Shown: positions 1-64,000 of the stretch, piece by piece
How the letters are laid out: each line of letters starts with the position of its first letter
Position numbering within the stretch: position 1 is the stretch's first letter
NCBI GenBank assembly: GCA_946187035.1
Contig: CAMHPQ010000003.1
Coordinates: forward strand, 1,886-65,885
Source of the DNA: an uncultured Clostridia bacterium
GTDB lineage: Bacteria > Bacillota > Clostridia > Oscillospirales > Oscillospiraceae
DNA: 64,000 nucleotides
Direction: 5' to 3'
Made by a program: the position numbers and the translations under genes
The notes under the pieces: generated by a model
Told to the model about the DNA's origin: nothing
Database searches by the model: none
The model's input: the letters and a program-made list of their open reading frames with translations, nothing else

Positions 1-7
1 AAAAAGT

Positions 8-2893
8 ATGGAAAAAAGAAATAAACCGTGCGGTCTCCTTGTCCAAATTGAAAAAGACGCGTTGGGGCGTCGGCACAATCAGGCCGATTATATGATAGGC
101 TATTTTGATCGTCTTTCGATCCAGCCGATCCAAACTTGGCTGCAATTTATGCCGAGCGCAATTACTCCGAACTACAGCAAAGTGGAAGCCCAACCAGTAA
201 GCGTTTATCCAATCAAGCTCCTCTTTCCGAGTCAGGAAATAACTTCGACTTTACTGGGCCTTGGTCTGGATTATGAAAGTTGGGCTTCCGGAGAATATGC
301 TTTCTTTGATCAGTATCCGTGTATTACGGTAGCACTCATTAATTTAACGGATCTTTTCAAGGGTAGCTTTCCAAAGGCTAGCTTAGACGAGCAGCTGATG
401 CGATTTGCAAAGATTGCAGTACAAGCGGATTATTACCGGGATGGTAAAAAGAACCAGTTTTCGTCTGATGATCTTAAAGATGCCCATTTTTGTATTCTGC
501 CGAGCTTAGGATATTCAGACTATTGTCTTCTGTTTGCAGAAAAAGGCTGGAATCTGGCACCGTCCATGTTAGACTATTTGCATCGTGCCTTTGACGCAGA
601 GAATCCTGTTCTTTCAACTGATTATACCATGCCGGTGTATCATGCCGGGCAGAGAGAAAAAGTGGACGAGCCCAACCCTCTGACGGAACATCGTGACAAT
701 CAGATGAGTATGTCGGTTCAGGTTAGCCTACGTCCTGGAGCATCTGTTGAGAAGCTGAAAGCTGACCTCGCAAGTATCGCAGAAGTATATCATATCACTG
801 GATCTGGCGATTGCGTTATTATCCCACATGGTACAGAGCAGTTTGGAGAGGTACTTCGCCTTCTAATGCCGAACCACAAATGTGGAATGGATACTTTGAA
901 AAATATAGCAATGGATACAGAAACACTGCTTCGTTGGCCAGCATGGGTGCCTAGAGAAGATGAGAGTCATCAGATAGACACAACTTGCAATTCGCGGGAT
1001 GAAAAAAAGCCTGGCCGTGTGCGGGAGGAGATTAATAAGCTCAGACATGTTTTAAGCGAATATGAGACTATGCTTTGTACTGCAAATCTCCAAATGCGGA
1101 ATGTGCGATCCATGTATGAGCATCTTGCATCATTGGACAACATATGCAGTGCAGATCACAATGCATCGCTTCAGTCCATTATGGCACAATGGCTGCCCGC
1201 ATACTCTGTATGCCTAGCAAAGTGCGTGGAGGAGTTGAAGTCGTCAGAAGAGAATACCCACAATGTTAAAGTGTGGGATATAGTGGAGAATTCAATTGCC
1301 GTGTTTAATGAGCAGGCAGGAAGCTTTATGGCAGATCTCTCTCGCTCCGATAATTTTTTCATGGAGAGTGAACGCTATAACCATACTTCTGTCAGCTCGG
1401 CAACCTCTCTGATTATTGCATATAATCAATGGCAGAATCAGTTTGCTGAGTCGGTTATGAAACATGCTGGAATCGGGGAAGCAAAGTATGTGTTCTTGGT
1501 CAAAAGTGGCGGTTGCGATAGGACGGATACTATTAAGCCTTTCTGGGCCTTGCAGGCGGAAGAACGAGACGGATATATCTATGAACAAGTTCCGTTCATC
1601 ACGCAGATGTCGGAGATCGGGCTGTTCGACTGTAGTGGCACCATTTTTCGAATGACACATGAGTGTATGCACTTTTGCGGAGATCGCAAACGAGGCCAGC
1701 GGTTAAACTACATGATTCAGTTTGTGGCTCGCTATTATGGTAGAATAATTGCTTGTCTGGTTTACAGAGATGGAGCCGCAAAAAGAATCATTCGTTATTT
1801 ATCAGAAAGCCATGGAATAAGCGATGAAAAATTGTTCGATGAGATAAGACATGCCGACAATGTTTGCGCAAGGGAACTTGAAGAAGATATTTCGGACTAT
1901 ATCGTTAAAAAACTGACGGGAATCTCCGAAGAATTTGACGAAATCTCCTTAATGAGCGTGAAAGTAAACGAATGGCTTTTAGAAGAATTAAGTAAAATAT
2001 TTATAGGCTACACGATCAACTGCTCTGGCAAAATAACTCCTTGTACTTTTGTGCGTCATCTTGTTAAAAAGCAACTGGAAACATTGGTAAAATTCTATGA
2101 TTTGTGCGATAAAATTATTCATGGTTGGCCAAACTTGCAACACATTCGAGCATGCAGAATAGAATCTGAAGAACGTGCATGGAAGGTAGCGAAGCTTCGC
2201 GCAGGATATAAAACGGAAAATATAGACCCATATCTCACGCGTTGGACAGCCTTACTGGTCATGAACTTAAGGGTCCAAATTCCAGCTTACAATCCCCAGT
2301 CCATATTTCAAGCTATAAATCAGGTAAGCATAGAAAACATCGTTCCCGATATCATTATTACCTGTTTCACCGAAACATACGCTGATCTTGAGGCGTGTAT
2401 GCGGCTGGATGCTTCAATTTCAGATTATCTCCTTGGTTTTTTCTTCGAGTGTCAAGATGTTGAAATGGTTCTGCACAAAACTGACGACTTAGCCTTGCGG
2501 GTTGTCTCAGTTTTGAAGGTGCAGTATGGTCATTTTTTGCAGAATGGACGATTGTCGCAACAGGCAGAAGACGAGCTAAAGAGAAGATTAAATAGTTGGA
2601 AAGCGCATGGGTTCTCTGTAAACGATGAATTGTTGGCTGCAATTGTTGGGAGAATTAATTTCTATATCCAAGAATATGAAGAATTTGGGGAGACCGTGAA
2701 ACCCTTGGAGATTTATTTGGAGATTTGTAAAGCTGATTATATGAACAACTATGAAGATCAGCGGGAAATGCAGCAATATCAGACTGCATTCCGTAACATT
2801 CGTCTTGTGGAAGATCGAACAGATGCAGATGCAGTTGGAAAAATGATTACGGCATTAATGGGGATCGGGGGAGGCACACGAGGCGATGCTTGA
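8..2893 (+). CDS. Uncharacterised 961-aa protein with an HExxH motif (H551-E-C-M-H555); upstream partner of the SIR2-like gene
   Basis: Uninterrupted 2886-nt ORF. There is no in-frame stop between the window edge and the ATG at 8, so the true start may lie upstream. HECMH is encoded at nt 1658-1672. No Walker A motif was seen. The stop overlaps the next start by 8 nt. Confidence 0.7.
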   Translation: MEKRNKPCGLLVQIEKDALGRRHNQADYMIGYFDRLSIQPIQTWLQFMPSAITPNYSKVEAQPVSVYPIKLLFPSQEITSTLLGLGLDYESWASGEYAFFDQYPCITVALINLTDLFKGSFPKASLDEQLMRFAKIAVQADYYRDGKKNQFSSDDLKDAHFCILPSLGYSDYCLLFAEKGWNLAPSMLDYLHRAFDAENPVLSTDYTMPVYHAGQREKVDEPNPLTEHRDNQMSMSVQVSLRPGASVEKLKADLASIAEVYHITGSGDCVIIPHGTEQFGEVLRLLMPNHKCGMDTLKNIAMDTETLLRWPAWVPREDESHQIDTTCNSRDEKKPGRVREEINKLRHVLSEYETMLCTANLQMRNVRSMYEHLASLDNICSADHNASLQSIMAQWLPAYSVCLAKCVEELKSSEENTHNVKVWDIVENSIAVFNEQAGSFMADLSRSDNFFMESERYNHTSVSSATSLIIAYNQWQNQFAESVMKHAGIGEAKYVFLVKSGGCDRTDTIKPFWALQAEERDGYIYEQVPFITQMSEIGLFDCSGTIFRMTHECMHFCGDRKRGQRLNYMIQFVARYYGRIIACLVYRDGAAKRIIRYLSESHGISDEKLFDEIRHADNVCARELEEDISDYIVKKLTGISEEFDEISLMSVKVNEWLLEELSKIFIGYTINCSGKITPCTFVRHLVKKQLETLVKFYDLCDKIIHGWPNLQHIRACRIESEERAWKVAKLRAGYKTENIDPYLTRWTALLVMNLRVQIPAYNPQSIFQAINQVSIENIVPDIIITCFTETYADLEACMRLDASISDYLLGFFFECQDVEMVLHKTDDLALRVVSVLKVQYGHFLQNGRLSQQAEDELKRRLNSWKAHGFSVNDELLAAIVGRINFYIQEYEEFGETVKPLEIYLEICKADYMNNYEDQREMQQYQTAFRNIRLVEDRTDADAVGKMITALMGIGGGTRGDA

Positions 2894-4067
2894 CACAAGA
2901 GATTTAGGACAAGAGGAAATCTTAAATCAATTGAAAGATACCTTTTTAGAGCAGCTCAATGCGGATTCTGCCCAAGAAAGCATTATTGAAATGGCTCGTG
3001 AGGCAGTTAAGAAAAATCACGTGACACTAGTTCTTGGAGCAGGCAGCAGTGCTTCAGCGAATATTCCTGGCTGGGAGAAGTTGCTATCTCAAATTCTGGG
3101 CTATGCAATGCAATATAATGCACTGGCGCGTCAACAGAGAAACGAACCAGAGCCCCTCCGAGAAGCGCGGCTAGAACAGGCACTGATCCTGAAAAAGTTG
3201 AAGATATCCATGGTCGGCAACAATCTGGAAGCAGGCCAGTATTTGAAACAGTTATTGGATTTCTCGGATCCAAAGTTTGCAGAGGAACGTATTAAAACGA
3301 TCATTGCCTATATCATTGGAGACGCTGAAACGCCTGAGCAGTTTTTGAGAAGAAAAGTTTCAGAGATAAACAAAGAGGAGCCTAATGAGGAATGGCTTCG
3401 CAGAGTTGCTGAAACCGAAACGCTTCCGGCAGTCGTATATTTGCTGAAAAAGACGCGCCGCGCAATTACATACGATTATCATACTCTAGTTCAGGACTAT
3501 CTGATCAACGTCTTTGGTGTAAACGAATCGGAAATCGTTACACATCCTGGGCAGTGGAATGAATACGACGAACCAGATAAAATTCAAATTTTCCATGTTC
3601 ACGGGTTTATTCCTGACAGAGGAAAAGCAGAGTCGCCGGCATATCCGCAGAAGTCAGAGAAGCTGATCTTGACGGAAGACAGCTACAAAACAATGGCGCA
3701 GATAGAGGAGTATAACTGGGCGAACAGCATTCAATCTTATTATCTCAATCGGGATAACTGCATCTTTATTGGATTTTCAGGCGATGACTATAATTTCCGG
3801 AGATTGATTTGTCAGCTCGGGCGCACTTCTAATCGACCGGAACACTATTTGTTTTTTGTGGTGGACGATTTGATTGAGAGTACGTTTCAATCAGTTAGGA
3901 CTTATAGAGAGCAGTTGGACAACGACCAAGAAGAAATCAAAAAAGACACCTTGTGTATACTGAATAACATCTTGGACAGAAAGCTTAAATATTGGAAAAG
4001 ATATAATATTATCCCGATCTGGACAACACGTAATCAGATCCCTTTGCAACTAGTAAGCCTTGTGTGA
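2886..4067 (+). CDS. SIR2-like (SIR2_2 / ThsA-DSR type) protein, putative NAD+-consuming effector
   Basis: The blocks VLGAGSSASANIPGWEKLL, AITYDYHTLV, IFHVHG, LILTEDSY and FIGFSGDDYNFRRL occur in the order expected for the SIR2_2 family. ATG 2886 overlaps the upstream stop (ATGCTTGA). Confidence 0.8.
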   Translation: MLDTRDLGQEEILNQLKDTFLEQLNADSAQESIIEMAREAVKKNHVTLVLGAGSSASANIPGWEKLLSQILGYAMQYNALARQQRNEPEPLREARLEQALILKKLKISMVGNNLEAGQYLKQLLDFSDPKFAEERIKTIIAYIIGDAETPEQFLRRKVSEINKEEPNEEWLRRVAETETLPAVVYLLKKTRRAITYDYHTLVQDYLINVFGVNESEIVTHPGQWNEYDEPDKIQIFHVHGFIPDRGKAESPAYPQKSEKLILTEDSYKTMAQIEEYNWANSIQSYYLNRDNCIFIGFSGDDYNFRRLICQLGRTSNRPEHYLFFVVDDLIESTFQSVRTYREQLDNDQEEIKKDTLCILNNILDRKLKYWKRYNIIPIWTTRNQIPLQLVSLV

Positions 4068-4434
4068 AAACCTTTTCCTGTAACTCAAAACTGATAAAGG
4101 ACTCCTTGTTTGTAATGGGATCTGATTCATGACTGAATTCCATAGCCGAAAGAGACAATCGCTCGTTCTGTGAGCGATTCACAAAAAATGGACATCCCGC
4201 ATCGAGTGAGATGTCCTATGATGAACACACTAATAAAGCTATCGCTTGATGGAACTTGCAACTTGGCTAACATTCTGCTAATACGAGCCCCAAAAATGGC
4301 ACCTCTAACTGGTATATTAGCACGATACTGCCCAGCACTCCGTAACATGTTGTTCTTTAAGAAAACGTTGATTCATGCGGGCTTGCGGGCATTTTAAGGC
4401 ATCGCGTACTACGCGGTACGAAGCGTAAGCGAAA

Positions 4435-4480
4435 ACTCCTAAGCGATAGGTCAGAGGTTCGAGTCCTCCCATGGGTGCCA
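4435..4480 (+). other. tRNA-Arg(CCU)-like 3' half remnant (anticodon loop to CCA), att-type scar, copy 1
   Basis: The sequence ACTCCTAA-GCGAT-AGGTC-AGAGG-TTCGAGT-CCTCC-CATGGGT-G-CCA fits anticodon loop, 3' anticodon stem, variable loop, T arm, 3' acceptor and CCA. No complementary 5' anticodon stem or 5' acceptor is present upstream. Confidence 0.6.
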
Positions 4481-4481
4481 T

Positions 4482-4525
4482 ACAGCGTTGAAAATCAACG
4501 ATTTTCAGCGCTGTATTCTTTTTTG
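4482..4525 (+). terminator. Rho-independent terminator following tRNA-half copy 1
   Basis: The arms ACAGCGTTGAAAAT and ATTTTCAGCGCTGT form a hairpin (one G-U pair), followed by ATTCTTTTTT. Confidence 0.7.
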
Positions 4526-4581
4526 CCTTTCATATTGATAAGAGCCGATTTTCTGAGCTGTAACTGGTTTTGAACTCCAAT

Positions 4582-4685
4582 CTGCCACCGTTTTTCTGCT
4601 AATAAAAATTAGCTGGAACAGCTTAATTATGGGTCGTTCCAGCTAATTCTATTTTTTGGAAACCAGCTAATTTTAAAGGTGGCAG
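4582..4685. repeat. Cluster of short repeated motifs (CTGCCACCG, CTGCTAAT, 3x CCAGCTAAT/ATTAGCTGG, 12-bp inverted repeat)
   Basis: CTGCCACCG 4582-4590. CTGCTAAT 4596-4603. ATTAGCTGGAAC 4608-4619 is inverted against GTTCCAGCTAAT 4636-4647. CCAGCTAAT occurs again at 4663-4671. GGTGGCAG 4678-4685 is inverted against 4582-4589. Confidence 0.6.
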
Positions 4686-4823
4686 GTCTAAATATTTTGT
4701 TTTCCAAAACGTTTTTCTTTCATGCCCAATCTCCTGAGTGACAAGCAAATACATCACAATAAGCCCGAAGAATCTGCCGAATTGACAGACCCTTCGGGTT
4801 ATCTATGAGGGATTTATTCTTTC

Positions 4824-7124
4824 TCAGGTAATCGCCTCCACACGGCAGGGCGTGTAGCGCCAGCGGGAGTTGCCGGTCATCTCGTCGATGTCGCGGTTGT
4901 CGGTGAGGAAGTTCGCATGCTTTCCGCACATTTTCCCCTGATAGTAGTAGCCGAAATGGTGCGGCATGAGGCAGTAGCCGCGAGAGGCTCTTCTGGAATA
5001 CTCCACCGGGATCTCAATCGAGCCGCGGTTCGTGGAGAGCTTGATGATCTCGCCGTCGGCAAAGCCGAATTTCGCCGCGTCGTCCGGATGCATGAGCAGC
5101 GTATAGACCTTGCGGTACTGGTTCACCCCGGGATTGCGCATGGCGTTGTCCATGCCGCCCTCAAAGCGGTATCCGGAGGACAGGATCATGTTGTTGCCGT
5201 CCTTGAGCGTCAGCGCCTCGCGCTCCTGCTCGGGAGAGATGTACTTGTTCAGGTAGTCCTCGATTTCCTGGCACCACATGTGCATCTTTTTGTCCTTGTG
5301 CGTGATGTGCTTTTCCATCATGTGATCTTCGTCCGCCATGGCGATGATCGCGCCTTCGGGATGTGTGTCGAGCAGCTCGAAGGCAGCATCCATGACACAC
5401 ATATCCTTGAACACAGGAATCTTGGAGAGAATCGGATGCTTTTTTGTATCAGGCTTCACAGTCATGATGGCACGCTTATTGAGCGTGCTCGTCATCAGCA
5501 CTGCCCAGTTCGTCGCGCGTCCCGCACTGCCCATGGCTTTGCCCAACGTGAGGATGATGATGCTGGCAGCCTGATCCATGTACTTTCCGCCGGTCTTCAT
5601 GATCCAGGCAACAACCTTGAAGTAGTATTTCAGCCGATCGCCGGTGCGCACAGCTTCCTCTGCCGCGTCGTACAGGCTCTTGGGAAGTTCGGGCAGATAG
5701 CCCATGGCCTGCGTGAGTTCTGCGAAGACCATGGAGTCCTCCTTCGCCTCACCTACCGGATTGACCACGCGCTTGCGGCTGACAAACACGACCTCCGGAT
5801 AGTTCAGTGAAAAGAGGCTCACATCGCCGTTAGCCTCATAGGCGCTCATGGTGGGGAGAATATAATCGGCGTGCCGCGTTGTCTCAGTCATAACGCAATC
5901 CATGGCCACAAAAAGATCCAGCTTATCGAGTGCCTCCTCCATACGCTGCGAATCCGGATAGCTGCGCGCAGGGTTTGTCAGCGTAGAGAAAACGACACGG
6001 AAGCGATCCTCATTGTCGCCGAGCACTTCATCCGGGAACGCGCCCTCAGGATAGGTGCTGAGCACGGGAAACCAGTTCGTCACAGTGGTGCGCATGGTTT
6101 TGGGGTCGCGCTCGTCCGAGTTTGGAAGTTCCAGCACGCGCTCGGGCATCACGCATCCGCCCTTGACCAGCGCCACGCCGCAGACGATCATCAGGATCAG
6201 GCAGAGATAGCTGTTGAGCGTTGCATGGCGTCCGAAATAGATACCGAGATCCTGATGCATACCCCACTTCTTCGTTGTGAGCACGCGGGCAAGCTCCTCG
6301 ACCTGCTTGCGTGAAAGGCCGCAGACATCCAGCGCGCCGTCGATATCGAAATTGATAAACCAGCTGCGCGTCTGCGCCCAACCGGTGGTATGCGCCGCGA
6401 TATAATCCTTGTGCTCCCAGCCCTTTTCGATGATGATCGCAATCAGGGCGCGCAGCAGCAGTGCATCCGAGCCGTTGCGGGGCCGGATGTGCATATCCGC
6501 CATGCGGGCGGTCTCCGACACGCGCGGATCGATGACGATGACCATCTTGTTGGGGTCCTGTGAAAAGCCGCGGCAGATGCGCTTGGCGTTCGGGAACTGG
6601 TGGGACACATAGGAGTTGGAGCCCCAGTAGACCACGGCCTCGTTGTTTCGGTCATCCGGCTCCGTATAGTGTCCCTGATCGCCGAAAATGCGTCCGTGAC
6701 TCCACCAGCAGCCGCCGAACTCCACGCCGATGGGGTTGAAATTAAAGGGACTGCCGACTGCGGCCATCATGCCAAGCATTGCGGCGCCTGGGGTGGAAAG
6801 CGAATACGTGCCGCCGCCGAGGGTGGCAAAACTGCGCGGACCGTATTTGTCCACAATGGCGCGAGCCTTTTCGCCAATCTCCTTGTAGGCCTGCTCCCAG
6901 CTGATACGCTCAAAGTGGTCTCCGACCTTCTTCAGCGGGTACTCCAGGCGATCACGGTTTTCTACGAAATACTTCGCACTGCGGCCCTTACGGCAGCAGT
7001 AGCCAAAGCTGCGCGGGCTCGACGGATCGGGACGGACGTTGATGATCTTGTTGTCCTCGACCTCCATCTCAAGGCCGCAGGTAACGGCGCAGAGGTTGCA
7101 CCATGTCTTTTTCCATTCGCTCAT
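4824..7124 (-). CDS. Molybdopterin (Mo/W-bisPGD) oxidoreductase catalytic subunit, formate-dehydrogenase-like
   Basis: N-terminal CNLCAVTCG 4Fe-4S motif. Contains IVIDPRVSETARMADMHIRPRNGSDALLL. The C-terminal MGD-binding beta-barrel is LLMHPDDAAKFGFADGEIIKLSTNRGSIEIPV. AAGGAGG RBS before ATG 7124. No in-frame TGA. Confidence 0.85.
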   Translation of the reverse strand: MSEWKKTWCNLCAVTCGLEMEVEDNKIINVRPDPSSPRSFGYCCRKGRSAKYFVENRDRLEYPLKKVGDHFERISWEQAYKEIGEKARAIVDKYGPRSFATLGGGTYSLSTPGAAMLGMMAAVGSPFNFNPIGVEFGGCWWSHGRIFGDQGHYTEPDDRNNEAVVYWGSNSYVSHQFPNAKRICRGFSQDPNKMVIVIDPRVSETARMADMHIRPRNGSDALLLRALIAIIIEKGWEHKDYIAAHTTGWAQTRSWFINFDIDGALDVCGLSRKQVEELARVLTTKKWGMHQDLGIYFGRHATLNSYLCLILMIVCGVALVKGGCVMPERVLELPNSDERDPKTMRTTVTNWFPVLSTYPEGAFPDEVLGDNEDRFRVVFSTLTNPARSYPDSQRMEEALDKLDLFVAMDCVMTETTRHADYILPTMSAYEANGDVSLFSLNYPEVVFVSRKRVVNPVGEAKEDSMVFAELTQAMGYLPELPKSLYDAAEEAVRTGDRLKYYFKVVAWIMKTGGKYMDQAASIIILTLGKAMGSAGRATNWAVLMTSTLNKRAIMTVKPDTKKHPILSKIPVFKDMCVMDAAFELLDTHPEGAIIAMADEDHMMEKHITHKDKKMHMWCQEIEDYLNKYISPEQEREALTLKDGNNMILSSGYRFEGGMDNAMRNPGVNQYRKVYTLLMHPDDAAKFGFADGEIIKLSTNRGSIEIPVEYSRRASRGYCLMPHHFGYYYQGKMCGKHANFLTDNRDIDEMTGNSRWRYTPCRVEAIT

Positions 7125-7137
7125 GTGTGTGCCCTCC

Positions 7138-8556
7138 TTATGCGATCACGCGGACAATGTCTGCGTCCAGAACTTGTTTCAGCTGCGCGGGATTATGGCA
7201 GACAGCGCAGCGATACGTCTTTCGACCGGCCTTGATCTCAAAGGTCTCAGCCTCGCTGTCCATGTTCCACGCGGCGTCCTCAAGGAGCTTGCCGTATTTG
7301 CCGGTGGACGCCTCATGTGGCAGGGGCTCCGGCACGAGGGTGCGACCCTCGTGCGGCTCTGTGCCGGTGCGGATCATGATGCGGTAGAGCTCGCGGGCAT
7401 TGATGGCAAAGTCCGCGCAGCCGGTCTCATAGACCTCGCTCGCCTCGGGGCCGATCGCGCCGAAGACGGCGGTTTTGTCCGCGCCGAGGGTCTCTTTTGC
7501 ATATGCGCCGAAGATGCTCGCAGTGGACGGTGCGAACACAAATCGTTCGGCGTAGTCAGCATAGTCGCGTTCCAGCAGCTTCTTCGCAGCGAGCGTGTCG
7601 GCAAAGATCGCGGGGCCTTTTTTCAGCCGCTTGTCGAGCAGCTTTTCTGCCTCTGCGCGGGCGGCGTCTTTCGCGTCCTCCGCGCTCACAACGGCCTTGA
7701 AACCAAGCTTCTTGAGACCGCCCGCGATCTGCTCGATCGTGATAGGCGCATGCTCGCGCTTCCAGACGTGATCGATCTCGGGAATCAGCGCCGCGTCCGC
7801 CATGGCAACGGTTTTGGTCTCGTATTCGTGCGTATACTCCAACATCTCGTCCTTGTGCTCTTTGACGAAGATCGCACCTGTCGGGCAGACCTCGACGCAG
7901 CGGGCGCAGCCGATGCACAGGCTCTCCGCCATGGGCTTAGAGAAGGCGGGGCCGATTTTCACGGCACTGCCTCTGCCGGAGGCTGCAAGATTGTGCACGG
8001 TCTGCACGTTGGCACAGACGTCTACACAGCGCTTGCACTTAATGCACTTATTGGGGTTGCGGACGATGACGCTGCTGTCGTCCACGGGATAGTGGTTGTG
8101 CTTCTGCTCGAAGGGGAGCTGATCCACCTCATACTCACGGGCGAGGTTCTGCAGATCGCAGAAGCCGTCGCGCTCGCAGTCACAGAAGAAGCACATCTCG
8201 CAGAACCATGGATCAAGATCTGCGCACTTGGAACTTCCGATGCGCAGGCAGTGATGGCAGTCCACGCTGTGGTCAGAGAGCAAAAGCTGCAGCGTGAGCT
8301 TGCGGGACTTGCGCACGGCCTCAGTGTTCGTATGGACCACCATGCCCTCTCGCACCTTCGCGGCGCAGGCGTGCTGGAAGGTTCTTGCACCCTCCACCTC
8401 GACGACGCACATGCGGCAGGAAGCGTGGGGATCGAGCTTCTCGAGGAAGCACAGAGTCGGGATATAGATATCGTTGGCTTTTGCGGCGGCGAGGATGGTG
8501 GTTCCGGCGGGAACGGTAATTGCCTTGCCGTCAATGGTCAGATTCACGTTTGCCAT
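7138..8556 (-). CDS. Iron-sulfur protein with NuoG/HydA-type N-terminus (2Fe-2S + 4Fe-4S clusters) and an H-cluster-less hydrogenase-like C-terminus (HylA-like)
   Basis: Motifs present: LTIDGKAITVPAGTTIL, CRMCVVEV, DCHHC, CIKCKRCVDVC and CIGCARCVEVCP. The C-terminal half lacks the TSCCP and MPCxxK H-cluster motifs. ATG 8556 lies 7 nt after AAGGAGG; the GTG at 8562 is rejected as a start. Confidence 0.8.
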   Translation of the reverse strand: MANVNLTIDGKAITVPAGTTILAAAKANDIYIPTLCFLEKLDPHASCRMCVVEVEGARTFQHACAAKVREGMVVHTNTEAVRKSRKLTLQLLLSDHSVDCHHCLRIGSSKCADLDPWFCEMCFFCDCERDGFCDLQNLAREYEVDQLPFEQKHNHYPVDDSSVIVRNPNKCIKCKRCVDVCANVQTVHNLAASGRGSAVKIGPAFSKPMAESLCIGCARCVEVCPTGAIFVKEHKDEMLEYTHEYETKTVAMADAALIPEIDHVWKREHAPITIEQIAGGLKKLGFKAVVSAEDAKDAARAEAEKLLDKRLKKGPAIFADTLAAKKLLERDYADYAERFVFAPSTASIFGAYAKETLGADKTAVFGAIGPEASEVYETGCADFAINARELYRIMIRTGTEPHEGRTLVPEPLPHEASTGKYGKLLEDAAWNMDSEAETFEIKAGRKTYRCAVCHNPAQLKQVLDADIVRVIA

Positions 8557-8558
8557 AC

Positions 8559-9791
8559 TCACGCCTCCTTTCTCAGCTTCGCGTCAAAGTCTTCGGGGAA
8601 CAGTTTTAAAGCGCTCATAAAAGCGGTCGTCGCGCTCTGTCCCAGCGGGCAGAAGCAGGACATTTTCATATAGTCGCTCATGGATTCAATGAGTTCAATG
8701 TCCGCTTTGGAGCCTTCGCCTGCGGCGAACTTCTCCAGGATCTCCGCGATGCGCATGGTGCCCTCCCGGCAGGGAGAACATTTGCCGCAGCTCTCGTGGC
8801 GATAGAACTTCGCGATCTCCGCGAGGATGTCCACGATGTTTCGTGTCTCGTCGATCACATAAACCGCGCCGGAACCCAAGCTCGCGCCGATCGCGCGGAT
8901 GGAATCAAAATCAATCGGAGTGTCCAGCTGGTCCGGGGTCACAAAACCGCAGCTGGAGCCGCCGAGCTGGATGGCTTTCAGCTTTTTGCCGTTCGCCGCT
9001 CCCCCGCCGAAGCCCTCGACGACGTCGCGCAGGGTGGCGTTGGTGGGCACCTCGACGCAGACCTTGTTCTGCACATCTCCGGACATGCACATCAGCTTCG
9101 TGCCGGTGTACTTCTCAGAGCCGATGGCGCCGAACCAGTCCGCACCCTTCGTGATGATTTCGGGGATCACAGCGAAGGTCTCGACGTTGTTCACGATGGT
9201 GGGTTTTTTATGCAGGCCTGCGACTGCCATGGAGGGCGGCTTGAGTCTGGGCTCGCCGCGTACGCCCTCGAGGGAGTTCACGATCGCGGTGCCTTCGCCG
9301 CAGACATACGTGCCAGCGCCGGAGACGACCTTGATGACCGTGTCGCCGCAGAGGCTCTTTTCCTCGGCCTGCTTCACCGCATTACGGAGCAGACGGATGG
9401 AGTTTTCATACTCGCCGCGGACGTAAATGAAGCACTCCTTCGCGCCGACGGCGTAAGCACCGATGAGGATGCCTTCGATGACGGTGTGAGGGTCGCCCTC
9501 CATGATGACGCGATCCTTGTACGTGCCGGGTTCGCCCTCATCGGCGTTGCAGACGATGTATTTCACTTCTGAGTCATTCTTAAATGCGCTGCTCCACTTC
9601 TTGCCGGTGGGGAAGGCCGCGCCCCCGCGGCCACGGAGGCGTGAGGTTTCCTCGATGGTCTCGATGAGACTGCCGCGATCCATCGTGCGGGCTTTCTTCA
9701 GCGCCTCATAGCCGCCGGCGGCAATGTATTCCTCGATCGACATGGGGTCGATATGACCGACATTTCTCAATGCAATTCTGACTTCGTTCAT
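8559..9791 (-). CDS. NuoF/HydB-like NAD(P)H-binding flavoprotein subunit (FMN, 4Fe-4S)
   Basis: Motifs GRGGAAFPTGKKW, NADEGEPGTYKDR and ESCGKCSPCREG. The ATG overlaps the upstream stop (ATGA). Confidence 0.9.
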   Translation of the reverse strand: MNEVRIALRNVGHIDPMSIEEYIAAGGYEALKKARTMDRGSLIETIEETSRLRGRGGAAFPTGKKWSSAFKNDSEVKYIVCNADEGEPGTYKDRVIMEGDPHTVIEGILIGAYAVGAKECFIYVRGEYENSIRLLRNAVKQAEEKSLCGDTVIKVVSGAGTYVCGEGTAIVNSLEGVRGEPRLKPPSMAVAGLHKKPTIVNNVETFAVIPEIITKGADWFGAIGSEKYTGTKLMCMSGDVQNKVCVEVPTNATLRDVVEGFGGGAANGKKLKAIQLGGSSCGFVTPDQLDTPIDFDSIRAIGASLGSGAVYVIDETRNIVDILAEIAKFYRHESCGKCSPCREGTMRIAEILEKFAAGEGSKADIELIESMSDYMKMSCFCPLGQSATTAFMSALKLFPEDFDAKLRKEA

Positions 9792-10225
9792 TTGGCACCT
9801 CCCAGCAGCTCCGGGATTTTTTCAATCTCTACGTTGGTGTACAGCTCGCCGTTGATGAGCACGTTCGGCGCTGCCTGACACTGGCCGAGACATTCGACCC
9901 AGCCGAGGGAATAGCGCTCATTGCTCTCGCCCAGCTTGACGCCTGTGGCCTTTTCGAGCGCCGCGACGAGGTCGGCGTTGCCGCCGGAGTGGCAGGCGGT
10001 GCCGCGGCAGACGCGGATTTCCACCTGAGCCGGTTTCTCGAACCGCAGCATGGAATAAAAGCTCGCCGCGTCATAGAGCGCAGCGTCGCTCACGCCGACG
10101 TGCTTTGCCAGCGCGCCGAGCGCGTCCTCGCTCACGTAGCCCTCGGCCTTCTGGAGCGCCAGGAGGGCATCCAGCAGGCCTCCGTCCGTCAAGGCGTCGG
10201 TGATGATCTGATCATATGCAATCAT
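9788..10225 (-). CDS. NuoE/HydC-like thioredoxin-fold 2Fe-2S subunit
   Basis: Motifs VCRGTACHSGG and ECLGQCQAAPNVLING. An internal ATG at 10225 is preceded by GGAGG. The 287-aa track ORF is an upstream over-extension. Confidence 0.85.
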   Translation of the reverse strand: MIAYDQIITDALTDGGLLDALLALQKAEGYVSEDALGALAKHVGVSDAALYDAASFYSMLRFEKPAQVEIRVCRGTACHSGGNADLVAALEKATGVKLGESNERYSLGWVECLGQCQAAPNVLINGELYTNVEIEKIPELLGGAK

Positions 10226-10487
10226 ATTTTTTTCGCCTCCGATTCGATTTCTGGATTTTGTTTTTCTGAGCCTGAACCTCATTATATGGAGGGCATTTTT
10301 TATCGTCAATGTACTGACAAACAATTCTCCCATGCGCACAAAACCGGGGTTTTCATTTAGCCAACAGATAATATGAGCCGCAATACAAAATCTCATTTTT
10401 GTTTGTATATCCGGACAAGCAGCAGTATTTGATTGCACACCCGCACAAATCCGGATCGCTGCAAAAAACGCAAAAGTAGTGCGTTTC

Positions 10488-10516
10488 TTGACATCATTCA
10501 GAATGAAAGGTATATT
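10488..10516 (+). promoter_or_regulatory. Sigma-70-type promoter of tetR with an embedded palindrome (candidate operator)
   Basis: TTGACA at 10488-10493, a 17-nt spacer, then TATATT at 10511-10516. The spacer begins with the perfect 6-1-6 palindrome TCATTCAGAATGA (10494-10506). Confidence 0.5.
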
Positions 10517-10547
10517 GAATTCAAATCCTGCTTCGGGAGGTGTTTTC

Positions 10548-11153
10548 ATGTCCTCAACTGTCAACAAGAATGCTGACGTCATTGCGAACACTGCCATCGC
10601 GATGTTCATAGAAAGCGGATACGAAAAGGTCACGATCAGCGAGATCTGCAACGCCGCCGGCGTTTCCCGCAGCGTGTTCTATGCCACGTTCTCCGGAAAG
10701 AGCCAGATCATCGAATACGTGTTGGAACGTTCCATTCAGGATCAGGAGGTCGCCTTCTCTGAAATCCTCGATGCGCCCAATGATTTTGAACGCATGTGGG
10801 TGCTGTGCGATCGGCATCTGAGTCATACACTGCGATTCGGGCCGAAACTGGGCGTCACACTCCTGCAGCTGGATGTCGCGCGGAAGATCGATATCCTGGA
10901 GAAAACGCAGGATCTGTTTGACTGGCTGATCCGGCTTGGAAAAAACGCGAAAGCCGCCGGGCTGATCAATACCCCCGAACCATTGGAGATCATGGTGCCT
11001 CTCATGATTAACTCTGCATATCAGACCTGCTATGAATGGGCAAGATGCGGCGGCACATTCAATCTGCGTGCTCGCTGCCGCGTCATTCTGGAAAGTGCCC
11101 TGAACGCCGCACCGGAGCATCGGTGGACGAAAGAGCAACTGAATAACGCATAA
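10548..11153 (+). CDS. TetR/AcrR family transcriptional regulator
   Basis: N-terminal HTH ANTAIAMFIESGYEKVTISEICNAAGVSRSVFYATF. GGGAGG RBS before ATG 10548. Divergent from the hyl-like operon. Confidence 0.85.
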   Translation: MSSTVNKNADVIANTAIAMFIESGYEKVTISEICNAAGVSRSVFYATFSGKSQIIEYVLERSIQDQEVAFSEILDAPNDFERMWVLCDRHLSHTLRFGPKLGVTLLQLDVARKIDILEKTQDLFDWLIRLGKNAKAAGLINTPEPLEIMVPLMINSAYQTCYEWARCGGTFNLRARCRVILESALNAAPEHRWTKEQLNNA

Positions 11154-11158
11154 TAAAT

Positions 11159-11196
11159 GACAGCTGACCTCTTATGAAGTCGGCTGTCATTTTATG
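11159..11196 (+). terminator. Terminator after tetR
   Basis: Hairpin formed by GACAGCTGAC and GTCGGCTGTC, followed by ATTTTAT. Confidence 0.55.
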
Positions 11197-11238
11197 TGAT
11201 ATCAGAGAGTATAAGACAGTAAGAAAAGACATTGAAAC

Positions 11239-11278
11239 CTGCCACCGCTGATCACTGCTCTGCTAATCGCCAGCTAAT
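11239..11278. repeat. Second occurrence of the CTGCCACCG / CTGCTAAT / CCAGCTAAT motif series
   Basis: CTGCCACCG 11239-11247, CTGCTAAT 11260-11267, CCAGCTAAT 11270-11278. Order and orientation match 4582-4671. Confidence 0.55.
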
Positions 11279-11408
11279 GTTTGAGCAAAATAAAAGGCAA
11301 CAGAGCGTAGCAAACGGCAGTAAAAGAAAACAATGAAACCTGCAAAAATCGTGTGATTCCAATGGCTTTATAGTATCACACAGCAGACTGTACTGCTGAA
11401 ACATTGGT

Positions 11409-11454
11409 ACTCCTAAGCGGCAGGCCGGAGGTTCGAATCCTCTTGTGGGTGCCA
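11409..11454 (+). other. tRNA-Arg(CCU)-like 3' half remnant, copy 2
   Basis: The sequence ACTCCTAA-GCGGC-AGGCC-GGAGG-TTCGAAT-CCTCT-TGTGGGT-G-CCA has the same 46-nt register as 4435-4480, with 8 mismatches by hand alignment. No 5' half is present. It is followed by an A-run and a weak hairpin. Confidence 0.6.
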
Positions 11455-11511
11455 AAAAAAACGAGGCTGCCGTCAGGTGGTCTCGTTTTTGCTTTCCGTA
11501 ATGGCACCGTA

Positions 11512-12369
11512 TCAATGCCCGTCATCTGCACTGATTTCATCTGCGTAAATGGTCCTGGCTGCGCCGTCGCAGTCTTTTCCGAAGAAGGAGACAAATCGGG
11601 TTTCTCCCTTCTTCACGCTGCCTGCGTCAAAATCCGCAGGGAAATAAACCTGCATGCGCTGCCCCGCCGAAAACGGCGTCGTGGAGGAAGTCGCACGGCA
11701 CAGCATAGAGTCACTCTGAATCTCCGTGATTTCCACGAAAATTCCGTATTTCGCATCCCGCCCGAGCCCGTCTGCAGTCATGGATAATTCGCCGGGATCC
11801 ACCGTCGGCAGCTCCCAACCCGGGAACAGCTCAGAGAAGGTTGGAATCGTTTCCACCGTCCCGTCGGGTGCGGTGACATAGCACTCGAATCCGTCCGCGA
11901 CCCAGGACCGGCTGTAGATGATGACATTCCTCGCCTTTCGTATGGTCTCCTGAAGCTCCGTCGGCGCGGCGTCCAAATCCAGGTAGGCATAGGCTTGGGC
12001 TTCCTCCAATGACATGTCTGCATCATTGGCGTTGCCGTGCTCTGCCGCCACAAACACCGCCGGGATCACGGCGCCGTCTGGGCGTGAGACAAGGTGTTCA
12101 AAATCCGTGCTGTGATCGGTATAGGACAGCGTGCAGATCTCCGTCGCCTCCTGTCCCTCTTGGTACAGGCGCAAACGATAGGCCGCTGCGGGCTGCTCTT
12201 TTCCGCGAAACAGGCCAGCAGCCGAGACCGCAACCACGCACAGGCAGGCCGCCGCTGCAAAATATCGTCTCCATCCCGGATGCTTCCTGCCGAGGTTTGC
12301 GTCCTGCGCTTCCTCGATGTATTTGTCATCCAGTTCCAGGATGCCTCTGTAGAGTTCTTCTGCATTCAT
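11512..12369 (-). CDS. Single-pass membrane protein, putative anti-sigma factor
   Basis: The start MNAEELYRG overlaps the sigma gene stop (ATGA). TM segment YFAAAACLCVVAVSAAGLF. Positioned immediately downstream of the sigma factor gene. Confidence 0.65.
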   Translation of the reverse strand: MNAEELYRGILELDDKYIEEAQDANLGRKHPGWRRYFAAAACLCVVAVSAAGLFRGKEQPAAAYRLRLYQEGQEATEICTLSYTDHSTDFEHLVSRPDGAVIPAVFVAAEHGNANDADMSLEEAQAYAYLDLDAAPTELQETIRKARNVIIYSRSWVADGFECYVTAPDGTVETIPTFSELFPGWELPTVDPGELSMTADGLGRDAKYGIFVEITEIQSDSMLCRATSSTTPFSAGQRMQVYFPADFDAGSVKKGETRFVSFFGKDCDGAARTIYADEISADDGH

Positions 12370-12923
12370 ACAACAATATCCTCCTTTGCCAGCGCTGCTT
12401 TCAGCTTGCCGCGCAGCACGTACAGCCTTTTGGCCATTTTCCCGGGAGATACGCCGCACGCCTGCGCCAGCTTCTTCACCGCGTCGCCATACCAGTATCT
12501 TCTGACGAACAGCACCCGGTCCTCCCTGCTGAGGGTGCCCAGCCATTGGTTGATCACGCGCGTGAGCTCGTTTGCGGCAAGCTGCCGTTCAACGGACTCT
12601 TCGGACGGGATGCAATCCTCCAGCTCAGACAGGAGTTCTTCCAAGCCCGCGTATCTCTTTTGCGCCTGGTCTTTCTCTCGGCGGTTCAGTGCGAGACGGA
12701 GGGTGATTTTTCCCACCCAGGCGCAAAACGCTCTCGGATGCTCCGGTGGGATCGCGTTCCAGACCCGCAGCCAGGTATCGTTCACGCACTCCTCCGCGTC
12801 CTCCCGGCTGGACAGGACATTCATGGCAATTTTTCGGCAGTAGGAGCCATATTTTGCCTCGGCCTGCTGGATTGCCCGCTGGTCTCTGCGCCGGAACAAT
12901 TCGATGATCTGCTCATCCTCCAT
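12366..12923 (-). CDS. RNA polymerase sigma-70 family (ECF-like) sigma factor
   Basis: Region 2: DAEECVNDTWLRVWNAIP. Region 4: LSREDRVLFVRRYWYGDAVKKLAQACGVSPGKMAKRLYVLRGKL. AGGAGG RBS before ATG 12923. Confidence 0.85.
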   Translation of the reverse strand: MEDEQIIELFRRRDQRAIQQAEAKYGSYCRKIAMNVLSSREDAEECVNDTWLRVWNAIPPEHPRAFCAWVGKITLRLALNRREKDQAQKRYAGLEELLSELEDCIPSEESVERQLAANELTRVINQWLGTLSREDRVLFVRRYWYGDAVKKLAQACGVSPGKMAKRLYVLRGKLKAALAKEDIVV

Positions 12924-13093
12924 GCGCGCACCTCCTTTCTGTTGTTCTGAAAGGCCTTTCACTTTTATAGACCGGAACAGTGAAGGATTATTCCGGAGAA
13001 TCCCAATGAGTGAGTGGATTATTGTTCGTTGGTATGATAGAATAGTTTAAAAAATCAACTTGGATGATTGCAATTCGGAGAAAGGAGAAAAAG

Positions 13094-14407
13094 ATGAAAC
13101 GATTGTTGAGTCTGTGCCTTGTCCTGTCGCTGCTGCTGGGGATGACGGGGGCCTTTGCGGCGAAGGCAGCTTTCACCGATGTGCCGGAGAATGCCTGGTA
13201 CTTTGAGCCGGTGCAGCAGTTCACGGAGCGGGGGCTGGTAAAAGGTGTCAGCGAGACGAAATTCCACCCCGGCGGCACCATGACCCGGGCCATGGCCCTC
13301 ACGATCCTGTGGCGGTGGAGCGGATCCCGGGAAATGGGCAAGAGCAGCTTCCGGGACGTGCCGGAGAACAGCTGGTTTGCCGAGGCCGCGGCCTGGGGCG
13401 CGCAGCAGGGCTATGTGAACGGCGTAGGTGAAGGATTGTTCCGGCCGGACACGCCCATCACCAGAGAGCAGCTGGCCGCCATGCTCTACCGGATCGCGGA
13501 GGCCGACGGCGTGGAGGTGAACTACGTCCGACCCATCCAGTTCACGGAGGACGACCCAGTGAGTCCCTGGGCGGTGGGTCCCATGCGCCTCGCCATCACC
13601 GGCGATATTATCAAGGGCCGCGGCACCGCTGACGGCATCAGATGGGACGCCAAAAGCACCTGCACCAGAGCCGAGGCCGTGACCATGCTGTACCGCTTTG
13701 CGGAGATCTATCCGATCATGCCCCTGCGGCGGCATCTGGAGAACGATGTGCTGTCTGAGGATCAGTCAAACGCCATCGCGGAGGTGGCCCTTCAGCTGTT
13801 TGCAGCCGCGCTGGAGGACGGGCGCTCCGCTGTGGACACGGTCTCTCCCCTTCTGGCTGAACCGCCTGCGGGGCTGGAGGCTGCCAGGAACCAGTGGCGC
13901 ACTCATCTGGATCGCAGCGAGGTGGAAGGGCTCAATCCGCTGCGGTTCCGGGGTCAGTGGGCCAACCCGGTGGGGCCCTCCGATACGGGGAGGAACTACG
14001 CCCAGGCCCAAATCTATCTGGAGAATGAGAATTGCACCGGCTTCCGGCTGCAGGTGCTGGGCGCGCCCTTCGCGCTGGCAGTACTGGTGCCCAACGAGGG
14101 CGTCACGCCGGAGTCGCTGCTGGACGCTCTGGACGGGCAATCCCTGCGGCAGCTGCTGCTGGGGAACGAATACGATCTGGTGCATGCCACCTTCCCCAGC
14201 TTCACGGTCTCCGACGGCGAGGCGGTCTTGGCCGTGACCGGCGCGGGCATCAACATGGACGGCGGCCCGGACGACGCTGTGGAGGAAACTTACACGCTGG
14301 ATGACGACATCATCCGAGGCACTATCGTCCACGCGGATCGTCCCTTCGTGTACATCCTCATGGATACCGCAACGAATCTGCCCATGTTCATCGGCATCAC
14401 GCAGTAA
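13094..14407 (+). CDS. Secreted protein with three SLH repeats and a shortened serpin-like C-terminal domain
   Basis: Signal peptide MKRLLSLCLVLSLLLGMTGAFA. SLH-type repeats (FTDVPENAWYFEPV..., FRDVPENSWFAEAA...). The C-terminus DGEAVLAVTGAGI...ADRPFVYILMDTATNLPMFIGITQ resembles the serpin hinge and beta-5B signature. Confidence 0.6.
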   Translation: MKRLLSLCLVLSLLLGMTGAFAAKAAFTDVPENAWYFEPVQQFTERGLVKGVSETKFHPGGTMTRAMALTILWRWSGSREMGKSSFRDVPENSWFAEAAAWGAQQGYVNGVGEGLFRPDTPITREQLAAMLYRIAEADGVEVNYVRPIQFTEDDPVSPWAVGPMRLAITGDIIKGRGTADGIRWDAKSTCTRAEAVTMLYRFAEIYPIMPLRRHLENDVLSEDQSNAIAEVALQLFAAALEDGRSAVDTVSPLLAEPPAGLEAARNQWRTHLDRSEVEGLNPLRFRGQWANPVGPSDTGRNYAQAQIYLENENCTGFRLQVLGAPFALAVLVPNEGVTPESLLDALDGQSLRQLLLGNEYDLVHATFPSFTVSDGEAVLAVTGAGINMDGGPDDAVEETYTLDDDIIRGTIVHADRPFVYILMDTATNLPMFIGITQ

Positions 14408-14478
14408 ATCCCATCACAAAAAATCCCCAGACGGAAAACTCCGTCTGGGGATTCGTTTCATATGGGGTTCTGAAAGGG

Positions 14479-17400
14479 TTACATCAGGTGCGCAACCATG
14501 ACAACAAAGATGTCATCGCTGTTGGTGATGTCGCGGATGAGCGTATAGCCCTCCTTGTCCTCCAGTTCATCGTTGTAATAGAGGGAGGTGGCCTCCAGCA
14601 TTTTGCCTCCGCCAAGGTAGATGCCCACATGGTGGATCTCATTGATCTCGTGGCAATCGCTGATGCCGCATTTTCCGTTGAGATAGAACACCGCGTCGCC
14701 CTTTTGCAGCGCGTCCACGCTGAAGTCCTTATCGACCGTGTTGTCGCTCATGAGCTTGGTGTACTGGCGGTTGACCGTCTCCGGAATGTCCACATCCACC
14801 GCCTGCATCACGGTATAAACCAGACTGCTGCAGACAAGCTGACCTTCGTTCTTGCCGTAGGGCGTTCCCAGCAGCTCCACGCCGCGGGCCATCAGTTTGG
14901 AGAACGGGTTCGACTCGTCCACAGTGACGGACACCTTTCCGGCGCTGTCCGCGTGGAAGCTGACGCCCTCCCAGATCCAGTCGTCGTTCTTGACCAGACC
15001 GCGCTCCAGGTCGAAGTTGAACAGATTGCCGTCCTTGTCGGAGTACAGCCCCAGCACCAGCTGGTTGTTCATCTCGGTGAAGAAATAGGTCTTTCCATCG
15101 AAGTCATGGTACCCCGCCGCGAGGCCGCCCTCGGGCAGATAGCCATACCACTTGCCGTTGAGCTCCACCAGGCCGGTGCGCATGGCGCCGGTCTTCGTGT
15201 CGAAGTAATAAGCCTTGTCGTCAATCGTCCGCGCGCCGTAGAGCAGATAGCCGCTGTTGGAGAAGCAGTAGGTGGAACCGTTGATTTCGCTCAGCCCGGT
15301 GCGCGTGCCGCTTTCGTCCACATAATAGGTGTAGTCGCCCACGGTCACAAAGCCGGTCCGGCGCACACCCTGAGCGTCAAAGTAATACCGTGTGCTGTCC
15401 AGCGTCAGCCAGCCGGTCTGGGCCGTGAAGACGTTGGGACGGAAGTAGTATTCCTTTCCGTCGATCTCCACAAATCCGGACTGCAGAACGCCGGTTTCGG
15501 GATCTGCGTAGACGGGCTTTTCTGTGGTCGTCACCAGGCCGGAGCAGCGACGCCCGGTCTCGAGATCGAAGTAGTACACGTTGTCGCCGATCTTCTGGAG
15601 TCCCTTGCGCATGACGCAGGAGTTATCGAAGTACCAGACGCCGTCCTCCAGCTCCAGGAGTCCGGTGGCGAGGCCGTTTTCCGTGTAATAGAACGTGTTG
15701 CCGTCCAGGGTGACAAAGCCCAGCTGCCGCTCGCCGGACTCGGGATCGTAGTACATTTTCACGCCGTTCTCGGTGACGCAGCCGGAATTCTTATTGGGGT
15801 TCTTCATGGCGCCGGAAGAGGTGAACGTGTAAGAGACGCCGTCGATCTCCCGGGTCTGGCCGCAGACCGCCTTGTAATCCTCGAAGTAATAGCGGATGCC
15901 GTTGATGGTTTTCCAGCCGTTGCAGGCCTGACCGGTGGTGGTGTCGAAGTAGTATTTGTCGCCGTCAATGGTCTGCAGACCCAGGTAAGCGTATCCGCTG
16001 CTGCTGAAATCATACAGCGCGCCGTCCATAAAGGTAAGTCCCGTCTGCACGCCGTTTTCCGTAAGGCCGTAGATCCGTCCGCCGTAACTGACCAGTCCGA
16101 ACACAGCCTCGCCGGTCTCCAGATCGAAGAAGTAGCGCGTGCCGTCCACGGTCAGCAGGCCGGTTTTGATGCTGCCGTCGCTGCGGAAGTTGTAGAGCTT
16201 GCCGTCGATCCAGGTCAGACCGTTGCCGGCGCCGTTGACGCCGTCGAAGTAGTAGCGGGTGCCGCCGGTCTCATAAAAGCCGGTGAACAGCTTGTAGGTC
16301 TCATCGTCGGCGCAGTAGCGCTTGCCGTCTGCGACGAAGGTGCCGCTGTAAAGGGTGCCGGTGTCGCGGGCATAGTATGCGCCGTCGTCCGTTTCAATCA
16401 GGCCGGTCAGCATCTTGCCGTCCTCGCCGAAGTAAAACACCTTGTCGTCCAGCCGGAGCATACCTGTCACCATGCGATAGGTCTCGCGGTCAAAGTAATA
16501 GGTGCTATCTCCCACGGTCTCAAAGCCGCCCTGAGAGAGGCCGGATTCCGCAGAGAAGTAATAGGTGACGCCGTCCACCGTCTTCAGGCCGGAGACGGGG
16601 TTGCCGGTGGTCTCGTCAAAGTACATGTAGTGGCCCGCGCCCACATCGATCAGACCGAAGCGCTGCAGGCCGGTGTTCCAGTCAAAGTAATACTTCTTGC
16701 CGTTGACGGTGCTGACGCCTCTGGCCATGGAGCCGCTGTCGTCGAAATAACGCGTGCCGTCCTCCATCCGCTGCCAGCCGGTGAGCTTCACGTTTCCGTC
16801 CACGATGTAGTAGGCCAGGCCGGTTTCCGGATCAATCACAATTGCGGACGAGCAGATCTGCGCGGAGCTGCTGGGCAGGCTGTTGCCCTGTCCGTCCGTG
16901 ACAATGCAGCGGAACCGCCGTCCCACAGTCGTGTCGTCCACGGTGCAGGAGATGGTCGCCTCCGTGCAGTCGGCGGGCGTCCAGGTAACGCCGTCATCCG
17001 CACTGTACTCCCAGCTGTAGCTCAGGTTCCAGCCCTCGGCCTTGACCGTGAACTCCACCGTGCTGCCGGAGCTGCCGTAGGCGTCCACCGGCTGCTTGAC
17101 AATCTTCAGCGGCGGCATCCAGATGACGCTGGCCGTATTGGAGATCGCAGTTTTCCCGTAACTGTCGGTGACGATGCAGCGGTACAGCCGTCCATTGGAG
17201 GTACGGTTGATGGTGCAGGTGGCGGTCTGCTTGGTGGCGGAGTTCACCCAGGTCTCGCCGCCGTCCTCGCTGTACTGCCACTGGTAGGTCAGACCAACGC
17301 CGTTGGCCGTCACCTTGAAGCTAGCAATATCGCCGGTTTCGCCCAGGGCGTCCTGGGGCTGGGTCAGAATCTGCAGATCGCTGAGGGTCACTTTCGTCAC

Positions 17401-20277
17401 CCGGGTGATCTTCTGCTCCCCGGTTCCGTCGGTAATGACGCAGCGGTACTGCCGCGCCGCGGCGGCCTCGTCCGCTTCAAAGGAGAACGTCTCGTCCGTG
17501 CAGCCGGTCTCGTTCCAGGCCTCGCCGCCGTCCTCGCTGTACTCCCAGCTGTAGCTCAGGTTCCAGCCCTCGGCCTGGACGGTGAACGTCACCTCGTCGC
17601 CGCTCAGGACGCTGACATCCGCAGGCTGCTTCACAATGGTGATGGGCGCGATCCACGTGATGGAAGCAGTGTCCGAAATCACCGTCTGTCCATATTTATC
17701 GGTGATGATGCAGCGGTACTGCCGTCCGTTGGAGGTACGGTTGATGGTGCAGGTGACGGAGGCCTTGGCCGCAGAGTCCGTCCAGGTCTCGCCGCCGTCG
17801 GTGCTGTACTGCCACTGATAGCTGAGGCCGTAGCCCTCTGCCGTGACGGTAAAGGTTGCAATGTCGCCGGTCTTGCCCATGGCGTCCTCCGGCTGAGAAG
17901 TAATGGAAAGATCCGTCAGGTACACCCTCACCGAGCGCGTCGTCTGCTGTTCACCGTCTCCGTTTGTGACGACGCAGCGGTACTGCCGCGCCGCAGCCGC
18001 ATCGTCCGCAGCGCAGTGAAATGTGGCGTTTGTGCCGGATGCGGGAAGCCAGGTCTCGCCGTTGTCCTCGCTGTATTCCCAATCGTAGCTCAGGTTCCAG
18101 CCCACTGCCTGGACGGTGAAGATCGCCTCGCCGCCTCTCTGGACATAGTCATCCGAGGGCTGCTTGACAATGCTGAGCGGACGCTGCCAGATGAGTCTGG
18201 CCTCCCTCGTCACCGCCTGCGCTCCGCTGCTGTCCGTGAGAACGCAGCGATACAGGCGTCCGTTGGAGGTGCCGTTGATTTTGCAGGAGATGCTGGTCTT
18301 GGTGCTGCTTGCGTCGACCCAGGTCTCACCCTCATCGTCGCTGTACTGCCACTGGTAGGTCAGGCCGGCGCCGGAGGCCGCGACTTTGAAGACGGCGTAT
18401 TCGTCCTTCTCTCCCAGGGCGTCCTGGGGCTGCTCCAGAATCCGGATACCGCTTTCCATCACCTTCGCAGATTTGCTGACAAAGACTGCGCCGGTCTCGT
18501 CCGTGATGACGCAGCGATACATACGTCCGTAGGTCGATTCGTCCACGCCGGTGGTGACGGTTGTCTGATTCCCGTCATCGGAAATCCAGACAGCGCCGTC
18601 GGCCTCTGTCCAGGTCTCGCCGCTGTCGGTGCTGGCCTGCCAGAGGTAAATGAGCTCCCAGTTTTCTGCTCCCTGCAGCTCCACAGAGAAGACCGCCTCA
18701 GCGCCAGCCGGAACATAAGCGTCCTCCGGCTGCCCGACAATGCTGATGGGCGCAATCCAGGTGAGGCTGGCCGCATCGGAAATCGCCTGCGTTCCATAGC
18801 TGTCCGTGATGACGCAGCGGTACAGCCGTCCGTTGGAGGTCTTGTTGATCTTGCAGGAGGTGCTGGTGCCCGTACTGCTGGCATTAATCCAGCTCTCGCC
18901 GTTGTCCGTGCTGTACTGCCACTGATAGGTCAGTCCCTCGCCGACGGCCTTGATTCTGAAGACTGCGGTATCGCCGCCCTTGCCCACCGCGTCCTGGGGC
19001 TGGGAGGTGATTTCAATGACGGACACAGGCTGCGTCACCGTGAGCGTCGCCGCCTTGGAGGTCTCCATCTCGCTGCCGGAGCTCACAACGCAGCGGTACT
19101 GGTAGCCGTTGCGGTTGGTGGCTCCGCTGATGCCCGCCACCGTCAGGGTGTCGGTATTGTAGCCCTGGGTGGCGCTGGAGCAGTTTTTCCAGTTTCCACC
19201 GGGCTTCTTATACTGCCACTGATAGCTGAGATCGCTGCCGCTCGCTTTCACAGTGAAAGAAACCTTGTTCTCTCCCTCCGCCCGGGCATCCTTAGGCTGG
19301 ACAGTGATCTCGACGGTCGGAGCAGGCACCGTAACCGTGAGGGTCGCTGCATCGGAAGCCAGGTTTTCGATTCCGGAGGTTATTACACAGCGGTACTGGT
19401 AACCGTTGCGGTTGGTGCTGCCGCTGATGCCGGCAACGGTCAGGGTGTCGGTGTTGTAGCCCTGGGTGGCGCTGGAGCAGTTTTTCCAGCTTCCACCGGG
19501 CTTCAGATACTGCCACTGATAGCTGAGGTCGTTTCCGCTCGCTTTCACAGTGAAAGAAACCTTGTTCGCGCCTACCGTCTGCGCGTCCTGCGGCTGCGAT
19601 GTAATCTCGATCACAGGCCCTGCAACCGTGAGCTTCGCCGCCTTGGAGGTCAGCTTCACGTCACCGGAAGTCACCACACAGCGGTAATGATAGCCGTCGC
19701 GGCTGGTCTTCCCGTTGATGCTCTCAACCGTGAGCGTGTCCGTATTATAGCCCTTCGTCGCGCTGGAACAGTTTTTCCAGCTGCCATTGGGTGTTCTGTA
19801 CTGCCACTGATAACTGAGATCGCTGCCCGTGGCGGCCACCCGGAATTCCGCAGTTTCGCCCGCATCCACGGTCGCACTCTCCGGCTGCGTCTTGATTGCA
19901 TACACTGTAAGCGTCGCAGCATTGGAGGTCAGCTTCGTGCTGCCGGAGGTGACGACGCAACGGTACTGATAGCCATCGCGGTTGGTGCCGTTGCTGATGC
20001 CCGCAACCGTCAGGGTATTGGTATTATACCCCTGCGTCGCGCTGGAACAGTTTTTCCAGCTGCCGGCAGGCGCTTTGTACTGCCAACGATAGGTCAGATT
20101 GCTGCCCGATGCGTCAACGGTGAAGTTGACGGTGCCCGTTCCAACGGTGGACGCGTCCATCGGCTGCTTTGTCAAAATCGCCGACGCCGCCTGTGCCGCC
20201 GTGATCGTGCCCAAAAGCAGCACTGCCGCCAGCAGCAGGACAAAAATGTGTTTCACAAAATGTCGTTTTCTGGTCAT
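14479..20277 (-). CDS. Giant (1932 aa) secreted cell-wall hydrolase: Ig-like repeat array + cell-wall-binding (CWB) repeats + C-terminal NlpC/P60 domain
   Basis: Signal peptide. About a dozen Ig-like modules (YQWQY...NCSSATQGYNTDTLTV...YRCVV). GW/YYF-type CWB repeats (TGWQRMEDGTRYFDDSG...). NlpC/P60 residues VCSSLVY and HHVGIYLGGGKMLEA. AGGAGG RBS. Confidence 0.9.
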   Translation of the reverse strand: MTRKRHFVKHIFVLLLAAVLLLGTITAAQAASAILTKQPMDASTVGTGTVNFTVDASGSNLTYRWQYKAPAGSWKNCSSATQGYNTNTLTVAGISNGTNRDGYQYRCVVTSGSTKLTSNAATLTVYAIKTQPESATVDAGETAEFRVAATGSDLSYQWQYRTPNGSWKNCSSATKGYNTDTLTVESINGKTSRDGYHYRCVVTSGDVKLTSKAAKLTVAGPVIEITSQPQDAQTVGANKVSFTVKASGNDLSYQWQYLKPGGSWKNCSSATQGYNTDTLTVAGISGSTNRNGYQYRCVITSGIENLASDAATLTVTVPAPTVEITVQPKDARAEGENKVSFTVKASGSDLSYQWQYKKPGGNWKNCSSATQGYNTDTLTVAGISGATNRNGYQYRCVVSSGSEMETSKAATLTVTQPVSVIEITSQPQDAVGKGGDTAVFRIKAVGEGLTYQWQYSTDNGESWINASSTGTSTSCKINKTSNGRLYRCVITDSYGTQAISDAASLTWIAPISIVGQPEDAYVPAGAEAVFSVELQGAENWELIYLWQASTDSGETWTEADGAVWISDDGNQTTVTTGVDESTYGRMYRCVITDETGAVFVSKSAKVMESGIRILEQPQDALGEKDEYAVFKVAASGAGLTYQWQYSDDEGETWVDASSTKTSISCKINGTSNGRLYRCVLTDSSGAQAVTREARLIWQRPLSIVKQPSDDYVQRGGEAIFTVQAVGWNLSYDWEYSEDNGETWLPASGTNATFHCAADDAAAARQYRCVVTNGDGEQQTTRSVRVYLTDLSITSQPEDAMGKTGDIATFTVTAEGYGLSYQWQYSTDGGETWTDSAAKASVTCTINRTSNGRQYRCIITDKYGQTVISDTASITWIAPITIVKQPADVSVLSGDEVTFTVQAEGWNLSYSWEYSEDGGEAWNETGCTDETFSFEADEAAAARQYRCVITDGTGEQKITRVTKVTLSDLQILTQPQDALGETGDIASFKVTANGVGLTYQWQYSEDGGETWVNSATKQTATCTINRTSNGRLYRCIVTDSYGKTAISNTASVIWMPPLKIVKQPVDAYGSSGSTVEFTVKAEGWNLSYSWEYSADDGVTWTPADCTEATISCTVDDTTVGRRFRCIVTDGQGNSLPSSSAQICSSAIVIDPETGLAYYIVDGNVKLTGWQRMEDGTRYFDDSGSMARGVSTVNGKKYYFDWNTGLQRFGLIDVGAGHYMYFDETTGNPVSGLKTVDGVTYYFSAESGLSQGGFETVGDSTYYFDRETYRMVTGMLRLDDKVFYFGEDGKMLTGLIETDDGAYYARDTGTLYSGTFVADGKRYCADDETYKLFTGFYETGGTRYYFDGVNGAGNGLTWIDGKLYNFRSDGSIKTGLLTVDGTRYFFDLETGEAVFGLVSYGGRIYGLTENGVQTGLTFMDGALYDFSSSGYAYLGLQTIDGDKYYFDTTTGQACNGWKTINGIRYYFEDYKAVCGQTREIDGVSYTFTSSGAMKNPNKNSGCVTENGVKMYYDPESGERQLGFVTLDGNTFYYTENGLATGLLELEDGVWYFDNSCVMRKGLQKIGDNVYYFDLETGRRCSGLVTTTEKPVYADPETGVLQSGFVEIDGKEYYFRPNVFTAQTGWLTLDSTRYYFDAQGVRRTGFVTVGDYTYYVDESGTRTGLSEINGSTYCFSNSGYLLYGARTIDDKAYYFDTKTGAMRTGLVELNGKWYGYLPEGGLAAGYHDFDGKTYFFTEMNNQLVLGLYSDKDGNLFNFDLERGLVKNDDWIWEGVSFHADSAGKVSVTVDESNPFSKLMARGVELLGTPYGKNEGQLVCSSLVYTVMQAVDVDIPETVNRQYTKLMSDNTVDKDFSVDALQKGDAVFYLNGKCGISDCHEINEIHHVGIYLGGGKMLEATSLYYNDELEDKEGYTLIRDITNSDDIFVVMVAHLM
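16830..20170 (-). repeat. Tandem Ig-like module-coding repeats within the 1932-aa gene
   Basis: Recurrent DNA strings such as CTGCCACTGATAGCTGAG near 17811, 18911, 19211, 19511 and 19801. Related modules recur in the gene at 26351-27190. Confidence 0.8.
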
Positions 20278-20434
20278 AGGAACCTCCTGATGGGTGGTTT
20301 TTTTGCTGCGGGAAACATAAAGGTACCATTATTACAAAAACGAATCTATTATATCAGAAAAACACGGAATAGGAAAGCGTTTTTTCAAAAATGAATCTCC
20401 TCCTGTATGAATCGGATTCTCCCCCCCATCTGCG

Positions 20435-20474
20435 CAAAAAGAGACCGCCGCACAAAACCTGCTGCGGCAGTCTC
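20435..20474 (-). terminator. Terminator after pfkA
   Basis: On the minus strand, AGAGACTGCCGCA and TGCGGCGGTCTCT form a hairpin followed by TTTTT. Confidence 0.7.
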
Positions 20475-20493
20475 TCTTCAGTTGCGGAACGGT

Positions 20494-21489
20494 TCAGTTT
20501 TCCTTCTGGGGGTCGCTGTGCTGGACGGCTTCCAGCACCTCGTAGCGGTCCATCTGGAGACCCTTCTTCATCTGCAGCGCCTCTTCGATGGGGGTCCGGA
20601 CCAGGAAGCCGCCGCTGGTGCCGATGACGGTGTTGAAGTCGCCGTCCACCAGGGCCATGACCGCTGCGTAACCCATGCGGGTGGCGATCTCCCGGTCACG
20701 GACGCTGGGGGTGCCGCCGCGCTGGATGTGACCCAGGACGGTCACGCGGGGGTCGATGCCCAGGTTCTCCTTGATCTCGTCGCCGATGGTGAAAGCGCTG
20801 CCCACGCCCTCGGCCACCACCACCATGAAGTGGGTGTTGCCGGCCAGACGGGAGCGGCGGATGGGCTCCGCCACGTCGCGGTCGAAGTCATAGTCCCGCT
20901 CCGGCACCAGCACCGCGGTGGCGCCCACGGCGATGCCCACATACAGCGCCAGGAAGCCCGCGTGGCGGCCCATGACCTCCACCACGGAGCAGCGCTCGTG
21001 GGACTGCATGGTGTCGCGGAGCTTGTCGATGCACATGACGGCGGTGTTGCAGGCGGTGTCGAAGCCGATGGTGTAGTTGGAGCAGCCCAGGTCGTTGTCA
21101 ATGGTGGCGGGGACGCCCACCGTCGGGATGCCCAGGCGGCTGAGCTCCAGGGCGCCGCGGAAGGTGCCGTCGCCGCCGATGGCAATGACCGCGTCCAGAC
21201 CCAGGAGTCTGCAGGTGGCCACGGCCTTCTTGCGGCCTTCTTCATGCATGAATTCCTCGCAGCGGGCGGTGTAAAGAATGGTGCCGCCGGCGCTGAGGGT
21301 GTGGCTCACGTCTTTGGAGCTGAGCATCTCGAAGTCGCCGGTGATGAGACCCTGCCAGCCGCGGTGGATGCCCACCACGTCGATGCCCTGACCCAGAGCG
21401 GTGCGGACCACGGCGCGGACTGCGGCGTTCATGCCCGGGGCGTCCCCGCCGCTGGTGAGTACGCCGATGCGTTTGATTTTATGATCCAT
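20494..21489 (-). CDS. pfkA: ATP-dependent 6-phosphofructokinase
   Basis: Motifs IGVLTSGGDAPGMNAAVRAVV, IGGDGTFRGA, PATIDNDL and GHIQRGG. ATG 21489 lies 7 nt after GGAGGA. Confidence 0.9.
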   Translation of the reverse strand: MDHKIKRIGVLTSGGDAPGMNAAVRAVVRTALGQGIDVVGIHRGWQGLITGDFEMLSSKDVSHTLSAGGTILYTARCEEFMHEEGRKKAVATCRLLGLDAVIAIGGDGTFRGALELSRLGIPTVGVPATIDNDLGCSNYTIGFDTACNTAVMCIDKLRDTMQSHERCSVVEVMGRHAGFLALYVGIAVGATAVLVPERDYDFDRDVAEPIRRSRLAGNTHFMVVVAEGVGSAFTIGDEIKENLGIDPRVTVLGHIQRGGTPSVRDREIATRMGYAAVMALVDGDFNTVIGTSGGFLVRTPIEEALQMKKGLQMDRYEVLEAVQHSDPQKEN

Positions 21490-21618
21490 AGATGTATCCT
21501 CCATTTTCCTGTTCTGTTTCTACTTTATCTTGATTTCCCGACTATGTCAATCTTTTTTCAATCCAATCTCCCCGGTTTTCAACATCCCGGCCAAATATGA
21601 TGATTTTTTCCAAGACGG

Positions 21619-21647
21619 TTGACTTTTGGGAGCATCGTGCGTATAAT
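21619..21647 (+). promoter_or_regulatory. Sigma-70-type promoter of the metA leader
   Basis: TTGACT at 21619-21624, a 17-nt spacer, then TATAAT at 21642-21647. Confidence 0.65.
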
Positions 21648-21682
21648 GGGAACACATTCCAGAAGAAAGGAGCTCCCGGCTG

Positions 21683-21790
21683 ATGCTGTACGCCCGCTGC
21701 ATGATGAACAGCATGATGTACATGCCCATGTGCATGTGCATGATTCGGCGCGCAGAAAAATCCGGAGAGACCTTCCAGCGAATGTCCTAA
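21683..21790 (+). CDS. 35-codon Met/Cys-rich leader peptide ([35 protein letters not shown])
   Basis: AAGGAG RBS at 21667-21672 and ATG at 21683. Between codons 6 and 20 there are 8 in-frame ATG and 3 TGC codons. The ORF lies between the promoter and a terminator directly upstream of metA. It is below the ORF-track size cutoff. Confidence 0.6.
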
Positions 21791-21811
21791 ACGCTGTTCG
21801 ACTGTATGTTT

Positions 21812-21846
21812 ACGGAGATCTCCAACCGGAGGTCTCCGTTTTTTTA
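21812..21846 (+). terminator. Intrinsic terminator (attenuator) between the leader ORF and metA
   Basis: Arms ACGGAGATCTCC and GGAGGTCTCCGT with loop AACC form the hairpin, followed by TTTTTTT. It ends 24 nt before the metA ATG. Confidence 0.75.
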
Positions 21847-21869
21847 TTTGGGAAAGGAGTTTGAACATC

Positions 21870-22796
21870 ATGCCCATCATCATTCCTCCCAATCTGCCTG
21901 CAGCCAAGGCGCTGCAGCGGGAGAACATTTTCTACTACCACACGGCCCGCGCCGAGACCCAGGACATCCGGATGCTGCACATCCTGATCCTGAATCTCAT
22001 GCCCACCAAGATCGCCACCGAGACCCAGCTGGTTCGGCTGCTGGGAAATACCCCGATCCAGGTGCAGGCGGAGCTCATGGCCTTTGACAGTCATACATCG
22101 AAAAACACCTCTCAGGAGCACATGCTCGCCTTCTACACCACCTTCGAGTCCGTCAAGCACCGGAACTTCGACGGCCTGATCATCACCGGCGCCCCCATCG
22201 AGAATCTGACCTTCGAGCAGGCGGACTACTGGGAGGAGCTGTGTAAGATCATGGAGTGGAGCAAGTCCCACGTCCAGAGCACCCTGCACATCTGCTGGGG
22301 CGCTCAGGCGGGGCTGTATTACCACTACGGCATCAACAAAATCCGGCTGCCGGAAAAGCTCTTCGGCGTCTATGACCATCGCGTGACCCACAAGGGCTCC
22401 ATTCTCTTCCGGGGCTTCGACGACGTGTTCCATGTCCCCCACTCCCGGCACACCGCCACGCCCAGGGAGCCCATCGTTCAAGAGCCAAAGCTGAAAATTC
22501 TGGCCGAGAGCGACGTGGCGGGGGTCTACGCGGTCTCCACCGACGGCGGCAGACAGATCTTCATCACCGGCCACTCGGAGTACGACACCGACACCCTGGA
22601 GCAGGAGTATCTTCGGGATCTGAATGCCGGCAAGCCCATCCACGTGCCGGAGCACTACTACCCCAACGATGACCCCACCCAGCAGCCCAGAAACACCTGG
22701 CGCTCCAGCGCGAATCTGCTGTTCTCCAACTGGCTGAATTACTTCGTGTATCAGGAGTCGCCCTACGACATTTCCGCCATCGAGCCCATTGCTTAA
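21870..22796 (+). CDS. metA: Homoserine O-acyltransferase (MetA family)
   Basis: Sequence [21 protein letters not shown]...[26 protein letters not shown]...[21 protein letters not shown] before ATG 21870. Confidence 0.9.
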
Positions 22797-22828
22797 GCCA
22801 TCGAAAAACAAGTTTTCCGATGGAGTAT

Positions 22829-22935
22829 GCACTGCGAAAAAAGATTTTGGCGCAAGTGCGACTTGCGAAAGAAAAAACTTTTTTCTTCGTGAGCGGTATT
22901 TTGCGCTCCGAAACAAGTTCCGGAGGCAAAATGAT
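22829..22935 (+). repeat. Interspersed ~107-nt repeat, family B, copy 1
   Basis: GCACTGCGAAAAAAGATTTTGGCGCAAGTGCGACTTGCGAAAGAAAAA...CGTGAGCGGT...GGCAAAATGAT aligns along its whole length with the reverse complement of 34164-34270. It contains the internal hairpin CGCAAG/CTTGCG. Confidence 0.75.
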
Positions 22936-23042
22936 CTGATCCTCATGATCGTCAAAGAATCCTCATTCGGCCTATTGACCTCTTGAAATGCCGCCATCAA
23001 TTCCTTATAATGATTGTTATCAGAGTATTTTGAGGTGATCCC

Positions 23043-23657
23043 ATGAGCCTGCTGGAACAGAGTTTGTTTGAATATTCCCACCATCTTGCGGCCAAGGAGC
23101 CGGTGCCCGGCGGCGGTGGGGCGGCGGCCCTGATCGGCGCCCTGGCGGCGGCCCTCGGCAGCATGGCGGGGAACTATACCGTCGGGAAGAAGGCCTACGC
23201 CGCGCACGAAGCCGAGGTACAGGCCGCTGTCGAGGCCTGCGACGGGCTGCGGATGCGGCTACTGGCCCTGGTGGACGCCGACGCCCAGGCCTTCGAGCCC
23301 CTCTCCAGAGCCTACGCCCTGCCGAAGGATGACCCCGATACGGCTGCCGCTTTGGAGGCTGCCACCCGGAACGCGGTCCTGGCCCCCATGGGGATCGTCC
23401 AGTGCTGCACAGAACTGGCGACGCCGCTGGAAACTCTGCGGGCGCACGGCAGCAAAATCATGCAGTCGGACGTGGGCTGCGCGGCCTATGCTGCGACTGC
23501 GGCCATGGAGTGCGCGTATCTGAACGTGCTGGTGAATCTCCGCGCCCTGCCGGAGGGAAAGCAGCTGGACGAGCAGGTACGTCCCATGCTGGAGGCTGCC
23601 CTGCCGAAGCTGAGAAAAATCGCGGAGGACGTCAGAGCGAGCCTGGAGATTGGCTAA
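23043..23657 (+). CDS. Cyclodeaminase/cyclohydrolase family protein (FTCD C-terminal-like, methenyl-THF cyclohydrolase type)
   Basis: Sequence LAAKEPVPGGGGAAALIGALAAALGSMAGNYTVGKK...LAPMGIVQCC...NVLVNL. Confidence 0.75.
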   Translation: MSLLEQSLFEYSHHLAAKEPVPGGGGAAALIGALAAALGSMAGNYTVGKKAYAAHEAEVQAAVEACDGLRMRLLALVDADAQAFEPLSRAYALPKDDPDTAAALEAATRNAVLAPMGIVQCCTELATPLETLRAHGSKIMQSDVGCAAYAATAAMECAYLNVLVNLRALPEGKQLDEQVRPMLEAALPKLRKIAEDVRASLEIG

Positions 23658-23694
23658 TAATACGTTCCAATTCTCAGTATAGCGCTCATTCCTT

Positions 23695-23769
23695 GTAGGG
23701 CGGGGACCTGTGCCCCGCCGCATTGGGAATGGCGTTGGATCAACGGCGGGGCACAGGTCCCCGCCCTAC
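23695..23769. repeat. GC-rich palindromic REP-like element, family A, copy 1
   Basis: GTAGGGCGGGGACCTGTGCCCCGCCG and CGGCGGGGCACAGGTCCCCGCCCTAC form an inverted repeat. Near-identical to 53704-53780, including the flanking TTCCTT and AAAC. Confidence 0.8.
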
Positions 23770-23800
23770 AAACTCCAACTTGATTTTTCCCAAATTCTTC

Positions 23801-23829
23801 TTGCAATTCCCAGTAAATTGGTCTATAAT
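23801..23829 (+). promoter_or_regulatory. Sigma-70-type promoter of the folT leader
   Basis: TTGCAA at 23801-23806, a 17-nt spacer, then TATAAT at 23824-23829. Confidence 0.6.
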
Positions 23830-23844
23830 AACGCCGAACAAATT

Positions 23845-23938
23845 GACAGAGTAGGATCAGCGCGTTAAGTGCTGCGGGATGGGAAGTTGCCCGCAGACGA
23901 AGCACTTCGGTGCGCGGTGCCGGTCCGCATCCGCTGCC
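23845..23938 (+). promoter_or_regulatory. THF (tetrahydrofolate) riboswitch
   Basis: AGAGTAG..GCGCGTTAAGTG..GATGGGA..ACGAAGC..GCGCGGTG..CGCATCCGCTGC matches the conserved folT-motif blocks in order. It sits directly upstream of folT. Confidence 0.9.
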
Positions 23939-23956
23939 ACCAAAAGAGGGTTCGCT

Positions 23957-23992
23957 CCTTTCGTGGCGAGGGTCACGAAAGGGGCCTTTTTT
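23957..23992 (+). terminator. Riboswitch expression-platform hairpin (terminator/RBS sequestor)
   Basis: CCTTTCGTG (23957-23965) pairs with CACGAAAGG (23974-23982), followed by GGCCTTTTTT immediately before ATG 23993. The 3' arm overlaps the purine-rich RBS. Confidence 0.5.
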
Positions 23993-24508
23993 ATGAAAAA
24001 ACCGATTTTTACAACCAAAATGCTGGCGGTCATGAGCCTGCTGGTGGCCATTGAGGTCATCATCGCAAGGTTCGGCACCATCCGGCCCACCAACAGTCTG
24101 AAGCTCAGTCTGGACTTCATTCCGGTGGTGATCTCCGCCATTCTCTTCGGGCCCATCCCCGCCATGATCATCAGCATTCTGGCGGACATTCTGGGGGCCT
24201 TTCTGTTCCCGGTGGGGCCCTTTTTCCCGGGCTTCACGGTGACGGCGGCCATGACCGGGCTGCTGTACGGCCTGCTGCTGTACAGGGATCAGAGCATGCC
24301 GCGGATCGTGCTGGCGGTGCTGCTGCAGCAGGGGATTTTGAGTCTGCTGCTGAACACCTTCTGGCTGAAGGTATTGTACGGTCTCCCCTACCTGCCCACG
24401 CTGGTGGGGCGACTGGTGCAGGCCGGGGTCATGGCGGCGCTGCAGATCGTGCTGATCCCGCTGCTGGCCAAGGCCGTCAACGACGTGGAAAAGAGGGCGA
24501 AGCTATGA
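23993..24508 (+). CDS. folT: Folate-family ECF transporter S component
   Basis: Sequence MKKPIFTTKMLAVMSLLVAIEVIIARF...LDFIPVVISAILFGP, multi-TM, immediately downstream of the THF riboswitch. Confidence 0.85.
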   Translation: MKKPIFTTKMLAVMSLLVAIEVIIARFGTIRPTNSLKLSLDFIPVVISAILFGPIPAMIISILADILGAFLFPVGPFFPGFTVTAAMTGLLYGLLLYRDQSMPRIVLAVLLQQGILSLLLNTFWLKVLYGLPYLPTLVGRLVQAGVMAALQIVLIPLLAKAVNDVEKRAKL

Positions 24509-26313
24509 CGGCTCTGGAGGCCATTGAATACATTGAGCACTACACCTGGAGCACCACCCGGCTGGGGCTCGGGCGGACAAAAGAACTGCTCAGTCGAATG
24601 GGCGATCCACAGAAGTCTTTAAAATTCGTCCATGTGGCCGGGAGCAACGGCAAGGGCAGCACCTGCGCCATGCTGGCCTCGGTGCTGCGCGCCGCCGGAT
24701 ACAAAACCGGGCTCTACACCAGCCCCTACATCCAGGATTTCTGCGAGCGGATGCAGGTGAGCGGCTTAAACATCCCCGGCGAGACCCTGGCGGAGATCAC
24801 GGATCGGGTGCGGGTGCAGGCGGATCAGATGGAGGATCATCCCAGCCAGTTTGAGCTGGTGACGGCCATCGCCATGGTCTACTTTCTGGAGGCAGGCTGC
24901 GACATTGTGGTTCTGGAAGTGGGTCTCGGCGGCGCGCTGGACTCCACCAACGCCATCGACGCCCCGGAGGCAGCCGTGATCACCAATCTGGCGCTGGAGC
25001 ACACGGAGTATCTGGGCCACACCTATCACGAGATCGCCTCCGCCAAGGCCGGTATCATCAAAACTGGCTGCAGCTGCGCGGCCTATCCCTGCGACCCCGA
25101 GGCCATGGAGACCGTGGCGGCAGTCTGCAAAGAAAAAGACGTCCCGCTCCGGTGGGCGGATTTCGGCCAGATCCAGCCGATCTCCGACAGCCTCCAGGGG
25201 CAGGAATTCACTTATCGAACTTGGAAAAACCTCCGCATTCCCCTGCTGGGGGCCCACCAGCTGAAAAACGCCGCCGTTGCGCTGGAGACCATCGATCTGC
25301 TCCGGGGCCGCGGCTGGGAGATCCCCGATGAGGCGGTGCGCAAGGGCCTGAAAAACGTAACCTGGCCCGCCCGGTTTGAGGTACTGCACCATCAGCCGCT
25401 GTTCCTCCTGGACGGCGGCCACAACAGCCAGTGCGCGCGGGCTCTGGCGGACTGCGTGAAACGGTATCTGCCCGGTGAAAAGATCACCTTCCTCATGGGC
25501 GTTCTGGCGGACAAGGACGCCGACGAGATGCTGCAGGCGGTGCTGCCCCTGGGAAAGCAGTTTTTCTGTCTGACGCCCAACAATCCCAGAGCCCTGACCG
25601 CCGATGCATTGGCGGAGAAGATCCGCGCCCTGGGCGGTGATGCTGTGGTCTGCGCATCTGCGGAGGACGGATTGAAGCGGGTTTTGCAAACCGGCGGCAC
25701 CGTGGTGGCCTTCGGCTCCCTGTATCTGGCGGGGGAGCTGCGGACACTGTTTCCGAAGGTGCTGAAGCAGGTGCAGCGGAGAAGCTGTCTCGACGCCCGA
25801 AAGGCCATTCCGGCACCGGAGCGGAGGGAGAACTCCCGCGCCATCTGCCAGAGGCTGCTGGAATCGGAGCAGTATCAAAAGGCAAATACGATTCTGGCAT
25901 ACAACGCCTTCGGGGCCGAGGCGGATCTAACCGATTTTCTCCAACAGGCGAAGCTGGACGGCAAGCGGGTCTGTCTCCCCTGCTGCGTCAGTGAAACCGA
26001 GATGGTCGCGCTGCTGCCGAAGGATGCAGAAAGCTTCCGAACAGGGGCCTTCGGCATTCTGGAGCCCATTCCGGAGCAGTCCGAGGTCATTCCGCCGGAG
26101 GAAATCGATCTGGTGGTCTGCCCCTGCGCGGGGTTTGACGAGCACCGAAATCGGATGGGCATGGGCGCGGGCTACTATGACCGCTATTTGCCCAAGTGCA
26201 ACAACGCCTCTGTCATCGCCGCCGCCTACGAGGCCCAGAAGCTCCCGGAGATCTGCACCGACAGGCACGATCGTTCCATGGACATGGTGATTACCGAACG
26301 CAAAACCTATTAA
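24505..26313 (+). CDS. folC: Folylpolyglutamate synthase (FolC) fused to 5-formyltetrahydrofolate cyclo-ligase (MTHFS)
   Basis: N-terminal Mur-ligase motifs (HVAGSNGKGST, GLGGALDSTN). The C-terminal ~190 aa carry MTHFS motifs (ILAYNAFGAEADL, GAFGILEP, PCAGFDEHRNRMGMGAGYYDRYL). The start overlaps the folT stop (ATGA). Confidence 0.85.
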   Translation: MTALEAIEYIEHYTWSTTRLGLGRTKELLSRMGDPQKSLKFVHVAGSNGKGSTCAMLASVLRAAGYKTGLYTSPYIQDFCERMQVSGLNIPGETLAEITDRVRVQADQMEDHPSQFELVTAIAMVYFLEAGCDIVVLEVGLGGALDSTNAIDAPEAAVITNLALEHTEYLGHTYHEIASAKAGIIKTGCSCAAYPCDPEAMETVAAVCKEKDVPLRWADFGQIQPISDSLQGQEFTYRTWKNLRIPLLGAHQLKNAAVALETIDLLRGRGWEIPDEAVRKGLKNVTWPARFEVLHHQPLFLLDGGHNSQCARALADCVKRYLPGEKITFLMGVLADKDADEMLQAVLPLGKQFFCLTPNNPRALTADALAEKIRALGGDAVVCASAEDGLKRVLQTGGTVVAFGSLYLAGELRTLFPKVLKQVQRRSCLDARKAIPAPERRENSRAICQRLLESEQYQKANTILAYNAFGAEADLTDFLQQAKLDGKRVCLPCCVSETEMVALLPKDAESFRTGAFGILEPIPEQSEVIPPEEIDLVVCPCAGFDEHRNRMGMGAGYYDRYLPKCNNASVIAAAYEAQKLPEICTDRHDRSMDMVITERKTY

Positions 26314-26317
26314 ACGA

Positions 26318-26348
26318 AAAGAACCGGCCCGGGGGCCGGTTCTTTTTT
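26318..26348. terminator. Bidirectional terminator between convergent genes
   Basis: GAACCGGCCC and GGGCCGGTTC form a hairpin flanked by an A-run and a T-run. Confidence 0.75.
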
Positions 26349-26350
26349 GA

Positions 26351-28186
26351 TTAAGATACGGTGAGCTTGACGGCCTTGGTGGTCAGGGTCCCGAGATCGC
26401 CGGTGATCCTGCAGCGGTACTGGTAGCCGTTGCGGTTGGTGCTGCCGGTGAGGCCCTGCACCGTCAGCGTGGCGGCATTGTAACCTGCTGTGGCCTTGGT
26501 GCAGTTTTTCCAGACGCCGGTGGCGGGGTTTTTATACTGCCACTGATAGCTGAGATTCTCGCCGGTGGCCGTCACGGTAAACTGGGCGTAACCCGCGCCG
26601 GTGACGCTCTGGGCCTTGGGCTGGGTCTTGACGGCGAAAACCGAGAGGGCGGCCGCCTTGGAGGTGAGGGTCGTTCCGCCGCCGGTGATCTTGCAGCGGT
26701 ACTGGTAGCCGTCCCGGTTGGTGCCGCCGGTGACGCCCTGCACCGTCAGGGTGGCGGTGTTGTAGCCTTTGGTGGCGCTGGAGCAGTTCTTCCAGAGGCC
26801 GTTGGCGGGGTTCTTGTACTGCCACTGGTAGCTGAGGCCCTCGCCGGTGGCCGTCACGGTGAACTGGGCATAATCCGCGCCGGTGACGCTCTGGGCCTTG
26901 GGCTGGGTCTTGATGGCCACAACCGACAGCGTAGCGGGGGCGCTGGTCAGGGTTTCGGTTCCGTCGGAGACCACGCAGCGGTACTGATAACCGTTGCGGT
27001 TGGTGCTGCCGGTGACGCCCTGGACCGTCAGGGTCGCGGTGTTGTAGCCCTTCGTTGCGCTGGAGCAGTTTTTCCAGAGGCCATTGGCGGGATTCAGATA
27101 CTGCCACTGGTAGCTGAGATTCTCGCCGGTGGCCGTCACGGTGAAGTCCGCAGTTCCGGTGGTGACGACGCTCCGGGAAACTGGCTGCACGGTGATCGCA
27201 AATTCCTCCGCCGGTTCATAGGCGGATTCCGCCAGCGGATAGGCGGCGGCAAAGGCGTTGTCCGCAAACTCGTCGCCGATGCCGTCATGGTTCAGAAAGT
27301 CACCGGAGCCCCGGAGGAAGTAGTCATAGCTGGTCTCCCCGGCGTCCCAGGTGGCGTCAAGCTCGTAATACCGATCCCCGATTTTGGCGATGTTCCAGGC
27401 GTGGTTGAGGCTGTCCCCCACCACGATTCTGGCGTCGATATCTGCGTCCAGCGCCATGCGGTAGAAGAGATTGGCATAGCCCTGACAGACCGCCGTGCCG
27501 TTGATCAGGGCGGCATAGGCCGTGGCCTTCAGATGGTAGTTCTGGTCGTTGAGATGCTCGTTGTCGTAGACAACGTGATCGCAGATATAGTCATAGATGG
27601 CCCGGAGCCGGTCATAGGTTCGGACATTGGCGCAGATGCCGGGCAGGAGCTGATCCAGTCTGGCGGTGACTTCCGCCTCCTGATCCGCGTCGGTGTAGTA
27701 GGTGAAGGTCAGGGTGTACAGCATCTCCGGCAGATTGCCGTCGGCTGAGGTCTCGTACTTCAGATACTGATAGCGCAGATAGTCCCCCTGGGTGCCCACG
27801 CCGGTGTGTACCGTGGCGTCGTACCCGAAGCCGTCCGCATAGGCGTAGAAGGCGTCCGCGTCGGGGGTGGTCAGGTAAAAGGAGATGGTCTCGTTTCGCT
27901 GCTCCATCTGCTCCCGGATGTAGTCTGCTGCCTCCTCCGGGGTGTCATAGCTTGGCGGCTCGGAGGCGTTTTCCCCATCGGCCAGATAGAGATGGTTCTC
28001 CGGAGCGGTCCACTGCAGGCCCTCCGAAGGGCACACCTGATCGGCGTAATAGGGGTTCACCGTGACCTGCTGCAGGTGCAGCTGATCTGCGGCCAGAGCG
28101 GGCGCGCCCAGCGTGAGCAGCAGACACAGCGCCAGCATGAACATCCAGATTCTGCGAAGCTGTTTCATGGTCTTCACCTTCTTCAT
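26351..28186 (-). CDS. Secreted transglutaminase-like cysteine protease domain protein with three Ig-like repeats
   Basis: Signal peptide MKQLRRIWMFMLALCLLLTLGAPALA. Transglutaminase-like core CQGYANLFYRM...NHAWNIAKIG...YELDATWD. The three C-terminal modules are homologous to those of the 1932-aa protein. The start is ambiguous (28186 or 28168). Confidence 0.8.
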   Translation of the reverse strand: MKKVKTMKQLRRIWMFMLALCLLLTLGAPALAADQLHLQQVTVNPYYADQVCPSEGLQWTAPENHLYLADGENASEPPSYDTPEEAADYIREQMEQRNETISFYLTTPDADAFYAYADGFGYDATVHTGVGTQGDYLRYQYLKYETSADGNLPEMLYTLTFTYYTDADQEAEVTARLDQLLPGICANVRTYDRLRAIYDYICDHVVYDNEHLNDQNYHLKATAYAALINGTAVCQGYANLFYRMALDADIDARIVVGDSLNHAWNIAKIGDRYYELDATWDAGETSYDYFLRGSGDFLNHDGIGDEFADNAFAAAYPLAESAYEPAEEFAITVQPVSRSVVTTGTADFTVTATGENLSYQWQYLNPANGLWKNCSSATKGYNTATLTVQGVTGSTNRNGYQYRCVVSDGTETLTSAPATLSVVAIKTQPKAQSVTGADYAQFTVTATGEGLSYQWQYKNPANGLWKNCSSATKGYNTATLTVQGVTGGTNRDGYQYRCKITGGGTTLTSKAAALSVFAVKTQPKAQSVTGAGYAQFTVTATGENLSYQWQYKNPATGVWKNCTKATAGYNAATLTVQGLTGSTNRNGYQYRCRITGDLGTLTTKAVKLTVS

Positions 28187-28227
28187 CAAGCTGATTCCAG
28201 TATACCATTCAGATCCAGGTTTTTCAA

Positions 28228-28259
28228 GAAAAAGCAGCCGCCTCGGGTGAGACGGCTGC
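28228..28259 (-). terminator. Terminator after the acyl carrier protein gene
   Basis: GCAGCCG and CGGCTGC form a hairpin followed on the minus strand by TTTTTC. Confidence 0.6.
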
Positions 28260-28289
28260 AAGTTTGCTGTTTCTCAGCAGGGATCCGGA

Positions 28290-28529
28290 TCAGATCTGCT
28301 CCTTCAGGAACTCCACGACCTGACGGACGGTCTTGAAATCGCCCACCTTCTCATCGGTGATGACCAGATTGAACTCGTCCTCGATGGTGGTGACCATCTC
28401 CACAAAGTCCAGAGAGTCGGCGTCCAGATCGTCGATGATGTTGGTATCCATGGAGATGTCGCTCTCGTCCAGCTCCAGCTGCTCGGCCAGGATCGTTCTG
28501 ACTTTCTCAAAAATCTCTTCCAGGCTCAT
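28290..28529 (-). CDS. acpP: Acyl carrier protein
   Basis: 79-aa acidic protein with the DLDADSLDFVEMV phosphopantetheine-attachment motif. Confidence 0.85.
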   Translation of the reverse strand: MSLEEIFEKVRTILAEQLELDESDISMDTNIIDDLDADSLDFVEMVTTIEDEFNLVITDEKVGDFKTVRQVVEFLKEQI

Positions 28530-28553
28530 GTTCTTTCCTCCTTGAATTTGAAA

Positions 28554-29231
28554 TCAGCTCCACTCTCTGCTGGTGGGCTTGTTGGTGTTCTGGGGCTTCT
28601 CCGGGCGCTCATAGAGCACCACCACGCGGCGGTAGGGCTCCACGCCCACGGAGGTGGTGGAGACGCCCTCCACATCCTGCAGGGCGGTGTGCACCACATG
28701 GCGCTCGTAGGAGTTCATGGGCTCCATGCGCATCTCGCGCTTGTACTTCAGCACGCGGGCGGCCATCTTCTGCGCCATGCGCACCAGCCGCTCCTCCTGC
28801 CGGGCGCGGTAGCCCTCGGTGTCGATGCTGATGTTCATGCGCTTCTCGCTGCCGTGGTTCACGGCGTAGCTGGTCAGATGCTGGATGGCGTCCAGGGTCT
28901 CGCCGTGGCGGCCAATGACGTCGCCCATCTTCTCACCGGAGAGGATGACCTGCACGCCGCCGTTGTCACGGGGGGTGATCTCCATCTCGGCGGTGACGCC
29001 CATGTGCTCCAGCAGGCCGCCCAGGAAGGAGCGGATGCCGGCATAGGGATCGTCGGGCACCTCATAGCTCACGCGGATGGTGGCGTCCTGCGCGCCAATG
29101 CCCAGAAAACCGGACTTGGAGCGCTCCACGATCTCAACGGAGACGTCGTCCCGATCCATGCCGAGCTCTGCCAGCGCGGCTGCGATGGCCTCTTCCTCGG
29201 TCTTCGCGGTCTTTTCCAAAGTTTTCAGCAT
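28554..29231 (-). CDS. jag: Jag/KhpB-type RNA-binding protein (Jag_N, KH, R3H)
   Basis: Sequence MLKTLEKTAKTEEEAIAAALAELG...FLGIG...; R3H-like EPMNSYERHVVH. Positioned after yidC. Confidence 0.85.
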   Translation of the reverse strand: MLKTLEKTAKTEEEAIAAALAELGMDRDDVSVEIVERSKSGFLGIGAQDATIRVSYEVPDDPYAGIRSFLGGLLEHMGVTAEMEITPRDNGGVQVILSGEKMGDVIGRHGETLDAIQHLTSYAVNHGSEKRMNISIDTEGYRARQEERLVRMAQKMAARVLKYKREMRMEPMNSYERHVVHTALQDVEGVSTTSVGVEPYRRVVVLYERPEKPQNTNKPTSREWS

Positions 29232-29234
29232 AGT

Positions 29235-30479
29235 TTATTCTCCTGTTTCATCTACAGTGGTCTCTGCGGACGGGGCAAACTCCGCGCCGAAGCGCTCCGG
29301 ATCGTAGGCGCGGCCGCGGGCATAGCGCCGATGGCCCACCTGAGAGGCCGGGGTCTCGTTCTCCGGGATGCCCAGTCTGGCGCGTCTGGCGGCGCGCTCC
29401 TCGCGGGCGGCCTCTGCCTTGCGCTCGTCGTCCTGCTGCTTGGCACTGGCCTGCAGCTTTTTCTTGCTGGTGTTGCGGTTGACCGCGGTCTCACCGGCGG
29501 CGCGGCGGCGCTCGGTCTCTTCCTTCTGGCGGGCGCGCTCCTCCTCCAGCTCGCGGGCTCTGCGCACCTCTGCCTTGGCCTCGCGCTCCGCGTCCTCCAG
29601 ATCCAGGGTCTTGGTAAAGTACTTGGTGAGACCCACGTCGCGGAGGATGCCGAACACGCTGTTCACAATCCAGTACAGACCCAGGGCCGCGGGCATGCTG
29701 AAGCAGATCCACAGGGACAGCAGCGGCATGAAGATCATCATGGTCTTGTTGGTGCTGTTGTTGGCGGCGGTGGCGGGCTGGGGATTGGTTTTCTGGCTGA
29801 TGACCATGCTCAGCCAGCTCATGCCGGCGGAAATCACCGGGATCAGGAACAGACCCACGGCGGGGAGCCACACGGAGGCGTCGCTCCAGTCGGTTCTCCA
29901 GAGCTGGAAGGTGGGCTGCTCGCCCAGGTTCAGGCCCAGGAAGTGGTAGTTCAGGTCAATGAGCTTGCCGCCGAAGTTGCCCAGGGCGGAGGTGACGGCG
30001 TCCCAGTTCTGGTGGATCAGATCGGCGATCTGGATCTCCTGATAGGCGGCGCTGCGTCCGGTCTCGGAGGCGACAAAGCCGGCGTTCTGCGTGACCCAGT
30101 CGGTGAGGCTGGCCACGGCGTCGGCGCCCAGCGTCATCATCTTGCTGAGGGGCTGACGGATGACGGCGTACAGCGCGATCAGGATCGGGAACGGAATCAG
30201 CGTCCAGAGGCAGCCGGACATGGGGCTGACGCCCTCTTCCTTGTAGAGCTTCATGGTCTCGGTCTGAAGCCGCTGCTGATCCTTGGCGTACTTCTCCTGC
30301 AGGGCCTGCATCTTGGGGTTCAGGCGGGTCATGCGCATCATGCTCTTCTTGCTCTTTGCCATGAAGGGCAGCAGGATGAGGTTGACCAGCAGACCAAACA
30401 GGATGATGGCAATGCCGTAGCTGCCCGTGAGCAGGTAGAACTGCTTCAGCGGCCAGCCGAAAATTGAGGTAAATGACAT
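29235..30479 (-). CDS. yidC: YidC/Oxa1 family membrane protein insertase with a long basic C-terminal tail
   Basis: Sequence GIAIILFGLLVNLILLPF...MQALQEKYAKDQQRLQTETMKLYKEEGVSPMSGC. The tail is Lys/Arg/Glu-rich. Confidence 0.9.
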   Translation of the reverse strand: MSFTSIFGWPLKQFYLLTGSYGIAIILFGLLVNLILLPFMAKSKKSMMRMTRLNPKMQALQEKYAKDQQRLQTETMKLYKEEGVSPMSGCLWTLIPFPILIALYAVIRQPLSKMMTLGADAVASLTDWVTQNAGFVASETGRSAAYQEIQIADLIHQNWDAVTSALGNFGGKLIDLNYHFLGLNLGEQPTFQLWRTDWSDASVWLPAVGLFLIPVISAGMSWLSMVISQKTNPQPATAANNSTNKTMMIFMPLLSLWICFSMPAALGLYWIVNSVFGILRDVGLTKYFTKTLDLEDAEREAKAEVRRARELEEERARQKEETERRRAAGETAVNRNTSKKKLQASAKQQDDERKAEAAREERAARRARLGIPENETPASQVGHRRYARGRAYDPERFGAEFAPSAETTVDETGE

Positions 30480-30509
30480 ATTAAGATGTCTCCTGTCTGT
30501 GGTTCGACC

Positions 30510-30728
30510 CTAGGGTACCGGGTCGTAGTAGTCGTGGCCCTTGTGCCACGGGTGGCAGCGGGAGATCCGCTTGACGGCAAGCCAGCCTCCCTTGAGCGCT
30601 CCGTATTTCTCGATGGCCTGGAGCGCGTACTGTGAGCAGGTGGGATTGTAGCGGCAGGTGGGCGGCTTGAGGGGCGAGATGTACTTCCGATAGAACTTGA
30701 TCAGTGCCAGAAGAATCTTCTTCATCAC
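30510..30728 (-). CDS. yidD: Membrane protein insertion efficiency factor YidD
   Basis: Sequence [53 protein letters not shown]. Confidence 0.9.
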
Positions 30729-31081
30729 GACTGGGCTCCCTCCCCGGGTACCAGCAGCGACAGTCTCCCAAGGGTCTTTAAAAGCTCCTTCTCCAGCCGG
30801 TGATAGTCCGCCTCCGCAGCCCGATGCCGAGCCACGATGACGATATCATATCCGCGCTTCACTTCCCCCTCGTGCAGGCGGTAAATCTCCCGCAGACGGC
30901 GGCGGATGCGGTTGCGCGTGACGGCGTTTCCGATCTTGTTGGAGACGGTGTAGCCGATCCGGTTCTGGTCTCTGCCGTTTTTCCGGCAGTAGCAGACCAG
31001 CGACGGTGCGGCCAGACTCTTTCCCTTGGAGTACAGGCGCCGGAATTCATGGTTTTTCTTGAGTGTTACGGTAAATTCCAC
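30725..31081 (-). CDS. rnpA: Ribonuclease P protein component
   Basis: Sequence [16 protein letters not shown]...[27 protein letters not shown]. The GTG start at 31081 lies 6 nt after AGGAGAG; the track ATG at 31117 is less likely. Confidence 0.85.
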
Positions 31082-31199
31082 TTGCCTCTCTCCTGCTAAA
31101 TCAAACTGCGAATACAAACACGTTTAGGGCGGAACTATGTGCCCGCCCAAAAAACGATGTTATTTGATTGCAGCCGTGCTCACAGCAAACTGCTGAGAC

Positions 31200-31334
31200 T
31201 CAGTAGCTCAGCTTTTTTCTGCCCTTCGCTCTGCGGCGGGCGAGCACCTTGCGGCCGTTGGCGGTGGCCATTCTCTTGCGGAAGCCGTGCTCTTTCTTGC
31301 GCTGGCGCTTCTTGGGCTGGTAGGTACGGAACAT
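31200..31334 (-). CDS. rpmH: 50S ribosomal protein L34
   Basis: Hand translation gives [53 protein letters not shown]. The ORF is below the ORF-track cutoff. Confidence 0.95.
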
Positions 31335-31460
31335 CGTCTGGACTCCTTTCTGAAAATAGGATAACTCAGCAACAGGTGATCATCACCTGAGGTGGACTGG
31401 TTGGATCCGCCGTTTTCGGCGGCACCGGGTTGATATTATACCTTATACTATCCTCGGATG

Positions 31461-32033
31461 TCAAGGATTTTTCGCTTCCGAGGAGGCATTTTCCCCTTCC
31501 CGATCCAACAAAAGCCGGGTTTTCAGCACCGCCACGACGGTTTTTACGTCCGGCAATTGTCCGCTCAGGGCCAGATCCACCAGCTCGTCCAGGCTGTGCT
31601 TTTCCACATTCAGGAATTCCCCGTCGTCCAGATGGGCCTTGCCGTGCTTCAGATCTCTGGCAAGATAGACGTGCAGCACCTCGCCGCAGTAGCCGGGAGA
31701 GGCGTACTGTCTGCCCAGATACTCCAGTCTGCCGGCCTCCAGGCCGGTCTCCTCACTGAGTTCCCGTCGCGCCGCAGGCTCCGGGGATTCGCCCTTCTCC
31801 AGCTTTCCCGCGGGGATCTCCAGCAGCAGCTCTGAAAAGGGATAGCGAAACTGGCGCACGCACCAGACCGTGCCGTCGGCCTCCAGCGGCAGCACCGCCA
31901 CCCCGCCGGGGTGCTCCACCACTTCCCGGAGCGCCAGGCTCCCGTCCGGAAGCTCCGCCTGATCCAGTCTGGTGTTCACAATGATCCCGTGGTAGCAGGT
32001 GATGGATTTGAGGGTTTTCTCTTCCAGCTTCAT
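31461..32033 (-). CDS. NUDIX hydrolase (ADP-ribose pyrophosphatase-like)
   Basis: Nudix box GKLEKGESPEPAARRELSEETGLEA. Confidence 0.85.
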   Translation of the reverse strand: MKLEEKTLKSITCYHGIIVNTRLDQAELPDGSLALREVVEHPGGVAVLPLEADGTVWCVRQFRYPFSELLLEIPAGKLEKGESPEPAARRELSEETGLEAGRLEYLGRQYASPGYCGEVLHVYLARDLKHGKAHLDDGEFLNVEKHSLDELVDLALSGQLPDVKTVVAVLKTRLLLDREGENASSEAKNP

Positions 32034-32152
32034 GATATATCATCTCCAACGGGTATCTTACCATATTTCCGGCAGGATTGCCATATATTTTGAGTGGCGC
32101 GTTTCCGCCGCATGAAATATAATGATCTTAACTATTTGGGGGAGGATATCAT

Positions 32153-32629
32153 ATGGTGATTGAGACCGTGACGCCCCAGGCCGTCAGTCTGCGCATCAGC
32201 CGCGCGGAGCTGGACGGGCGGCGAACCATGACCCAGGAGGAGGCCCGGGAGGCCGTGCTCCGGGCATTGACGGAGAGCGGACAGCCGCCGTGGTTCCGGA
32301 TGGAGATCTCCCTCTTCCCCGCCGAGGAGGAGCTGCTGCTGATCGCAAGGCCGGTGTCGCCCTGCCCCTGCCGGTTCCGATTTGAGCGCTTCGGCGACCT
32401 CACGGCGGCGCTGGCCTGGCTGCCGACGGAGACGGACTCCGACGTGGTTTACATCGAAGGCGGCTACGAGCTGCTTTTGTATCTGGCGGAATCGGCGCTG
32501 CCCAACGCCCTCTATGAGTTCGGCCAGCCCCTGGACTGCACCCCGGAGCTGGCGGCCCATCTCACGGAGCAGGGGGATCTGATCGCCCGAGAGGACGCCG
32601 TTTGTCTGCTGCAGAACTATTTTTGCTGA
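32153..32629 (+). CDS. Short MecA-like adaptor protein
   Basis: The start MVIETV...LRISRAELDGR and the C-terminus FRFERFGDL...LYEFGQPL...LTEQGDLIAREDAVCLLQNYF resemble the ends of MecA. The match is weak. Confidence 0.5.
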   Translation: MVIETVTPQAVSLRISRAELDGRRTMTQEEAREAVLRALTESGQPPWFRMEISLFPAEEELLLIARPVSPCPCRFRFERFGDLTAALAWLPTETDSDVVYIEGGYELLLYLAESALPNALYEFGQPLDCTPELAAHLTEQGDLIAREDAVCLLQNYFC

Positions 32630-32696
32630 AATCTCTTTTCTTCTACCCAAAAGTGTGCTAAAATAGAAGTCCACAGCCGCGAAAGGAGGACCGATC

Positions 32697-33161
32697 ATGC
32701 CCAGAGAAAAAGGCACCAAGCAGGCGGCGCAGAACCGCAAGGCTCTGCATGATTACTTCGTCCTGGAGCGGTATGAGGCCGGCATTGAGCTCTTCGGCAC
32801 CGAGGTCAAGAGCATCCGCGCCGGCACCGTGAATCTGAAGGACAGCTTCTGCGTGGTGAAAAACGGGGAGCTCTTCGCCCACGGCATCCACATCAGCCCC
32901 TACACCCACGGGAGCTACTATAACAAAGACCCAGATCGTCCCAAGCGGCTTTTGATGCACAAGCGGGAGATCCTGAAGCTGAATGCCAAGGTCATGCAGG
33001 AGGGTCTGACGCTGGTTCCCCTGAGCCTCTATTTTAAAGATGGACGTGTGAAGGCGGAGATCGGTCTCTGCAAGGGCAAAAAGCTCTACGACAAGCGGGA
33101 GGCCGCAGCCGAAAAGTCCGCCCGGAGAGATATGGACCGGGCCATGAAAGAGAAATACTGA
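32697..33161 (+). CDS. smpB: SsrA-binding protein
   Basis: Sequence NRKALHDYFVLERYEAGIELFGTEVKSIRAG...HISPY...RPKRLLMHKREILKL. Confidence 0.95.
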   Translation: MPREKGTKQAAQNRKALHDYFVLERYEAGIELFGTEVKSIRAGTVNLKDSFCVVKNGELFAHGIHISPYTHGSYYNKDPDRPKRLLMHKREILKLNAKVMQEGLTLVPLSLYFKDGRVKAEIGLCKGKKLYDKREAAAEKSARRDMDRAMKEKY

Positions 33162-33427
33162 TTTTTTCAACCGTTACTCCCCTTGGCGCCCTCGGAGAGG
33201 TGTGGGAGACCCCAAAACTTGTTTTGGATGGTCGAGCCATGCGTTTCGAGCGCAGCGAGACTGAGGGAGTGAACGTTGGACAAAGGCTGCACGATATTTG
33301 TTTCAGCCTGTACGGTAAAGCTCTCTCCCTCAGTCACGGCTAGTTCTCGCCGTGCCAGCTCCCTCCCAGAGGGAGCCAAGAATTCATACGAAAAGGATTA
33401 AAACAAATACAGAAAGGATACCACACC

Positions 33428-33958
33428 ATGAGCAATCCCATTGTCACCATCGAGATGGAAAACGGCGGCGTCATCAAGGCGGAGCTCTACCCCGAAGTGG
33501 CTCCCAACACCGTGAACAACTTCATCAGCCTCGTGAAGTCCGGCTTCTATGACGGCGTGATCTTCCACCGCGTGATCCCCGGCTTCATGATCCAGGGCGG
33601 CGACCCCCAGGGCACCGGCATGGGCGGCCCCGGCTACTGCATCCGCGGCGAGTTCAGCGACAACGGCTTCAAAAACGAGCTGAAGCACACCCGCGGCGTT
33701 CTGTCCATGGCCCGCACCATGATCCCCGACACCGCCGGCAGCCAGTTCTTCATCATGCACCAGGACGCGCCCCATCTGGATCGCCAGTACGCCGCCTTCG
33801 GCAAGGTCATTGAGGGCATCGAGGTGGTCGATCAGATCGCCCGCAGCCCCCGGAACATGCGCACCGACAAGCCCAACGCGGATCAGCGGATGAAGACCGT
33901 CACCGTGGACACCTTCGGCGTCGAGTACCCCGAGCCGGAGAAGCTGCCGGGAAGATAA
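33428..33958 (+). CDS. ppiB: Cyclophilin-type peptidyl-prolyl cis-trans isomerase
   Basis: Sequence GFYDGVIFHRVIPGFMIQGGDPQGTGMGGPGY...SMARTMIPDTAGSQFFI. Confidence 0.9.
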   Translation: MSNPIVTIEMENGGVIKAELYPEVAPNTVNNFISLVKSGFYDGVIFHRVIPGFMIQGGDPQGTGMGGPGYCIRGEFSDNGFKNELKHTRGVLSMARTMIPDTAGSQFFIMHQDAPHLDRQYAAFGKVIEGIEVVDQIARSPRNMRTDKPNADQRMKTVTVDTFGVEYPEPEKLPGR

Positions 33959-34163
33959 AAGAGACGGATTGCCACCGCGTCGCGGTAAGTGCCGTCCTTG
34001 TTTGGGGAACGGATTGCCACACCAGTGTGCGCACTGGTTCGCAATGACACATTCTATTTGAAACTTTCGCAAATCTCAAACGTCTAAAACATCGAAGAAC
34101 AGTTCAAGTTTTTCTATTCGCCTCGTAGAGTTTCGCGGCTCGGATGCCGCGAAAGCAATTGCA

Positions 34164-34270
34164 ATCATTTTGCCGCCCACACTTCGTTTGGGCGAGCAAA
34201 AAACCGCTCACGGAGAAAAGCGTTTTTCTTTCGCAAGCCGCGCTTGCGCCAAAAACGCTTTTCGGAGTGC
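34164..34270 (-). repeat. Interspersed ~107-nt repeat, family B, copy 2 (inverted)
   Basis: The reverse complement (GCACTCCGAAAAGCGTTTTTGGCGCAAGCGCGGCTTGCGAAAGAAAAA...CGTGAGCGGT...GGCAAAATGAT) aligns with 22829-22935. It ends 48 nt before the tmRNA 5' end. Confidence 0.75.
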
Positions 34271-34317
34271 AAGCCCTTTTCCAAAGACAAAGGGAACCTT
34301 TGTCTTTGGCGCTTCGC

Positions 34318-34683
34318 GGGGATGTACCGGTTTCGACGGGGGTGTGGAGGCAGGAATAGCGGGCGGCGGCGCCTGACCGCCATAAAACGGGCACCTTATA
34401 AATTAAAGAACAACAACGATACTGTTCTTCTCGCTGCTTAATTAGCGAGCGTTCCCTCCGGGAGGCCCACGGCCCGGATGCGGAGCGTCGATGAGTGGGG
34501 AACGTGCGTGCGGTAAGCTTTGCCCGCACCACGCATCATGAAGCTACCGGACTTGCAGGCTTGCGTGTTGGCCTGCAACGAAGGGAACAGACCGGTTTGG
34601 CCGGTCACAACAACCCGCTGCGCCCGGAGAAGTTCTTGTTAAAGCGCTTTCGGACGGGGGTTCAACTCCCCCCATCTCCACCA
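34318..34683 (+). ncRNA. ssrA: tmRNA (SsrA)
   Basis: The 5' GGGGATGTACCGGTTTCGACGGGGG and 3' GGACGGGGGTTCAACTCCCCCCATCTCCACCA form the tRNA-like domain. The internal tag frame AAG AAC AAC AAC GAT ACT GTT CTT CTC GCT GCT TAA encodes KNNNDTVLLAA. smpB lies about 1.2 kb upstream. Confidence 0.95.
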
Positions 34684-34686
34684 TGG

Positions 34687-34725
34687 AATCACGACGTAAA
34701 AGATACTACGTCGTGATTTCTTTTT
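34687..34725 (+). terminator. Terminator after ssrA
   Basis: AATCACGACGTA and TACGTCGTGATT form a perfect 12-bp stem followed by TCTTTTT. Confidence 0.85.
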
Positions 34726-34872
34726 ATGCCCGAAAAGCCCTGATTTTTCAATACTTTCTGGGTTTCGCATTTTCAAGAACAAACCGCCGCATGCCATTTC
34801 ACGCAGCGGTTTTTTGCGTTTTCAGACACACGGTTGAGCCTTTTTACTCAAAACGTTAAAATAAGGGGTAAA

Positions 34873-34892
34873 CGTTAAATTTGCACCCCCCT
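34873..34892 (+). repeat. Direct repeat, left copy
   Basis: CGTTAAATTTGCACCCCCCT, identical to 40650-40669. Confidence 0.9.
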
Positions 34893-34931
34893 ATAAAAGA
34901 ACCCTGCCGGAGCCACCACGAACCGGCAGGG
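34893..34931 (-). terminator. Terminator after the lipase/SLH gene
   Basis: CCCTGCCGG and CCGGCAGGG form a 9-bp stem, followed on the minus strand by TTCTTTTAT. Confidence 0.65.
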
Positions 34932-35052
34932 CTGGGATTTATCATCCCGAGGATTGAACAAACGTTACAGATACTATACTAGCATCTGTGACGTCCACCG
35001 CAAAGACTAAATCATACCACATTGAATGTGTCAAACTTGTTAAAAGGGCTCA

Positions 35053-37431
35053 TTATCCAAGATCTCGATACAAGAATGTGACAATCTGCGCTCTTGTGCA
35101 AGGATCGCCAGGTGCAAAAGACGTAGCAGATTTACCGGTAGTTATACCATTTTTGACCGCCCAGAGGACGGCATTGGTGTAATACTGACCGGACTTCACA
35201 TCCTGGAAGGGGTTTTCCGCCTTCACCGTAGGCTCGCCCTCCATGCGCCAGAGGAAGGTGACAGTTTGTGCACGAGTTACTGTGGTGTCGGGACCAAAGG
35301 TGGTCTTGCTGGTACCGGTGGTAATCCCTTGCTCCACTGCCCAGAGGACGGCGTTGTAGTAGAACGCGCCCTTCTTCACGTCCTTGAAAGGATTTTTGGT
35401 GCTGGCCGGCTTCGGCTCCCCAGCCGCACGCCACAGGAACGTTACCATCTGGGCCCGGGTGCAGTCCTTGCTGGGCGAGAAGTGCGTCGCGTCCGTGCCA
35501 GTGGTGACAACGGGGTCGTGGTTCACAGCCCAGAGAACGGGATCATAATAGTATACGTCCTCCTTGACGTCCTGAAATGGATTCTTCGGTGCGTTAGTCT
35601 TTTCAAACTTGGCCGTAAGTTCTGTATCTTTTTCTATAGCAAACCGAAACTCAAGGTCATTGCTGACCTTAGTTTTGCCGTCATACCAGCCGATAAAGCG
35701 GTAGCCGGCATCCGGAGTGGCAGTCACCTTCGCATATTCCCCGATGACAAACACTCCGCCGCCCTCTGTCGTTCCGCCTGATTCAGCAGATGTAGTAACA
35801 CTCCACACTTGTACTTGGTCGGCAGTCTCCTTCACGCTCGGGCTGAGTGCTTTCCCATCGGTTCCCTTCAGTGTATACTCTGCGGTCTCCAGATTGGTCT
35901 TTGATGCAGTCCCCTTCAGTTGGTCGCCGTCTTTGATCGGAATGTCCGCGTAGCTGACAACTTGAGTATACGCCCCAGTATCCATGTCATAGTCCACCGC
36001 CGTGTAGGTCATGGTTCCGTCATCCGTCGCCTGAACATCGATTGTATACTGCATATCCATTGGCAAAACAAAAACCTTTTGCCCATTTTCATCGATGAAC
36101 GATGAGATTCCGTTTTCAATTGTCTGCGGCTCATCATCTACAATCTGTGCAACCAATGCTCTGCTGCTGTCATAAACTGAAACGTCCACTGGACAATTGA
36201 CATAGATGGTACGATATCCTGTTAGGATATTGCTGAGTGTTTTTCCATCCAGAGAATCTAACCACGCAACACAGAGCTCCGGATAATGTGCATTTGCAAG
36301 ATTTACAGCAATTGTAGCAATCTCCACTCCAAGCATTGCACCACCTGTAGGATCTATAAAGGAGCCGCCTAATAGGTCAGAACCTATTAGTTTAAGCAAC
36401 GCAATGTAGTCCTCTGTTGTTTTCTCGTTATCCTTCCCAAGCAAATCCGCAACTGCCGGTGCAAATGTGCTCTCATGGTATTTGTAGTAGTTCGTTCTTC
36501 CCCCCAGATTACGTGCAAGTGAATTTACAAAATGATCAAAGAAGTAGCTCTGTCCCATCGCAAGTTCTCTTGTGAGTAATACCACATCTTTTGTCGCATT
36601 ATTTGCGCCATTATATGACAAAAGCTTTTCATACTCCTGTGCCATTTTTAATTTTAGCGGGGAATAGAGTACGGTATTCGAGGAGGAAGGTAAGTAATAT
36701 GTATTACCATAATGGGAAAAACCCATGGAGCTCATTGCAACCTTGGGAACAAGATCGATTGGATTGACAATGCAAAAAATGTTATTATAATTTGTGCCGT
36801 GAGCTTTCGGATCATTCGCTCCCATCGGGCATTCAAAGCAATATGCAAAAACATTGTTTTTCCCATACACTTCATTCAGCTTTGCTGCCGCAAGATTTGC
36901 AGTAGCAGCCCCACGGCTGTATCCCGTGATCCAAATCTTAATGTTGTCGGTCAACTGTTTTTTGTGTGTTTTAACATATTCCTCAATCCCAGTTACCGTC
37001 TTGTTTGCTGCAATCTGAAATCCAGCGTGGTTTCCGCTTGGCCCAAGGGTCACATTTCCGCCCCACTCATCGTAGTAGTTCGCGCTACGAATGGTAACTG
37101 AAACAAGAGAATAGACCTTGCCATCGCTCCCTTTTAAGTTCTTACTGCCAATATAATAACCTATGGAATTAATCTCCGGTTTAGGATACTCAGGTTTAAG
37201 ATTTGTAAACTCCAGTTTGGTCAACAATTCTTCAATATTTGCATAGTTTGTCGCAGCCGTGCTGTCTTCACGTGCCATTCCCGCCATGGACATTCGCAAC
37301 GACATTTTCGCAAGATCATGCTGATATTCGGAGGCATTTTTTTCAAACCACGTCTCATCATAGTAAGCGTAGCTCACCCTCAACAAGTGCATAATAGGAA
37401 AACCTTGTATTGAATGCACTGGAGGACCCAA
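35053..37431 (-). CDS. Lipase-like (GxSxG) protein with three C-terminal SLH-type repeats; N-terminus unresolved (possible frameshift with the upstream ORF)
   Basis: Lipase elbow ITGYSRGAATANLAAAKL. Three C-terminal repeats of the form NPFxDVK..YY..VLWAV...TTG....F.P....TRAQ.VTFLWR. No signal peptide and no RBS at the candidate ATGs. Confidence 0.7.
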   Translation of the reverse strand: MGPPVHSIQGFPIMHLLRVSYAYYDETWFEKNASEYQHDLAKMSLRMSMAGMAREDSTAATNYANIEELLTKLEFTNLKPEYPKPEINSIGYYIGSKNLKGSDGKVYSLVSVTIRSANYYDEWGGNVTLGPSGNHAGFQIAANKTVTGIEEYVKTHKKQLTDNIKIWITGYSRGAATANLAAAKLNEVYGKNNVFAYCFECPMGANDPKAHGTNYNNIFCIVNPIDLVPKVAMSSMGFSHYGNTYYLPSSSNTVLYSPLKLKMAQEYEKLLSYNGANNATKDVVLLTRELAMGQSYFFDHFVNSLARNLGGRTNYYKYHESTFAPAVADLLGKDNEKTTEDYIALLKLIGSDLLGGSFIDPTGGAMLGVEIATIAVNLANAHYPELCVAWLDSLDGKTLSNILTGYRTIYVNCPVDVSVYDSSRALVAQIVDDEPQTIENGISSFIDENGQKVFVLPMDMQYTIDVQATDDGTMTYTAVDYDMDTGAYTQVVSYADIPIKDGDQLKGTASKTNLETAEYTLKGTDGKALSPSVKETADQVQVWSVTTSAESGGTTEGGGVFVIGEYAKVTATPDAGYRFIGWYDGKTKVSNDLEFRFAIEKDTELTAKFEKTNAPKNPFQDVKEDVYYYDPVLWAVNHDPVVTTGTDATHFSPSKDCTRAQMVTFLWRAAGEPKPASTKNPFKDVKKGAFYYNAVLWAVEQGITTGTSKTTFGPDTTVTRAQTVTFLWRMEGEPTVKAENPFQDVKSGQYYTNAVLWAVKNGITTGKSATSFAPGDPCTRAQIVTFLYRDLG

Positions 37432-37948
37432 TTACACGCAATAGCCCATCTGAACAATATGATAGCATATATCGCTCGCCGCTGGAAAATACATGTACGA
37501 GTTCGTTATCTTTGATCGAATACAAATCATAGATTAACCCGAATGTTTTTCCCTCATTGTAACTATCTGCGTTGCAGCCGACAAGCAGTTCATCAGTGCC
37601 ATCGCCATCAACATCTATATATGTGTATCCACATTCTGTTGGATTAAATCTATATACATAGCTGAATCCAGCCTCTTCTAACTCACCATTTAGATCATCG
37701 TTCTCTTGATTCTCTGAAATGCTTTGCAGCACATCTTTTAACGAAGAGAGGACAGCATCATACAGTAGGTGCTCATCAAATTGTGTTTCAATCGCTGTAG
37801 GTTCTGGCATTTTGGGCTTTGACGATTCTGAAACCGCAGATTCAATTCCATCAGGCTCCAATGGCGTTTCGCTTCTGTTTGAAGAACAGGCACACATCGT
37901 AACCATCAAAATTACTAGTAACAAAGCTAGGCTTCCCCTATTTCTCAT
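37358..37948 (-). CDS. Lipoprotein-signal ORF (196 aa), possibly the displaced N-terminus of the lipase/SLH gene
   Basis: Lipobox MRNRGSLALLLVILMVTMCACSSN. Its 3' end overlaps the 5' end of ORF 35053-37431 in another frame. Confidence 0.6.
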   Translation of the reverse strand: MRNRGSLALLLVILMVTMCACSSNRSETPLEPDGIESAVSESSKPKMPEPTAIETQFDEHLLYDAVLSSLKDVLQSISENQENDDLNGELEEAGFSYVYRFNPTECGYTYIDVDGDGTDELLVGCNADSYNEGKTFGLIYDLYSIKDNELVHVFSSGERYMLSYCSDGLLRVIGSSSAFNTRFSYYALVEGELRLL

Positions 37949-37950
37949 TC

Positions 37951-38469
37951 TTATAGTTCCTCCATGTAAACCGAAAACGGAACTCGATAATCTTCCGTCC
38001 TAGCTCGTGTACGGCGTGCTTCATCCGCGTCCTTCGGCGCCTCAGGCTGTTCATCCACGAACGCGTGGAATACCTTTCCGTAGTCCATCAGACGCGCGAT
38101 CGTCTCATTTTTGAACCGCGTCACATAGCCCAACTCCTGGTCATCCGTGGTGTATACGGAGATGGCCCACTGATCGTGCTCATTATCAGGGTCACGGAAA
38201 AGATGCAGTTCCGTGCCAGGCGTGAGCGAATCTAGCAGCTCACGGCCTTCTTCGCTGTTATCATCCACATGGAAATACAGTCCAGCTATCGCTGTGGCGC
38301 ATGCGGTCAGTTCATGGCAGAACCGATGGACTTTCTGCTTGAAACTCAGATAGATCAGGCCGTCCGCGACGCAGAGTCTGGCAGAGATCTGACCATGGTT
38401 CGTTATTATCAAAATCAGTATCCGAACGTGCAAGTGCATATTCCTGTTGCGGCGCCACAGATTCAACAT
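37951..38469 (-). CDS. HIRAN domain protein (start uncertain)
   Basis: Sequence IAGLYFHV...GTELHLFRDPDNEHDQWAISVYT...ELGYVTRFKNETIARLMDYG. No start codon lies between about 38268 and 38410, so the N-terminus must overlap the divergent ORF. Confidence 0.6.
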   Translation of the reverse strand: MLNLWRRNRNMHLHVRILILIITNHGQISARLCVADGLIYLSFKQKVHRFCHELTACATAIAGLYFHVDDNSEEGRELLDSLTPGTELHLFRDPDNEHDQWAISVYTTDDQELGYVTRFKNETIARLMDYGKVFHAFVDEQPEAPKDADEARRTRARTEDYRVPFSVYMEEL

Positions 38470-40641
38470 CTACCAGTAGAACGTACGGTGCTCCCGGCCG
38501 CGAATATAACTGAGGAAGCAAAGGATATAGTCAAGCGCTGCTATGAGCCTGGCGTCTGGCAACCGGACTGCCCGATCTTTGTTGAGGCTGTGACAATCCG
38601 AACAAAAGACGAAGATGATCTGCTTTCGCTTTCCGCGGTCAATCTTTCGAACAATACAATTCGTTCAGCCTATTTTCAGGCCATTGTCCTCGACGATACC
38701 GGTGACGAGGTTGCGCGGCGTCAGTGTGTCTATCAGGGCCTGAGCATTCCCGGCGGCAACGCTCCGATCGAACAGAAGCGTCTGCCGGAAGATAAGGCCT
38801 TCCCACTCGGAACGTATCTCGCACATCGCGTTGAATTGATCTGTGAAAAGGTCGCTTTTTCCGACGATGCAGTTTGGCGCATGGATGCTAATGCAGCTCC
38901 TGTTGAGCTTCCCGCCCAGCCAGTTCTAAGTGAAAAAAACTTCCCCCGCTATCGTTATATCAATAGTCGTTTTCACACAGCTGACAAGGAAACACCTCTG
39001 CGCATGCCTCTTGAGGCGGATGGGTTCTGGATGTGTGACTGTGGTCATCCTGCAAAAAATGGAGAACCTTGTTCTTTCTGCGGCGATACGCTTCCAGCTT
39101 TACAGGAGGCATTCTCCCAGAAGACGCTGGAAACCTTACAGCTTGCTGCAGTGAAGGAGCGTGCTGCCAAGCGCGCAGCGTTCTCGCAGAAATTCTATCA
39201 GGATACGCTGGAGAAAGAAAACCAGAAGCTTGAGGAAGCAAACCACAAGATCTATCAGGAGGCACTGAGGATCGAGAAAAAGGGCACTTCTAAGAGCCTT
39301 CGTGTGGCAATTAAAGAATGGGAAAAGATACTGGACTACTCCGATGCGATGGATCATCTGGAAAGCTGCCGCAAGCGTCTCCCCGAATTGGAAGAGAAGG
39401 AAGAAGCCGATCGTATTGCCTCTGAAGCTGCTGCAAAAAAAGCTGCTGAGGAAGCAAAACAAAGAGCTGAGGAGGAAAAACGCCGCGCTGATGAGGTCGC
39501 CGCAGCTGCTAGGAAAAAACGCAACACTATCCTTGGAATCTCTTTTGCCTCCCTGGCAGTGGTGATAGCAGCAATAATTATCGTTCTAAAGATTATTATC
39601 CCAAACAGCAATTATAACAAAGCCGTCACACTCATGGAATCCAATGATCCCGGCGAAGCATTCCTCATTTTTAAGAAACTGGGCAGTTATAAGGACAGCG
39701 CAGATCGGGTTTCTCAAGCAAGGTCGGATGGCACCTTGTATCAGGCTGCAGTCAAGGATTACAATCTTGCAAAAGAGGATCCATCAAAGTGGGATCAGTG
39801 TCTTGCAGTGTGGGGAATGCTAGCGCCTCGTCATTCTATTGCTGCAGGTTTTTATCACTCAGTCGGATTAAATGTTGATGGTACAGTAGTTGCTACAGGT
39901 GACAATCAGTCTGAGCAGTGCAATACCAGTTCATGGTCTGACGTAATATCTGTTTCTGCTGGAAGTGGCCACACAGTTGGATTACGAGCTGATGGAACAG
40001 TCGTTGCAATCGGCAACAATGATCATGCGCAATGTGATGTCACCGGGTGGCAGGGCATCGTTGCAATTGCTGCGGGTGGATATCACACGGTAGGACTACG
40101 CGCCGATGGTACTGTTGTTGCAGTCGGGAATAATGATTACCAACAGTGTGACGTTTCCTTATGGAAAGACATTGTATCCATTGCAACCGGGCAAACCTTT
40201 ACAATTGGCTTGACCAGTGATGGAGAAGTCGTCTTTGCAGGAGGAGATGACATCAGCAAAGGTGGATTGAAACATAAGACTTTCACCGCCATTGCTGGAG
40301 GAGGAATGCATGTGCTTGCACTCCTTGAGGACGGAACTGTTGTCGCAGTTGGTTTAAATGATGATGGTCAGTTGAAAGTATCGTATTGGGAAGATATCAC
40401 TTACATTGCTGCTGGTGCTGCTCACTCAGTTGGTGTGCATTTGGACGGTACCGTTACTGCGACTGGCTGGAACAAAAACGGCCAGTGTGATGTTTCAGAC
40501 TGGAACAATATTGTGGAAGTCAGTGCAAGCATTGCACACACAATTGGTCTCCAATCGGATGGTACTGTTGTCGCCGTCGGCTTCAATGATGATGGCCGCT
40601 GTGATGTATCTGATTGGATAATTCAAGTACCAAACAACTGA
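38269..40641 (+). CDS. Membrane-anchored protein: zinc-ribbon-like CxxC pairs, coiled coil, one TM helix, C-terminal RCC1-type beta-propeller repeats (start uncertain)
   Basis: CxxC pairs CGACG and CDCGHPAKNGEPCSFCG. A Lys/Glu/Ala-rich coiled coil. TM helix ILGISFASLAVVIAAIIIVLKIII. At least seven repeats of the form GxxHTVGLRADGTVVAxGNNDxxQCDV. Confidence 0.75.
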   Translation: MEIQSSYRCGACGQFMAEPMDFLLETQIDQAVRDAESGRDLTMVRYYQNQYPNVQVHIPVAAPQIQHLPVERTVLPAANITEEAKDIVKRCYEPGVWQPDCPIFVEAVTIRTKDEDDLLSLSAVNLSNNTIRSAYFQAIVLDDTGDEVARRQCVYQGLSIPGGNAPIEQKRLPEDKAFPLGTYLAHRVELICEKVAFSDDAVWRMDANAAPVELPAQPVLSEKNFPRYRYINSRFHTADKETPLRMPLEADGFWMCDCGHPAKNGEPCSFCGDTLPALQEAFSQKTLETLQLAAVKERAAKRAAFSQKFYQDTLEKENQKLEEANHKIYQEALRIEKKGTSKSLRVAIKEWEKILDYSDAMDHLESCRKRLPELEEKEEADRIASEAAAKKAAEEAKQRAEEEKRRADEVAAAARKKRNTILGISFASLAVVIAAIIIVLKIIIPNSNYNKAVTLMESNDPGEAFLIFKKLGSYKDSADRVSQARSDGTLYQAAVKDYNLAKEDPSKWDQCLAVWGMLAPRHSIAAGFYHSVGLNVDGTVVATGDNQSEQCNTSSWSDVISVSAGSGHTVGLRADGTVVAIGNNDHAQCDVTGWQGIVAIAAGGYHTVGLRADGTVVAVGNNDYQQCDVSLWKDIVSIATGQTFTIGLTSDGEVVFAGGDDISKGGLKHKTFTAIAGGGMHVLALLEDGTVVAVGLNDDGQLKVSYWEDITYIAAGAAHSVGVHLDGTVTATGWNKNGQCDVSDWNNIVEVSASIAHTIGLQSDGTVVAVGFNDDGRCDVSDWIIQVPNN

Positions 40642-40649
40642 TCTGTAAT

Positions 40650-40669
40650 CGTTAAATTTGCACCCCCCT
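40650..40669 (+). repeat. Direct repeat, right copy (plus an 11-nt partial third copy at 40681-40691)
   Basis: CGTTAAATTTGCACCCCCCT. TGCACCCCCCT recurs 12 nt downstream. Confidence 0.9.
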
Positions 40670-40731
40670 TGCGCCCCATGTGCACCCCCCTGCCCGATTG
40701 TATCGCCAACGTAATGATTTGCCATTTTCGG

Positions 40732-40768
40732 AAAATCCTGCAATCTCAACGGTTGCAGGATTTTTCTT
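40732..40768 (+). terminator. Rho-independent terminator
   Basis: AAAATCCTGCAA and TTGCAGGATTTT form a perfect 12-bp stem followed by TCTTGTTT. Confidence 0.75.
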
Positions 40769-40901
40769 GTTTCTCAACATCTTTTCCCTATCGCAAAATC
40801 ACGCAAAACACAAGTGGGAGAAGCCCTCGGTTTTCCTTGCCCGGAAAATGGGAATGTGGTATAATGGATGACATCTTCTGCGGAAAGGAGGCGGTCGGTG
40901 C

Positions 40902-42257
40902 ATGGAGTCGACGATGATCCGGGACATGACAAAAGGCCCGGTGGTGTCGCAGCTGTTCCGGTTTGCGATGCCGCTGTTTTTCTCCAACGCCCTGCAGGCC
41001 GTGTACAATCTGGTGGACATGGTCATCGTGGGCAACTACATCGGCGCGGCCGGTATGTCCGCGGTGTCCATCGGCGGCGACATTCTGCATCTGCTGACCT
41101 TCGTGGCCATGGGCTTCTCCTCTGCCGGGCAGGTCATCATCGCGCGCTGTGTCGGCGTCCGCGACTATGAACGCATCCGCAAGACCATCGGCACCATGTT
41201 CACGTTCCTGCTGAGCATCGCGGTCGTGATCGCAGGCGTGTGCTTCCTGCTGCGCCACAATATCCTGCGCTGGCTGAACACCCCAACCGCTTCTGCGGAT
41301 TTCGCCATGGCCTATATGGTGACATGCATCTGCGGGCTGCTGTTTATCTATGGCTATAACATCGTCAGCGCGATTCTCCGCGGCATGGGCGACAGCCGCA
41401 GGCCCTTCATTTTCATCGCCATTGCGGCGGTGCTGAATACGATCCTGGACATCTGGTTCGTGAAGTACCTCGGGCTGCAGGTGTTCGGCGCGGCACTGGC
41501 CACCGTGATCGGCCAGGGCGTGAGCTTTATCATCGCCATCATTTATCTCTACCGACGAAAGGAGAGCTTCGGCTTCGACTTTCAGCGTCGGAGCTTCCGC
41601 ATCGACGGTGACGCCTTCCGGCAGCTGCTGGCCCTCGGCATCCCCATGGCGATCCAGAGCGCGGCCATCAGCTTCTCCAAGATCATTCTGATGGCCTGGA
41701 TCAACCTCTTCGACGTGACCTACTCTGCCCTCGCGGGCATCTTCAACAAGGTCAACATCGTCTCTGGCGTCATTTCCATGTCCTTCACCACGGCAGGCAG
41801 CACCATGGCGGGACAGAATCTCGCAGCAGGCGAGCATCAGCGGGTCAACCGCATCCTCGCCACCGTGCTGGCAGTGGGACTGGGGCTGGCCGCAGCCTTT
41901 ACGCTGGTGATGGTGCTCTGGCCCAGCGCCGTGTATCGCGCCTTCACGCCTGACCGGGATGTGCTGGCTGCGGCGGGCGTACTGACGCTGCCGATCATCC
42001 TGAACTTCTACGGTTCTGCCACCCGCAGCGCCGCCTTCTCCCTCATCAATGGCTCCGGGCGGCCCAAGCTGAATCTCGCCATCGCGCTGATCGACGGCGT
42101 GATCGCCCGCATCGGTCTTGCCGCGCTGCTGGGCTTCGCAATGCATCTGGATTGCCTCGGCTTCTGGATGGGCGACTCGCTGGCGGGCTTCATGCCGCTG
42201 GTGATCGGCGGGGTGTTCTACCTCTCCGGGAGATGGAAGGAGACCGCAAAGGTGTAA
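40902..42257 (+). CDS. MATE family efflux transporter
   Basis: Sequence LFRFAMPLFFSNALQAVYNLVDMVIVGNYIGAAGMSAVSIGG, about 12 TM segments. Confidence 0.9.
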   Translation: MESTMIRDMTKGPVVSQLFRFAMPLFFSNALQAVYNLVDMVIVGNYIGAAGMSAVSIGGDILHLLTFVAMGFSSAGQVIIARCVGVRDYERIRKTIGTMFTFLLSIAVVIAGVCFLLRHNILRWLNTPTASADFAMAYMVTCICGLLFIYGYNIVSAILRGMGDSRRPFIFIAIAAVLNTILDIWFVKYLGLQVFGAALATVIGQGVSFIIAIIYLYRRKESFGFDFQRRSFRIDGDAFRQLLALGIPMAIQSAAISFSKIILMAWINLFDVTYSALAGIFNKVNIVSGVISMSFTTAGSTMAGQNLAAGEHQRVNRILATVLAVGLGLAAAFTLVMVLWPSAVYRAFTPDRDVLAAAGVLTLPIILNFYGSATRSAAFSLINGSGRPKLNLAIALIDGVIARIGLAALLGFAMHLDCLGFWMGDSLAGFMPLVIGGVFYLSGRWKETAKV

Positions 42258-42425
42258 CAATGGCGTGCTGTGGTTCGTAGGGAAAACGGGACCATTCGCC
42301 GATAAAGTACGACGCAAATGATACGGCGTCGTACTTTCTTTTTTTGCAAAAATATGCTATAATCCATTTTCACGATCACCGGAAAACGGTGACGCTACAA
42401 CAGGTTTGAAAGAGGTTGGAAAAGG

Positions 42426-43355
42426 ATGCTGCCTGAGAGTCTGGTTCATCTGATACTGCTGTTTTTTGCCTATGCCTTTCTGGGCTGGTGCATCGAAGTC
42501 ACGCTGAAATACTTCCAGTTTCACCGCTTTATCAACCGCGGATTTCTGACGGGCCCGTGGCTGCCGATTTACGGCTCGGGGGCGGCGCTGATCACCGTCG
42601 CGATCAAAGGCCTGGCCCCGCTGGAATCCTCCGTGGGCACCACCTTCGCGGTGTCCTTTCTGCTGTGCGGCTTTCTGGAGTATATGACCAGCTACGTGCT
42701 GGAAAAGCGCTTCCACGCCCGCTGGTGGGACTATAGCCAGAAGCCCATGAACCTCCACGGCAGAGTCTGGATCGGCAATCTGATCCTGTTCGGTCTGGGC
42801 GGCGTGCTGATCGTGGATCTGATCAATCCCCTGCTGCTGCAGCTGTCCCGGCATATGAGCCCGACCCTGCAGGAGATTCTGGCGCTGGGTCTGTCGGCCG
42901 TCTTTCTCGCAGACTATGTGATCTCCCACTTTGTGCTGAAGCTGGTCAAGCGCGGCGTCGAAAGCAGCGAGGCGGACAGCACCGAGGCCATCAGCAAAGA
43001 GGTCCGGATGCTGCTCAGCAACCGCTCTGTCTTCTACCGCCGCTTTGCGGAGGCCTATCCGGAGGTCATCTATAAGACCGAGCGCATCGCCCAGCGCATG
43101 GAGGCCATCCGCGCCGAGACGGAACGACTGCGGAAGGAGGCGGAGGAGCGTGTCGCCCAGATGCGGCAGGAGGTGGCGGAGAATCTGGAGCCCACCGTCA
43201 GCGTAAAGAACGCCATCATCGAAAAGCAGGGAGCGCTGATCGAGCTGCTCTATCAGGAGGATGCCGCCACGCCGGAGATGAAGGCGCTGATGACTGAGCT
43301 GGAAGCCAAAAAGGCCGTGCTGCAGAAGCGGCGCAGCCGCTTCCCGATCAAGTGA
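42426..43355 (+). CDS. Membrane protein of the putative ABC-transporter type IV (CmpB/DUF1113-like) family with a coiled-coil C-terminus
   Basis: Sequence FFAYAFLGWCIEVTLKYFQFHRFINRGFLTGPWLPIYGSGAALI. The family assignment is from memory of the motif. Confidence 0.6.
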   Translation: MLPESLVHLILLFFAYAFLGWCIEVTLKYFQFHRFINRGFLTGPWLPIYGSGAALITVAIKGLAPLESSVGTTFAVSFLLCGFLEYMTSYVLEKRFHARWWDYSQKPMNLHGRVWIGNLILFGLGGVLIVDLINPLLLQLSRHMSPTLQEILALGLSAVFLADYVISHFVLKLVKRGVESSEADSTEAISKEVRMLLSNRSVFYRRFAEAYPEVIYKTERIAQRMEAIRAETERLRKEAEERVAQMRQEVAENLEPTVSVKNAIIEKQGALIELLYQEDAATPEMKALMTELEAKKAVLQKRRSRFPIK

Positions 43356-43429
43356 GCGCAGACAGCGGAGCCACAGCCTGTATAAAACAGAAAACGCCTG
43401 AGCCGGTTTTCCGTCTCCGGGAGATTCAA

Positions 43430-43462
43430 AGAGTCGGGCTGCAGACAGCCCGGCTCTTTTTT
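43430..43462 (+). terminator. Terminator
   Basis: AGAGTCGGGCTG and CAGCCCGGCTCT form a hairpin followed by TTTTTT. Confidence 0.8.
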
Positions 43463-43601
43463 CAGAATTGATTCTATGAAATCCGGGTATCAAAAACCCG
43501 AAACCATCCGCCGGATTTGCCCATTGCATTGCCGCCGGGGATGTGTTATATTTTTCACCGGTATAATGATATTTCTATGATGTGCCGAAGGAGGACAACC
43601 C

Positions 43602-45131
43602 ATGAAAGGTATGGAAACGGCAAAAACCCGCATTCGCCGCGCGGTGTTCACGGAGATCGCCCGTCTGGCCTACGAGGGCGGCGACTACGCAAAAGGACTG
43701 CGGGAGCTGCCCTACAAGCTGGTGCCCGGCGAAGTGGGCGAAAACCGCGACAGCATCTTCACCGAGCGGGCCGTCATCGCCGAGCAGGTGCGTCTCGCCA
43801 TGGGTCTTCCCTACCAGCGCATCACGGAATACGCCCCCGTGGAGGAGGGCATCGAGCTGGCCCTGAACCCGGAGAGCTACTATGAGCCGCCGCTGATGAA
43901 CGTGATCAAGTTCGCCTGCAACAAGTGTCCCGACAACGTGGTGCGGGTGACGGACATGTGCCAGGGCTGTCTGGAGCACCCCTGCATGGAGGCCTGCCCC
44001 AAGGGCGCCATCAGCCGCGTCAAGGGCCGGGCGCTGATCGATCAGGACAAGTGCATCAAGTGCGGACGGTGCATGGCGGAGTGCAAATTCCACGCCATCG
44101 TCCGGCTGGAGCGGCCCTGCCGGAAGGCCTGCGGCATCGACTGCATGAAGTCCGACGACCTGGGCCGGGCGGACATCGACTATGAGAAGTGCACCTCCTG
44201 CGGCCAGTGTCTGGTTGCCTGCCCCTTCGGCGCCATCGCGGACAAGAGCCAGATCTTCCAGGCCATCCAGTCCATCAAGCAGGGCGACGAGGTCTATGTG
44301 GCCCTGGCCCCCGCCTTTGTGGGACAGTTCGGCCCCAAGGGCGTGCCGGAGAAGATGCGCTCCGCCTTCGAGGCCCTGGGCTTCACCGGCGTCTACGAGG
44401 TGGCCATCGGCGCGGATCTGTGCGTCATCGAGGAGGCCGCGGACTTCCTGGAGGAGGTGCCCGAGAAGCACAAGTTCATGGTCACCAGCTGCTGCCCCGC
44501 CTGGAGCACCATGGTGAAGAAGATGTTCCCCCAGTTCACGGAGAATATCTCCGTGGCCATGACGCCCATGGTGCTCACCGCCCGCATGATCAAGCGGCAG
44601 CACCCGGGCTGCAAGGTGGTCTTCGTGGGCCCCTGCGACGCCAAAAAGCTGGAGGCCCGCCGCCGCACCATCCGCAGCGACGTGGACTTCGTCCTCACCT
44701 TTGAGGAGACCATGGGCATGTTCGAGGCCAAGGGCATCGACGACGTGTTCTCCGGCGAGGACGCGCCTCTGGACGACGTGGCCAGAGACGGCAGAAACTT
44801 CGCCTTCGCCGGCGGCGTGGCCCAGGCGGTGGTGAACGCCATCCACCAGATGGATCCCAACCGGGAGGTCAAGGTGGCCAACGCCGCAGGTCTGGCCGAC
44901 TGCCGGAAGCTGCTGATGATGGCCAAGGCCGGAAAATACGACGGCTATCTGCTGGAGGGCATGGCCTGCCCCGGCGGCTGCGTCAACGGCGCCGGTACCC
45001 TCCGCCAGCCGGAGAAGAGCACCAAGGCCGTCCAGGACTTCGCCAACAAGGCAAACTTCACCTGTGCCAACGACACCCCCTATCTGGAGTATCTGCCCCT
45101 CATTGAGGAAAAGGGCAAAATCCGCAAATAA
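43602..45131 (+). CDS. [FeFe]-hydrogenase family protein (ferredoxin-like clusters + H-cluster domain)
   Basis: 4Fe-4S motifs CIKCGRCMAEC and CTSCGQCLVACP. H-cluster motifs TSCCPAW, GPCDAKKLE and EGMACPGGCVNG. GGAGGA RBS. Confidence 0.85.
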   Translation: MKGMETAKTRIRRAVFTEIARLAYEGGDYAKGLRELPYKLVPGEVGENRDSIFTERAVIAEQVRLAMGLPYQRITEYAPVEEGIELALNPESYYEPPLMNVIKFACNKCPDNVVRVTDMCQGCLEHPCMEACPKGAISRVKGRALIDQDKCIKCGRCMAECKFHAIVRLERPCRKACGIDCMKSDDLGRADIDYEKCTSCGQCLVACPFGAIADKSQIFQAIQSIKQGDEVYVALAPAFVGQFGPKGVPEKMRSAFEALGFTGVYEVAIGADLCVIEEAADFLEEVPEKHKFMVTSCCPAWSTMVKKMFPQFTENISVAMTPMVLTARMIKRQHPGCKVVFVGPCDAKKLEARRRTIRSDVDFVLTFEETMGMFEAKGIDDVFSGEDAPLDDVARDGRNFAFAGGVAQAVVNAIHQMDPNREVKVANAAGLADCRKLLMMAKAGKYDGYLLEGMACPGGCVNGAGTLRQPEKSTKAVQDFANKANFTCANDTPYLEYLPLIEEKGKIRK

Positions 45132-45144
45132 CAACGCCATAAAA

Positions 45145-45346
45145 ACGTACCCTCTGCCGGAGCAGAGGGTACGCTCAAGCTGTCGATACAGTCGACAGCT
45201 TGAACCTCTCAGACGCCATTGTCGTCTGAGAAAGATTAAAAAATGCGAGGGGAAACCCATCCCCTCGCGCTCCCCATGCAAACATTTCACATTCTGCATG
45301 GTTTGTCTACAGTCTGAACGTACCCTCTGCCGGAGCAGAGGGTACG
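45145..45346. repeat. Array of five stem-loops in a convergent intergenic region, bracketed by a 29-nt direct repeat
   Basis: ACGTACCCTCTGCCGGAGCAGAGGGTACG occurs at 45145-45173 and 45318-45346. Additional perfect hairpins lie at 45177-45201, 45207-45231 and 45245-45268. Confidence 0.8.
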
Positions 45347-45362
45347 TTTATTTGGGAACGAA

Positions 45363-48014
45363 TTATTTCTTTTTCCTGAGGCCGATGACGGCGGCCACCA
45401 CGCCGCAGAGGCCCACAGCCGCCACAGCGACCCAGATCATGCTTCTGCTGTCGCCGGTGCGGGGATTCCGGCTGCTGCTGAGGCCGCGGTTCGCGGTGGT
45501 GGTCACGGTGGTGGAGCTGCCCAGCGCGGCGGTCTGTCCGGGGGACTGGATCTTCAGCGTGGCAGAGACCTTGCCGTTGTCGAAGAGCACCTCCAGGGTG
45601 TGGTCCCCGACGCTGAGCCGCTGGAGCATATCCGCCTTGAGCGTCACCACGGTGCTGCCCTTGGCGACGGTGTAGTCCTTGTCCTTCTCCAGCAGGGTGC
45701 CGTCCAGCTTCACGCCGGTGAAGTGCTCAAAACTGGCGTCGTCCTGCTCGCCGCTCTTTACGGTGAGGGTGAGATCGGTCTTGCTGGCCTTGTTCCAGCT
45801 GGGGTCGGCGGGGGTCATGGTATAGGTGATCTGCTTCTCGGCGACTGTGACCGTCACCACCGTCTCCAGCGTGACAAATTCACCGTCCGCATCCAGACTC
45901 TCGGCCCTGATGTGTACCTTCGTCGTACCGGGGGCCACGGCGGTCAGGGCGCCGAATTCGTCCACGGTGACGATCTTGGGGTTCTCCGACTCATAGACGC
46001 AGTCCCGGAGCCTGGCCGGGTCCGGCGTGGTGGAGATGGTGCAGGGCCGCTGATCCCCCACGGTCATGGAGATGGTCTCCTGATCGGCCCGGATCGACTG
46101 GGCGTAGGGCGGGTCGCCCTCCACGATGGTCAGCGTGAAGGTTCGGGCGGCGCCGTACTTCAGCTTGGCGGTCAGCGTGACCTGGCCGGGGCCCACGTAG
46201 CTGACGCGTCCCATCTCGTCCACGGTGGCGAAATTCGGATCGGAGGAGGTCCAGCTGACGACCTTGTTGTCGGCGTCCGCCGGGAGCACCTCATACCGGA
46301 TCTGATAGGCTGCGGGGAAAAAGCTGTTGAAGTGGATCACATCGCTGTTCTTCACGAAGGCGATGTCCTTGCCGTGGGTGATCTCGCTGTCGCTGACAAA
46401 CTTTGCGGTGAAGACCCGATCCTCGGTGATCCTGATCTCGGAGTGGATCTCATTGCCCTGCTCGTCCAGCCAGGCCACAAAGGTGCGGTCCGCCGGCTCG
46501 GGGTGGGTCTCGCTGCCGTCCACAGGCTCGCTCTCAGGCCGGAAGTCCGACCGCCAGACCTTGCCGTCCACCATATACGTCACCTTGTGGATCATGGTGT
46601 CCAGCTCGTCAAAGTGGGCGTCCACCCAGGTGATCCGGTTCCGGATCCAGGTCTTCAGCGCCTGGACCTCCTTCTGGTAGTCGTAGTTCCCCGCATTCTC
46701 GTGGTGCAGCAGGTAGTCCTGCAGGGCGGAGGCCTTGGTCTCCTCGTAATACTGATCCATGACGCCGCCGTCGGCAATCAGACGCCGGAGTGCGTCGCGC
46801 ATCACCGGCCACTGCTTGTGCAGCTCCTGGACGAAGCCGCCCTCGCCCCGGTCATAGAGCATGGGCTTGCACCAGAGATGGCCGTATTCAAAGCCCTGGG
46901 TGTAGGGGCTGTAATTCCACGCGTAGTCGAAGTCCCACAGCGGGCCCCAGTAGAGCTTGCTGACGCCGGTTTCGGGGTCGCGGTCCTTGTAGAGATAGGT
47001 GCTGCCGGTGGCGTAGCCGTCGGAATTTCTGCTGATCTCGTTCACGAGCCAGTATTTCGCCGCGTTCTCCACGTCCATCAGCTCCCGATAGGCCGTGCCC
47101 TCCTCAAACAGCACGTCCTCGAAATGCTGGATGTAGTCCTGAATGTATTTCTGCTGGGCGTTGTTCTTGTAGGCGTCGCCCAGCTCCGCGGCGGTGAAGG
47201 CCTCCTCGCCGGTTTCCTCACCCGTACCCAGCAGCAGGCTGTCCCCGCCCTCGGTGTCGAAGGAGGGCGTGTGGGTGGCCCAGTTGGCGCCGCGGGTGGT
47301 AAAGAAGATGTTGGGAGAGCCTCTGCGCACCTGAACGCCGTTCTGGATCATGTAGCCGCCGGTGATGACGGCGGGATCGGTGTCGCTCTCCTCCAGCTCC
47401 TGGATGGCGAGGCGGTTATCGTCCACCCGGACGTTCTCGCTGAAATAGTAGCTGCCGAGGTATTGCGCCCCGAAGTTCTCGCCCACCATGACCACGTCCA
47501 CGGGGACGCCCCGGGGCGTGAACTCGAAGCCCATCTCATCGCCCAGCCAGGCTGTGATCCGATCCTTCAGCAGCGTGCTGTCCTTGGCGTTGGCCACCAA
47601 CACCCAGTGCTTGTTCTTGCCGAGGCCGAACAGATCCGCCTTCTTGTCCAGCTTGATCTTGAAGGGCTTTTTGGTCTCCTGCCAGGTGGAATTGCCCCGG
47701 CCCCGGATGCTCATGTCCAGATCCGTGAAGTCCACGCAGGCCAGATCCGGGAAATCGGAATAGTGAAATCCCTCCGGCACGTCGATGGTGAGCTTGCCGT
47801 AGCAGTAGGTGCTGTGGTCGGGGCTCGACATCATGTCCTCAATGGTGCCCCGGGATTCGTCGATGTACAGATACACCACGGGGATGCCGTTGTCCACGGT
47901 CGGCATGGCATCCGAAGCCGCCGAAGCGTTGCCGGACAGGCAAATCACGGCGATCAGAAGCACGCACAGGAACAGCAGCGTAACGGCGCCCTTTCCGGTC
48001 AGATATTTCTTCAT
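45363..48014 (-). CDS. CotH kinase-family protein with Big_2 domains and a C-terminal NPxTG cell-wall sorting signal
   Basis: CotH core KHWVLVANAKDSTLLKDRITAWLGDEMG...YYFSENVRVDDNRL. Big_2 domain VVSWTSSDPNFATVDEMGRVSYVGPGQVTLTA. The C-terminus has NPRTG followed by a hydrophobic helix and RKKK. Confidence 0.85.
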   Translation of the reverse strand: MKKYLTGKGAVTLLFLCVLLIAVICLSGNASAASDAMPTVDNGIPVVYLYIDESRGTIEDMMSSPDHSTYCYGKLTIDVPEGFHYSDFPDLACVDFTDLDMSIRGRGNSTWQETKKPFKIKLDKKADLFGLGKNKHWVLVANAKDSTLLKDRITAWLGDEMGFEFTPRGVPVDVVMVGENFGAQYLGSYYFSENVRVDDNRLAIQELEESDTDPAVITGGYMIQNGVQVRRGSPNIFFTTRGANWATHTPSFDTEGGDSLLLGTGEETGEEAFTAAELGDAYKNNAQQKYIQDYIQHFEDVLFEEGTAYRELMDVENAAKYWLVNEISRNSDGYATGSTYLYKDRDPETGVSKLYWGPLWDFDYAWNYSPYTQGFEYGHLWCKPMLYDRGEGGFVQELHKQWPVMRDALRRLIADGGVMDQYYEETKASALQDYLLHHENAGNYDYQKEVQALKTWIRNRITWVDAHFDELDTMIHKVTYMVDGKVWRSDFRPESEPVDGSETHPEPADRTFVAWLDEQGNEIHSEIRITEDRVFTAKFVSDSEITHGKDIAFVKNSDVIHFNSFFPAAYQIRYEVLPADADNKVVSWTSSDPNFATVDEMGRVSYVGPGQVTLTAKLKYGAARTFTLTIVEGDPPYAQSIRADQETISMTVGDQRPCTISTTPDPARLRDCVYESENPKIVTVDEFGALTAVAPGTTKVHIRAESLDADGEFVTLETVVTVTVAEKQITYTMTPADPSWNKASKTDLTLTVKSGEQDDASFEHFTGVKLDGTLLEKDKDYTVAKGSTVVTLKADMLQRLSVGDHTLEVLFDNGKVSATLKIQSPGQTAALGSSTTVTTTANRGLSSSRNPRTGDSRSMIWVAVAAVGLCGVVAAVIGLRKKK

Positions 48015-48111
48015 TTCTCCACCAGCCTTTCCAGACTTTCTTACCCTTAAAGATACCAGAATTCCCCTGGTTAGTCAACATAATATCCCCGGTTTCTCCC
48101 CGAAAAACATA

Positions 48112-48140
48112 GAAAAACGCGAGGGAAAAATCCCTCGCGC
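48112..48140 (-). terminator. Terminator after gene 48162-50468
   Basis: CGCGAGGGA and TCCCTCGCG form a hairpin followed on the minus strand by TTTTT. Confidence 0.7.
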
Positions 48141-48161
48141 TTTTCCGATCATTGGTATTGC

Positions 48162-50468
48162 TTATTGGGTTTCCTTCCACCAGCCCAGCAGGGTCTTTGT
48201 GACCTTGAGGGTGGTTTTCAAAGCGGTCTTGGCCACGTTTGCCGCAGTCTCCTTCACAGTCTCCTTGACCATGTTCTGGATGGCGGTGGTCTGCTCGATG
48301 ATGCGGTTGGAGGTGTCGATGCTGTCGGCGATCTTCTGGGTGACATCCTTGGCGGCGGCGGTGATCTTGTTGTCGCCGGTGGTGTCGATGGCATTGGCGG
48401 TCTCGGTCAGCATCGCCTTGACCTTCAGGGCGATGTTGGTGCGCAGGCTGGTGGAGAAGTTATAGAACTTCCAGTCCGGGGTGATCTCGCTGGTGACAAC
48501 CGCTCTCCCCTCCCGGATGACCTTGTCGGCGAACATCAGCAGGTTCTGGCCGGTGCGGCCGTAGGCATAGAGATACTTGGTCATGGCGTTGGCCAGCTCC
48601 AGCTCGGAGCCATAGATCAGGTTGCCGCCCAGGTAATTGTAGAGCATATTCGAGGTGAAGGCAATGGTGAGGGCGGTGACGTCGTTCTCGCCGGAGATCA
48701 TATCCTGGACCATGGTGCCGGTCTTGCCGTCGGTGATCAGGTTCAGGAGCTTGTCCGCCTCGGCGGTGTAGTTGAAGTTTCTCAGCCAGGTGTAGTAGTC
48801 CTCCGCGTAGTAGGGCAGCACCAGGCCCAGATTGCCGAAGGTGACGTAGCACCAGTCCTTGGGCGCGGGCAGCTCGGTGTTCCAGGTGAGGTTCATGGTG
48901 TAGAACAGCGGGCTGTGGATGTAGCCGTCCGGCACGCCGATCTCCAGCATGAGATAGTGGCCGGTGGGCATCTTCTTGGTCAGCAGCGCGTGGGTGGGCA
49001 GCAGGTCAAGCATCTTCTGCTGCTCGGGGGAGAGATCATCGCCCACCATCCAGACCAGGATCTCCTTGGCGTACTTCATGATGTTGTCATTGGTCAGCAC
49101 CGGATAGACCCAGTCGTTGATGACGCCCTTGACCCATTCGCCGTTCTCGTCCCAGAACTCGGTGCCCTTCTGGGCGGCATACTTCGCCAGGGTGAAGACG
49201 AAGTTCACGATGGCCTCGGTCTGGGGATTTTCAAACACGCCGTCCAGAAGCTCCATATCATCGGCTTCCTCCAGCACCACGTTGCCCATCTTCAGCAGGA
49301 CGTCCAGAGACCAGGTGAGGGTCACGTTGCTGTCCTCGCTGAAGAAGACGTTGCCGTTCTCGTCGGCGGTGGCCTGCAGAATGGCGGGCAGACGGAGATC
49401 CGTCTCGTCGCTCATGAAGGTGATCATGGGATCCATGGCCGAGGCCTCCAGCAGGGACCAGTAGGTGCCCAGCAGCTTGATGACGGCCTTGTGGTCGAAG
49501 GTGATCTGCTTTGCGGTGTCGTCCCAGGTGAGGATCTCGCTGTTGAGGATGCTCAGCTCCTCCCAGGTGAAGCCCTCGGTGCCCACCAGATTCATGGCGT
49601 TGGTAAAGGTGTCCTTGCCCAGGGCATAGGCGGCGCGGAGGATCTTCTCGGTCTCCTCCCGGTTCACCAGCAGGAATTCCGTGCCGGGGACGGCGTTACC
49701 GCCCAGATCCACGCTCCTGAAGCCGAAGCCGGGCTCCTCGCTCTTCATAAACACGCCGGGCATGGAGAATGACACGCTGAAGGCATCCCAGTCGATGTCA
49801 AAGATACCGAAATCCGCTTTGATGCTGAAGGTGTAGCTGCCCAGCTCTTCCTCGTAGCCCACATAGTTCACATGGTCGTCGCCCACGTGGACGCGGGTCT
49901 GGCCGCTGGAGGGCTCCCAGAGGGTGTAGCCGTCGCCGTTGATCTTCCGCACCTCCAGGGTGTAGTTCCCCTCAGGCACGTCCTTGGCGCCGTAGATCTT
50001 ATAGAACTCGCCCACGGTGTCGATGCCGGAGATCAGCCAGCCGAAGCCGTCCTGGAGCCATTTGAAAATATCATCCAGCCAGCTGAGGATGCCGTCTGCC
50101 TTAAACTGGAAGGAGGAGAGAAAGGCCGCGTCCTTCACGGCGTTCAGCTCCAGCTTGTACTCCTGGTTCTGGTCGTTGACCAGATACATCTCCACCTCGG
50201 GCAGCTTCTCGTTGGCGAGAATGCCCTGGAGCTCGCTCTTGAGCGCCGCGACGAAATCCTGGAAGTTGTAGGTAGATTTCATCACCGCGTCGGCCATGCT
50301 CTGACCGTAGACCATGACGGCCACGTCCTCGTCGCCCTTGGGGCCGCGCTCGCGCCCGGTGACGGGGTTTACGTTGCTGACATCGTCGCCGTCGGCAGCC
50401 AGAACCCCTATGGGGAACAGACTGAAGACCAGGACCAGAGCCAGCAGCAGACTGATGGTTTTTTTCAT
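48162..50468 (-). CDS. Secreted 768-aa protein of unknown function (possible prealbumin/SpaA-like fold segments)
   Basis: Signal peptide MKKTISLLLALVLVFSLFPIGVLA. AAGGAG RBS. The segments GNYTLEVRKINGDGY, VPGTEFLLVN and MPTGHYLMLEIGVPDGY hint at SpaA-like beta-sandwiches. Confidence 0.75.
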   Translation of the reverse strand: MKKTISLLLALVLVFSLFPIGVLAADGDDVSNVNPVTGRERGPKGDEDVAVMVYGQSMADAVMKSTYNFQDFVAALKSELQGILANEKLPEVEMYLVNDQNQEYKLELNAVKDAAFLSSFQFKADGILSWLDDIFKWLQDGFGWLISGIDTVGEFYKIYGAKDVPEGNYTLEVRKINGDGYTLWEPSSGQTRVHVGDDHVNYVGYEEELGSYTFSIKADFGIFDIDWDAFSVSFSMPGVFMKSEEPGFGFRSVDLGGNAVPGTEFLLVNREETEKILRAAYALGKDTFTNAMNLVGTEGFTWEELSILNSEILTWDDTAKQITFDHKAVIKLLGTYWSLLEASAMDPMITFMSDETDLRLPAILQATADENGNVFFSEDSNVTLTWSLDVLLKMGNVVLEEADDMELLDGVFENPQTEAIVNFVFTLAKYAAQKGTEFWDENGEWVKGVINDWVYPVLTNDNIMKYAKEILVWMVGDDLSPEQQKMLDLLPTHALLTKKMPTGHYLMLEIGVPDGYIHSPLFYTMNLTWNTELPAPKDWCYVTFGNLGLVLPYYAEDYYTWLRNFNYTAEADKLLNLITDGKTGTMVQDMISGENDVTALTIAFTSNMLYNYLGGNLIYGSELELANAMTKYLYAYGRTGQNLLMFADKVIREGRAVVTSEITPDWKFYNFSTSLRTNIALKVKAMLTETANAIDTTGDNKITAAAKDVTQKIADSIDTSNRIIEQTTAIQNMVKETVKETAANVAKTALKTTLKVTKTLLGWWKETQ

Positions 50469-50689
50469 GTAGTTGCTCCTTTCTTCCGTATCAACATAAT
50501 AGTCCTTTAAATATTATACAGAACGATGGAAAAGCTGTCAATTAAAAGATCGCAGAATCCACGAATCGCCTAAAAAATGTAATTCGTTTTCGTTGAATCA
50601 GCGCAATGGATATGGTAGAATGGACGCAATCAGACACAGAAACCGCATCCTGTTTTCACAGAGGCGGACATCGCCGGAAAGGAGCGAAC

Positions 50690-51006
50690 ATGCCTGCTGC
50701 ACAAACGATACGAAGAGAGCGCAGATTCCTCCGAAGTTTGCTTCCGGCAACGCTGGGTCTGGCGCTGCTTCTGAGCGGCTGCGGAAGCGGGATCACCGTG
50801 CCGGAGCAGACGCCGCTGCCGGAGGCGGAGGGGCGGCGGAGGAAACCGGCGTCGCCGTCTGCGTGCTGCCGGGAAACCACGATCTCTCCCCGGTGACGCA
50901 GCAGGAGTTTGCCGAGATTTACGAACCTTTCGGCTTCGGGGAGGCAACCAGCCGGGACGCCGCCTCTCCCCTCCTGGGCGGTTTCCGGATCCCGATTGAA
51001 AGATAA
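50690..51006 (+). pseudogene. Remnant of a metallophosphoesterase lipoprotein gene (frameshifted, internally deleted, truncated)
   Basis: The lipobox leader MPAAQTIRRERRFLRSLLPATLGLALLLSGCGSG is in one frame. VAVCVLPGNHDLSPVTQQEFAEIYEPFGFG (GNHD motif) is in another frame only about 20 codons later. It runs into repeat DNA. Confidence 0.45.
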
Positions 51007-51028
51007 ATAGGTATTTACGCTCGCTCCT

Positions 51029-51057
51029 TGTAGAGCAGGGGCCTGCGCCCCGCCCTA
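51029..51057. repeat. Degenerate collapsed copy of repeat family A
   Basis: GTAGAGCAGGGGCCTGCGCCCCGCCCTAC with the same CTCCTT left flank. A half-copy GTAGGGCGGGGACCTGTG lies at 51337-51354. Confidence 0.55.
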
Positions 51058-51370
51058 CGGGTGTGTGATTCGTTCCGCCGGAACGCAAATAGAATATGTA
51101 GGGGCTGGCGTCCTCGACAGCCCGCGCGGAATGCAGAAGGACAACCTGATGATTCCGGCGAATTCGTTCCTGTTCCTGATTCGCCCGAGTCTCCGTAAAT
51201 CCAACCTTTCCCGCCGGGACGTCGAGAACACCGTCCCCTAGGAAATTAATTAACATAATATTATATTACGTAAATTATTCTTATCTGCTAGAGAAGTGTT
51301 CAAGCTGGAGTTTACCGGGGAGTTAAATCATCCACCGTAGGGCGGGGACCTGTGTCTCCCCTTTTCCAAT

Positions 51371-51402
51371 GAAAACTCCCCGGACGGCTGTCCGGGGAGT
51401 TT
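51371..51402 (-). terminator. Terminator after the SGNH/SLH gene
   Basis: AAACTCCCCGGAC and GTCCGGGGAGTTT form a 13-bp stem. On the minus strand the T-run is TTTTC. Confidence 0.7.
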
Positions 51403-51417
51403 AATTGATTGTTTGGT

Positions 51418-53007
51418 TTACGCGCCGACGTAGCGGGCCAGGAAGGTGACGGCCTGGGCGCGGGTGCAGGGCTGCAGAGGTCCAAAGAGGACGGAGCTGA
51501 TGCCCTTGGTGATGCCGGTCTTGACCGCCCAGGAGACGGGCGCGCCGAAGTAGGCGCCGACGCCCACATCCCGGAAGCCGTCGAAGCTGCCGGCGTCCTC
51601 AGCGTCAGGATTGGTGGCCTGATCGTAACGATACAGGAAGGTCACGATCTGGGCGCGGGTGCAGACGTCATAGGGGGAGAAGGTGAAGGAGGTGGTGCCC
51701 TTGGTGATGCCGTTCTCCACGGCCCAGGCCACGGCCTCGGCAAAGTAGTCGCCGTCCTTCACATCGATGAAGCTGGCGGAGGACTCCACCTTGGGCTCGC
51801 CGGCCAGACGCCACAGATAGGTGAGCATCTCGGCGCGGTTGACGATCTTGTTGGGGCTGAAGGTGCCCTCGTCGGTGCCGGTGGTGATACGGGTGTTGGC
51901 GGCCCACTGGATGGCCTTCTGGAACTCGGGGCTCTGGAAGCCGATGTCCTTGAACTCGGTGATGGGCCGGATCTTCGCCAGGATGCGGGCGGTCATGTCA
52001 TCGTAGCCCTCGTCGGTGGGATGGACGGAGCTGTCGGTGGCCACGTCCACCACGTCCACATAGGTGCAGCCGTACTGCGCGGAGATGCGGGCAAGGGCGC
52101 TGTTGAACGGGAGCAGGATGTTGTCGCAGAGCTTGCCGAAGGTGATCACGTCGCCGCCCATGAGGTTCACGGCATGGACAGGATTGAACACGCCGATGGT
52201 GATGATCTGCGCAGTGGGATTCAGCTCACGCAGCTCCTTGAGGATCAGCGCGTAGTTCTGCTTCGCGGCCTGCATGCTCTCCAGGCACTTGGGGAGCATG
52301 ATCTCCAGGAAACCGGAAGCTTCAGGGCTCAGCAGGGTGCCGAAGATGCCCATTTCGCTGGTGGTGTCGGTGTTGGAATCATACAGGCTGGGCAGCAGCT
52401 TGCCGATGATTCCGGTAATGCCCTTGTTGGAAAAATCCTCACCGTCTGCCACTCTGGCGGCATACTCCACCGTGGCATAGGTGGCGGGGCTGGTGAAGAT
52501 GTCGTTGGAGCCAACGTTCAGGGTGATGAGATCGGCCTCGCGGATGTCCTGACGGATCTGCTCCCGGTAGGCGTCATAGCCGTTGGTCTTGAAGACGTAA
52601 GGATAGGTCTCGTCGCCGGTGTAGTCCACGGCGTCGGCCTTGATCTCGTTGAGAATGTCCTTGGTGCGCATGCCGGTGTGGGCCCAGCTGACGGCACCGC
52701 CGCCGTGAAGATCCAGACCCATGGCTGCGGACACACGGCCCACATAGCCATAGTCGGTGGAGCCGAGGATCTCGACATAGGTCGGGTTGCCGTCCGCGTC
52801 CAGAACCGGGTTGCCATCCTCGTCAACGACCTGTTTGTAGAGGGGGCGAACTTCGTTGTTCATGCCGCTGGCGACACTGTCACCAAAGGCAACGTACTTG
52901 TTGATGTTGTAAACGTCCTTGCCGTAGGCCAGAGCCGGAACGCAGGCGAGGCTGAACATCATGATCAGCGCCAGCAGGAAGGCAAGACCTGTGCGAAGCT
53001 TTTTCAT
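51418..53007 (-). CDS. Secreted SGNH/GDSL hydrolase with three C-terminal SLH repeats
   Basis: Signal peptide MKKLRTGLAFLLALIMMFSLACVPALA. GDS block YVAFGDSVASG. Late DxxH block (HPTDEGY). Three SLH repeats. GGAGG RBS before ATG 53007. Confidence 0.85.
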   Translation of the reverse strand: MKKLRTGLAFLLALIMMFSLACVPALAYGKDVYNINKYVAFGDSVASGMNNEVRPLYKQVVDEDGNPVLDADGNPTYVEILGSTDYGYVGRVSAAMGLDLHGGGAVSWAHTGMRTKDILNEIKADAVDYTGDETYPYVFKTNGYDAYREQIRQDIREADLITLNVGSNDIFTSPATYATVEYAARVADGEDFSNKGITGIIGKLLPSLYDSNTDTTSEMGIFGTLLSPEASGFLEIMLPKCLESMQAAKQNYALILKELRELNPTAQIITIGVFNPVHAVNLMGGDVITFGKLCDNILLPFNSALARISAQYGCTYVDVVDVATDSSVHPTDEGYDDMTARILAKIRPITEFKDIGFQSPEFQKAIQWAANTRITTGTDEGTFSPNKIVNRAEMLTYLWRLAGEPKVESSASFIDVKDGDYFAEAVAWAVENGITKGTTSFTFSPYDVCTRAQIVTFLYRYDQATNPDAEDAGSFDGFRDVGVGAYFGAPVSWAVKTGITKGISSVLFGPLQPCTRAQAVTFLARYVGA

Positions 53008-53262
53008 CAAGGAGTCCTCCTTTTGTTCGATCTTTGGAGCAGAAAAGCCGCTCCTTCCATTGAAAGAGAATAGCATGAAGCGGCCCAATCTACAGTGCAG
53101 TATGGAATTATTAAACAAAATTCAGAAATTTTTTCTGAATTGTCATTATTTTTCCTAAATTTTCCAACAAAGATTCGTTTTTCGCCTCGTTGAAATGTCG
53201 AAAAAAGAATTGCCGCCGGCGGCAGTTTGTAGTATGCTATAAAAAAACAGGAGGCAATTGTC

Positions 53263-53685
53263 ATGAAACGGAAAAGTGTATTGATCGCGGCCCTCGCGCT
53301 GCTGCTCGCGGTGCTGCTGGCGGGATGCGGGGCGTCCGAATTCGGCATGAACATCAACACCGGGAAGCGGATGGTCATTGAGGCGGAGAACGCCGACAAG
53401 GATGCGTTTTTCACCGTCGGCACCCTCAATGTGGAGGAAGGAGAGCAGATCACCATCACCTCCCTGCTGGAAAAGGGCTCCGTGAAGGTGGAGATCCTCG
53501 CCGCCCCGGAGGGAGAAAACGCAGACGCCCTGCCCGATCCGGACGGGGAAGTGATCATTACGGCAAACCTCAAGCCCGGCGAAAACGCCTCCGGCACGGT
53601 TGAGGCCGGGAGCTACCTGCTGCGGGCCACCTGTCTGGAGAAGGCCACCGGCACCGTGCAGATCGAGGTCGTCCCGGCGGAGTGA
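53263..53685 (+). CDS. Small lipoprotein (140 aa)
   Basis: Lipobox MKRKSVLIAALALLLAVLLAGCGAS. AGGAGG RBS. Confidence 0.75.
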   Translation: MKRKSVLIAALALLLAVLLAGCGASEFGMNINTGKRMVIEAENADKDAFFTVGTLNVEEGEQITITSLLEKGSVKVEILAAPEGENADALPDPDGEVIITANLKPGENASGTVEAGSYLLRATCLEKATGTVQIEVVPAE

Positions 53686-53703
53686 CATTTTCGTTCGTTC
53701 CTT

Positions 53704-53780
53704 GTAGGGCGGGGACCTGTGCCCCGCCGTATGGGAATTGCTGTATTGTAAAAGCGGCGGGGCACAGGTCCCCGCCCTAC
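53704..53780. repeat. GC-rich palindromic REP-like element, family A, copy 2
   Basis: GTAGGGCGGGGACCTGTGCCCCGCCG and CGGCGGGGCACAGGTCCCCGCCCTAC form the inverted repeat. The arms are identical to copy 1 and the loop differs. Confidence 0.8.
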
Positions 53781-53844
53781 AAACAGACGCCAATTTGAAC
53801 TGCATAGAAAAAGCACGACGCAGCAAATACGTCGTGCTTTTGTT

Positions 53845-55344
53845 TTATAGTTTCAGCAATTCCTGGCGGTCCGTCTTGCCGTTGGCGTTTCTGGGGAGGG
53901 CCGGGAGCTTCACCAGTCGATCCGGCAGCATGTAGTTGGGAAGCCGCCGCTCCAGCTGGGCGCGGAGGTCGTTTTCCTCGGCGCTACCCTCGAAATACAG
54001 GATCAGCCGCTCCCGCTTGGGCTGGAACACGCAGGCGCACTCCTCCACCCCGTCCAGGGCGTTGGCCGCGGTCTCGATCTCCCCCAGCTCAATGCGGTAG
54101 CCCATGCGCTTGATCTGGAAGTCCCTTCTGGAGACGTAGATCAGCTGACCGTTCTCATCGGTATAGACCAGATCCCCGGTGCGGTAGATCCGATCCGGGT
54201 ACCGGTCGTGGAGCGGGTTTTGCACAAAGGCGTCGCCGGTGCGCTTCGGGTCGTTGTAGTAGCCCAGAGCCAGGCAGCTTCCGCGCAGGCAGAGCTCTCC
54301 GGTCTCCCCCGGCGCCGCCTCCCTGCCGTCCTCGGTGATGACCAGGGCTTCGGAGTTGCCCACGGCGGTTCCGATGGGCAGGGGCTCGTCGGCGGGCTCG
54401 CTGCCGTCGCGCACATAGGCGGTGCAGACAAAGGTCTCCGTGGGGCCGTAGAGGTTGCCGTAGACCGCCTCCGGCAGGTGCTCCACCCAGTAGTCCAGCT
54501 GCTTTCTGGGCAGCACCTCTCCGGCGAAGAGGATGACGCGCAGAAACTCCGGCTTTGCCGCCCGGAAGGTGCGCAGCCGGGACACGATGCTCATGGCCGA
54601 GGGCACCCAGAGGAAGGTGGTCACGTGCCGCTCGTTGAGATACTCCACCAGCTTCACCGGGAAGGAGAACAGGTGGGGCGGGATGATCTCCATCCTGGCG
54701 CCGAAGTAGGCCGCGCCGTAGATGTCGTGGGTGGAGATGTCGAAGTACAGCGGGGCCTGGTTGCCGAAGACGTCCTCCGGGCCCAGGTCGAACCGCTCCT
54801 CCAGCCAGTGCAGATACTGGATCAGCACCCGATGGGGCAGCAGGACCCCCTTGGGGATGCCCGTGGAGCCGCTGGTGAAGAGCACGTAGGCGGGGTCGTT
54901 TTCCGTCACATGGCGTTGGATCTCCTCCAGCGCGGCGACGTCCGGCTCCGTCCCCAGCAGATCTTCAAAGAGCAGCACCTCTGCCCCGTCTGCGACGCTT
55001 TTCGCGTTCTCCAGAAGGCCCGGCGACGTGACAATCGCCCGGGGCTGCAGCACCTGCAGGATCAGCCGAATGCGCTCCAAGGGCATCTCCCCGTCGATGG
55101 GGCAATAGAAGCAGCCGCTGTACAGCACGCCGTAGTAGGCCGCCACGCAGTCGGCGCTCTTCTCCAGATACACCGCCACCGGGGCCTTGACCGCACCCAG
55201 CCCATTGGAGAGCGCGGTACCGATGCTCCGCCCGGCGGCGCGCATTTCTCTATAGGTGTAGCCGTGGTTCACATCGGCGTAGGCGGTCTTCTCCGGAAAT
55301 TTCTCGGCAGACCGCTCCAGAAACACAAGCAGACTGTTTTCCAT
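53845..55344 (-). CDS. dltA: D-alanine--carrier protein ligase-like adenylating enzyme (DltA family)
   Basis: Motifs YVLFTSGSTGIPKGV, NQAPLYFDISTHDIY, FAGEVLP, YGPTE, YRTGD and DFQIKRMGYRIELGEIE. Size is about 500 aa. Confidence 0.75.
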   Translation of the reverse strand: MENSLLVFLERSAEKFPEKTAYADVNHGYTYREMRAAGRSIGTALSNGLGAVKAPVAVYLEKSADCVAAYYGVLYSGCFYCPIDGEMPLERIRLILQVLQPRAIVTSPGLLENAKSVADGAEVLLFEDLLGTEPDVAALEEIQRHVTENDPAYVLFTSGSTGIPKGVLLPHRVLIQYLHWLEERFDLGPEDVFGNQAPLYFDISTHDIYGAAYFGARMEIIPPHLFSFPVKLVEYLNERHVTTFLWVPSAMSIVSRLRTFRAAKPEFLRVILFAGEVLPRKQLDYWVEHLPEAVYGNLYGPTETFVCTAYVRDGSEPADEPLPIGTAVGNSEALVITEDGREAAPGETGELCLRGSCLALGYYNDPKRTGDAFVQNPLHDRYPDRIYRTGDLVYTDENGQLIYVSRRDFQIKRMGYRIELGEIETAANALDGVEECACVFQPKRERLILYFEGSAEENDLRAQLERRLPNYMLPDRLVKLPALPRNANGKTDRQELLKL

Positions 55345-55348
55345 GCCG

Positions 55349-55570
55349 TTACCGCAGCGACTCGATCAGCGCCCAGATGCGCTCCACAGACTCGAAGTTC
55401 TCCGGCACGACCTTCTCCACCGGGATCTCCACGTCAAACTCGTCGGCGATCTCCCCGATGAGCATCATCATGTCAAAGGACTTTAAAATGCCGTCGGTGA
55501 CAAGGTGCTCCTGCCCGGCAAACTCCGCGTCCGGGCGAATGTCCTGAAGAATTTCCAACAATTGATCCAT
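55349..55570 (-). CDS. dltC: D-alanyl carrier protein-like small carrier protein
   Basis: 73-aa acidic protein with candidate phosphopantetheine Ser in DGILKSFDMMMLI. Flanked by DltA-like and DltD-like genes. Confidence 0.65.
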   Translation of the reverse strand: MDQLLEILQDIRPDAEFAGQEHLVTDGILKSFDMMMLIGEIADEFDVEIPVEKVVPENFESVERIWALIESLR

Positions 55571-55588
55571 GTTGTCTCCTGCTTTCTG

Positions 55589-56578
55589 TTAGGAATTGGC
55601 CGCTGAAAACACCAGCATGCCGAAGATTCGGGAGAAGCCCTTGGCGCTCTCCCCGTTCATATGGCCGTCCCAGTCCACATAGAAGATGCTGTCGTGGGAC
55701 CACAGGTCGTAATACTCACGGTTGAAGTTGAAAAACTCCACGTCCCGCGCTTTGAAATACTCCGCAAACCAGACCCAGGCCCCGTCCCAGTTGGCGTCAG
55801 ACTTGAGGGTCTGCTCCGGCAGCGGCATGACGGAGACCACCAGGCGAATGTCGTTCTCTTTGCAGAGATCGATGAGCTTATCCAGATACTCCAGATTCCG
55901 CGGGGCGATCTGATCCGGGTCGAAAGCCACGGGGTCATAGGCGGGGAAGTCCTTTTCCGCCACCACGTATTTTTCGATCATGCCGTTTTCGTGATATGCC
56001 TGCACGCTGCCCTTCAGATGCTCCACACTGTAGTCCCGGTGGAGCTTCAGACGCAGGTTCTCCCCCACGTGGGGCAGAGTCTGGTTCAGGGTGTATTCGT
56101 AAAACGGGAACAGCAGCGCCCGGAAGTCGCAGTCCGGCAGGGTCGCGGCGAAATAGCTGAGCTTGGCGCGGCTCATGGGAAACTCGTGGTAAAACAGCAG
56201 ATAGTTGTTGCCGGGCTCCTTCTCGGTCATGAGATAGCCGGGGTCCAGCTCAAAGACGATCTGGCTGGGGTGCTGCTTTTCCATGGCCAGCTTCGCCAGG
56301 AAATAGGCGTCCACCGGGTATTCCCCTCCGACGCAGGCGTTGTGACCGGTGAGGCCGGTGTGCTCCAGCATGCTGTCCGGGTCCAAATCCATCTTGCCGT
56401 TGGAGGTGCCGAGGATCAGCACGTCCCGCTGCTCGGTGGCCAGCACGTGGACGTCGTTTCGCATGAAAGTGCAGGGGTAGAGCAGCAGATCCAGCGCCCA
56501 GAACAGCAGGCCTGCCAGCACCAGCGCGATGACAAATCTGCGCGCGCCGCGGCGAAATTGAAGGTTAAAACTGTGCAT
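55589..56578 (-). CDS. DltD-like / SGNH-like membrane-anchored acyltransferase
   Basis: N-terminal TM helix. Candidate Ser block VLILGTSNG. C-terminal YVDWDGHMN (DxxH-like) block. Overlaps the MBOAT gene by 14 nt. Confidence 0.55.
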   Translation of the reverse strand: MHSFNLQFRRGARRFVIALVLAGLLFWALDLLLYPCTFMRNDVHVLATEQRDVLILGTSNGKMDLDPDSMLEHTGLTGHNACVGGEYPVDAYFLAKLAMEKQHPSQIVFELDPGYLMTEKEPGNNYLLFYHEFPMSRAKLSYFAATLPDCDFRALLFPFYEYTLNQTLPHVGENLRLKLHRDYSVEHLKGSVQAYHENGMIEKYVVAEKDFPAYDPVAFDPDQIAPRNLEYLDKLIDLCKENDIRLVVSVMPLPEQTLKSDANWDGAWVWFAEYFKARDVEFFNFNREYYDLWSHDSIFYVDWDGHMNGESAKGFSRIFGMLVFSAANS

Positions 56579-58085
56579 AGATAAACCCCCTTGCCGCGCT
56601 TGCAGGGCCCAGAAGCGGCACGCTGACGATCAGCGCCAGAATCACCGCCGTCTGCACCAGCCAGTGCATCCGCTCCGGCTCTCGCTGAAGCTTTCCCTTA
56701 TCCTGCAGCAGATCCACCACAAACCAGATGGCCACGCCGACGCAGAGGGTCAGCAGCGCATAGGGCGTGTAGCGCAGCCCCGCGCCCGCCGCCGGGATCG
56801 CGAGAAACTCCGCCGGCGCAAAGTGCGTCAGCGAGAGGCCGATCATGTGCATCGCCTCTTTCAGAGAGGCGGCGCAGTCGAAATACCAGCTCAGCTGGAT
56901 CAGGGCGAAGGTGCGCAGGATCGTGAACAGCCGCCATCCCCTGCTCTCGCTGCGGATGTGCAGCCGGGTCTTGGCATTCTCGTAAAATCCGCCCAGCAGG
57001 TTGCTGGAGGCGATGATGACGCCGTTGTAGAGACCCCAGCCGATGTTGGCCCAGGTGGGACCGTGCCACAGGCCCACCAGAAAGAACACGATCAGGTTGG
57101 ACAGGCACAGGGGCAGCAGCCGCCCGATCTTCTTTCCGAACCGGGCCTTGCTCTTCTTACCCACATTGCGCATGAACCGGGACATGCTCAGGGGGAAGAA
57201 CACATAGTCCTTCATCCAGGTGCCCAGGGTGATGTGCCACCGCTGCCAGAACTCCGTCAGGGAGCCGGAGAAAAAGGGCTGCCGGAAGTTCTCGTCCAGC
57301 CGCACGCCGAACAGCAGCGAGATGCCGATGGCCAGGTCGATGCCGCCGGCGAAGTTGCCGTAGAGCTCCACGGTGTAGAGCAGCACGCCGAAGATGGCGA
57401 TGCCGCTGTACTGCTCCGGCGACGCGAAGATCGCCTCCCGGAACACGCCCGCCCAGTCGGCCAGCACCATTTTCAAAAACAGGCCCCAGGCGATGCGCCA
57501 CATGCCCCGGCGCAGGTTGTCCCAGTCCAAATCGTGGCCCTCCAGCAGCTGCGGCGCCAGACGGTCATACCGCCCGATGGGCCCCTGGATCAGCTGCGGG
57601 AAGAAGGACACAAAAAGGGCCAGACGCAGGAGATTGGTCTGCGCCTGGGTGCGTTTCCAGTACACGTCCAGCAGATAGCCCACGGTCTGGAAGGTATAGT
57701 AGGAGATGCCCAGCGGCAGCAGCAGCTTCAAAATCGGGATGGACGCCCCGGAGAGCGCCGCCACGTTCTGCAGCAGGAAGTTCAGATACTTCAGCACCGC
57801 CAGGATGCCGAAATCCGCCAGCATGCCCAGAATCAGCACCCGGCGGCAGCGGGGTCTGGCCGCAGCCTCGTCCGTGGAGCGCTGGATGGTGTCCATCCTG
57901 CGGGCGCAGAAATAGGTGATCAGGATGCTGGCAAGAAGAAAGACGCCCGCCCGCAGATCGCTCCAGAGATAGAAGGCCACGCTGGCGCAGAGCAGCACAA
58001 GCCACTGTGCCCGGCGGGGCGTCAGGTAGTAGACTACCAGTACCGCCGCCAGGCAGAGCAGAAATCGAATGGAGGTCAATCCCAT
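56565..58085 (-). CDS. dltB: MBOAT family O-acyltransferase (DltB/AlgI-like)
   Basis: Multi-TM. Motifs FWQRWHITLGTWMKDYVFFPL and LVGLWHG (conserved His). Confidence 0.8.
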   Translation of the reverse strand: MGLTSIRFLLCLAAVLVVYYLTPRRAQWLVLLCASVAFYLWSDLRAGVFLLASILITYFCARRMDTIQRSTDEAAARPRCRRVLILGMLADFGILAVLKYLNFLLQNVAALSGASIPILKLLLPLGISYYTFQTVGYLLDVYWKRTQAQTNLLRLALFVSFFPQLIQGPIGRYDRLAPQLLEGHDLDWDNLRRGMWRIAWGLFLKMVLADWAGVFREAIFASPEQYSGIAIFGVLLYTVELYGNFAGGIDLAIGISLLFGVRLDENFRQPFFSGSLTEFWQRWHITLGTWMKDYVFFPLSMSRFMRNVGKKSKARFGKKIGRLLPLCLSNLIVFFLVGLWHGPTWANIGWGLYNGVIIASSNLLGGFYENAKTRLHIRSESRGWRLFTILRTFALIQLSWYFDCAASLKEAMHMIGLSLTHFAPAEFLAIPAAGAGLRYTPYALLTLCVGVAIWFVVDLLQDKGKLQREPERMHWLVQTAVILALIVSVPLLGPASAARGFIYAQF

Positions 58086-58810
58086 GTCAGACCGTCGTCC
58101 ACGCAGCCGTCGTCCGGCTCATCGGCAGGGGCGGGCTGAGACTGCTGTTGCTGCTGGGCCTGGCGTGCGGCCTCCGCAGCGGCGGCCTGCTGGCGTGCGG
58201 CCTCTTCCGCCGCAGCCTGCTGACGGGCAGCCTCTTCCTCGGCGGCGGCCTGCTCCGCCGCCAGATCCCGGGCGGCCTGCTCGGCGTCATGGGTGTTCAC
58301 ATTCTCTTTGGTGGAGACGGAGGTGTAGACCAGATAGGCCAGATCCTCCTGGAGCCGGATCTCGCAGGCCTCGGCGTCGTCCATGGGGAAGGCGTGGAGC
58401 TCCTGGGTGGTGCCGTCCTTGAGGGTGAGGACCACTTTATACTCCGGCGTGGTCACCGGGTCGTCGGCCTTGGCCTCGGCCTCCAGGGCCTTCACGGCGG
58501 CCTCGGTGTCATACCAGAGGACGCGGGTCTCCCCGTTTGCGAAGGTCTCGCCCCCAGGGAGCAGGTTCTCGTTTTCCGCTGCTTCACCGAAGGTGACGGC
58601 GAAGCCGGTGATGTCCTGACCGGTCAGGTTGGTGATTTTCAGATGGCGGACGGATTCGCCCTGGGTCTCTTTGCCGATCAGCTTCAGGGGCGCTTCCGTC
58701 TCCTGAACCTCGGGCTCTACGGAGCCGGTCTCGGTCTCCTGGGCGCCGCAGGCGGCCAGCGCAAACAGCATGGCGGCCAGCAGCACAGCCGCCAGAATCT
58801 TATTCTTCAT
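58076..58810 (-). CDS. Lipoprotein with an Ala/Glu/Gln-rich low-complexity tail
   Basis: Lipobox MKNKILAAVLLAAMLFALAACGAQE. The C-terminal tail contains EQAAAEEEAARQQAAAEEAARQQAAAAEAARQAQQQQQ. Overlaps the MBOAT start by 10 nt. Confidence 0.75.
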   Translation of the reverse strand: MKNKILAAVLLAAMLFALAACGAQETETGSVEPEVQETEAPLKLIGKETQGESVRHLKITNLTGQDITGFAVTFGEAAENENLLPGGETFANGETRVLWYDTEAAVKALEAEAKADDPVTTPEYKVVLTLKDGTTQELHAFPMDDAEACEIRLQEDLAYLVYTSVSTKENVNTHDAEQAARDLAAEQAAAEEEAARQQAAAEEAARQQAAAAEAARQAQQQQQSQPAPADEPDDGCVDDGLTWD

Positions 58811-58826
58811 GGATGGTTCTCCTCTG

Positions 58827-60284
58827 TCAGTTGATGCGGCCATAGTCCATGTACATCCACGTGCCGGACTGGCCGTAGTGGATCATATAGCCGTTGGACC
58901 CGGTGGCGTACTGGAAATCCGGATCGAACACATAGGTGGTGCCGTCGATGACGATCTCCACCCAGGAGTGGGTGACTCTGCCGCCGCCCCGCTGGGGGAC
59001 GTAGCCGAAGACCTGATGGGCGTCGTAGCCCAGGTCGATGGCCATGGTGTAGAAGGTGGCGGCGTAGACGTAGCAGTCGCCGCAGTGGTGGGTGAAGCCG
59101 TAGTTGGCCAGCACCTCGCTGCCGGCGGAGATGTCGATGTTGTCGTGGTAGTAGCTCATGCCCACGGACCAGAGGAACGCGGACTTCAGATCCCAGCCCA
59201 CCTCGTTGAGCACCGAAGCCGCCTGGGCGTAGGGCACCTGCCAGGCGCTCTTGTCGAAGATGGCGCAGCTCTTTTTCTCACAGCGCTGCAGCATGGTGAC
59301 GATCTGGGCGCGGGTGCAGATCATGCTCGGGGAGAAGGTGTTGGCGCCGGTGCCGTTGGTGATGCCCATCTTCACGGCCCAGCGGACGGGAACGTCATAA
59401 TAGCTCCCCACCGGCACATCTTTAAAACCGCTCTTGTCGGTGCACTTCTGCCGCTGGCAGCGCCAGAGCATGGTGATGATGTCGGCGCGGGTGCACTTGG
59501 CATAGGGGGCGAAGGTGGTGCTGGAGGTGCCCATGACGATCTCGTTCTGGCTGGCCCACTTCACCGCGTCGGCATACCAGCTGTCTTTCTCAACGTCCGT
59601 GAACACCAGCTTGCCGGAGACCTTCGGGCTGCCGTTGATCCGGTAGAGGAAGGTGACGGCCTGGGCGCGGGTGCACTCCAGATTCGGGGCGAACTGCGCG
59701 TCGGACACGCCCTGGGTGACGTCGTTGTCCATGGCCCAGTAGACCGCGTCTTTATAATAAGCGTCCTCGGCCACGTCGGAAAATCGCACCGTCACTTCGC
59801 AGGCGGCGGAGAGCTCCCCGGCCTCCACGGTGATGACCGTCTTGCCCGGCTTCAGACCGGTGACGACGCCCTCTTCGTCCACCGAAGCGATCTCCGGCTC
59901 GGAGGAAGTCCACTTGAGCTCCGGCAGCGGGTAGGCGTTCTCCGGAACAAACGCGACCTTCAGTGTGAAGATCTCGGTGGCCGGGAGCAGAAGTTCCTTC
60001 TGCAGCTCCAGACCGGTCAATTCAACCGGCTCCGGGGTCGCGGTGAGCTCGGGCGATTCCGCGGGCTCCGCGGTTTCAGCGGGCGCAGCCGTCTCTTCCG
60101 GAGCAGCGGTCTCCTCGGGCGCCGCAGACTCCTCCGGTTCTGCGGTCTCCACGGGGGCGGTCTCCTCCGGCTCCGTGGTCTCGGCAGGCTCCGTGGGGTC
60201 GGTTTCCACTGCCAGCGCCGGCTCCACCGCCAGCGAGAGTAGCATCAACACCGCCAGAAAGCATGTAATCCAACGTTTTTTCAA
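58827..60284 (-). CDS. Secreted Big_2 + 3x SLH + transglutaminase-like cysteine peptidase domain protein
   Basis: The probable TTG start at 60284 lies 7 nt after AAAGGGGA and gives MKKRWITCFLAVLMLLSLAVEPALA. SLH repeats are present. The C-terminus has CGDCYVYAATF, THSWVEI and FDPDF. Confidence 0.75.
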   Translation of the reverse strand: MKKRWITCFLAVLMLLSLAVEPALAVETDPTEPAETTEPEETAPVETAEPEESAAPEETAAPEETAAPAETAEPAESPELTATPEPVELTGLELQKELLLPATEIFTLKVAFVPENAYPLPELKWTSSEPEIASVDEEGVVTGLKPGKTVITVEAGELSAACEVTVRFSDVAEDAYYKDAVYWAMDNDVTQGVSDAQFAPNLECTRAQAVTFLYRINGSPKVSGKLVFTDVEKDSWYADAVKWASQNEIVMGTSSTTFAPYAKCTRADIITMLWRCQRQKCTDKSGFKDVPVGSYYDVPVRWAVKMGITNGTGANTFSPSMICTRAQIVTMLQRCEKKSCAIFDKSAWQVPYAQAASVLNEVGWDLKSAFLWSVGMSYYHDNIDISAGSEVLANYGFTHHCGDCYVYAATFYTMAIDLGYDAHQVFGYVPQRGGGRVTHSWVEIVIDGTTYVFDPDFQYATGSNGYMIHYGQSGTWMYMDYGRIN

Positions 60285-60509
60285 AATTGCTTCCCCTTTC
60301 TTCCAGGGGATGACCATGCACTCAGGGCGGCGATTTTTACCGATGACTGCATAATATCCCAGAATAGATTTAGAATAACGCACATCATTTTGTTTGTCAA
60401 TACTATGAGAAAACGGATTTATCTCCCGGAAACCGGGCGTTTTTCGTCGAGCGCCCGCAAAAGCGACACCCCCCGGTTTTCCGGAGGGTGCGGGGTATGA
60501 TAGGATGGT

Positions 60510-60899
60510 TCAGCCGTTCTCGGCCCCGGAGAGCAGCGCATAGCCGCCGAGGCCGTAGGAGGCCGCCTCTAAAGCGGCGGCGAAGCGCTTTTCCTCCACC
60601 GGCTGCTTGGTGCGGACGTCGGCCTCGTTCTTGCCGAGACTCACGATGCTCCAGACGCCGGGCATGCCGTTGAGGGCGTTTTCCACGTTGGCGGCGCAGT
60701 GGCTGCAGGTCATGCCCTCCACCTTCAGCCGGTAGCGGTAGGGATAGTGGGAGATGTCCGTGTCCTCCACCTTCTTCACCGGAACCGACTCCTTGGAGCC
60801 GCAGCAGCTGCTTTTGGCCTTGCCGCGGAACTTCTGGACGGTCTGCCAGACGGCGTAGACGATCAGCAGCGCGCCGACCGCGATGATCACTTTATCCAT
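60510..60899 (-). CDS. FeoB-associated Cys-rich membrane segment fused to a heavy-metal-associated (HMA) domain
   Basis: N-terminal TM helix followed by KFRGKAKSSCCGS. Then LKVEGMTCSHCAANVENALNGMPGV (GMTCxxC HMA motif). Confidence 0.7.
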   Translation of the reverse strand: MDKVIIAVGALLIVYAVWQTVQKFRGKAKSSCCGSKESVPVKKVEDTDISHYPYRYRLKVEGMTCSHCAANVENALNGMPGVWSIVSLGKNEADVRTKQPVEEKRFAAALEAASYGLGGYALLSGAENG

Positions 60900-60921
60900 A
60901 GCGTATCCTTTCCGAACCGAT

Positions 60922-60951
60922 CAAAAGAGACGGGGGATCCCCGCCTCTTTT
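60922..60951 (-). terminator. Terminator-like hairpin between the two small feo-associated genes
   Basis: AAAGAGACGGGG and CCCCGCCTCTTT form a hairpin with one mismatch. Confidence 0.5.
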
Positions 60952-60960
60952 GAAGGTGAT

Positions 60961-61134
60961 TTACTTGCCGCAGCTGTGGGCGGGCTTCGTGTGGACAGCG
61001 TGCTTCTCGCAGGAGCCTGCGTAGGGGCAGCCAACGCACTTGACGCCGCGCTTCTTCTCGCGGTAGATGTAGCGTCCCGCAAGGAAGATCACTGCCGCAA
61101 GAACAACAACGGCGATGATGGTAGCCAAATTCAC
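60961..61134 (-). CDS. FeoB-associated Cys-rich membrane protein (57 aa)
   Basis: Hand translation from the GTG at 61134 (GGAGGA RBS) gives VNLATIIAVVVLAAVIFLAGRYIYREKKRGVKCVGCPYAGSCEKHAVHTKPAHSCGK. It lies directly after feoB and is below the ORF-track cutoff. Confidence 0.75.
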   Translation of the reverse strand: MNLATIIAVVVLAAVIFLAGRYIYREKKRGVKCVGCPYAGSCEKHAVHTKPAHSCGK

Positions 61135-61170
61135 GGAAGTTCCTCCTTTCCGGGTCTTTCAGGGTTCGCT

Positions 61171-63180
61171 TCAGGCCTTGGCAGCCTGGGCAGCCTGGTG
61201 CAGACGATACTGCTCATCGAAGTGGGCTCTGGTCTTCCTGCCCACCAGGATCACGATGGCGGCCATGCACAGCACGGCGATGAGGCCGGGGATGAAGGCC
61301 TGGCCGAAGTGGCCCTCGGTGAAGAGGGTGCCGAACTGATAGATCAGGAAGGAAACGGTGTAGCCGGTGCCCAGCTGGAGGCCGATGGCGCCCCAGAGCC
61401 AGCCCTTGCTCTTCATCTCAGAGTTCATGGCGCCGATGGCAGCGAAGCAGGGCGGGGTGTAGAGGTTGAAGAAGAGGTAAGCCAGAGCGGTGACGGAGGT
61501 GAGACCCATGGCCATGGCCACGTTGTTGGCGCCGCCGGTGAGGGCCAGCTCATCCACATCGATGAAGGCGGTGAGGCCGTAGACAACAGCCAGGGTGCCG
61601 ACCACGTTCTCCTTGGCGATGAAGCCGGTGATGGCCGCGGCGGCCAGCTGCCACACGCCGAAGCCCAGAGGGATCAGCAGGAAGGCAAAGGGCGTTGCGA
61701 TGGAAGCCAGGATGGAGGTGTGCTCCATGCCCTCTTCCACGACCTGGAACTGCCAGTTGAAGGTCTGCATGACCTGCACGATGGTGTTGCAGATCAGGAT
61801 GATGGTGGCGGCCTTGATGATGTAGGCCTTGGCGCGCTCCATCATGGACTTGAAGGCGAACTTCAGGCTGGGGACTTTGAACTTCGGCAGCTCCATGATG
61901 AAGAAGGACTTTCTGTACTTATAGCCGGTGATGGCCTTGATGAGCAGGGCGCCCAGGAAGATCAGCAGCAGGCCGAAGAAATAGCTCAGGGTGCTGACCC
62001 AGCCGGCTCCGGCAAAGAACGCGCCGGAGAACAGAGCGATGACGGGGATTTTCGCGCCGCAGGGGATGAAGGTGGCCAGCATGGAGGTGGCTCTTCTCTC
62101 ACGCTCGTCGCGGATGGTGCGGCAGGACATGATGGCGGGGATGCCGCAGCCGGTGCCGATGACCACGGGGATGACGGATTTGCCGGACAGGCCCACCCGC
62201 TTGAAGATGGGGTCCATAACCGCGCTGACGCGAGCCATGTAGCCGCTGTCCTCCAGCAGAGCGATCAGGAAGTACATGACCATGACCAGCGGCAGGAAGC
62301 CGATGACGGCGCCGACGCCGCCGACGATGCCGTCCGCCAGCAGGGCGGAGAGGATCGGGGGGCTGTTTTCCAGCTGGGTCGCGACCCATTCCTGGAACGT
62401 TTCGATGTAACCAACCAGCCAGTCGGCCACCAGGGGTCCGAGCCATGCCTGGGAGACCCAGAACACGAACCACATGACGGCGGCAAAGATCAGGATGCCG
62501 GCCACGGGATTCAGAAGGATCTTATCCGCGGCGTCCTGCTTGTTGACCTGTGCGGATTTGGTCTTCCGCTTCTCGATCTTGGAGACGATGTCGTTGACGT
62601 ATTTGTAGCGCTTGCGGTCTTCCTTGTCGACGGCGTTTTTGTCGTGCAGATCGATGTCCGCCTGCAGATAGGGCGCCTTCTGGGTGGTGCCGTTCAGGGC
62701 GACGGCCTTCTCCACGACCTCGGCGAGGCCCTTGTTCTCGATGGCGGTGGTGCTCACCACGGGGCAGCCAAGCTTCTGCTCCAGAGCGGCCACGTCAATG
62801 GAGGTGCCCTCCTTGGCGTTGATGTCCGCCTTGTTCAGGGCGACGACCAAGGGAATGCCCAGCTCCAGCAGCTGCGTGGTGAAAAACAGGCTGCGGCTCA
62901 GGTTCGTGGCGTCCACGATGTTGATGATCACGTCCGGATGCTCGTTGCGGACATACTCGCTGGTGATGCCCTCCTCCGGTGTGAACGGCGACATGGAGTA
63001 AGCGCCGGGCAGGTCGACGGCAATGGCCTCGGTGCCCTTGGTAAACTCACTCTTGATGGGGTACTCCTTGCGTCCTACCGTAACGCCGCCCCAGTTGCCC
63101 ACTTTTTCACTTCTGCCTGTGACGGCATTGTAAATTGTGGTTTTGCCGCTGTTGGGGTTGCCGGCAAAAGCAATTCTCAT
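61171..63180 (-). CDS. feoB: Ferrous iron transporter FeoB
   Basis: G-domain MRIAFAGNPNSGKTTIYNAVTG...DLPGAYS...NKAD, followed by a polytopic membrane domain. AAGGAGG RBS before ATG 63180. Confidence 0.95.
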   Translation of the reverse strand: MRIAFAGNPNSGKTTIYNAVTGRSEKVGNWGGVTVGRKEYPIKSEFTKGTEAIAVDLPGAYSMSPFTPEEGITSEYVRNEHPDVIINIVDATNLSRSLFFTTQLLELGIPLVVALNKADINAKEGTSIDVAALEQKLGCPVVSTTAIENKGLAEVVEKAVALNGTTQKAPYLQADIDLHDKNAVDKEDRKRYKYVNDIVSKIEKRKTKSAQVNKQDAADKILLNPVAGILIFAAVMWFVFWVSQAWLGPLVADWLVGYIETFQEWVATQLENSPPILSALLADGIVGGVGAVIGFLPLVMVMYFLIALLEDSGYMARVSAVMDPIFKRVGLSGKSVIPVVIGTGCGIPAIMSCRTIRDERERRATSMLATFIPCGAKIPVIALFSGAFFAGAGWVSTLSYFFGLLLIFLGALLIKAITGYKYRKSFFIMELPKFKVPSLKFAFKSMMERAKAYIIKAATIILICNTIVQVMQTFNWQFQVVEEGMEHTSILASIATPFAFLLIPLGFGVWQLAAAAITGFIAKENVVGTLAVVYGLTAFIDVDELALTGGANNVAMAMGLTSVTALAYLFFNLYTPPCFAAIGAMNSEMKSKGWLWGAIGLQLGTGYTVSFLIYQFGTLFTEGHFGQAFIPGLIAVLCMAAIVILVGRKTRAHFDEQYRLHQAAQAAKA

Positions 63181-63212
63181 ACTTTCATCCTCCTTTATAT
63201 CGACCAATCGAA

Positions 63213-63425
63213 TCAGATTACCACTGCTTCGGACAAAAGCTGATCCAGATTGTATCTTCCGTCCTTGATGACGACCACGCAGCTCTTTTTGCCTTTGGAT
63301 ACAATCGTGATGGGCTCGCCGCTGTAGCAGCCGAGACGAAACAGAAACGCGTTCATCTCGTCGTCATCGGTCTTGATTTCTTTGATCTCGTAGGTCTTGC
63401 CGACCTCGGCCTCCAATAAGGTCAT
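63213..63425 (-). CDS. feoA: FeoA domain protein
   Basis: 70 aa: LLEAEVGKTYEIKEIKTDDDEMNAFLFRLGCYSGEPITIVSKG. Directly upstream of feoB. Confidence 0.9.
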   Translation of the reverse strand: MTLLEAEVGKTYEIKEIKTDDDEMNAFLFRLGCYSGEPITIVSKGKKSCVVVIKDGRYNLDQLLSEAVVI

Positions 63426-63681
63426 CGGCGCTTTCTCCTTTCTCTGCCCCGCCGGCGTTCTCCGGCGGCAGATCGCCAGCGTGCCCGCCTTCCCTTCGGT
63501 GCGGCAGCCGCGCTGAACCGATCTTAGTGAATACTAAAGGTTGTTGTCTGTATCTAACCACCTGGTAGTATATCATCATAGTTAGCAAAATGCAACCCCC
63601 TATTTTCACCAATTTTCATTTCTCTGCTTCGGCGCAGGGTGAACCGGCAGGGGCCCTCCCCTGCCTGCGGTTTTTTCCATA

Positions 63682-63714
63682 GAAAACGCACACCCCCGGA
63701 TTTCGAGGGTGTGC
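63682..63714 (-). terminator. Terminator after the partial gene at the right edge
   Basis: GCACACCC and GGGTGTGC form a hairpin followed on the minus strand by GTTTTCT. Confidence 0.6.
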
Positions 63715-63734
63715 AGTTTGTCGGAGGTGCGAAG

Positions 63735-64000
63735 TCAGAAGCCCAGATTTTTCGAGGCGTAATCCTTCCAGATCCCGTCTCTGGAGAGGGCGCCGCCGGG
63801 CCGGAATACCGCGAGGGCCTCGGCGTCCTGCTCCATCCAGGCCCGGAGCCACTGGACGCAGTAGTTCACATAGACGTCCGGCTTCAGCATACAGGTGATG
63901 TGGATGCCGTTTTTCAAAGAGGTGTAGACCGCGGGGCCCGTGCAGTTTTTGTAGGCGGGCTTCACCCACATGGAGGACAGCACGAACAGATCCGCCGTGC
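63735..64000 (-). CDS. 3' part of a gene of unknown function (5' end outside the window)
   Basis: The frame stays open from 63735 to the window edge (...TADLFVLSSMWVKPAYKNC...VFRPGGALSRDGIWKDYASKNLGF). No recognisable motif. Confidence 0.5.
   Translation of the reverse strand, partial: TADLFVLSSMWVKPAYKNCTGPAVYTSLKNGIHITCMLKPDVYVNYCVQWLRAWMEQDAEALAVFRPGGALSRDGIWKDYASKNLGF

Follow-up and report, generated by a model that had tools for sequence, protein, structure and literature searches.

The window analyzed here (i.e., the whole 64,000-nt stretch of DNA) opens with two complete genes on the forward strand, ORF1 (positions 8..2893; 961 aa), a candidate sensor/regulator, and ORF2 (2886..4067; 393 aa), a SIR2_2 family member and candidate NADase effector. 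The two overlap stop to start by 8 nt on that strand (ATGCTTGA, 2886..2893), which suggests translational coupling, and the ORF1-SIR2 junctions of related loci are overlapping or abutting as well. Both genes and their overlap had been correctly described in a first-pass annotation of this DNA, which also considered that ORF1 might run past the window edge; this last suggestion is contradicted by a protein on record (P0001) that is 100% identical to ORF1 at 961 aa, and by the start Met that the homologues share. The G+C content is 42.7% for positions 1-4823 vs. 58.5% for positions 4824-64000, and earlier hand counts (22/60 at 1-60 and 36/60 at 5041-5100) were correct; that is, judging from base composition, ORF1 and ORF2 are carried on a foreign, AT-rich island. 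An AT-rich spacer without a credible gene (4068..4435), whose 73-75-aa ORFs gave no match in family searches, leads to a 45-nt tRNA-Arg(CCU)-like 3' fragment (4436..4480, forward strand), which begins 369 nt beyond the ORF2 end, in agreement with the tRNA-half scar previously placed ~370 nt past the pair. The fragment corresponds to positions 31-71 of the Rfam tRNA model (anticodon loop with CCU, T arm, acceptor, and CCA), is cut at its 5' end, and scores below the gathering score (17.8 bits, E = 0.072) because the tRNA is only partly present. Directly 3' of it, an intrinsic terminator with a 17-bp stem and a T run (4480..4516, forward strand) is the original end of the tRNA gene that was disrupted and the point at which chromosomal backbone sequence starts again, and the fragment is probably the att scar at the right end of the island. 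It is single-copy in the window, so the partner att site is not visible there, and ARAGORN found no intact tRNA within the window.

For ORF2, every motif of the series listed in the first-pass annotation was recovered (GAGSS at 51, IPGW at 60, TYD at 195, HVHG at 237, LTEDSY at 262, and FIGFSGDD at 294), together with a match to Pfam SIR2_2 (E = 4.4e-14) and weak PADLOC matches to ThsA and LmuA (7.5e-8) that involve the SIR2 domain only. The nearest solved structures are ThsA (7uxt, 9.5e-8) and KomC (8zsf, 4e-6), with these matches being restricted to the NAD-binding motifs. ORF2 has the GAGSS, FHVHG, and GFSGDD motifs, but TYDYH replaces the canonical TYN[YF]D, which is found in 69/72 SIR2 family members, TYDYH being the form of the window's ORF2 and its two nearest relatives. 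Mutagenesis of ThsA and DSR2 reportedly showed the Asn of TYN[YF]D to be required for NADase activity, and since ORF2 does not have that Asn, catalysis by this particular copy may be altered or reduced.

The association between the two genes extends well beyond this locus. Of the related loci, 18 have DNA beyond the ORF1 homologue, namely 12 distinct ones identified through look-ups of exact proteins and genomes and 6 more from metagenomes, and all 18 carry a SIR2_2 gene immediately 3' of that homologue in the same orientation; this is the co-occurrence that the first-pass annotation had proposed to look for. The linkage persists down to ~17% ORF1 identity and in unrelated neighborhoods, includes distant members such as P0190 and P0200 (profile E ~1e-42 to 1e-48), and is accompanied by co-divergence, the SIR2 partners being 52-32% identical where the ORF1 homologues are 50-27% identical. 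Neither an alternative effector nor an ORF1 fusion was found among the ~250 clusters of the family. In addition, at least 9 of the 12 loci have a small ORF of ~65 aa, conserved in several motifs and positioned 99-196 nt 5' of the ORF1 homologue. At the locus studied here, such a gene would fall beyond the left edge of the window. The earlier expectation of more system genes upstream holds in that this ~65-aa gene is probable here, but not with respect to ORF1, which is itself complete within the window.

Elsewhere, the module adjoins large serine recombinases or transposases, and the tRNA linkage is peculiar to the window's locus. In one context, a relaxase and restriction-modification genes (type IIG/MmeI-type) are found together, and in Flintibacter muris the module sits beside the PADLOC candidate system PDC-M62A/B (E = 2.5e-70 and 1.7e-60). 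Across the loci with long flanks, recognizable defense genes adjoin the module in only 2 of ~7. The module is rare and patchy (6 of ~185,000 species representatives in a pattern scan), and a search for the ORF1 family on phage or plasmid records found none. As judged from these comparisons, the pair is a strictly conserved, horizontally mobile, self-contained gene module. The consistent presence of serine recombinases, transposases, and a relaxase next to it could also be read as the mark of an addiction/stabilization (toxin-antitoxin-like) device or an inter-element weapon of integrative elements, without a dedicated anti-phage role, with SIR2 acting as the toxin and either or both of ORF1 and the small protein as its antidote. 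Such a role would fit the tight coupling to a toxic effector, the presence of a small gene upstream, and the truncated ORF1 variants that occur in one cluster. However, a 960-aa antitoxin bearing a conserved enzyme-like site (below) would be unusual, the PDC-M62 and restriction-modification neighbors point to defense islands, and toxin-antitoxin and abortive-infection roles can coexist; we consider this alternative quite unlikely.

ORF1 itself appears, by all searches performed, to be the founder of a previously undescribed and unannotated protein family of ~250 clusters at 50% identity, nearly all of 900-1060 aa. The first-pass annotation took the pair for a candidate undescribed defense system and suggested PADLOC and Foldseek runs as a check, and ORF1 and 44 diverse relatives showed nothing recurrent in PADLOC-DB 2.0.0 (2023), Pfam (2025), or NCBIfam (2026), while sequence searches of the PDB (2026, to April 2026) gave no match for ORF1. 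Neither a name for any family member in the sources searched nor a published description of the family or module in the open-access full-text literature was found. Hundreds of candidate defense systems have been catalogued recently, and our reference sets were limited to the above libraries and open-access texts, so that the system could already carry a name in newer DefenseFinder models, post-2023 PADLOC releases, or subscription-journal papers. Against this, ORF1 and its 44 relatives were unmatched in the libraries searched and searches of the open-access literature found no description, and we regard an existing name as distinctly improbable. The AF2 model of ORF1, although confident (pLDDT 86.5, pTM 0.88), gave no Foldseek match at E < 0.1, with neither the whole model nor its C-terminal half returning a zincin or other fold (best E 0.17 and 0.28, respectively); in a viral library, a "Zincin protease" ranked second, at just E = 0.17 (probability 0.28).

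The N-terminal region (residues 1-310; 8..937, forward strand) is alpha/beta, with ferredoxin-like repeats resembling Lrp/AsnC RAM domains based on DSSP of the model and Foldseek. The local Foldseek matches were to RAM domains 2djw, 2e1c, 1ri7, and 2cyy (probability 0.98-1.0 over ~88 columns), and the region has conserved hairpin motifs (G31..D34, G168-Y-S-D171, S203-T-D-Y206, and G265..D268). Pfam AsnC_trans_reg matched residues 237-271 at E = 0.057, and the signal of the repeats is weak at the sequence level. These RAM-like folds, and the TYDYH of ORF2, which could mean chemistry other than NAD+ hydrolysis, would be compatible with a housekeeping or regulatory pair, in which a RAM-domain sensor of an amino acid or metabolite controls a sirtuin-type deacylase or ADP-ribosyltransferase. 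Such a role is very improbable, though, given the rare and patchy distribution, the foreign base composition here, the mobile-element contexts, and the closest solved relatives of ORF2 being ThsA and KomC, not deacetylases; the SIR2_2 clade is, in fact, the defense-associated one.

The most distinctive feature of ORF1 is a single HExxH, noted previously at mid-protein (HECMH, residues 551-555, in helix 542-557; 1658..1672, forward strand), where composition predicts ~0.05 by chance. The motif is invariant among 74 homologues, as are G558 and R560/R562/R565 following it (signature HExxHxxGxRxRxxR), and is retained in 44/45 family members, the exception being a degenerate HKFLY. In an alignment reaching 16% identity, H551, E789, D793, E536, G558, R565, and Y903 are invariant and E552 and H555 at least 90% conserved. 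The conserved E789-T-Y-A-D793 (helix 775-800; 2372..2386, forward strand) is a candidate "glutamate helix" (ExxA/ExxxD), which we propose to supply the third metal ligand. In known gluzincins, the glutamate motif is on a contiguous helix; the motif of ORF1 is ~235 residues from its HExxH. E789xxA792 meets the published definition of the gluzincin glutamate-helix motif, (E,H)xx(A,F,T,S,G) (PMC7213743). Coupling analysis (MI-APC) placed 9 of the top 40 long-range pairs between residues 537-572 and 786-816 vs. ~0.6 expected, a phylogeny-confounded signal from 156 effective sequences.

Among PDB sequences, the best match to the profile of the HExxH core was ArdC (E = 0.22), and hhalign aligned the core to ArdC with 49% probability (pairwise E = 1.7e-4). 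Like ArdC/IrrE/Spartan-type minimal gluzincins, which are zincin-like metallopeptidase domains from conflict and repair systems, ORF1 has HExxHxxG followed by basic residues (GxRxRxxR vs. GHKSRLDR in ArdC), an edge strand (I.MP) precedes HExxH in both ORF1 and ArdC, and a later ORF1 helix, F-x-E-x-x-A-[DE]-x-x-x-C-M, is in register with the ArdC metal-ligand helix (E789 motif vs. F227-E-E229-L-I-A-E; local hhalign E = 0.15, not significant). IrrE and ImmA are precedents for coupling a sensor domain to a regulator-cleaving zincin. However, the overall similarity is sub-significant (hhalign probability 14-49%, nothing by Foldseek), the glutamate helix is not contiguous, and ORF1 is three times larger and does not have the ssDNA-binding N-terminal domain of ArdC; splicing out the putative insertion improved the hhalign score to ArdC no more than control splices did. 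The likeness to ArdC-type zincins is thus below significance and only suggestive, and the "metalloprotease-like" idea of the first-pass annotation gains support from the invariant HExxH and the ExxA/ExxxD motif but is not confirmed by the fold search.

Alternatively, ORF1 may be a non-catalytic sensor or scaffold of a defense module (compare the C-terminal domain of DSR2) that binds a phage protein and activates SIR2 allosterically or by oligomerization, with the HExxH/ExxxD residues forming a structural metal site or being a relic. The known SIR2 systems are switched on through binding or assembly and are not known to use cleavage: the phage tail tube protein activates DSR2, gcADPR activates ThsA, and SIR2-HerA becomes active on assembly. 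The undetected zincin fold and the degenerate HKFLY of one member point in the same direction, as do the inactive zincin-like domains present in other conflict systems (PMC8195603) and the finding that ArdC fulfills its known function without protease activity (PMC7213743). Yet E552, the catalytic Glu of HExxH, is among the highly conserved residues, and the invariance of the candidate catalytic residues E536, R565, Y903, E789, and D793 exceeds what a structural metal would need. We view a non-catalytic ORF1 as rather unlikely, and a peptidase step that is both real and required as tentative and somewhat less likely than not.

Comparison with the named SIR2 systems bears out the earlier view that the partner fits none of the SIR2 architectures considered in the first-pass annotation: ORF1 had no fold match to Argonautes, HerA, DSR2, or SMC proteins, no ATPase family match and, as noted before, no P-loop (Walker A). 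DSR2/DSR1 also join a SIR2 NADase effector to a non-enzymatic or sensor portion of ~700-1000 residues and act by abortive infection via NAD+ depletion, the outcome expected here; however, they are single polypeptides with N-terminal SIR2, as opposed to the separate SIR2 encoded downstream of ORF1, and do not have the invariant HExxH site. SIR2-HerA (Nezha) and Lamassu with SIR2-type LmuA likewise consist of two or more genes, with a partner protein controlling the SIR2 effector, but these partners are P-loop ATPases (HerA and SMC-like LmuB, respectively). Thoeris (ThsA/ThsB) and Kongming (KomABC) contain the closest solved relatives of the ORF2 SIR2 domain; in contrast, our module has no TIR protein and no KomA- or KomB-like gene, and ORF2 has no SLOG or Macro sensor domain. 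Finally, SPARSA (short pAgo) and BPAS (long-B pAgo-SIR2) encode the SIR2 effector beside a large partner protein (PMC10620215), whereas ORF1 shows no PIWI, MID, PAZ, or APAZ family match or Argonaute fold.

Taken together, we infer the NADase activity, protease activity, sensed cue, and defense phenotype of the module from these patterns, and a defense or conflict role with SIR2 as the effector is probable. The more specific explanation that we favor, with chances about evenly balanced, is a mobile, abortive-infection-type anti-phage/anti-mobile-element system composed of a SIR2 effector and a metallopeptidase-like sensor, triggered by the peptidase. In most genomes, the module is a triad with the small upstream ~65-aa gene, and under this model, ORF1 would be the dedicated sensor/regulator of ORF2, a SIR2-family effector that destroys NAD+ upon activation. 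The RAM-like N-terminal array of ORF1 is likely to serve ligand or protein recognition, or oligomerization, the protein also has a long helical scaffold, and the HExxH and ExxA/ExxxD helices would form a gluzincin-type metallopeptidase site with a ~230-residue helical insertion. In the uninfected cell, ORF1, possibly with the small protein, would hold SIR2 in an inactive state; on sensing a cue of infection, ORF1 would turn on its peptidase site, which would cleave an inhibitory element, the small SS[FY]xG protein being the obvious candidate, and the freed SIR2 would then deplete NAD+ and halt phage replication. The module is a credible candidate for a new anti-phage system.

The large gene ORF1 (8-2893, plus strand, 961 aa) and the SIR2_2 gene ORF2 (2886-4067, plus strand, 393 aa) overlap by 8 nt at the junction ATGCTTGA, as the first-pass annotation had described, and lie in DNA (1-4823) with 42.7% G+C vs. 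58.5% in the other 59 kb of the window; the hand counts from which an AT-richer island had originally been proposed (22/60 and 36/60) are exact. The same annotation had supposed that ORF1 might run past the window edge, which proved not to be the case: ORF1 is complete at 961 aa, because a recorded protein of this length is identical to it and its homologues share its start methionine. The linkage between ORF1 and SIR2 is our strongest result. An ORF2 homologue is found directly 3' of the ORF1 homologue, on the same strand, in all 18 loci with downstream DNA (12 distinct loci from exact-protein and genome look-ups plus six from the metagenome scan, one of the latter being an inverted chimeric contig in which the normal gene order is kept), which answers positively the earlier question of whether ORF1 homologues co-occur with SIR2 genes. 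Among the linked loci are those of the ORF1 homologues P0190 and P0200, whose matches to the family profile reach only ~1e-48 and ~1e-42, respectively, and no alternative effector was seen. The two genes also co-diverge, with the SIR2 partners sharing 52-32% identity where the ORF1 homologues share 50-27%. Of the 12 distinct loci, at least 9 have a ~65-aa ORF with a basic N-terminus and the conserved motifs [ST]S[FYI][YHR]G and P.N…H..L that precedes the large gene by 99-196 nt (e.g., L003:9314-9529, L005:9698-9901, L012:7654-7857 and L015:2194-2394). This ORF has no family match and is probably the third gene of the module; in the window, its position would be just past the left edge.

Known SIR2 effectors are triggered by a small-molecule signal, by phage protein binding, by ATPase assembly or by a guide-directed Argonaute, and the module departs from each of the corresponding architectures. 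Thoeris needs a ThsB TIR gene beside a ThsA with SLOG or Macro, whereas no TIR gene is present at 1-4823 or in the related loci, ORF2 has the SIR2_2 domain alone, and its PADLOC matches to ThsA are weak and limited to the SIR2 part. DSR1 and DSR2 are single large proteins with an N-terminal SIR2 fused to the sensor, as opposed to the separate genes of all 18 loci; no fused form was found in ~250 clusters, no DSR match by PADLOC and no fold match to DSR2 structures. The partner in SIR2-HerA is a HerA-type P-loop ATPase/helicase, but ORF1 has no Walker A motif and no HerA/ATPase family or fold match, and Lamassu requires the SMC-like ATPase LmuB together with the LmuA C-terminal domain, while ORF1 and its relatives show no LmuB/SMC match (the single LmuA match of ORF2 in PADLOC, E = 7.5e-8, covers SIR2 residues 193-324). 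SPARSA and the long-B pAgo-SIR2 systems pair SIR2 with an Argonaute (MID-PIWI, with APAZ in the short systems), in contrast to ORF1, which has no Piwi, PAZ or APAZ match and no Argonaute fold by Foldseek against the PDB. Finally, Avs5 is a STAND NTPase fused to SIR2, whereas neither ORF1 nor ORF2 has an NTPase motif or family match. Identification of ORF1 as a HerA, SMC/LmuB, STAND, Argonaute or DSR2-like C-terminal domain was rejected. The earlier view that the partner fits no known SIR2 architecture was borne out when the hallmarks of Thoeris, DSR1/DSR2, SIR2-HerA, Lamassu-SIR2, SPARSA/BPAS, Avs5 and Kongming were checked one by one, and the module belongs to no named SIR2 system tested. It is conceivable but unlikely that the system has already been named and is absent from the libraries searched; on this point, PADLOC and Foldseek with an AlphaFold model of ORF1, both proposed by the first-pass annotation, gave no significant match of ORF1 to a system or whole fold, and we found no description of a SIR2 gene paired with an HExxH or zincin gene in the full text of ~8 million papers and preprints. 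The proposal of a new sensor and SIR2 effector pair thus appears to hold computationally, i.e., it matches no named system and is linked in 18/18 loci. The module would be a SIR2-effector system whose partner family is undescribed and which probably includes a third gene; it probably works like the SIR2-effector abortive-infection systems and is not categorically new.

ORF2 carries every SIR2_2 motif listed in the first-pass annotation and matches Pfam PF13289 (SIR2_2) with 53.2 bits vs. a cut-off of 24.5 (E = 4.4e-14), and the same domain is present in all 76 ORF2 homologues. It is a divergent SIR2_2 protein without an extra sensor domain, and the solved structures closest to it are two SIR2 domains, that of ThsA (7uxt, E = 9.5e-8) and that of KomC of Kongming (8zsf, E = 4e-6), with both matches confined to the NAD-binding motifs. 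Of the canonical SIR2 catalytic motifs, namely GAGxS, T-x-N-x-D (with the catalytic Asn) and HxHG (with the catalytic His), ORF2 retains GAGSS and FHVHG, as well as GFSGDD. The second motif reads T-Y-D-Y-H in ORF2 (TYDYH at residues 195-199, window 3468-3482) and in the two proteins closest to it (64% and 49% identity), vs. the canonical T-Y-N-[YF]-D in 69 of 72 homologues with a locatable motif. Since it is common to three diverged lineages, TYDYH is a stable lineage-specific variant and not a fresh lesion. The Asn of this motif is required for NADase activity according to mutagenesis of ThsA and DSR2. TYDYH changes the canonical catalytic Asn/Asp positions, this Asn included, and therefore the chemistry of the window copy of ORF2 is uncertain. 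The annotation of the 67.8-kb public contig calls ORF2 as a 285-aa protein (P0223) that starts at an internal Met and leaves out the GAGSS NAD-binding motif, with the overlap with ORF1 being the probable source of the miscall. A Cys-rich N-terminal extension of ~45 residues (C..C…C.C), possibly a zinc ribbon, is common in the partner SIR2 proteins (e.g., in loci L005, L011, L012 and L013) and absent from ORF2 and its closest relatives.

ORF1 is a real, conserved protein. It matched nothing in Pfam, NCBIfam or PADLOC-DB 2.0; sequence searches of the PDB with the protein, the family profile and a profile of the HExxH core gave nothing under E = 0.07; and a homology search with the HExxH-core profile gave no match beyond the ORF1 family. 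Scanning 45 diverse family members individually against Pfam and PADLOC revealed no recurrent family, and none of the 45 matched a Pfam peptidase family. A word-indexed search recovered 76 full-length relatives, and searching 1.84 billion cluster representatives exhaustively with a profile recovered 250 clusters (160 at E <= 1e-30), nearly all of 900-1060 aa, none with a visible fusion to another domain and none with a member named in public sources. In one cluster, that of the homologue P0028, shortened versions (124-881 aa) of a 1009-aa protein occur on multiple contigs and could represent pseudogenised copies or assembly breaks. The AlphaFold2 model of ORF1, built from an alignment of 74 sequences, is of high confidence (mean pLDDT 86.5, pTM 0.88), and so is the one made separately for residues 488-961 (pLDDT 88); nonetheless, Foldseek found nothing significant for either of the two models against 350,542 PDB chains (best E of 0.17 and 0.28) or for the whole model against a library of predicted viral structures. 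The sole credible local matches are to Lrp/AsnC RAM domains, which bind ligands (probability 0.98-1.0, E ~0.4-1.3, ~88 columns). These ferredoxin-like matches map to the N-terminal 310 residues, where the predicted beta-hairpins have conserved G-x-x-D turns (G31/D34, G168/D171 and G265/D268). RAM domains (Pfam PF01037) are ferredoxin-like, with the order beta-alpha-beta-beta-alpha-beta and a hairpin that contains G-x-x-D. Sequence backing for the RAM assignment is marginal: PF01037 scores E = 0.057 on residues 237-271, which misses the cut-off, and E = 0.13 in two of the 45 members, while internal repeats in the N-terminal region were unsupported at the sequence level (hhalign probability <=6%). 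Beyond this region, the model shows a set of long helices (339-487), then a sheet of five strands (493-535) and the helix that bears HExxH (542-557), after which it is entirely helical up to residue 951.

Two conserved segments of ORF1 suggest an enzyme-like site. In agreement with the first-pass annotation, ORF1 has one HExxH (HECMH, residues 551-555; ~0.05 expected by chance from its composition) and lacks a Walker A motif. HECMH lies on predicted helix 542-557, which follows the five-strand sheet in the chain, and corresponds to the active-site helix of the gluzincins, and HExxH is invariant in 74 sequences and kept by 44 of 45 superfamily members. The Cys of HECMH is variable among superfamily members and thus no metal ligand. 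Down to 16% identity, G31, D34, G168, D171, E536, H551, G558, R565, E789, D793 and Y903 are invariant and conservation is 90% or more at E552, H555, G501/G502, R560 and R562, giving an extended signature of HExxHxxGxRxRxxR; position 11 after HExxHxxG is neither His nor Asp, and a metzincin was rejected on this basis. The second invariant cluster, F787-x-E789-x-x-A792-D793-x-x-x-C797-M, is on helix 775-800. In gluzincins, the third metal ligand is provided by a contiguous 'glutamate helix' with the motif (E,H)xx(A,F,T,S,G) (PMC7213743); E789-x-x-A792 fits this motif, but is located ~235 residues past HExxH and not on the next helix. The top PDB sequence match of the HExxH-core profile is the zincin-like metallopeptidase ArdC (E = 0.22), and hhalign of the ORF1 core against ArdC, represented by a family alignment that we assembled from eight plasmid records, gave 49% probability (pairwise E = 1.7e-4), compared with 14% for the full-length profile. 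In this comparison, F-x-E-x-x-A-D…C-M of ORF1 is in register with F227-E-E229-L-I-A-E…C-M of ArdC, whose E229 is a crystallographic metal ligand (PMC7213743). With the alignment A1, the same register was the best local alignment of residues 760-830 alone, yet it covered only 12 columns (E = 0.15), and it was not recovered with the wider alignment A5; further, removing the intervening ~230 residues improved the score against ArdC no more than three control splices did. When long-range residue pairs in the C-terminal half were ranked by MI-APC covariation (179 sequences, 156 effective), nine of the first 40 connected residues 537-572 with 786-816 (~0.6 expected). This suggests packing of the HExxH and E789 segments together, but is open to phylogenetic confounding. 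Membership of ORF1 in any known peptidase family is not established, because the ArdC register is weak (E = 0.15 and lost with A5) and the splices were no better than controls. A zincin fold was not recognised in the C-terminal half by Foldseek (whole and 488-961 models) or Pfam, with hhalign against ArdC at 14-49%. The conservation pattern is read most economically as a metal site of gluzincin type that is interrupted by a large helical insertion. That metal-dependent hydrolysis of a peptide bond by this site is both real and required seems to us possible rather than probable. The main rival explanation makes ORF1 a sensor without catalysis, which would switch on SIR2 through binding in the manner of DSR2; the unrecognised zincin fold sits comfortably with such a sensor, while the invariant HExxH and E789-x-x-A792 are what suggest hydrolysis instead.

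The window copy of the module is tRNA-linked. A truncation-aware covariance-model scan, with the model free to overrun the 5' end, revealed the 3' fragment of a tRNA-Arg (anticodon CCU) at 4436-4480, which aligns to tRNA positions 31-71 (17.8 bits, E = 0.072), spans the anticodon loop, T arm, acceptor and CCA, and starts 369 nt 3' of the ORF2 end, as expected from the tRNA-half scar described earlier. A strong terminator (4480-4516) lies immediately 3' of the fragment, which is what one would expect if an insertion had displaced a tRNA gene and left its native 3' end behind. The window contains a single copy of the fragment, and therefore the intact tRNA and the remaining island must lie to the left, beyond the window edge. 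ARAGORN reported neither a tRNA nor a tmRNA in the window; Rfam finds a tmRNA gene at 34318-34683 (plus strand, 147.5 bits). This gene is followed by a second low-G+C stretch (34700-40700, 42-52%) that encodes an SLH/lipase surface protein (35053-37431, minus strand), a HIRAN-domain protein with a weak PADLOC match to PDC-M03B (37951-38469, minus strand, 8.6e-11) and an RCC1-repeat protein (38269-40641, plus strand), and that may be a second, tmRNA-linked island. A THF (tetrahydrofolate) riboswitch is located at 23845-23938 (plus strand, 81.7 bits).

Elsewhere, the module has different neighbours: three large serine recombinases in L001-L004, two in L019, and DDE transposases in L005 and L011. 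In Flintibacter muris DSM 110149 (L016), the PADLOC candidate system PDC-M62A/B, a Septu-like ATPase and its partner (L016:3762-6984; E = 2.5e-70 and 1.7e-60) are immediately upstream and a serine recombinase is downstream, and L012 has a relaxase, MmeI/Eco57I-type and type IIG restriction-modification genes and an SLFN/AlbA_2-HATPase protein. That is, known or candidate defence genes adjoin the module in L016 and L012 and recombinases or transposases in five other loci, a sample too small for an enrichment score. The G+C content of the module ranges from 29% to 55% across hosts, and, given this range and these neighbours, tRNA linkage is a trait of the window copy and not of the ORF1 family. 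L012 also encodes, on its mobilisable element beside the module and the restriction-modification genes, a 1014-aa bacterial protein (L012:3048-6092, plus strand) matching Pfam PF05183 (E = 1.7e-13), the eukaryotic-type RNA-dependent RNA polymerase family, and an overlapping 287-aa gene of unknown function (L012:6082-6945, plus strand), neither of which has a PADLOC match. The ORF1 family is concentrated in gut Clostridia and rare, being found in six of ~185,000 species representatives in a pattern-limited genome scan (all Clostridia, including F. muris DSM 110149), and it was not found in 50,697 phage records, 72,556 plasmid records and a pattern-limited scan of IMG/VR viral contigs.

Collectively, these observations describe a mobile module in which a SIR2 enzyme is translationally coupled to, and co-evolves with, a large protein whose conserved site resembles that of an enzyme. 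We think it reasonably likely that the module has a role in defence or conflict with SIR2 as the effector. Two other roles are conceivable but unlikely, i.e., an addiction module of integrative elements, for which the recombinases would be natural neighbours as the defence genes would be for immunity, and a housekeeping regulator, to be weighed against the rarity of the family and its mobile surroundings. Under the defence reading, we infer an abortive-infection system in which ORF1 would sense infection through its RAM-like array or helical scaffold and would control SIR2. The HExxH/ExxA site suggests that control might be exerted by metal-dependent hydrolysis, most simply by cutting an inhibitory element (the natural candidate being the small upstream protein), and SIR2 would then deplete NAD+. 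The fully specified version, a three-gene immune system of a new type in which a large sensor with RAM-like ligand-binding repeats and a split gluzincin site responds to infection by cleaving the small SS[FY]xG protein or an inhibitory segment and thereby frees the SIR2 NADase, we consider unlikely as a whole; if true, it would be the first protease-gated sirtuin effector, on a protein fold without a solved relative.

Few immune effectors of bacteria are reused as widely as the SIR2 NADases, and each known trigger has revealed a distinct sensing principle. The module adds a SIR2 partner unlike the known ones, with ~250 clusters, no annotation and an invariant metallopeptidase-like site. If this site is active, proteolytic signalling would be tied to NAD+ depletion, a link that, to our knowledge, is undescribed for sirtuin effectors. 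Should the protease idea prove wrong, the strict linkage of two (probably three) genes would still define a compact system of ~4.5 kb in gut Clostridia, whose defence systems are poorly explored experimentally.

Follow-up and report, generated by a model that had tools for sequence, protein, structure and literature searches.

We consider it likely that the metA leader in the present window (the whole 64-kb stretch of DNA that was analyzed) functions as a methionine-specific, ribosome-mediated transcription attenuator of the classical kind. The promoter, Shine-Dalgarno (SD) sequence, short open reading frame (ORF), run of Met codons, intrinsic terminator, covarying long hairpin, and link to methionine genes on which this reading is based are all evident from the sequence and its comparison with relatives. 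From this anatomy, we infer that ribosomes stall at the Met codons and that methionine shortage switches metA on.

Anatomy and conservation of the metA leader

The following elements were located upstream of and at metA.

21619-21647, + strand: sigma-70-type promoter TTGACT-17-TATAAT (hexamers TTGACT 21619-21624 and TATAAT 21642-21647; 11/12 consensus match)
21667-21672, + strand: Shine-Dalgarno sequence of the leader ORF, AAGGAG, 10 nt 5' of the ATG
21683-21790, + strand: leader ORF, 35 codons plus TAA; indels among relatives are in frame
21701-21742, + strand: Met run, codons 7-20; 8 ATG interleaved with TGC, TAC, CCC, AAC, and AGC
21812-21846, + strand: intrinsic terminator (segments 3 and 4), ACGGAGAUCUCC-AACC-GGAGGUCUCCGU plus U7
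21851-21859, + strand: Shine-Dalgarno sequence of metA, GGAAAGGAG
21870-22796, + strand: metA, homoserine O-acyltransferase (Pfam HTS, E 1e-135)

The original prediction named a promoter, a ribosome-binding site, a 35-codon ORF with 8 ATG and 3 TGC codons, a 12-bp terminator, and a distance of 24 nt to metA, and all of these were found where claimed. The codon count is a direct reading of codons 6-20 of the leader ORF. On the + strand of 21300-23200, the listed promoter is the sole promoter-like site upstream of metA, and transcription probably starts near position 21654. The terminator has a 12-bp stem (21812-21823/21828-21839), the loop AACC, and T7 at 21840-21846, with a predicted energy of -21 kcal/mol. 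With only 24 nt left between the terminator and the metA ATG, and with pfkA on the upstream side transcribed divergently, no separate promoter serves metA. Therefore, metA expression needs conditional read-through of the terminator.

The Met-run pattern occurs at one site in the 64-kb window, with 0 expected (100 shuffles, up to 3 mismatches allowed). Apart from mirror frames and one off-frame intragenic stretch, the window holds no second short ORF with at least 5 ATG per 14 codons. A His-rich alternative frame and minus-strand "MHMHMGMY" ORFs were rejected as candidates; they lack an SD or start and are mirror products of CATG palindromes. The His-rich reading is also ruled out by the genes downstream of the leaders, all of which are methionine genes.

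The original prediction had seen no S-box or T-box features, and the searches agreed. A search of 21450-21950 against Rfam returned no family at the gathering threshold, SAM and T-box (RF00230) models included, and only noise at E<=10 (snoRNA and miRNA, E>=0.03). The leader of locus L017 gave no Rfam match either. As a positive control, the T-box model detected a T-box 5' of metA in the related locus L026.

Comparative searches for Met-rich mini-ORFs, which had been proposed as a check, revealed that the ORF is conserved 5' of orthologous metA genes and of four other kinds of methionine genes. It precedes metA in 11 related loci, including L001-L008, L211, and L215 (MetA 83-98% identical). These metA leaders retain the SD, start, frame, Met run, and terminator, whereas their flanks diverge; the promoter hexamers are kept in the alignment of metA leaders A1. 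Nine metA leaders share an unchanged AGGAG. Each of the 33 leaders examined carries GGAG or GGAGG, keeps the start codon at fixed spacing, the open frame, and the stop position, and has a strong terminator 12-43 nt 3' of the leader stop. In other lineages, homologous leaders lie 5' of metQ-metN-metI, metN-metI-metQ, metY-type, and other Cys/Met PLP enzyme genes. Methionine is the sole common feature of the genes downstream. The metY and metQ leaders also contain a second small ORF and a CGAATGTG motif 3' of the terminator.

Peptide profile searches yielded 209 and 204 clusters at 90% identity and 29 at 50%, all of 32-41 amino acids. None of these approximately 200 clusters is named beyond "hypothetical protein", and more than 1000 contigs bear one particular peptide variant. 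Most carriers are uncultured metagenome-assembled genomes (MAGs); among them are contigs from gut and rumen as well as rumen MAGs labelled Oscillospiraceae/Ruminococcaceae. A DNA-pattern scan of metagenomes mostly retrieved eukaryote-like (MS/MP)n microsatellites, which were removed by ORF length and context.

Across the peptide family, the M, P, and C columns vary little or not at all, giving the core M-C/Y-M-P-M-C/G-M-C. ATG codons are gained and lost in frame among relatives, from MMM to MMMMMM, which fits a codon run rather than an aptamer. The run-to-stop distance is 13-17 codons in most leaders, and the C-terminal residues beside the stop vary between lineages.

Gene callers predict the leader ORF as a protein in hundreds of assemblies, and Met/Cys-rich motifs can bind Cu(I). 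Both points would suit a functional small Met/Cys-rich peptide involved in metal binding, redox reactions, or a sulfur amino-acid reserve, with the terminator setting a fixed ratio of short to long transcripts. However, the ORF is always a 5' leader between a promoter and a terminator, before five kinds of methionine genes. Its tail is free at the amino-acid level, whereas the RNA of the tail covaries with the ORF's own SD-spacer, as described below. Furthermore, the ORF lacks a signal peptide, partner genes, and a Pfam match. We regard a functional peptide as extremely unlikely.

Fold of the leader RNA

The leader RNA (21650-21850) folds at -74 kcal/mol, against -52.6 kcal/mol for shuffled sequences (z -4.9). 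It forms a long hairpin in which the post-run codons are the partner of a strand comprising the SD, spacer, AUG, and codons 2-6, placing the Met run at the apex. The elements of this fold are as follows.

21667-21694, + strand: segment 1, 5' strand of the long hairpin (SD, spacer, AUG, and codons 2-4)
21716-21741, + strand: hairpin H1 in the Met run, at the apex of the leader hairpin, AUGUACAUGC / GCAUGUGCAU
21747-21776, + strand: segment 2, 3' strand of the long hairpin (GGCG, GCAG, CCGG, GAG, and CCUU)
21762-21776, + strand: candidate antiterminator strand, CCGGAGAGACCTTCC, part of segment 2
21776-21796, + strand: small hairpin CAGCG/CGCUG across the leader stop codon (predicted fold)

The helices of segment 1 comprise 21667-70, 21673-75, 21676-79, 21686-89, and 21691-94. 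Small hairpins analogous to that at 21776-21796 are found 3' of the leader stop codon in other lineages.

RNAalifold applied to MAFFT alignments A1 and A2 recovered H1 and the terminator only. Since the register of the long helix shifts from one lineage to another, the alignment-based consensus was replaced by a derangement (permutation) test, in which cognate and non-cognate duplexes were compared in 21 lineages. Pairing between the spacer/AUG and the distal post-run region was specific to cognate partners (z -5.4, p<3e-5), as was pairing between codons 2-6 and the proximal post-run region (z -5.9, p<3e-5). Five negative-control segment pairs were flat in the same 21 lineages. Compensatory changes in the long hairpin were present in L211, L002, and L215. 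The terminator arms also show compensatory changes across the family, and the cognate signal for T5:T3 in the 21 lineages was z -18.6. The pairing of the long hairpin is thus supported by covariation, and we assign it to the 1:2 (anti-antiterminator) pairing of an attenuator, the formation of which would depend on the ribosome. The folded leader is predicted to hide its own SD and may, therefore, also shut off its own translation.

The segment CCGGAGAGACC (21762-21772), which was originally suspected of alternative pairing, lies in this conserved structure; it belongs to the 3' strand of the covarying helix with the SD-spacer of the leader.

RNAalifold gives H1 as the consensus of 19 leaders, and every substitution within it is wobble-compatible (G-U to A-U and G-C to G-U). 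Counting of Met codons alone does not explain the conserved TGC, TAC, CCC, and GGT codons or the run-to-stop distance. The conservation of the core far beyond the needs of a codon counter, with P and C columns invariant or nearly so, and the 13-17 codons between run and stop in most lineages are features that a nascent-peptide sensor might be expected to show. In such a sensor, M-C/Y-M-P-M-C/G-M-C in the exit tunnel, possibly together with Met or SAM, would arrest the ribosome, and this arrest, rather than tRNA starvation, would set read-through. TnaC, SpeFL, and plant CGS1 are precedents for nascent-peptide sensing. However, H1 explains the core equally well, and the Y/C and G/C replacements are those that keep its pairing. 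The C-terminal residues at the stop, moreover, differ from lineage to lineage. Arrest peptides of the TnaC/SpeFL type that are known to sense ligands act on Rho-dependent termination or translation, whereas a strong intrinsic terminator is present here and in all leaders examined. In addition, arrest by Met or SAM at a high ligand level must result in termination, and the anatomy offers no route to that outcome. A nascent-peptide sensor accordingly appears very unlikely to us.

We also speculate on a more elaborate form of the attenuator, although we consider it quite unlikely. With its near-invariant core, a fixed distance from run to stop, and a hairpin that hides its own SD, the leader might be more than a codon counter, namely a single-round device. 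The dwell time of the ribosome would be set by the nascent peptide, perhaps helped by free Met or SAM in the tunnel as for plant CGS1 or bacterial TnaC, or by the combined charging of Met and Cys tRNAs. Copies before metA, metY, and metNIQ would then constitute a ribosome-directed "Met ribulon" in dominant gut Oscillospiraceae.

Proposed mechanism and the candidate antiterminator

In the methionine attenuator that we propose, transcription would proceed from a single promoter, and all transcripts would meet the strong terminator 24 nt before metA. A ribosome would load at the leader SD and translate the 35-codon ORF. When Met-tRNA(Met) is plentiful, the ribosome would cross the 8 Met codons to the stop and cover or release the 3' part of the ORF. 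The 5' and 3' strands would then zip into the long hairpin, the terminator would form, and metA would be off. When charged tRNA(Met) is scarce, ribosomes would stall on the Met run at the hairpin apex and form a queue there, holding the strands apart. The freed 3' strand (21747-21776) would pair with the terminator 5' arm, RNA polymerase would read through, and metA would be made. Methionine starvation would also lower the charging of initiator tRNA, so that translation of the leader itself could be reduced.

The antiterminator is the weak link of this model, and the pairing of segments 2 and 3 (2:3) is a candidate only. GGAGA at 21764-68 is able to pair with UCUCC at 21819-23 in the terminator 5' arm. 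Among the regions compared, the 3' strand of the leader hairpin is the only one with lineage-specific complementarity to this arm; the stop-to-terminator region, Met run, and SD/NT gave no cognate signal as its partners in the 21 lineages. For the post-run region and the 5' arm, the cognate signal was modest (z -2.4, p 0.011-0.017 in 21 lineages, uncorrected for the many segment pairs screened), and it varied with the representatives chosen, with p values of 0.013 and 0.21 in earlier versions. The strongest pairing between segment 2 and the 5' arm in the window reached -9.4 kcal/mol, against -21 kcal/mol for the terminator. This pairing was no better in the window than that of shuffled sequences (z -0.55, p 0.24), and the cognate duplex was weaker than the mean non-cognate pairing. 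Across the family, the duplex of the post-run region and 5' arm was not stronger than dinucleotide shuffles (mean z +0.12). However, the dinucleotide-shuffle test was set aside as evidence because a shared pyrimidine/purine bias makes it uninformative. CCGGAGAGACC thus stands as a candidate partner of the terminator 5' arm, but an antiterminator role is not convincingly established for the window.

One other pairing was rejected, namely that of CCGGAGAGACC with the terminator 3' arm, to which the originally noted resemblance pointed. It may comprise 11 bp, yet the product would still be a hairpin beside the U tract, and the region upstream of the terminator gave no cognate signal with the T3 arm in the 21 lineages (p 0.65).

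Of 23 leaders, 22 showed stronger sequestration of the 5' arm once the initiation region and the run were masked, with the mean shifting from -5.7 to -8.8 kcal/mol. With this mask, the window is predicted to form a -15 kcal/mol structure occupying 21811-21823, and an antiterminator structure involving the 5' arm appeared in the window only when both the initiation region and the run were masked. In equilibrium modelling, neither one stalled ribosome nor a ribosome at the stop codon changed the availability of the 5' arm, and its equilibrium pairing probabilities under ribosome masks did not separate the states. The free-energy version with ribosome masks separated only the "queue" state. Therefore, the attenuator model needs ribosome queuing or steric effects.

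A structure that one modelled ribosome leaves unflipped may also be read as an RNA switch. A metabolite (SAM or Met) or a protein would stabilize the covarying hairpin and H1 as an anti-antiterminator, similar to P1 of the S-box, and the ORF would be secondary. The best-supported structure is indeed a P1-like closing helix, the 3' strand of which can alternatively pair with the terminator 5' arm, and this layout is that of OFF riboswitches. The codons between the Met codons are, moreover, constrained at the nucleotide level, with TGC/TAC keeping G-U or A-U in H1. However, no Rfam family matched even at E<=10. An aptamer core would not tolerate the in-frame gain and loss of ATG codons and the free swaps of non-Met residues seen among relatives (MMNSMM, MMMMRM, MMMEM, and MMMDMMM). 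The SD, start at fixed spacing, open frame, and stop position are kept in 33/33 leaders, and a mechanism based on RNA alone gives no reason for the 3-nt periodicity of ATG. We therefore judge an RNA switch unlikely. As for the methionine attenuator, those refuting conditions named with the original prediction that are checkable in silico, a riboswitch hit and a lack of conservation before metA, both came out in its favor.

Relationship to known systems and significance

Methionine genes in Firmicutes are the textbook case of S-box and T-box control. The proposed attenuator shares its niche with the S-box (SAM-I) and Met T-box, namely, premature termination in the metA, metY, and metNIQ leaders of Firmicutes, and the T-box of the related metA locus L026 lies at the position equivalent to the leader. 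However, the proposed sensor is a codon-reading ribosome rather than an aptamer or a tRNA-binding RNA, and the leader has no covariance-model match.

The anatomy resembles that of the enterobacterial attenuators (trpL, hisL, pheL, thrL, leuL, and ilvL) in its promoter, SD, and short ORF rich in codons for the end product. A terminator just before the first structural gene and the 1:2 and 3:4 pairings are also shared; a 2:3 pairing is a candidate here, and the terminator is far more stable than this candidate antiterminator, as in the classical cases. In contrast, there is no sequence or Rfam relationship, and the proposed device would sense methionine. The run is at the apex of the 1:2 hairpin, not in its 5' strand, and segment 1 is built from the SD and spacer of the leader itself, its AUG, and the first codons. 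The host also differs, being a Firmicute of the Oscillospiraceae/Ruminococcaceae group.

The original prediction knew of no described Met leader-peptide attenuator. However, such leaders were predicted earlier in Campylobacter jejuni (PMC3847290) and Streptomyces lividans (PMC8079986); therefore, the novelty is narrower than had been assumed. In C. jejuni, the MetL leader peptide is predicted 5' of metBA (20 amino acids, 3 Met codons; PMC3847290) and is translated according to Ribo-seq (bioRxiv 10.1101/2022.11.09.515450). In S. lividans, metL is predicted 5' of metNIQ, with Met and Cys codons and without a recognizable terminator (PMC8079986). Ribosome stalling was proposed for both, and a response to methionine is not reported in PMC3847290 or PMC8079986. 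These leaders resemble the present family as short ORFs with Met codons leading operons for methionine biosynthesis or import; however, they have 2-3 internal Met codons, versus 8-10 in the present family. BLASTP against S. lividans MetL gave no alignment, and C. jejuni MetL is set apart by its description (20 amino acids, 3 Met codons). The present family has far stronger comparative support than either.

The polycysteine leaderless sORFs of mycobacteria (the "Cys ribulon") have been experimentally validated and relieve an RNA duplex that hides the downstream ribosome-binding site (bioRxiv 10.1101/834739). They similarly sense a sulfur amino acid before several operons of one pathway, with regulon-like coordination via ribosome pausing. 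However, they are leaderless and translational, whereas the metA family has an SD-led ORF with mainly Met codons and an intrinsic terminator, and is presumably transcriptional. In bacilli, His leader peptides lie 5' of hisS/hisZ (PMC2965389). They set a precedent for "regular" amino-acid leader peptides in Firmicutes that are able to replace T-boxes, but the amino acid, genes, and clade differ and there is no homology.

The device is very likely a sensor of methionine supply that is read by the ribosome, and its family is a widespread addition to the known class of predicted Met leader peptides, one not described before for these Clostridia. It has been invisible to current annotation, being absent from Rfam and called "hypothetical protein". 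The covarying hairpin over the leader's own SD is a notable design feature. The family offers a clean test of whether Met codons, which are also used for initiation, may serve as attenuator sensors, and it supplies a compact candidate Met-responsive part for engineering. In uncultured gut bacteria, it also allows the regulons of methionine uptake and synthesis to be predicted. The present results point to a third, ribosome-read solution for the control of methionine genes in gut and rumen Oscillospiraceae/Ruminococcaceae.

The leader of metA and its surroundings

The promoter scan, the terminator scan and the sequence agreed on the order and positions of the elements at 21619-21869, as originally predicted.

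Features of the window
21619-21647, + strand: promoter TTGACT-17-TATAAT, 11/12 match (promoter scan)
21667-21672, + strand: Shine-Dalgarno (SD) AAGGAG, 10 nt 5' of the leader ATG at 21683
21683-21790, + strand: leader ORF of 35 codons (translation of the sequence)
21812-21839, + strand: stem-loop of the intrinsic terminator, 12-bp stem, loop AACC, then TTTTTTT (terminator scan)
21870, + strand: metA start, 24 nt past the last T of the terminator run
14479-20277, - strand: 1932-aa ORF with many tandem repeats of ~90 aa ('YQWQY...GYNTDTLTV'), then cell-wall-binding-like repeats; probably a large surface protein
23845-23938: THF riboswitch (Rfam RF01831, 81.7 bits)
34318-34683: tmRNA gene (RF00023, 147.5 bits)

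Codons 6-20 of the leader ORF contain eight ATG and three TGC, as counted from the sequence. A degenerate pattern of the Met run had no second match within the 64-kb window; when three mismatches were allowed, 100 dinucleotide shuffles still gave none. The leader RNA was much more structured than its shuffles (z -4.9). The metA product matched Pfam HTS (E 1e-135). The site at 21619-21647 was the only promoter-like + strand site that the scan detected ahead of metA, and the upstream neighbour of the leader, a phosphofructokinase gene, is divergent. Therefore, the leader promoter would be the sole source of metA transcripts, all of which must cross the terminator.

The original prediction also held that the leader lacks an S-box or T-box, and the Rfam scan of 21450-21950 gave no credible match even at E<=10. 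The matches within the window were the tmRNA and the THF riboswitch, both outside the leader. The riboswitch precedes a membrane-protein ORF (23879-24508) and a folC-like ORF (24505-26313), and an FTCD_C cyclodeaminase gene (23043-23657) is located just 3' of metA; together they constitute a one-carbon/folate cluster adjoining metA. Met/His-rich ORFs on the minus strand (MHMHMGMY..., 21542-21928 and 21547-21741) were rejected as mirror artefacts with no SD and no conserved start. Since CATG is palindromic, the complement of the Met run reads as Met/His-rich.

Conservation and linkage to methionine genes

With the MetA protein as query, 80 loci were found in species-representative genomes. The Met-rich mini-ORF expected before orthologous metA was present at the same position in the eight closest (8/8; MetA identity 83-98%), all of them from MAGs of the rumen or gut with the label Ruminococcaceae, Oscillospiraceae or Clostridia. 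The -35 and -10 hexamers, AGGAG and the Met run were kept in their alignment, the start codon was ATG or GTG at fixed spacing, and the stop was at about the same position. Length changes within the ORF were multiples of three. The terminator arms varied in sequence by lineage, with complementarity retained. The more distant metA loci among the 80 had no such element directly upstream of metA. One relative, L026, whose metA is 68% identical, carries a T-box (2664-2907) at the equivalent position, which is an apparent example of exchanged sensing systems. In another, L009, an azaaromatic (yjdF) riboswitch (1882-2010) is located ~1 kb upstream of metA, and the mini-ORF there is doubtful and Met-poor.

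Most matches of a metagenome DNA-pattern scan for the leader were eukaryote-like microsatellites, which were discarded as candidates. After this filtering, homologous leaders, complete with their promoter, SD, ORF and terminator, were found before genes other than metA, including metQ-metN-metI and metN-metI-metQ operons (Pfam annotation of called genes). More divergent Met-run leaders preceded metY-type or other Cys/Met PLP enzyme genes (L017, L018, L037, L029 and L044). At a further locus, L114 (~1860-2300), a group-A leader of the same type as the metQ leaders precedes a different substrate-binding lipoprotein gene, the Leu/Ile/Val-binding-like product of which begins MKKKVVAMFLAAVMAF...; either the locus has been rearranged or the regulon includes this gene as well.

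The peptide profile search gave 209 clusters at 90% identity, a profile built from divergent members gave 204, and 29 leader-peptide clusters at 50% identity came from 1.84 billion representatives searched exhaustively. Nearly all were 32-41 aa, and any name given was 'hypothetical protein'. One variant occurred on at least 1000 contigs. Exact-sequence look-ups placed a methionine gene directly downstream in 10/12 cases; the other two were L219, where the downstream gene is cut and unannotated, and the window's own peptide, which returned no contig. The variants differ by entire ATG codons, from MMM to MMMMMM. These differences are seen in the human-gut metQ leaders P0078, P0012, P0023 and P0084, and their sequences suggest that the regulatory run expands and contracts in a slippage-like way.

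Just 3' of the first terminator, the metY/metQ leaders have a second ORF, again small and with a good SD.

Second small ORFs, by relative locus
L017, ~1300-1360
L018
L037, ~1440-1500
L084, ~1760-1830
L089, L151 and L165

Examples of the peptides, each ending at the stop codon, are MQNYFEALVRANFRNGRM, MQIRWSRIVRRNFRNGRM and MKKLYRLYTTGWRMCPPGTDR. A common nucleotide motif, CGAATGTG, occurs in all of these ORFs and is always read in one frame (R-M, then stop or Cys); chance predicts 0.011 occurrences of it per 500 nt. A similar CAGCGAATGTCCTAA ends the window's own leader. No second terminator was evident after the second ORF, where an A/C-rich spacer is found instead. The second ORF and its motif may represent a second control layer.

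RNA pairing and modelled ribosome occupancy

A strong terminator was located 12-43 nt past the leader stop in 33/33 leaders examined. RNAalifold placed a hairpin, H1, within the Met run (21716-21741 in the window), and its variation was entirely wobble-compatible (TGC to TAC, G-U to A-U; TGC to GGT, G-C to G-U). Codons between the Mets appear constrained because H1 pairing must hold. A tunnel-sensing arrest peptide would explain the nearly invariant core, M-C/Y-M-P-M-C/G-M-C, the N- and C-terminal parts being free. However, H1 explains this core equally well, stop-adjacent residues are not conserved, and every lineage has an intrinsic terminator.

MAFFT alignments were unable to represent longer-range pairings because the register shifts between lineages. 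Therefore, RNAduplex energies of cognate and cross-lineage segment pairs were compared by derangement permutation in 21 lineages. Pairing was cognate-specific at z -5.4 for the spacer/AUG segment with the distal post-run region and at z -5.9 for codons 2-6 with the proximal one (both p<3e-5). The positive control, the two terminator arms, gave z -18.6, and five negative-control pairs were flat (p 0.49-0.98). Close relatives showed a compensatory change: the window spacer CUCCCGG pairs with CCGG.AG and that of L211 (UUUCAUCG) with CGGUGAGA.

Predicted helices of the long hairpin in the window
21667-70 with 21771-74
21673-75 with 21767-69
21676-79 with 21762-65
21686-89 with 21752-55
21691-94 with 21747-50

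The other predicted structures are H1, which caps the long hairpin, a small stem-loop across the leader stop codon, and the terminator. It follows from these helices that CCGGAGAGACC, proposed earlier to take part in alternative pairing, would do so as the 3' strand of a helix sequestering the leader's own SD region. An RNA switch that binds a ligand or a protein would explain the P1-like helix and H1, but leaves the conserved SD, start, frame and stop unaccounted for, together with the 3-nt periodicity of ATG and the in-frame addition or removal of ATG codons. The ORF is unlikely to encode a functional small peptide, since it is fixed in the leader position before five kinds of methionine genes and its tail covaries as RNA.

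The layout of the leader matches the classical four-segment scheme, in which segment 1 would be the initiation region and first codons, segment 2 the post-run region, and segments 3 and 4 the terminator arms. The 1:2 hairpin has the Met run at its apex. A ribosome at the leader stop would cover about -18 to +11 around it, including distal segment 2; on its release, segments 1 and 2 could pair again, and nothing would then prevent the terminator from forming. With ribosomes stalled on the 14-codon Met run, segments 1 and 2 would be kept apart. Since the run exceeds one footprint and begins 5-8 codons past the start, the ribosomes could queue back over the initiation region.

Among the upstream segments, complementarity to the terminator 5' arm was cognate-specific for the post-run region alone (z -2.4, p 0.011; its halves, p 0.017 and 0.044). 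In 12-lineage versions of the test, the long-hairpin result was the same, whereas the antiterminator result was unstable (p 0.013 or 0.21, by choice of representatives). Folding with ribosome occupancy, the check suggested originally, strengthened sequestration of the 5' arm in 22/23 leaders when the initiation region and run were masked (mean -5.7 to -8.8 kcal/mol); masking a single ribosome, whether stalled or at the stop codon, had no such effect in the same leaders. The masked window formed a -15 kcal/mol structure pairing GGAGA (21764-68) with UCUCC (21819-23) and CUGUA (21802-06) with UACGG (21811-15). Its simple antiterminator duplex (-9.4 kcal/mol) was no better than shuffles or non-cognate partners. 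The modelling backs the queue/stall scheme in part only, and the identity of the antiterminator is inferred.

Relation to known systems

The original prediction knew of no described Met leader peptide. Full-text literature searches found none in Firmicutes; however, such leaders were already predicted in Campylobacter and Streptomyces. C. jejuni MetL (20 aa, three Met codons), upstream of metBA, was predicted earlier (PMC3847290), and Ribo-seq showed that it is translated, in a study that also pointed out a Met-rich sORF preceding a gene for a D-methionine transporter (bioRxiv 10.1101/2022.11.09.515450). S. lividans metL, upstream of metNIQ, was predicted with no clear terminator (PMC8079986). 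The passages covered from these sources report no test of the response of either leader to methionine. S. lividans MetL has no sequence kinship with the present peptides, and C. jejuni MetL is set apart by its description. In Actinobacteria, comparative work described no RNA element at methionine operons (PMC1262725). Of the validated systems, the closest analogue is the polycysteine sORF 'ribulon' of mycobacteria, where control is translational (bioRxiv 10.1101/834739), and the His leaders of bacilli are a precedent for regular leader peptides in Firmicutes (PMC2965389).

Anatomy, conservation and methionine-gene linkage support the attenuator interpretation, and the leader-peptide principle is well supported. 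Judged from its sequences, the element belongs to a known kind of system, in which it forms a new and widespread family. The principle itself would not astonish a specialist. The family is abundant, unannotated and testable, and it supplies a missing piece of methionine-gene control in gut Clostridia.
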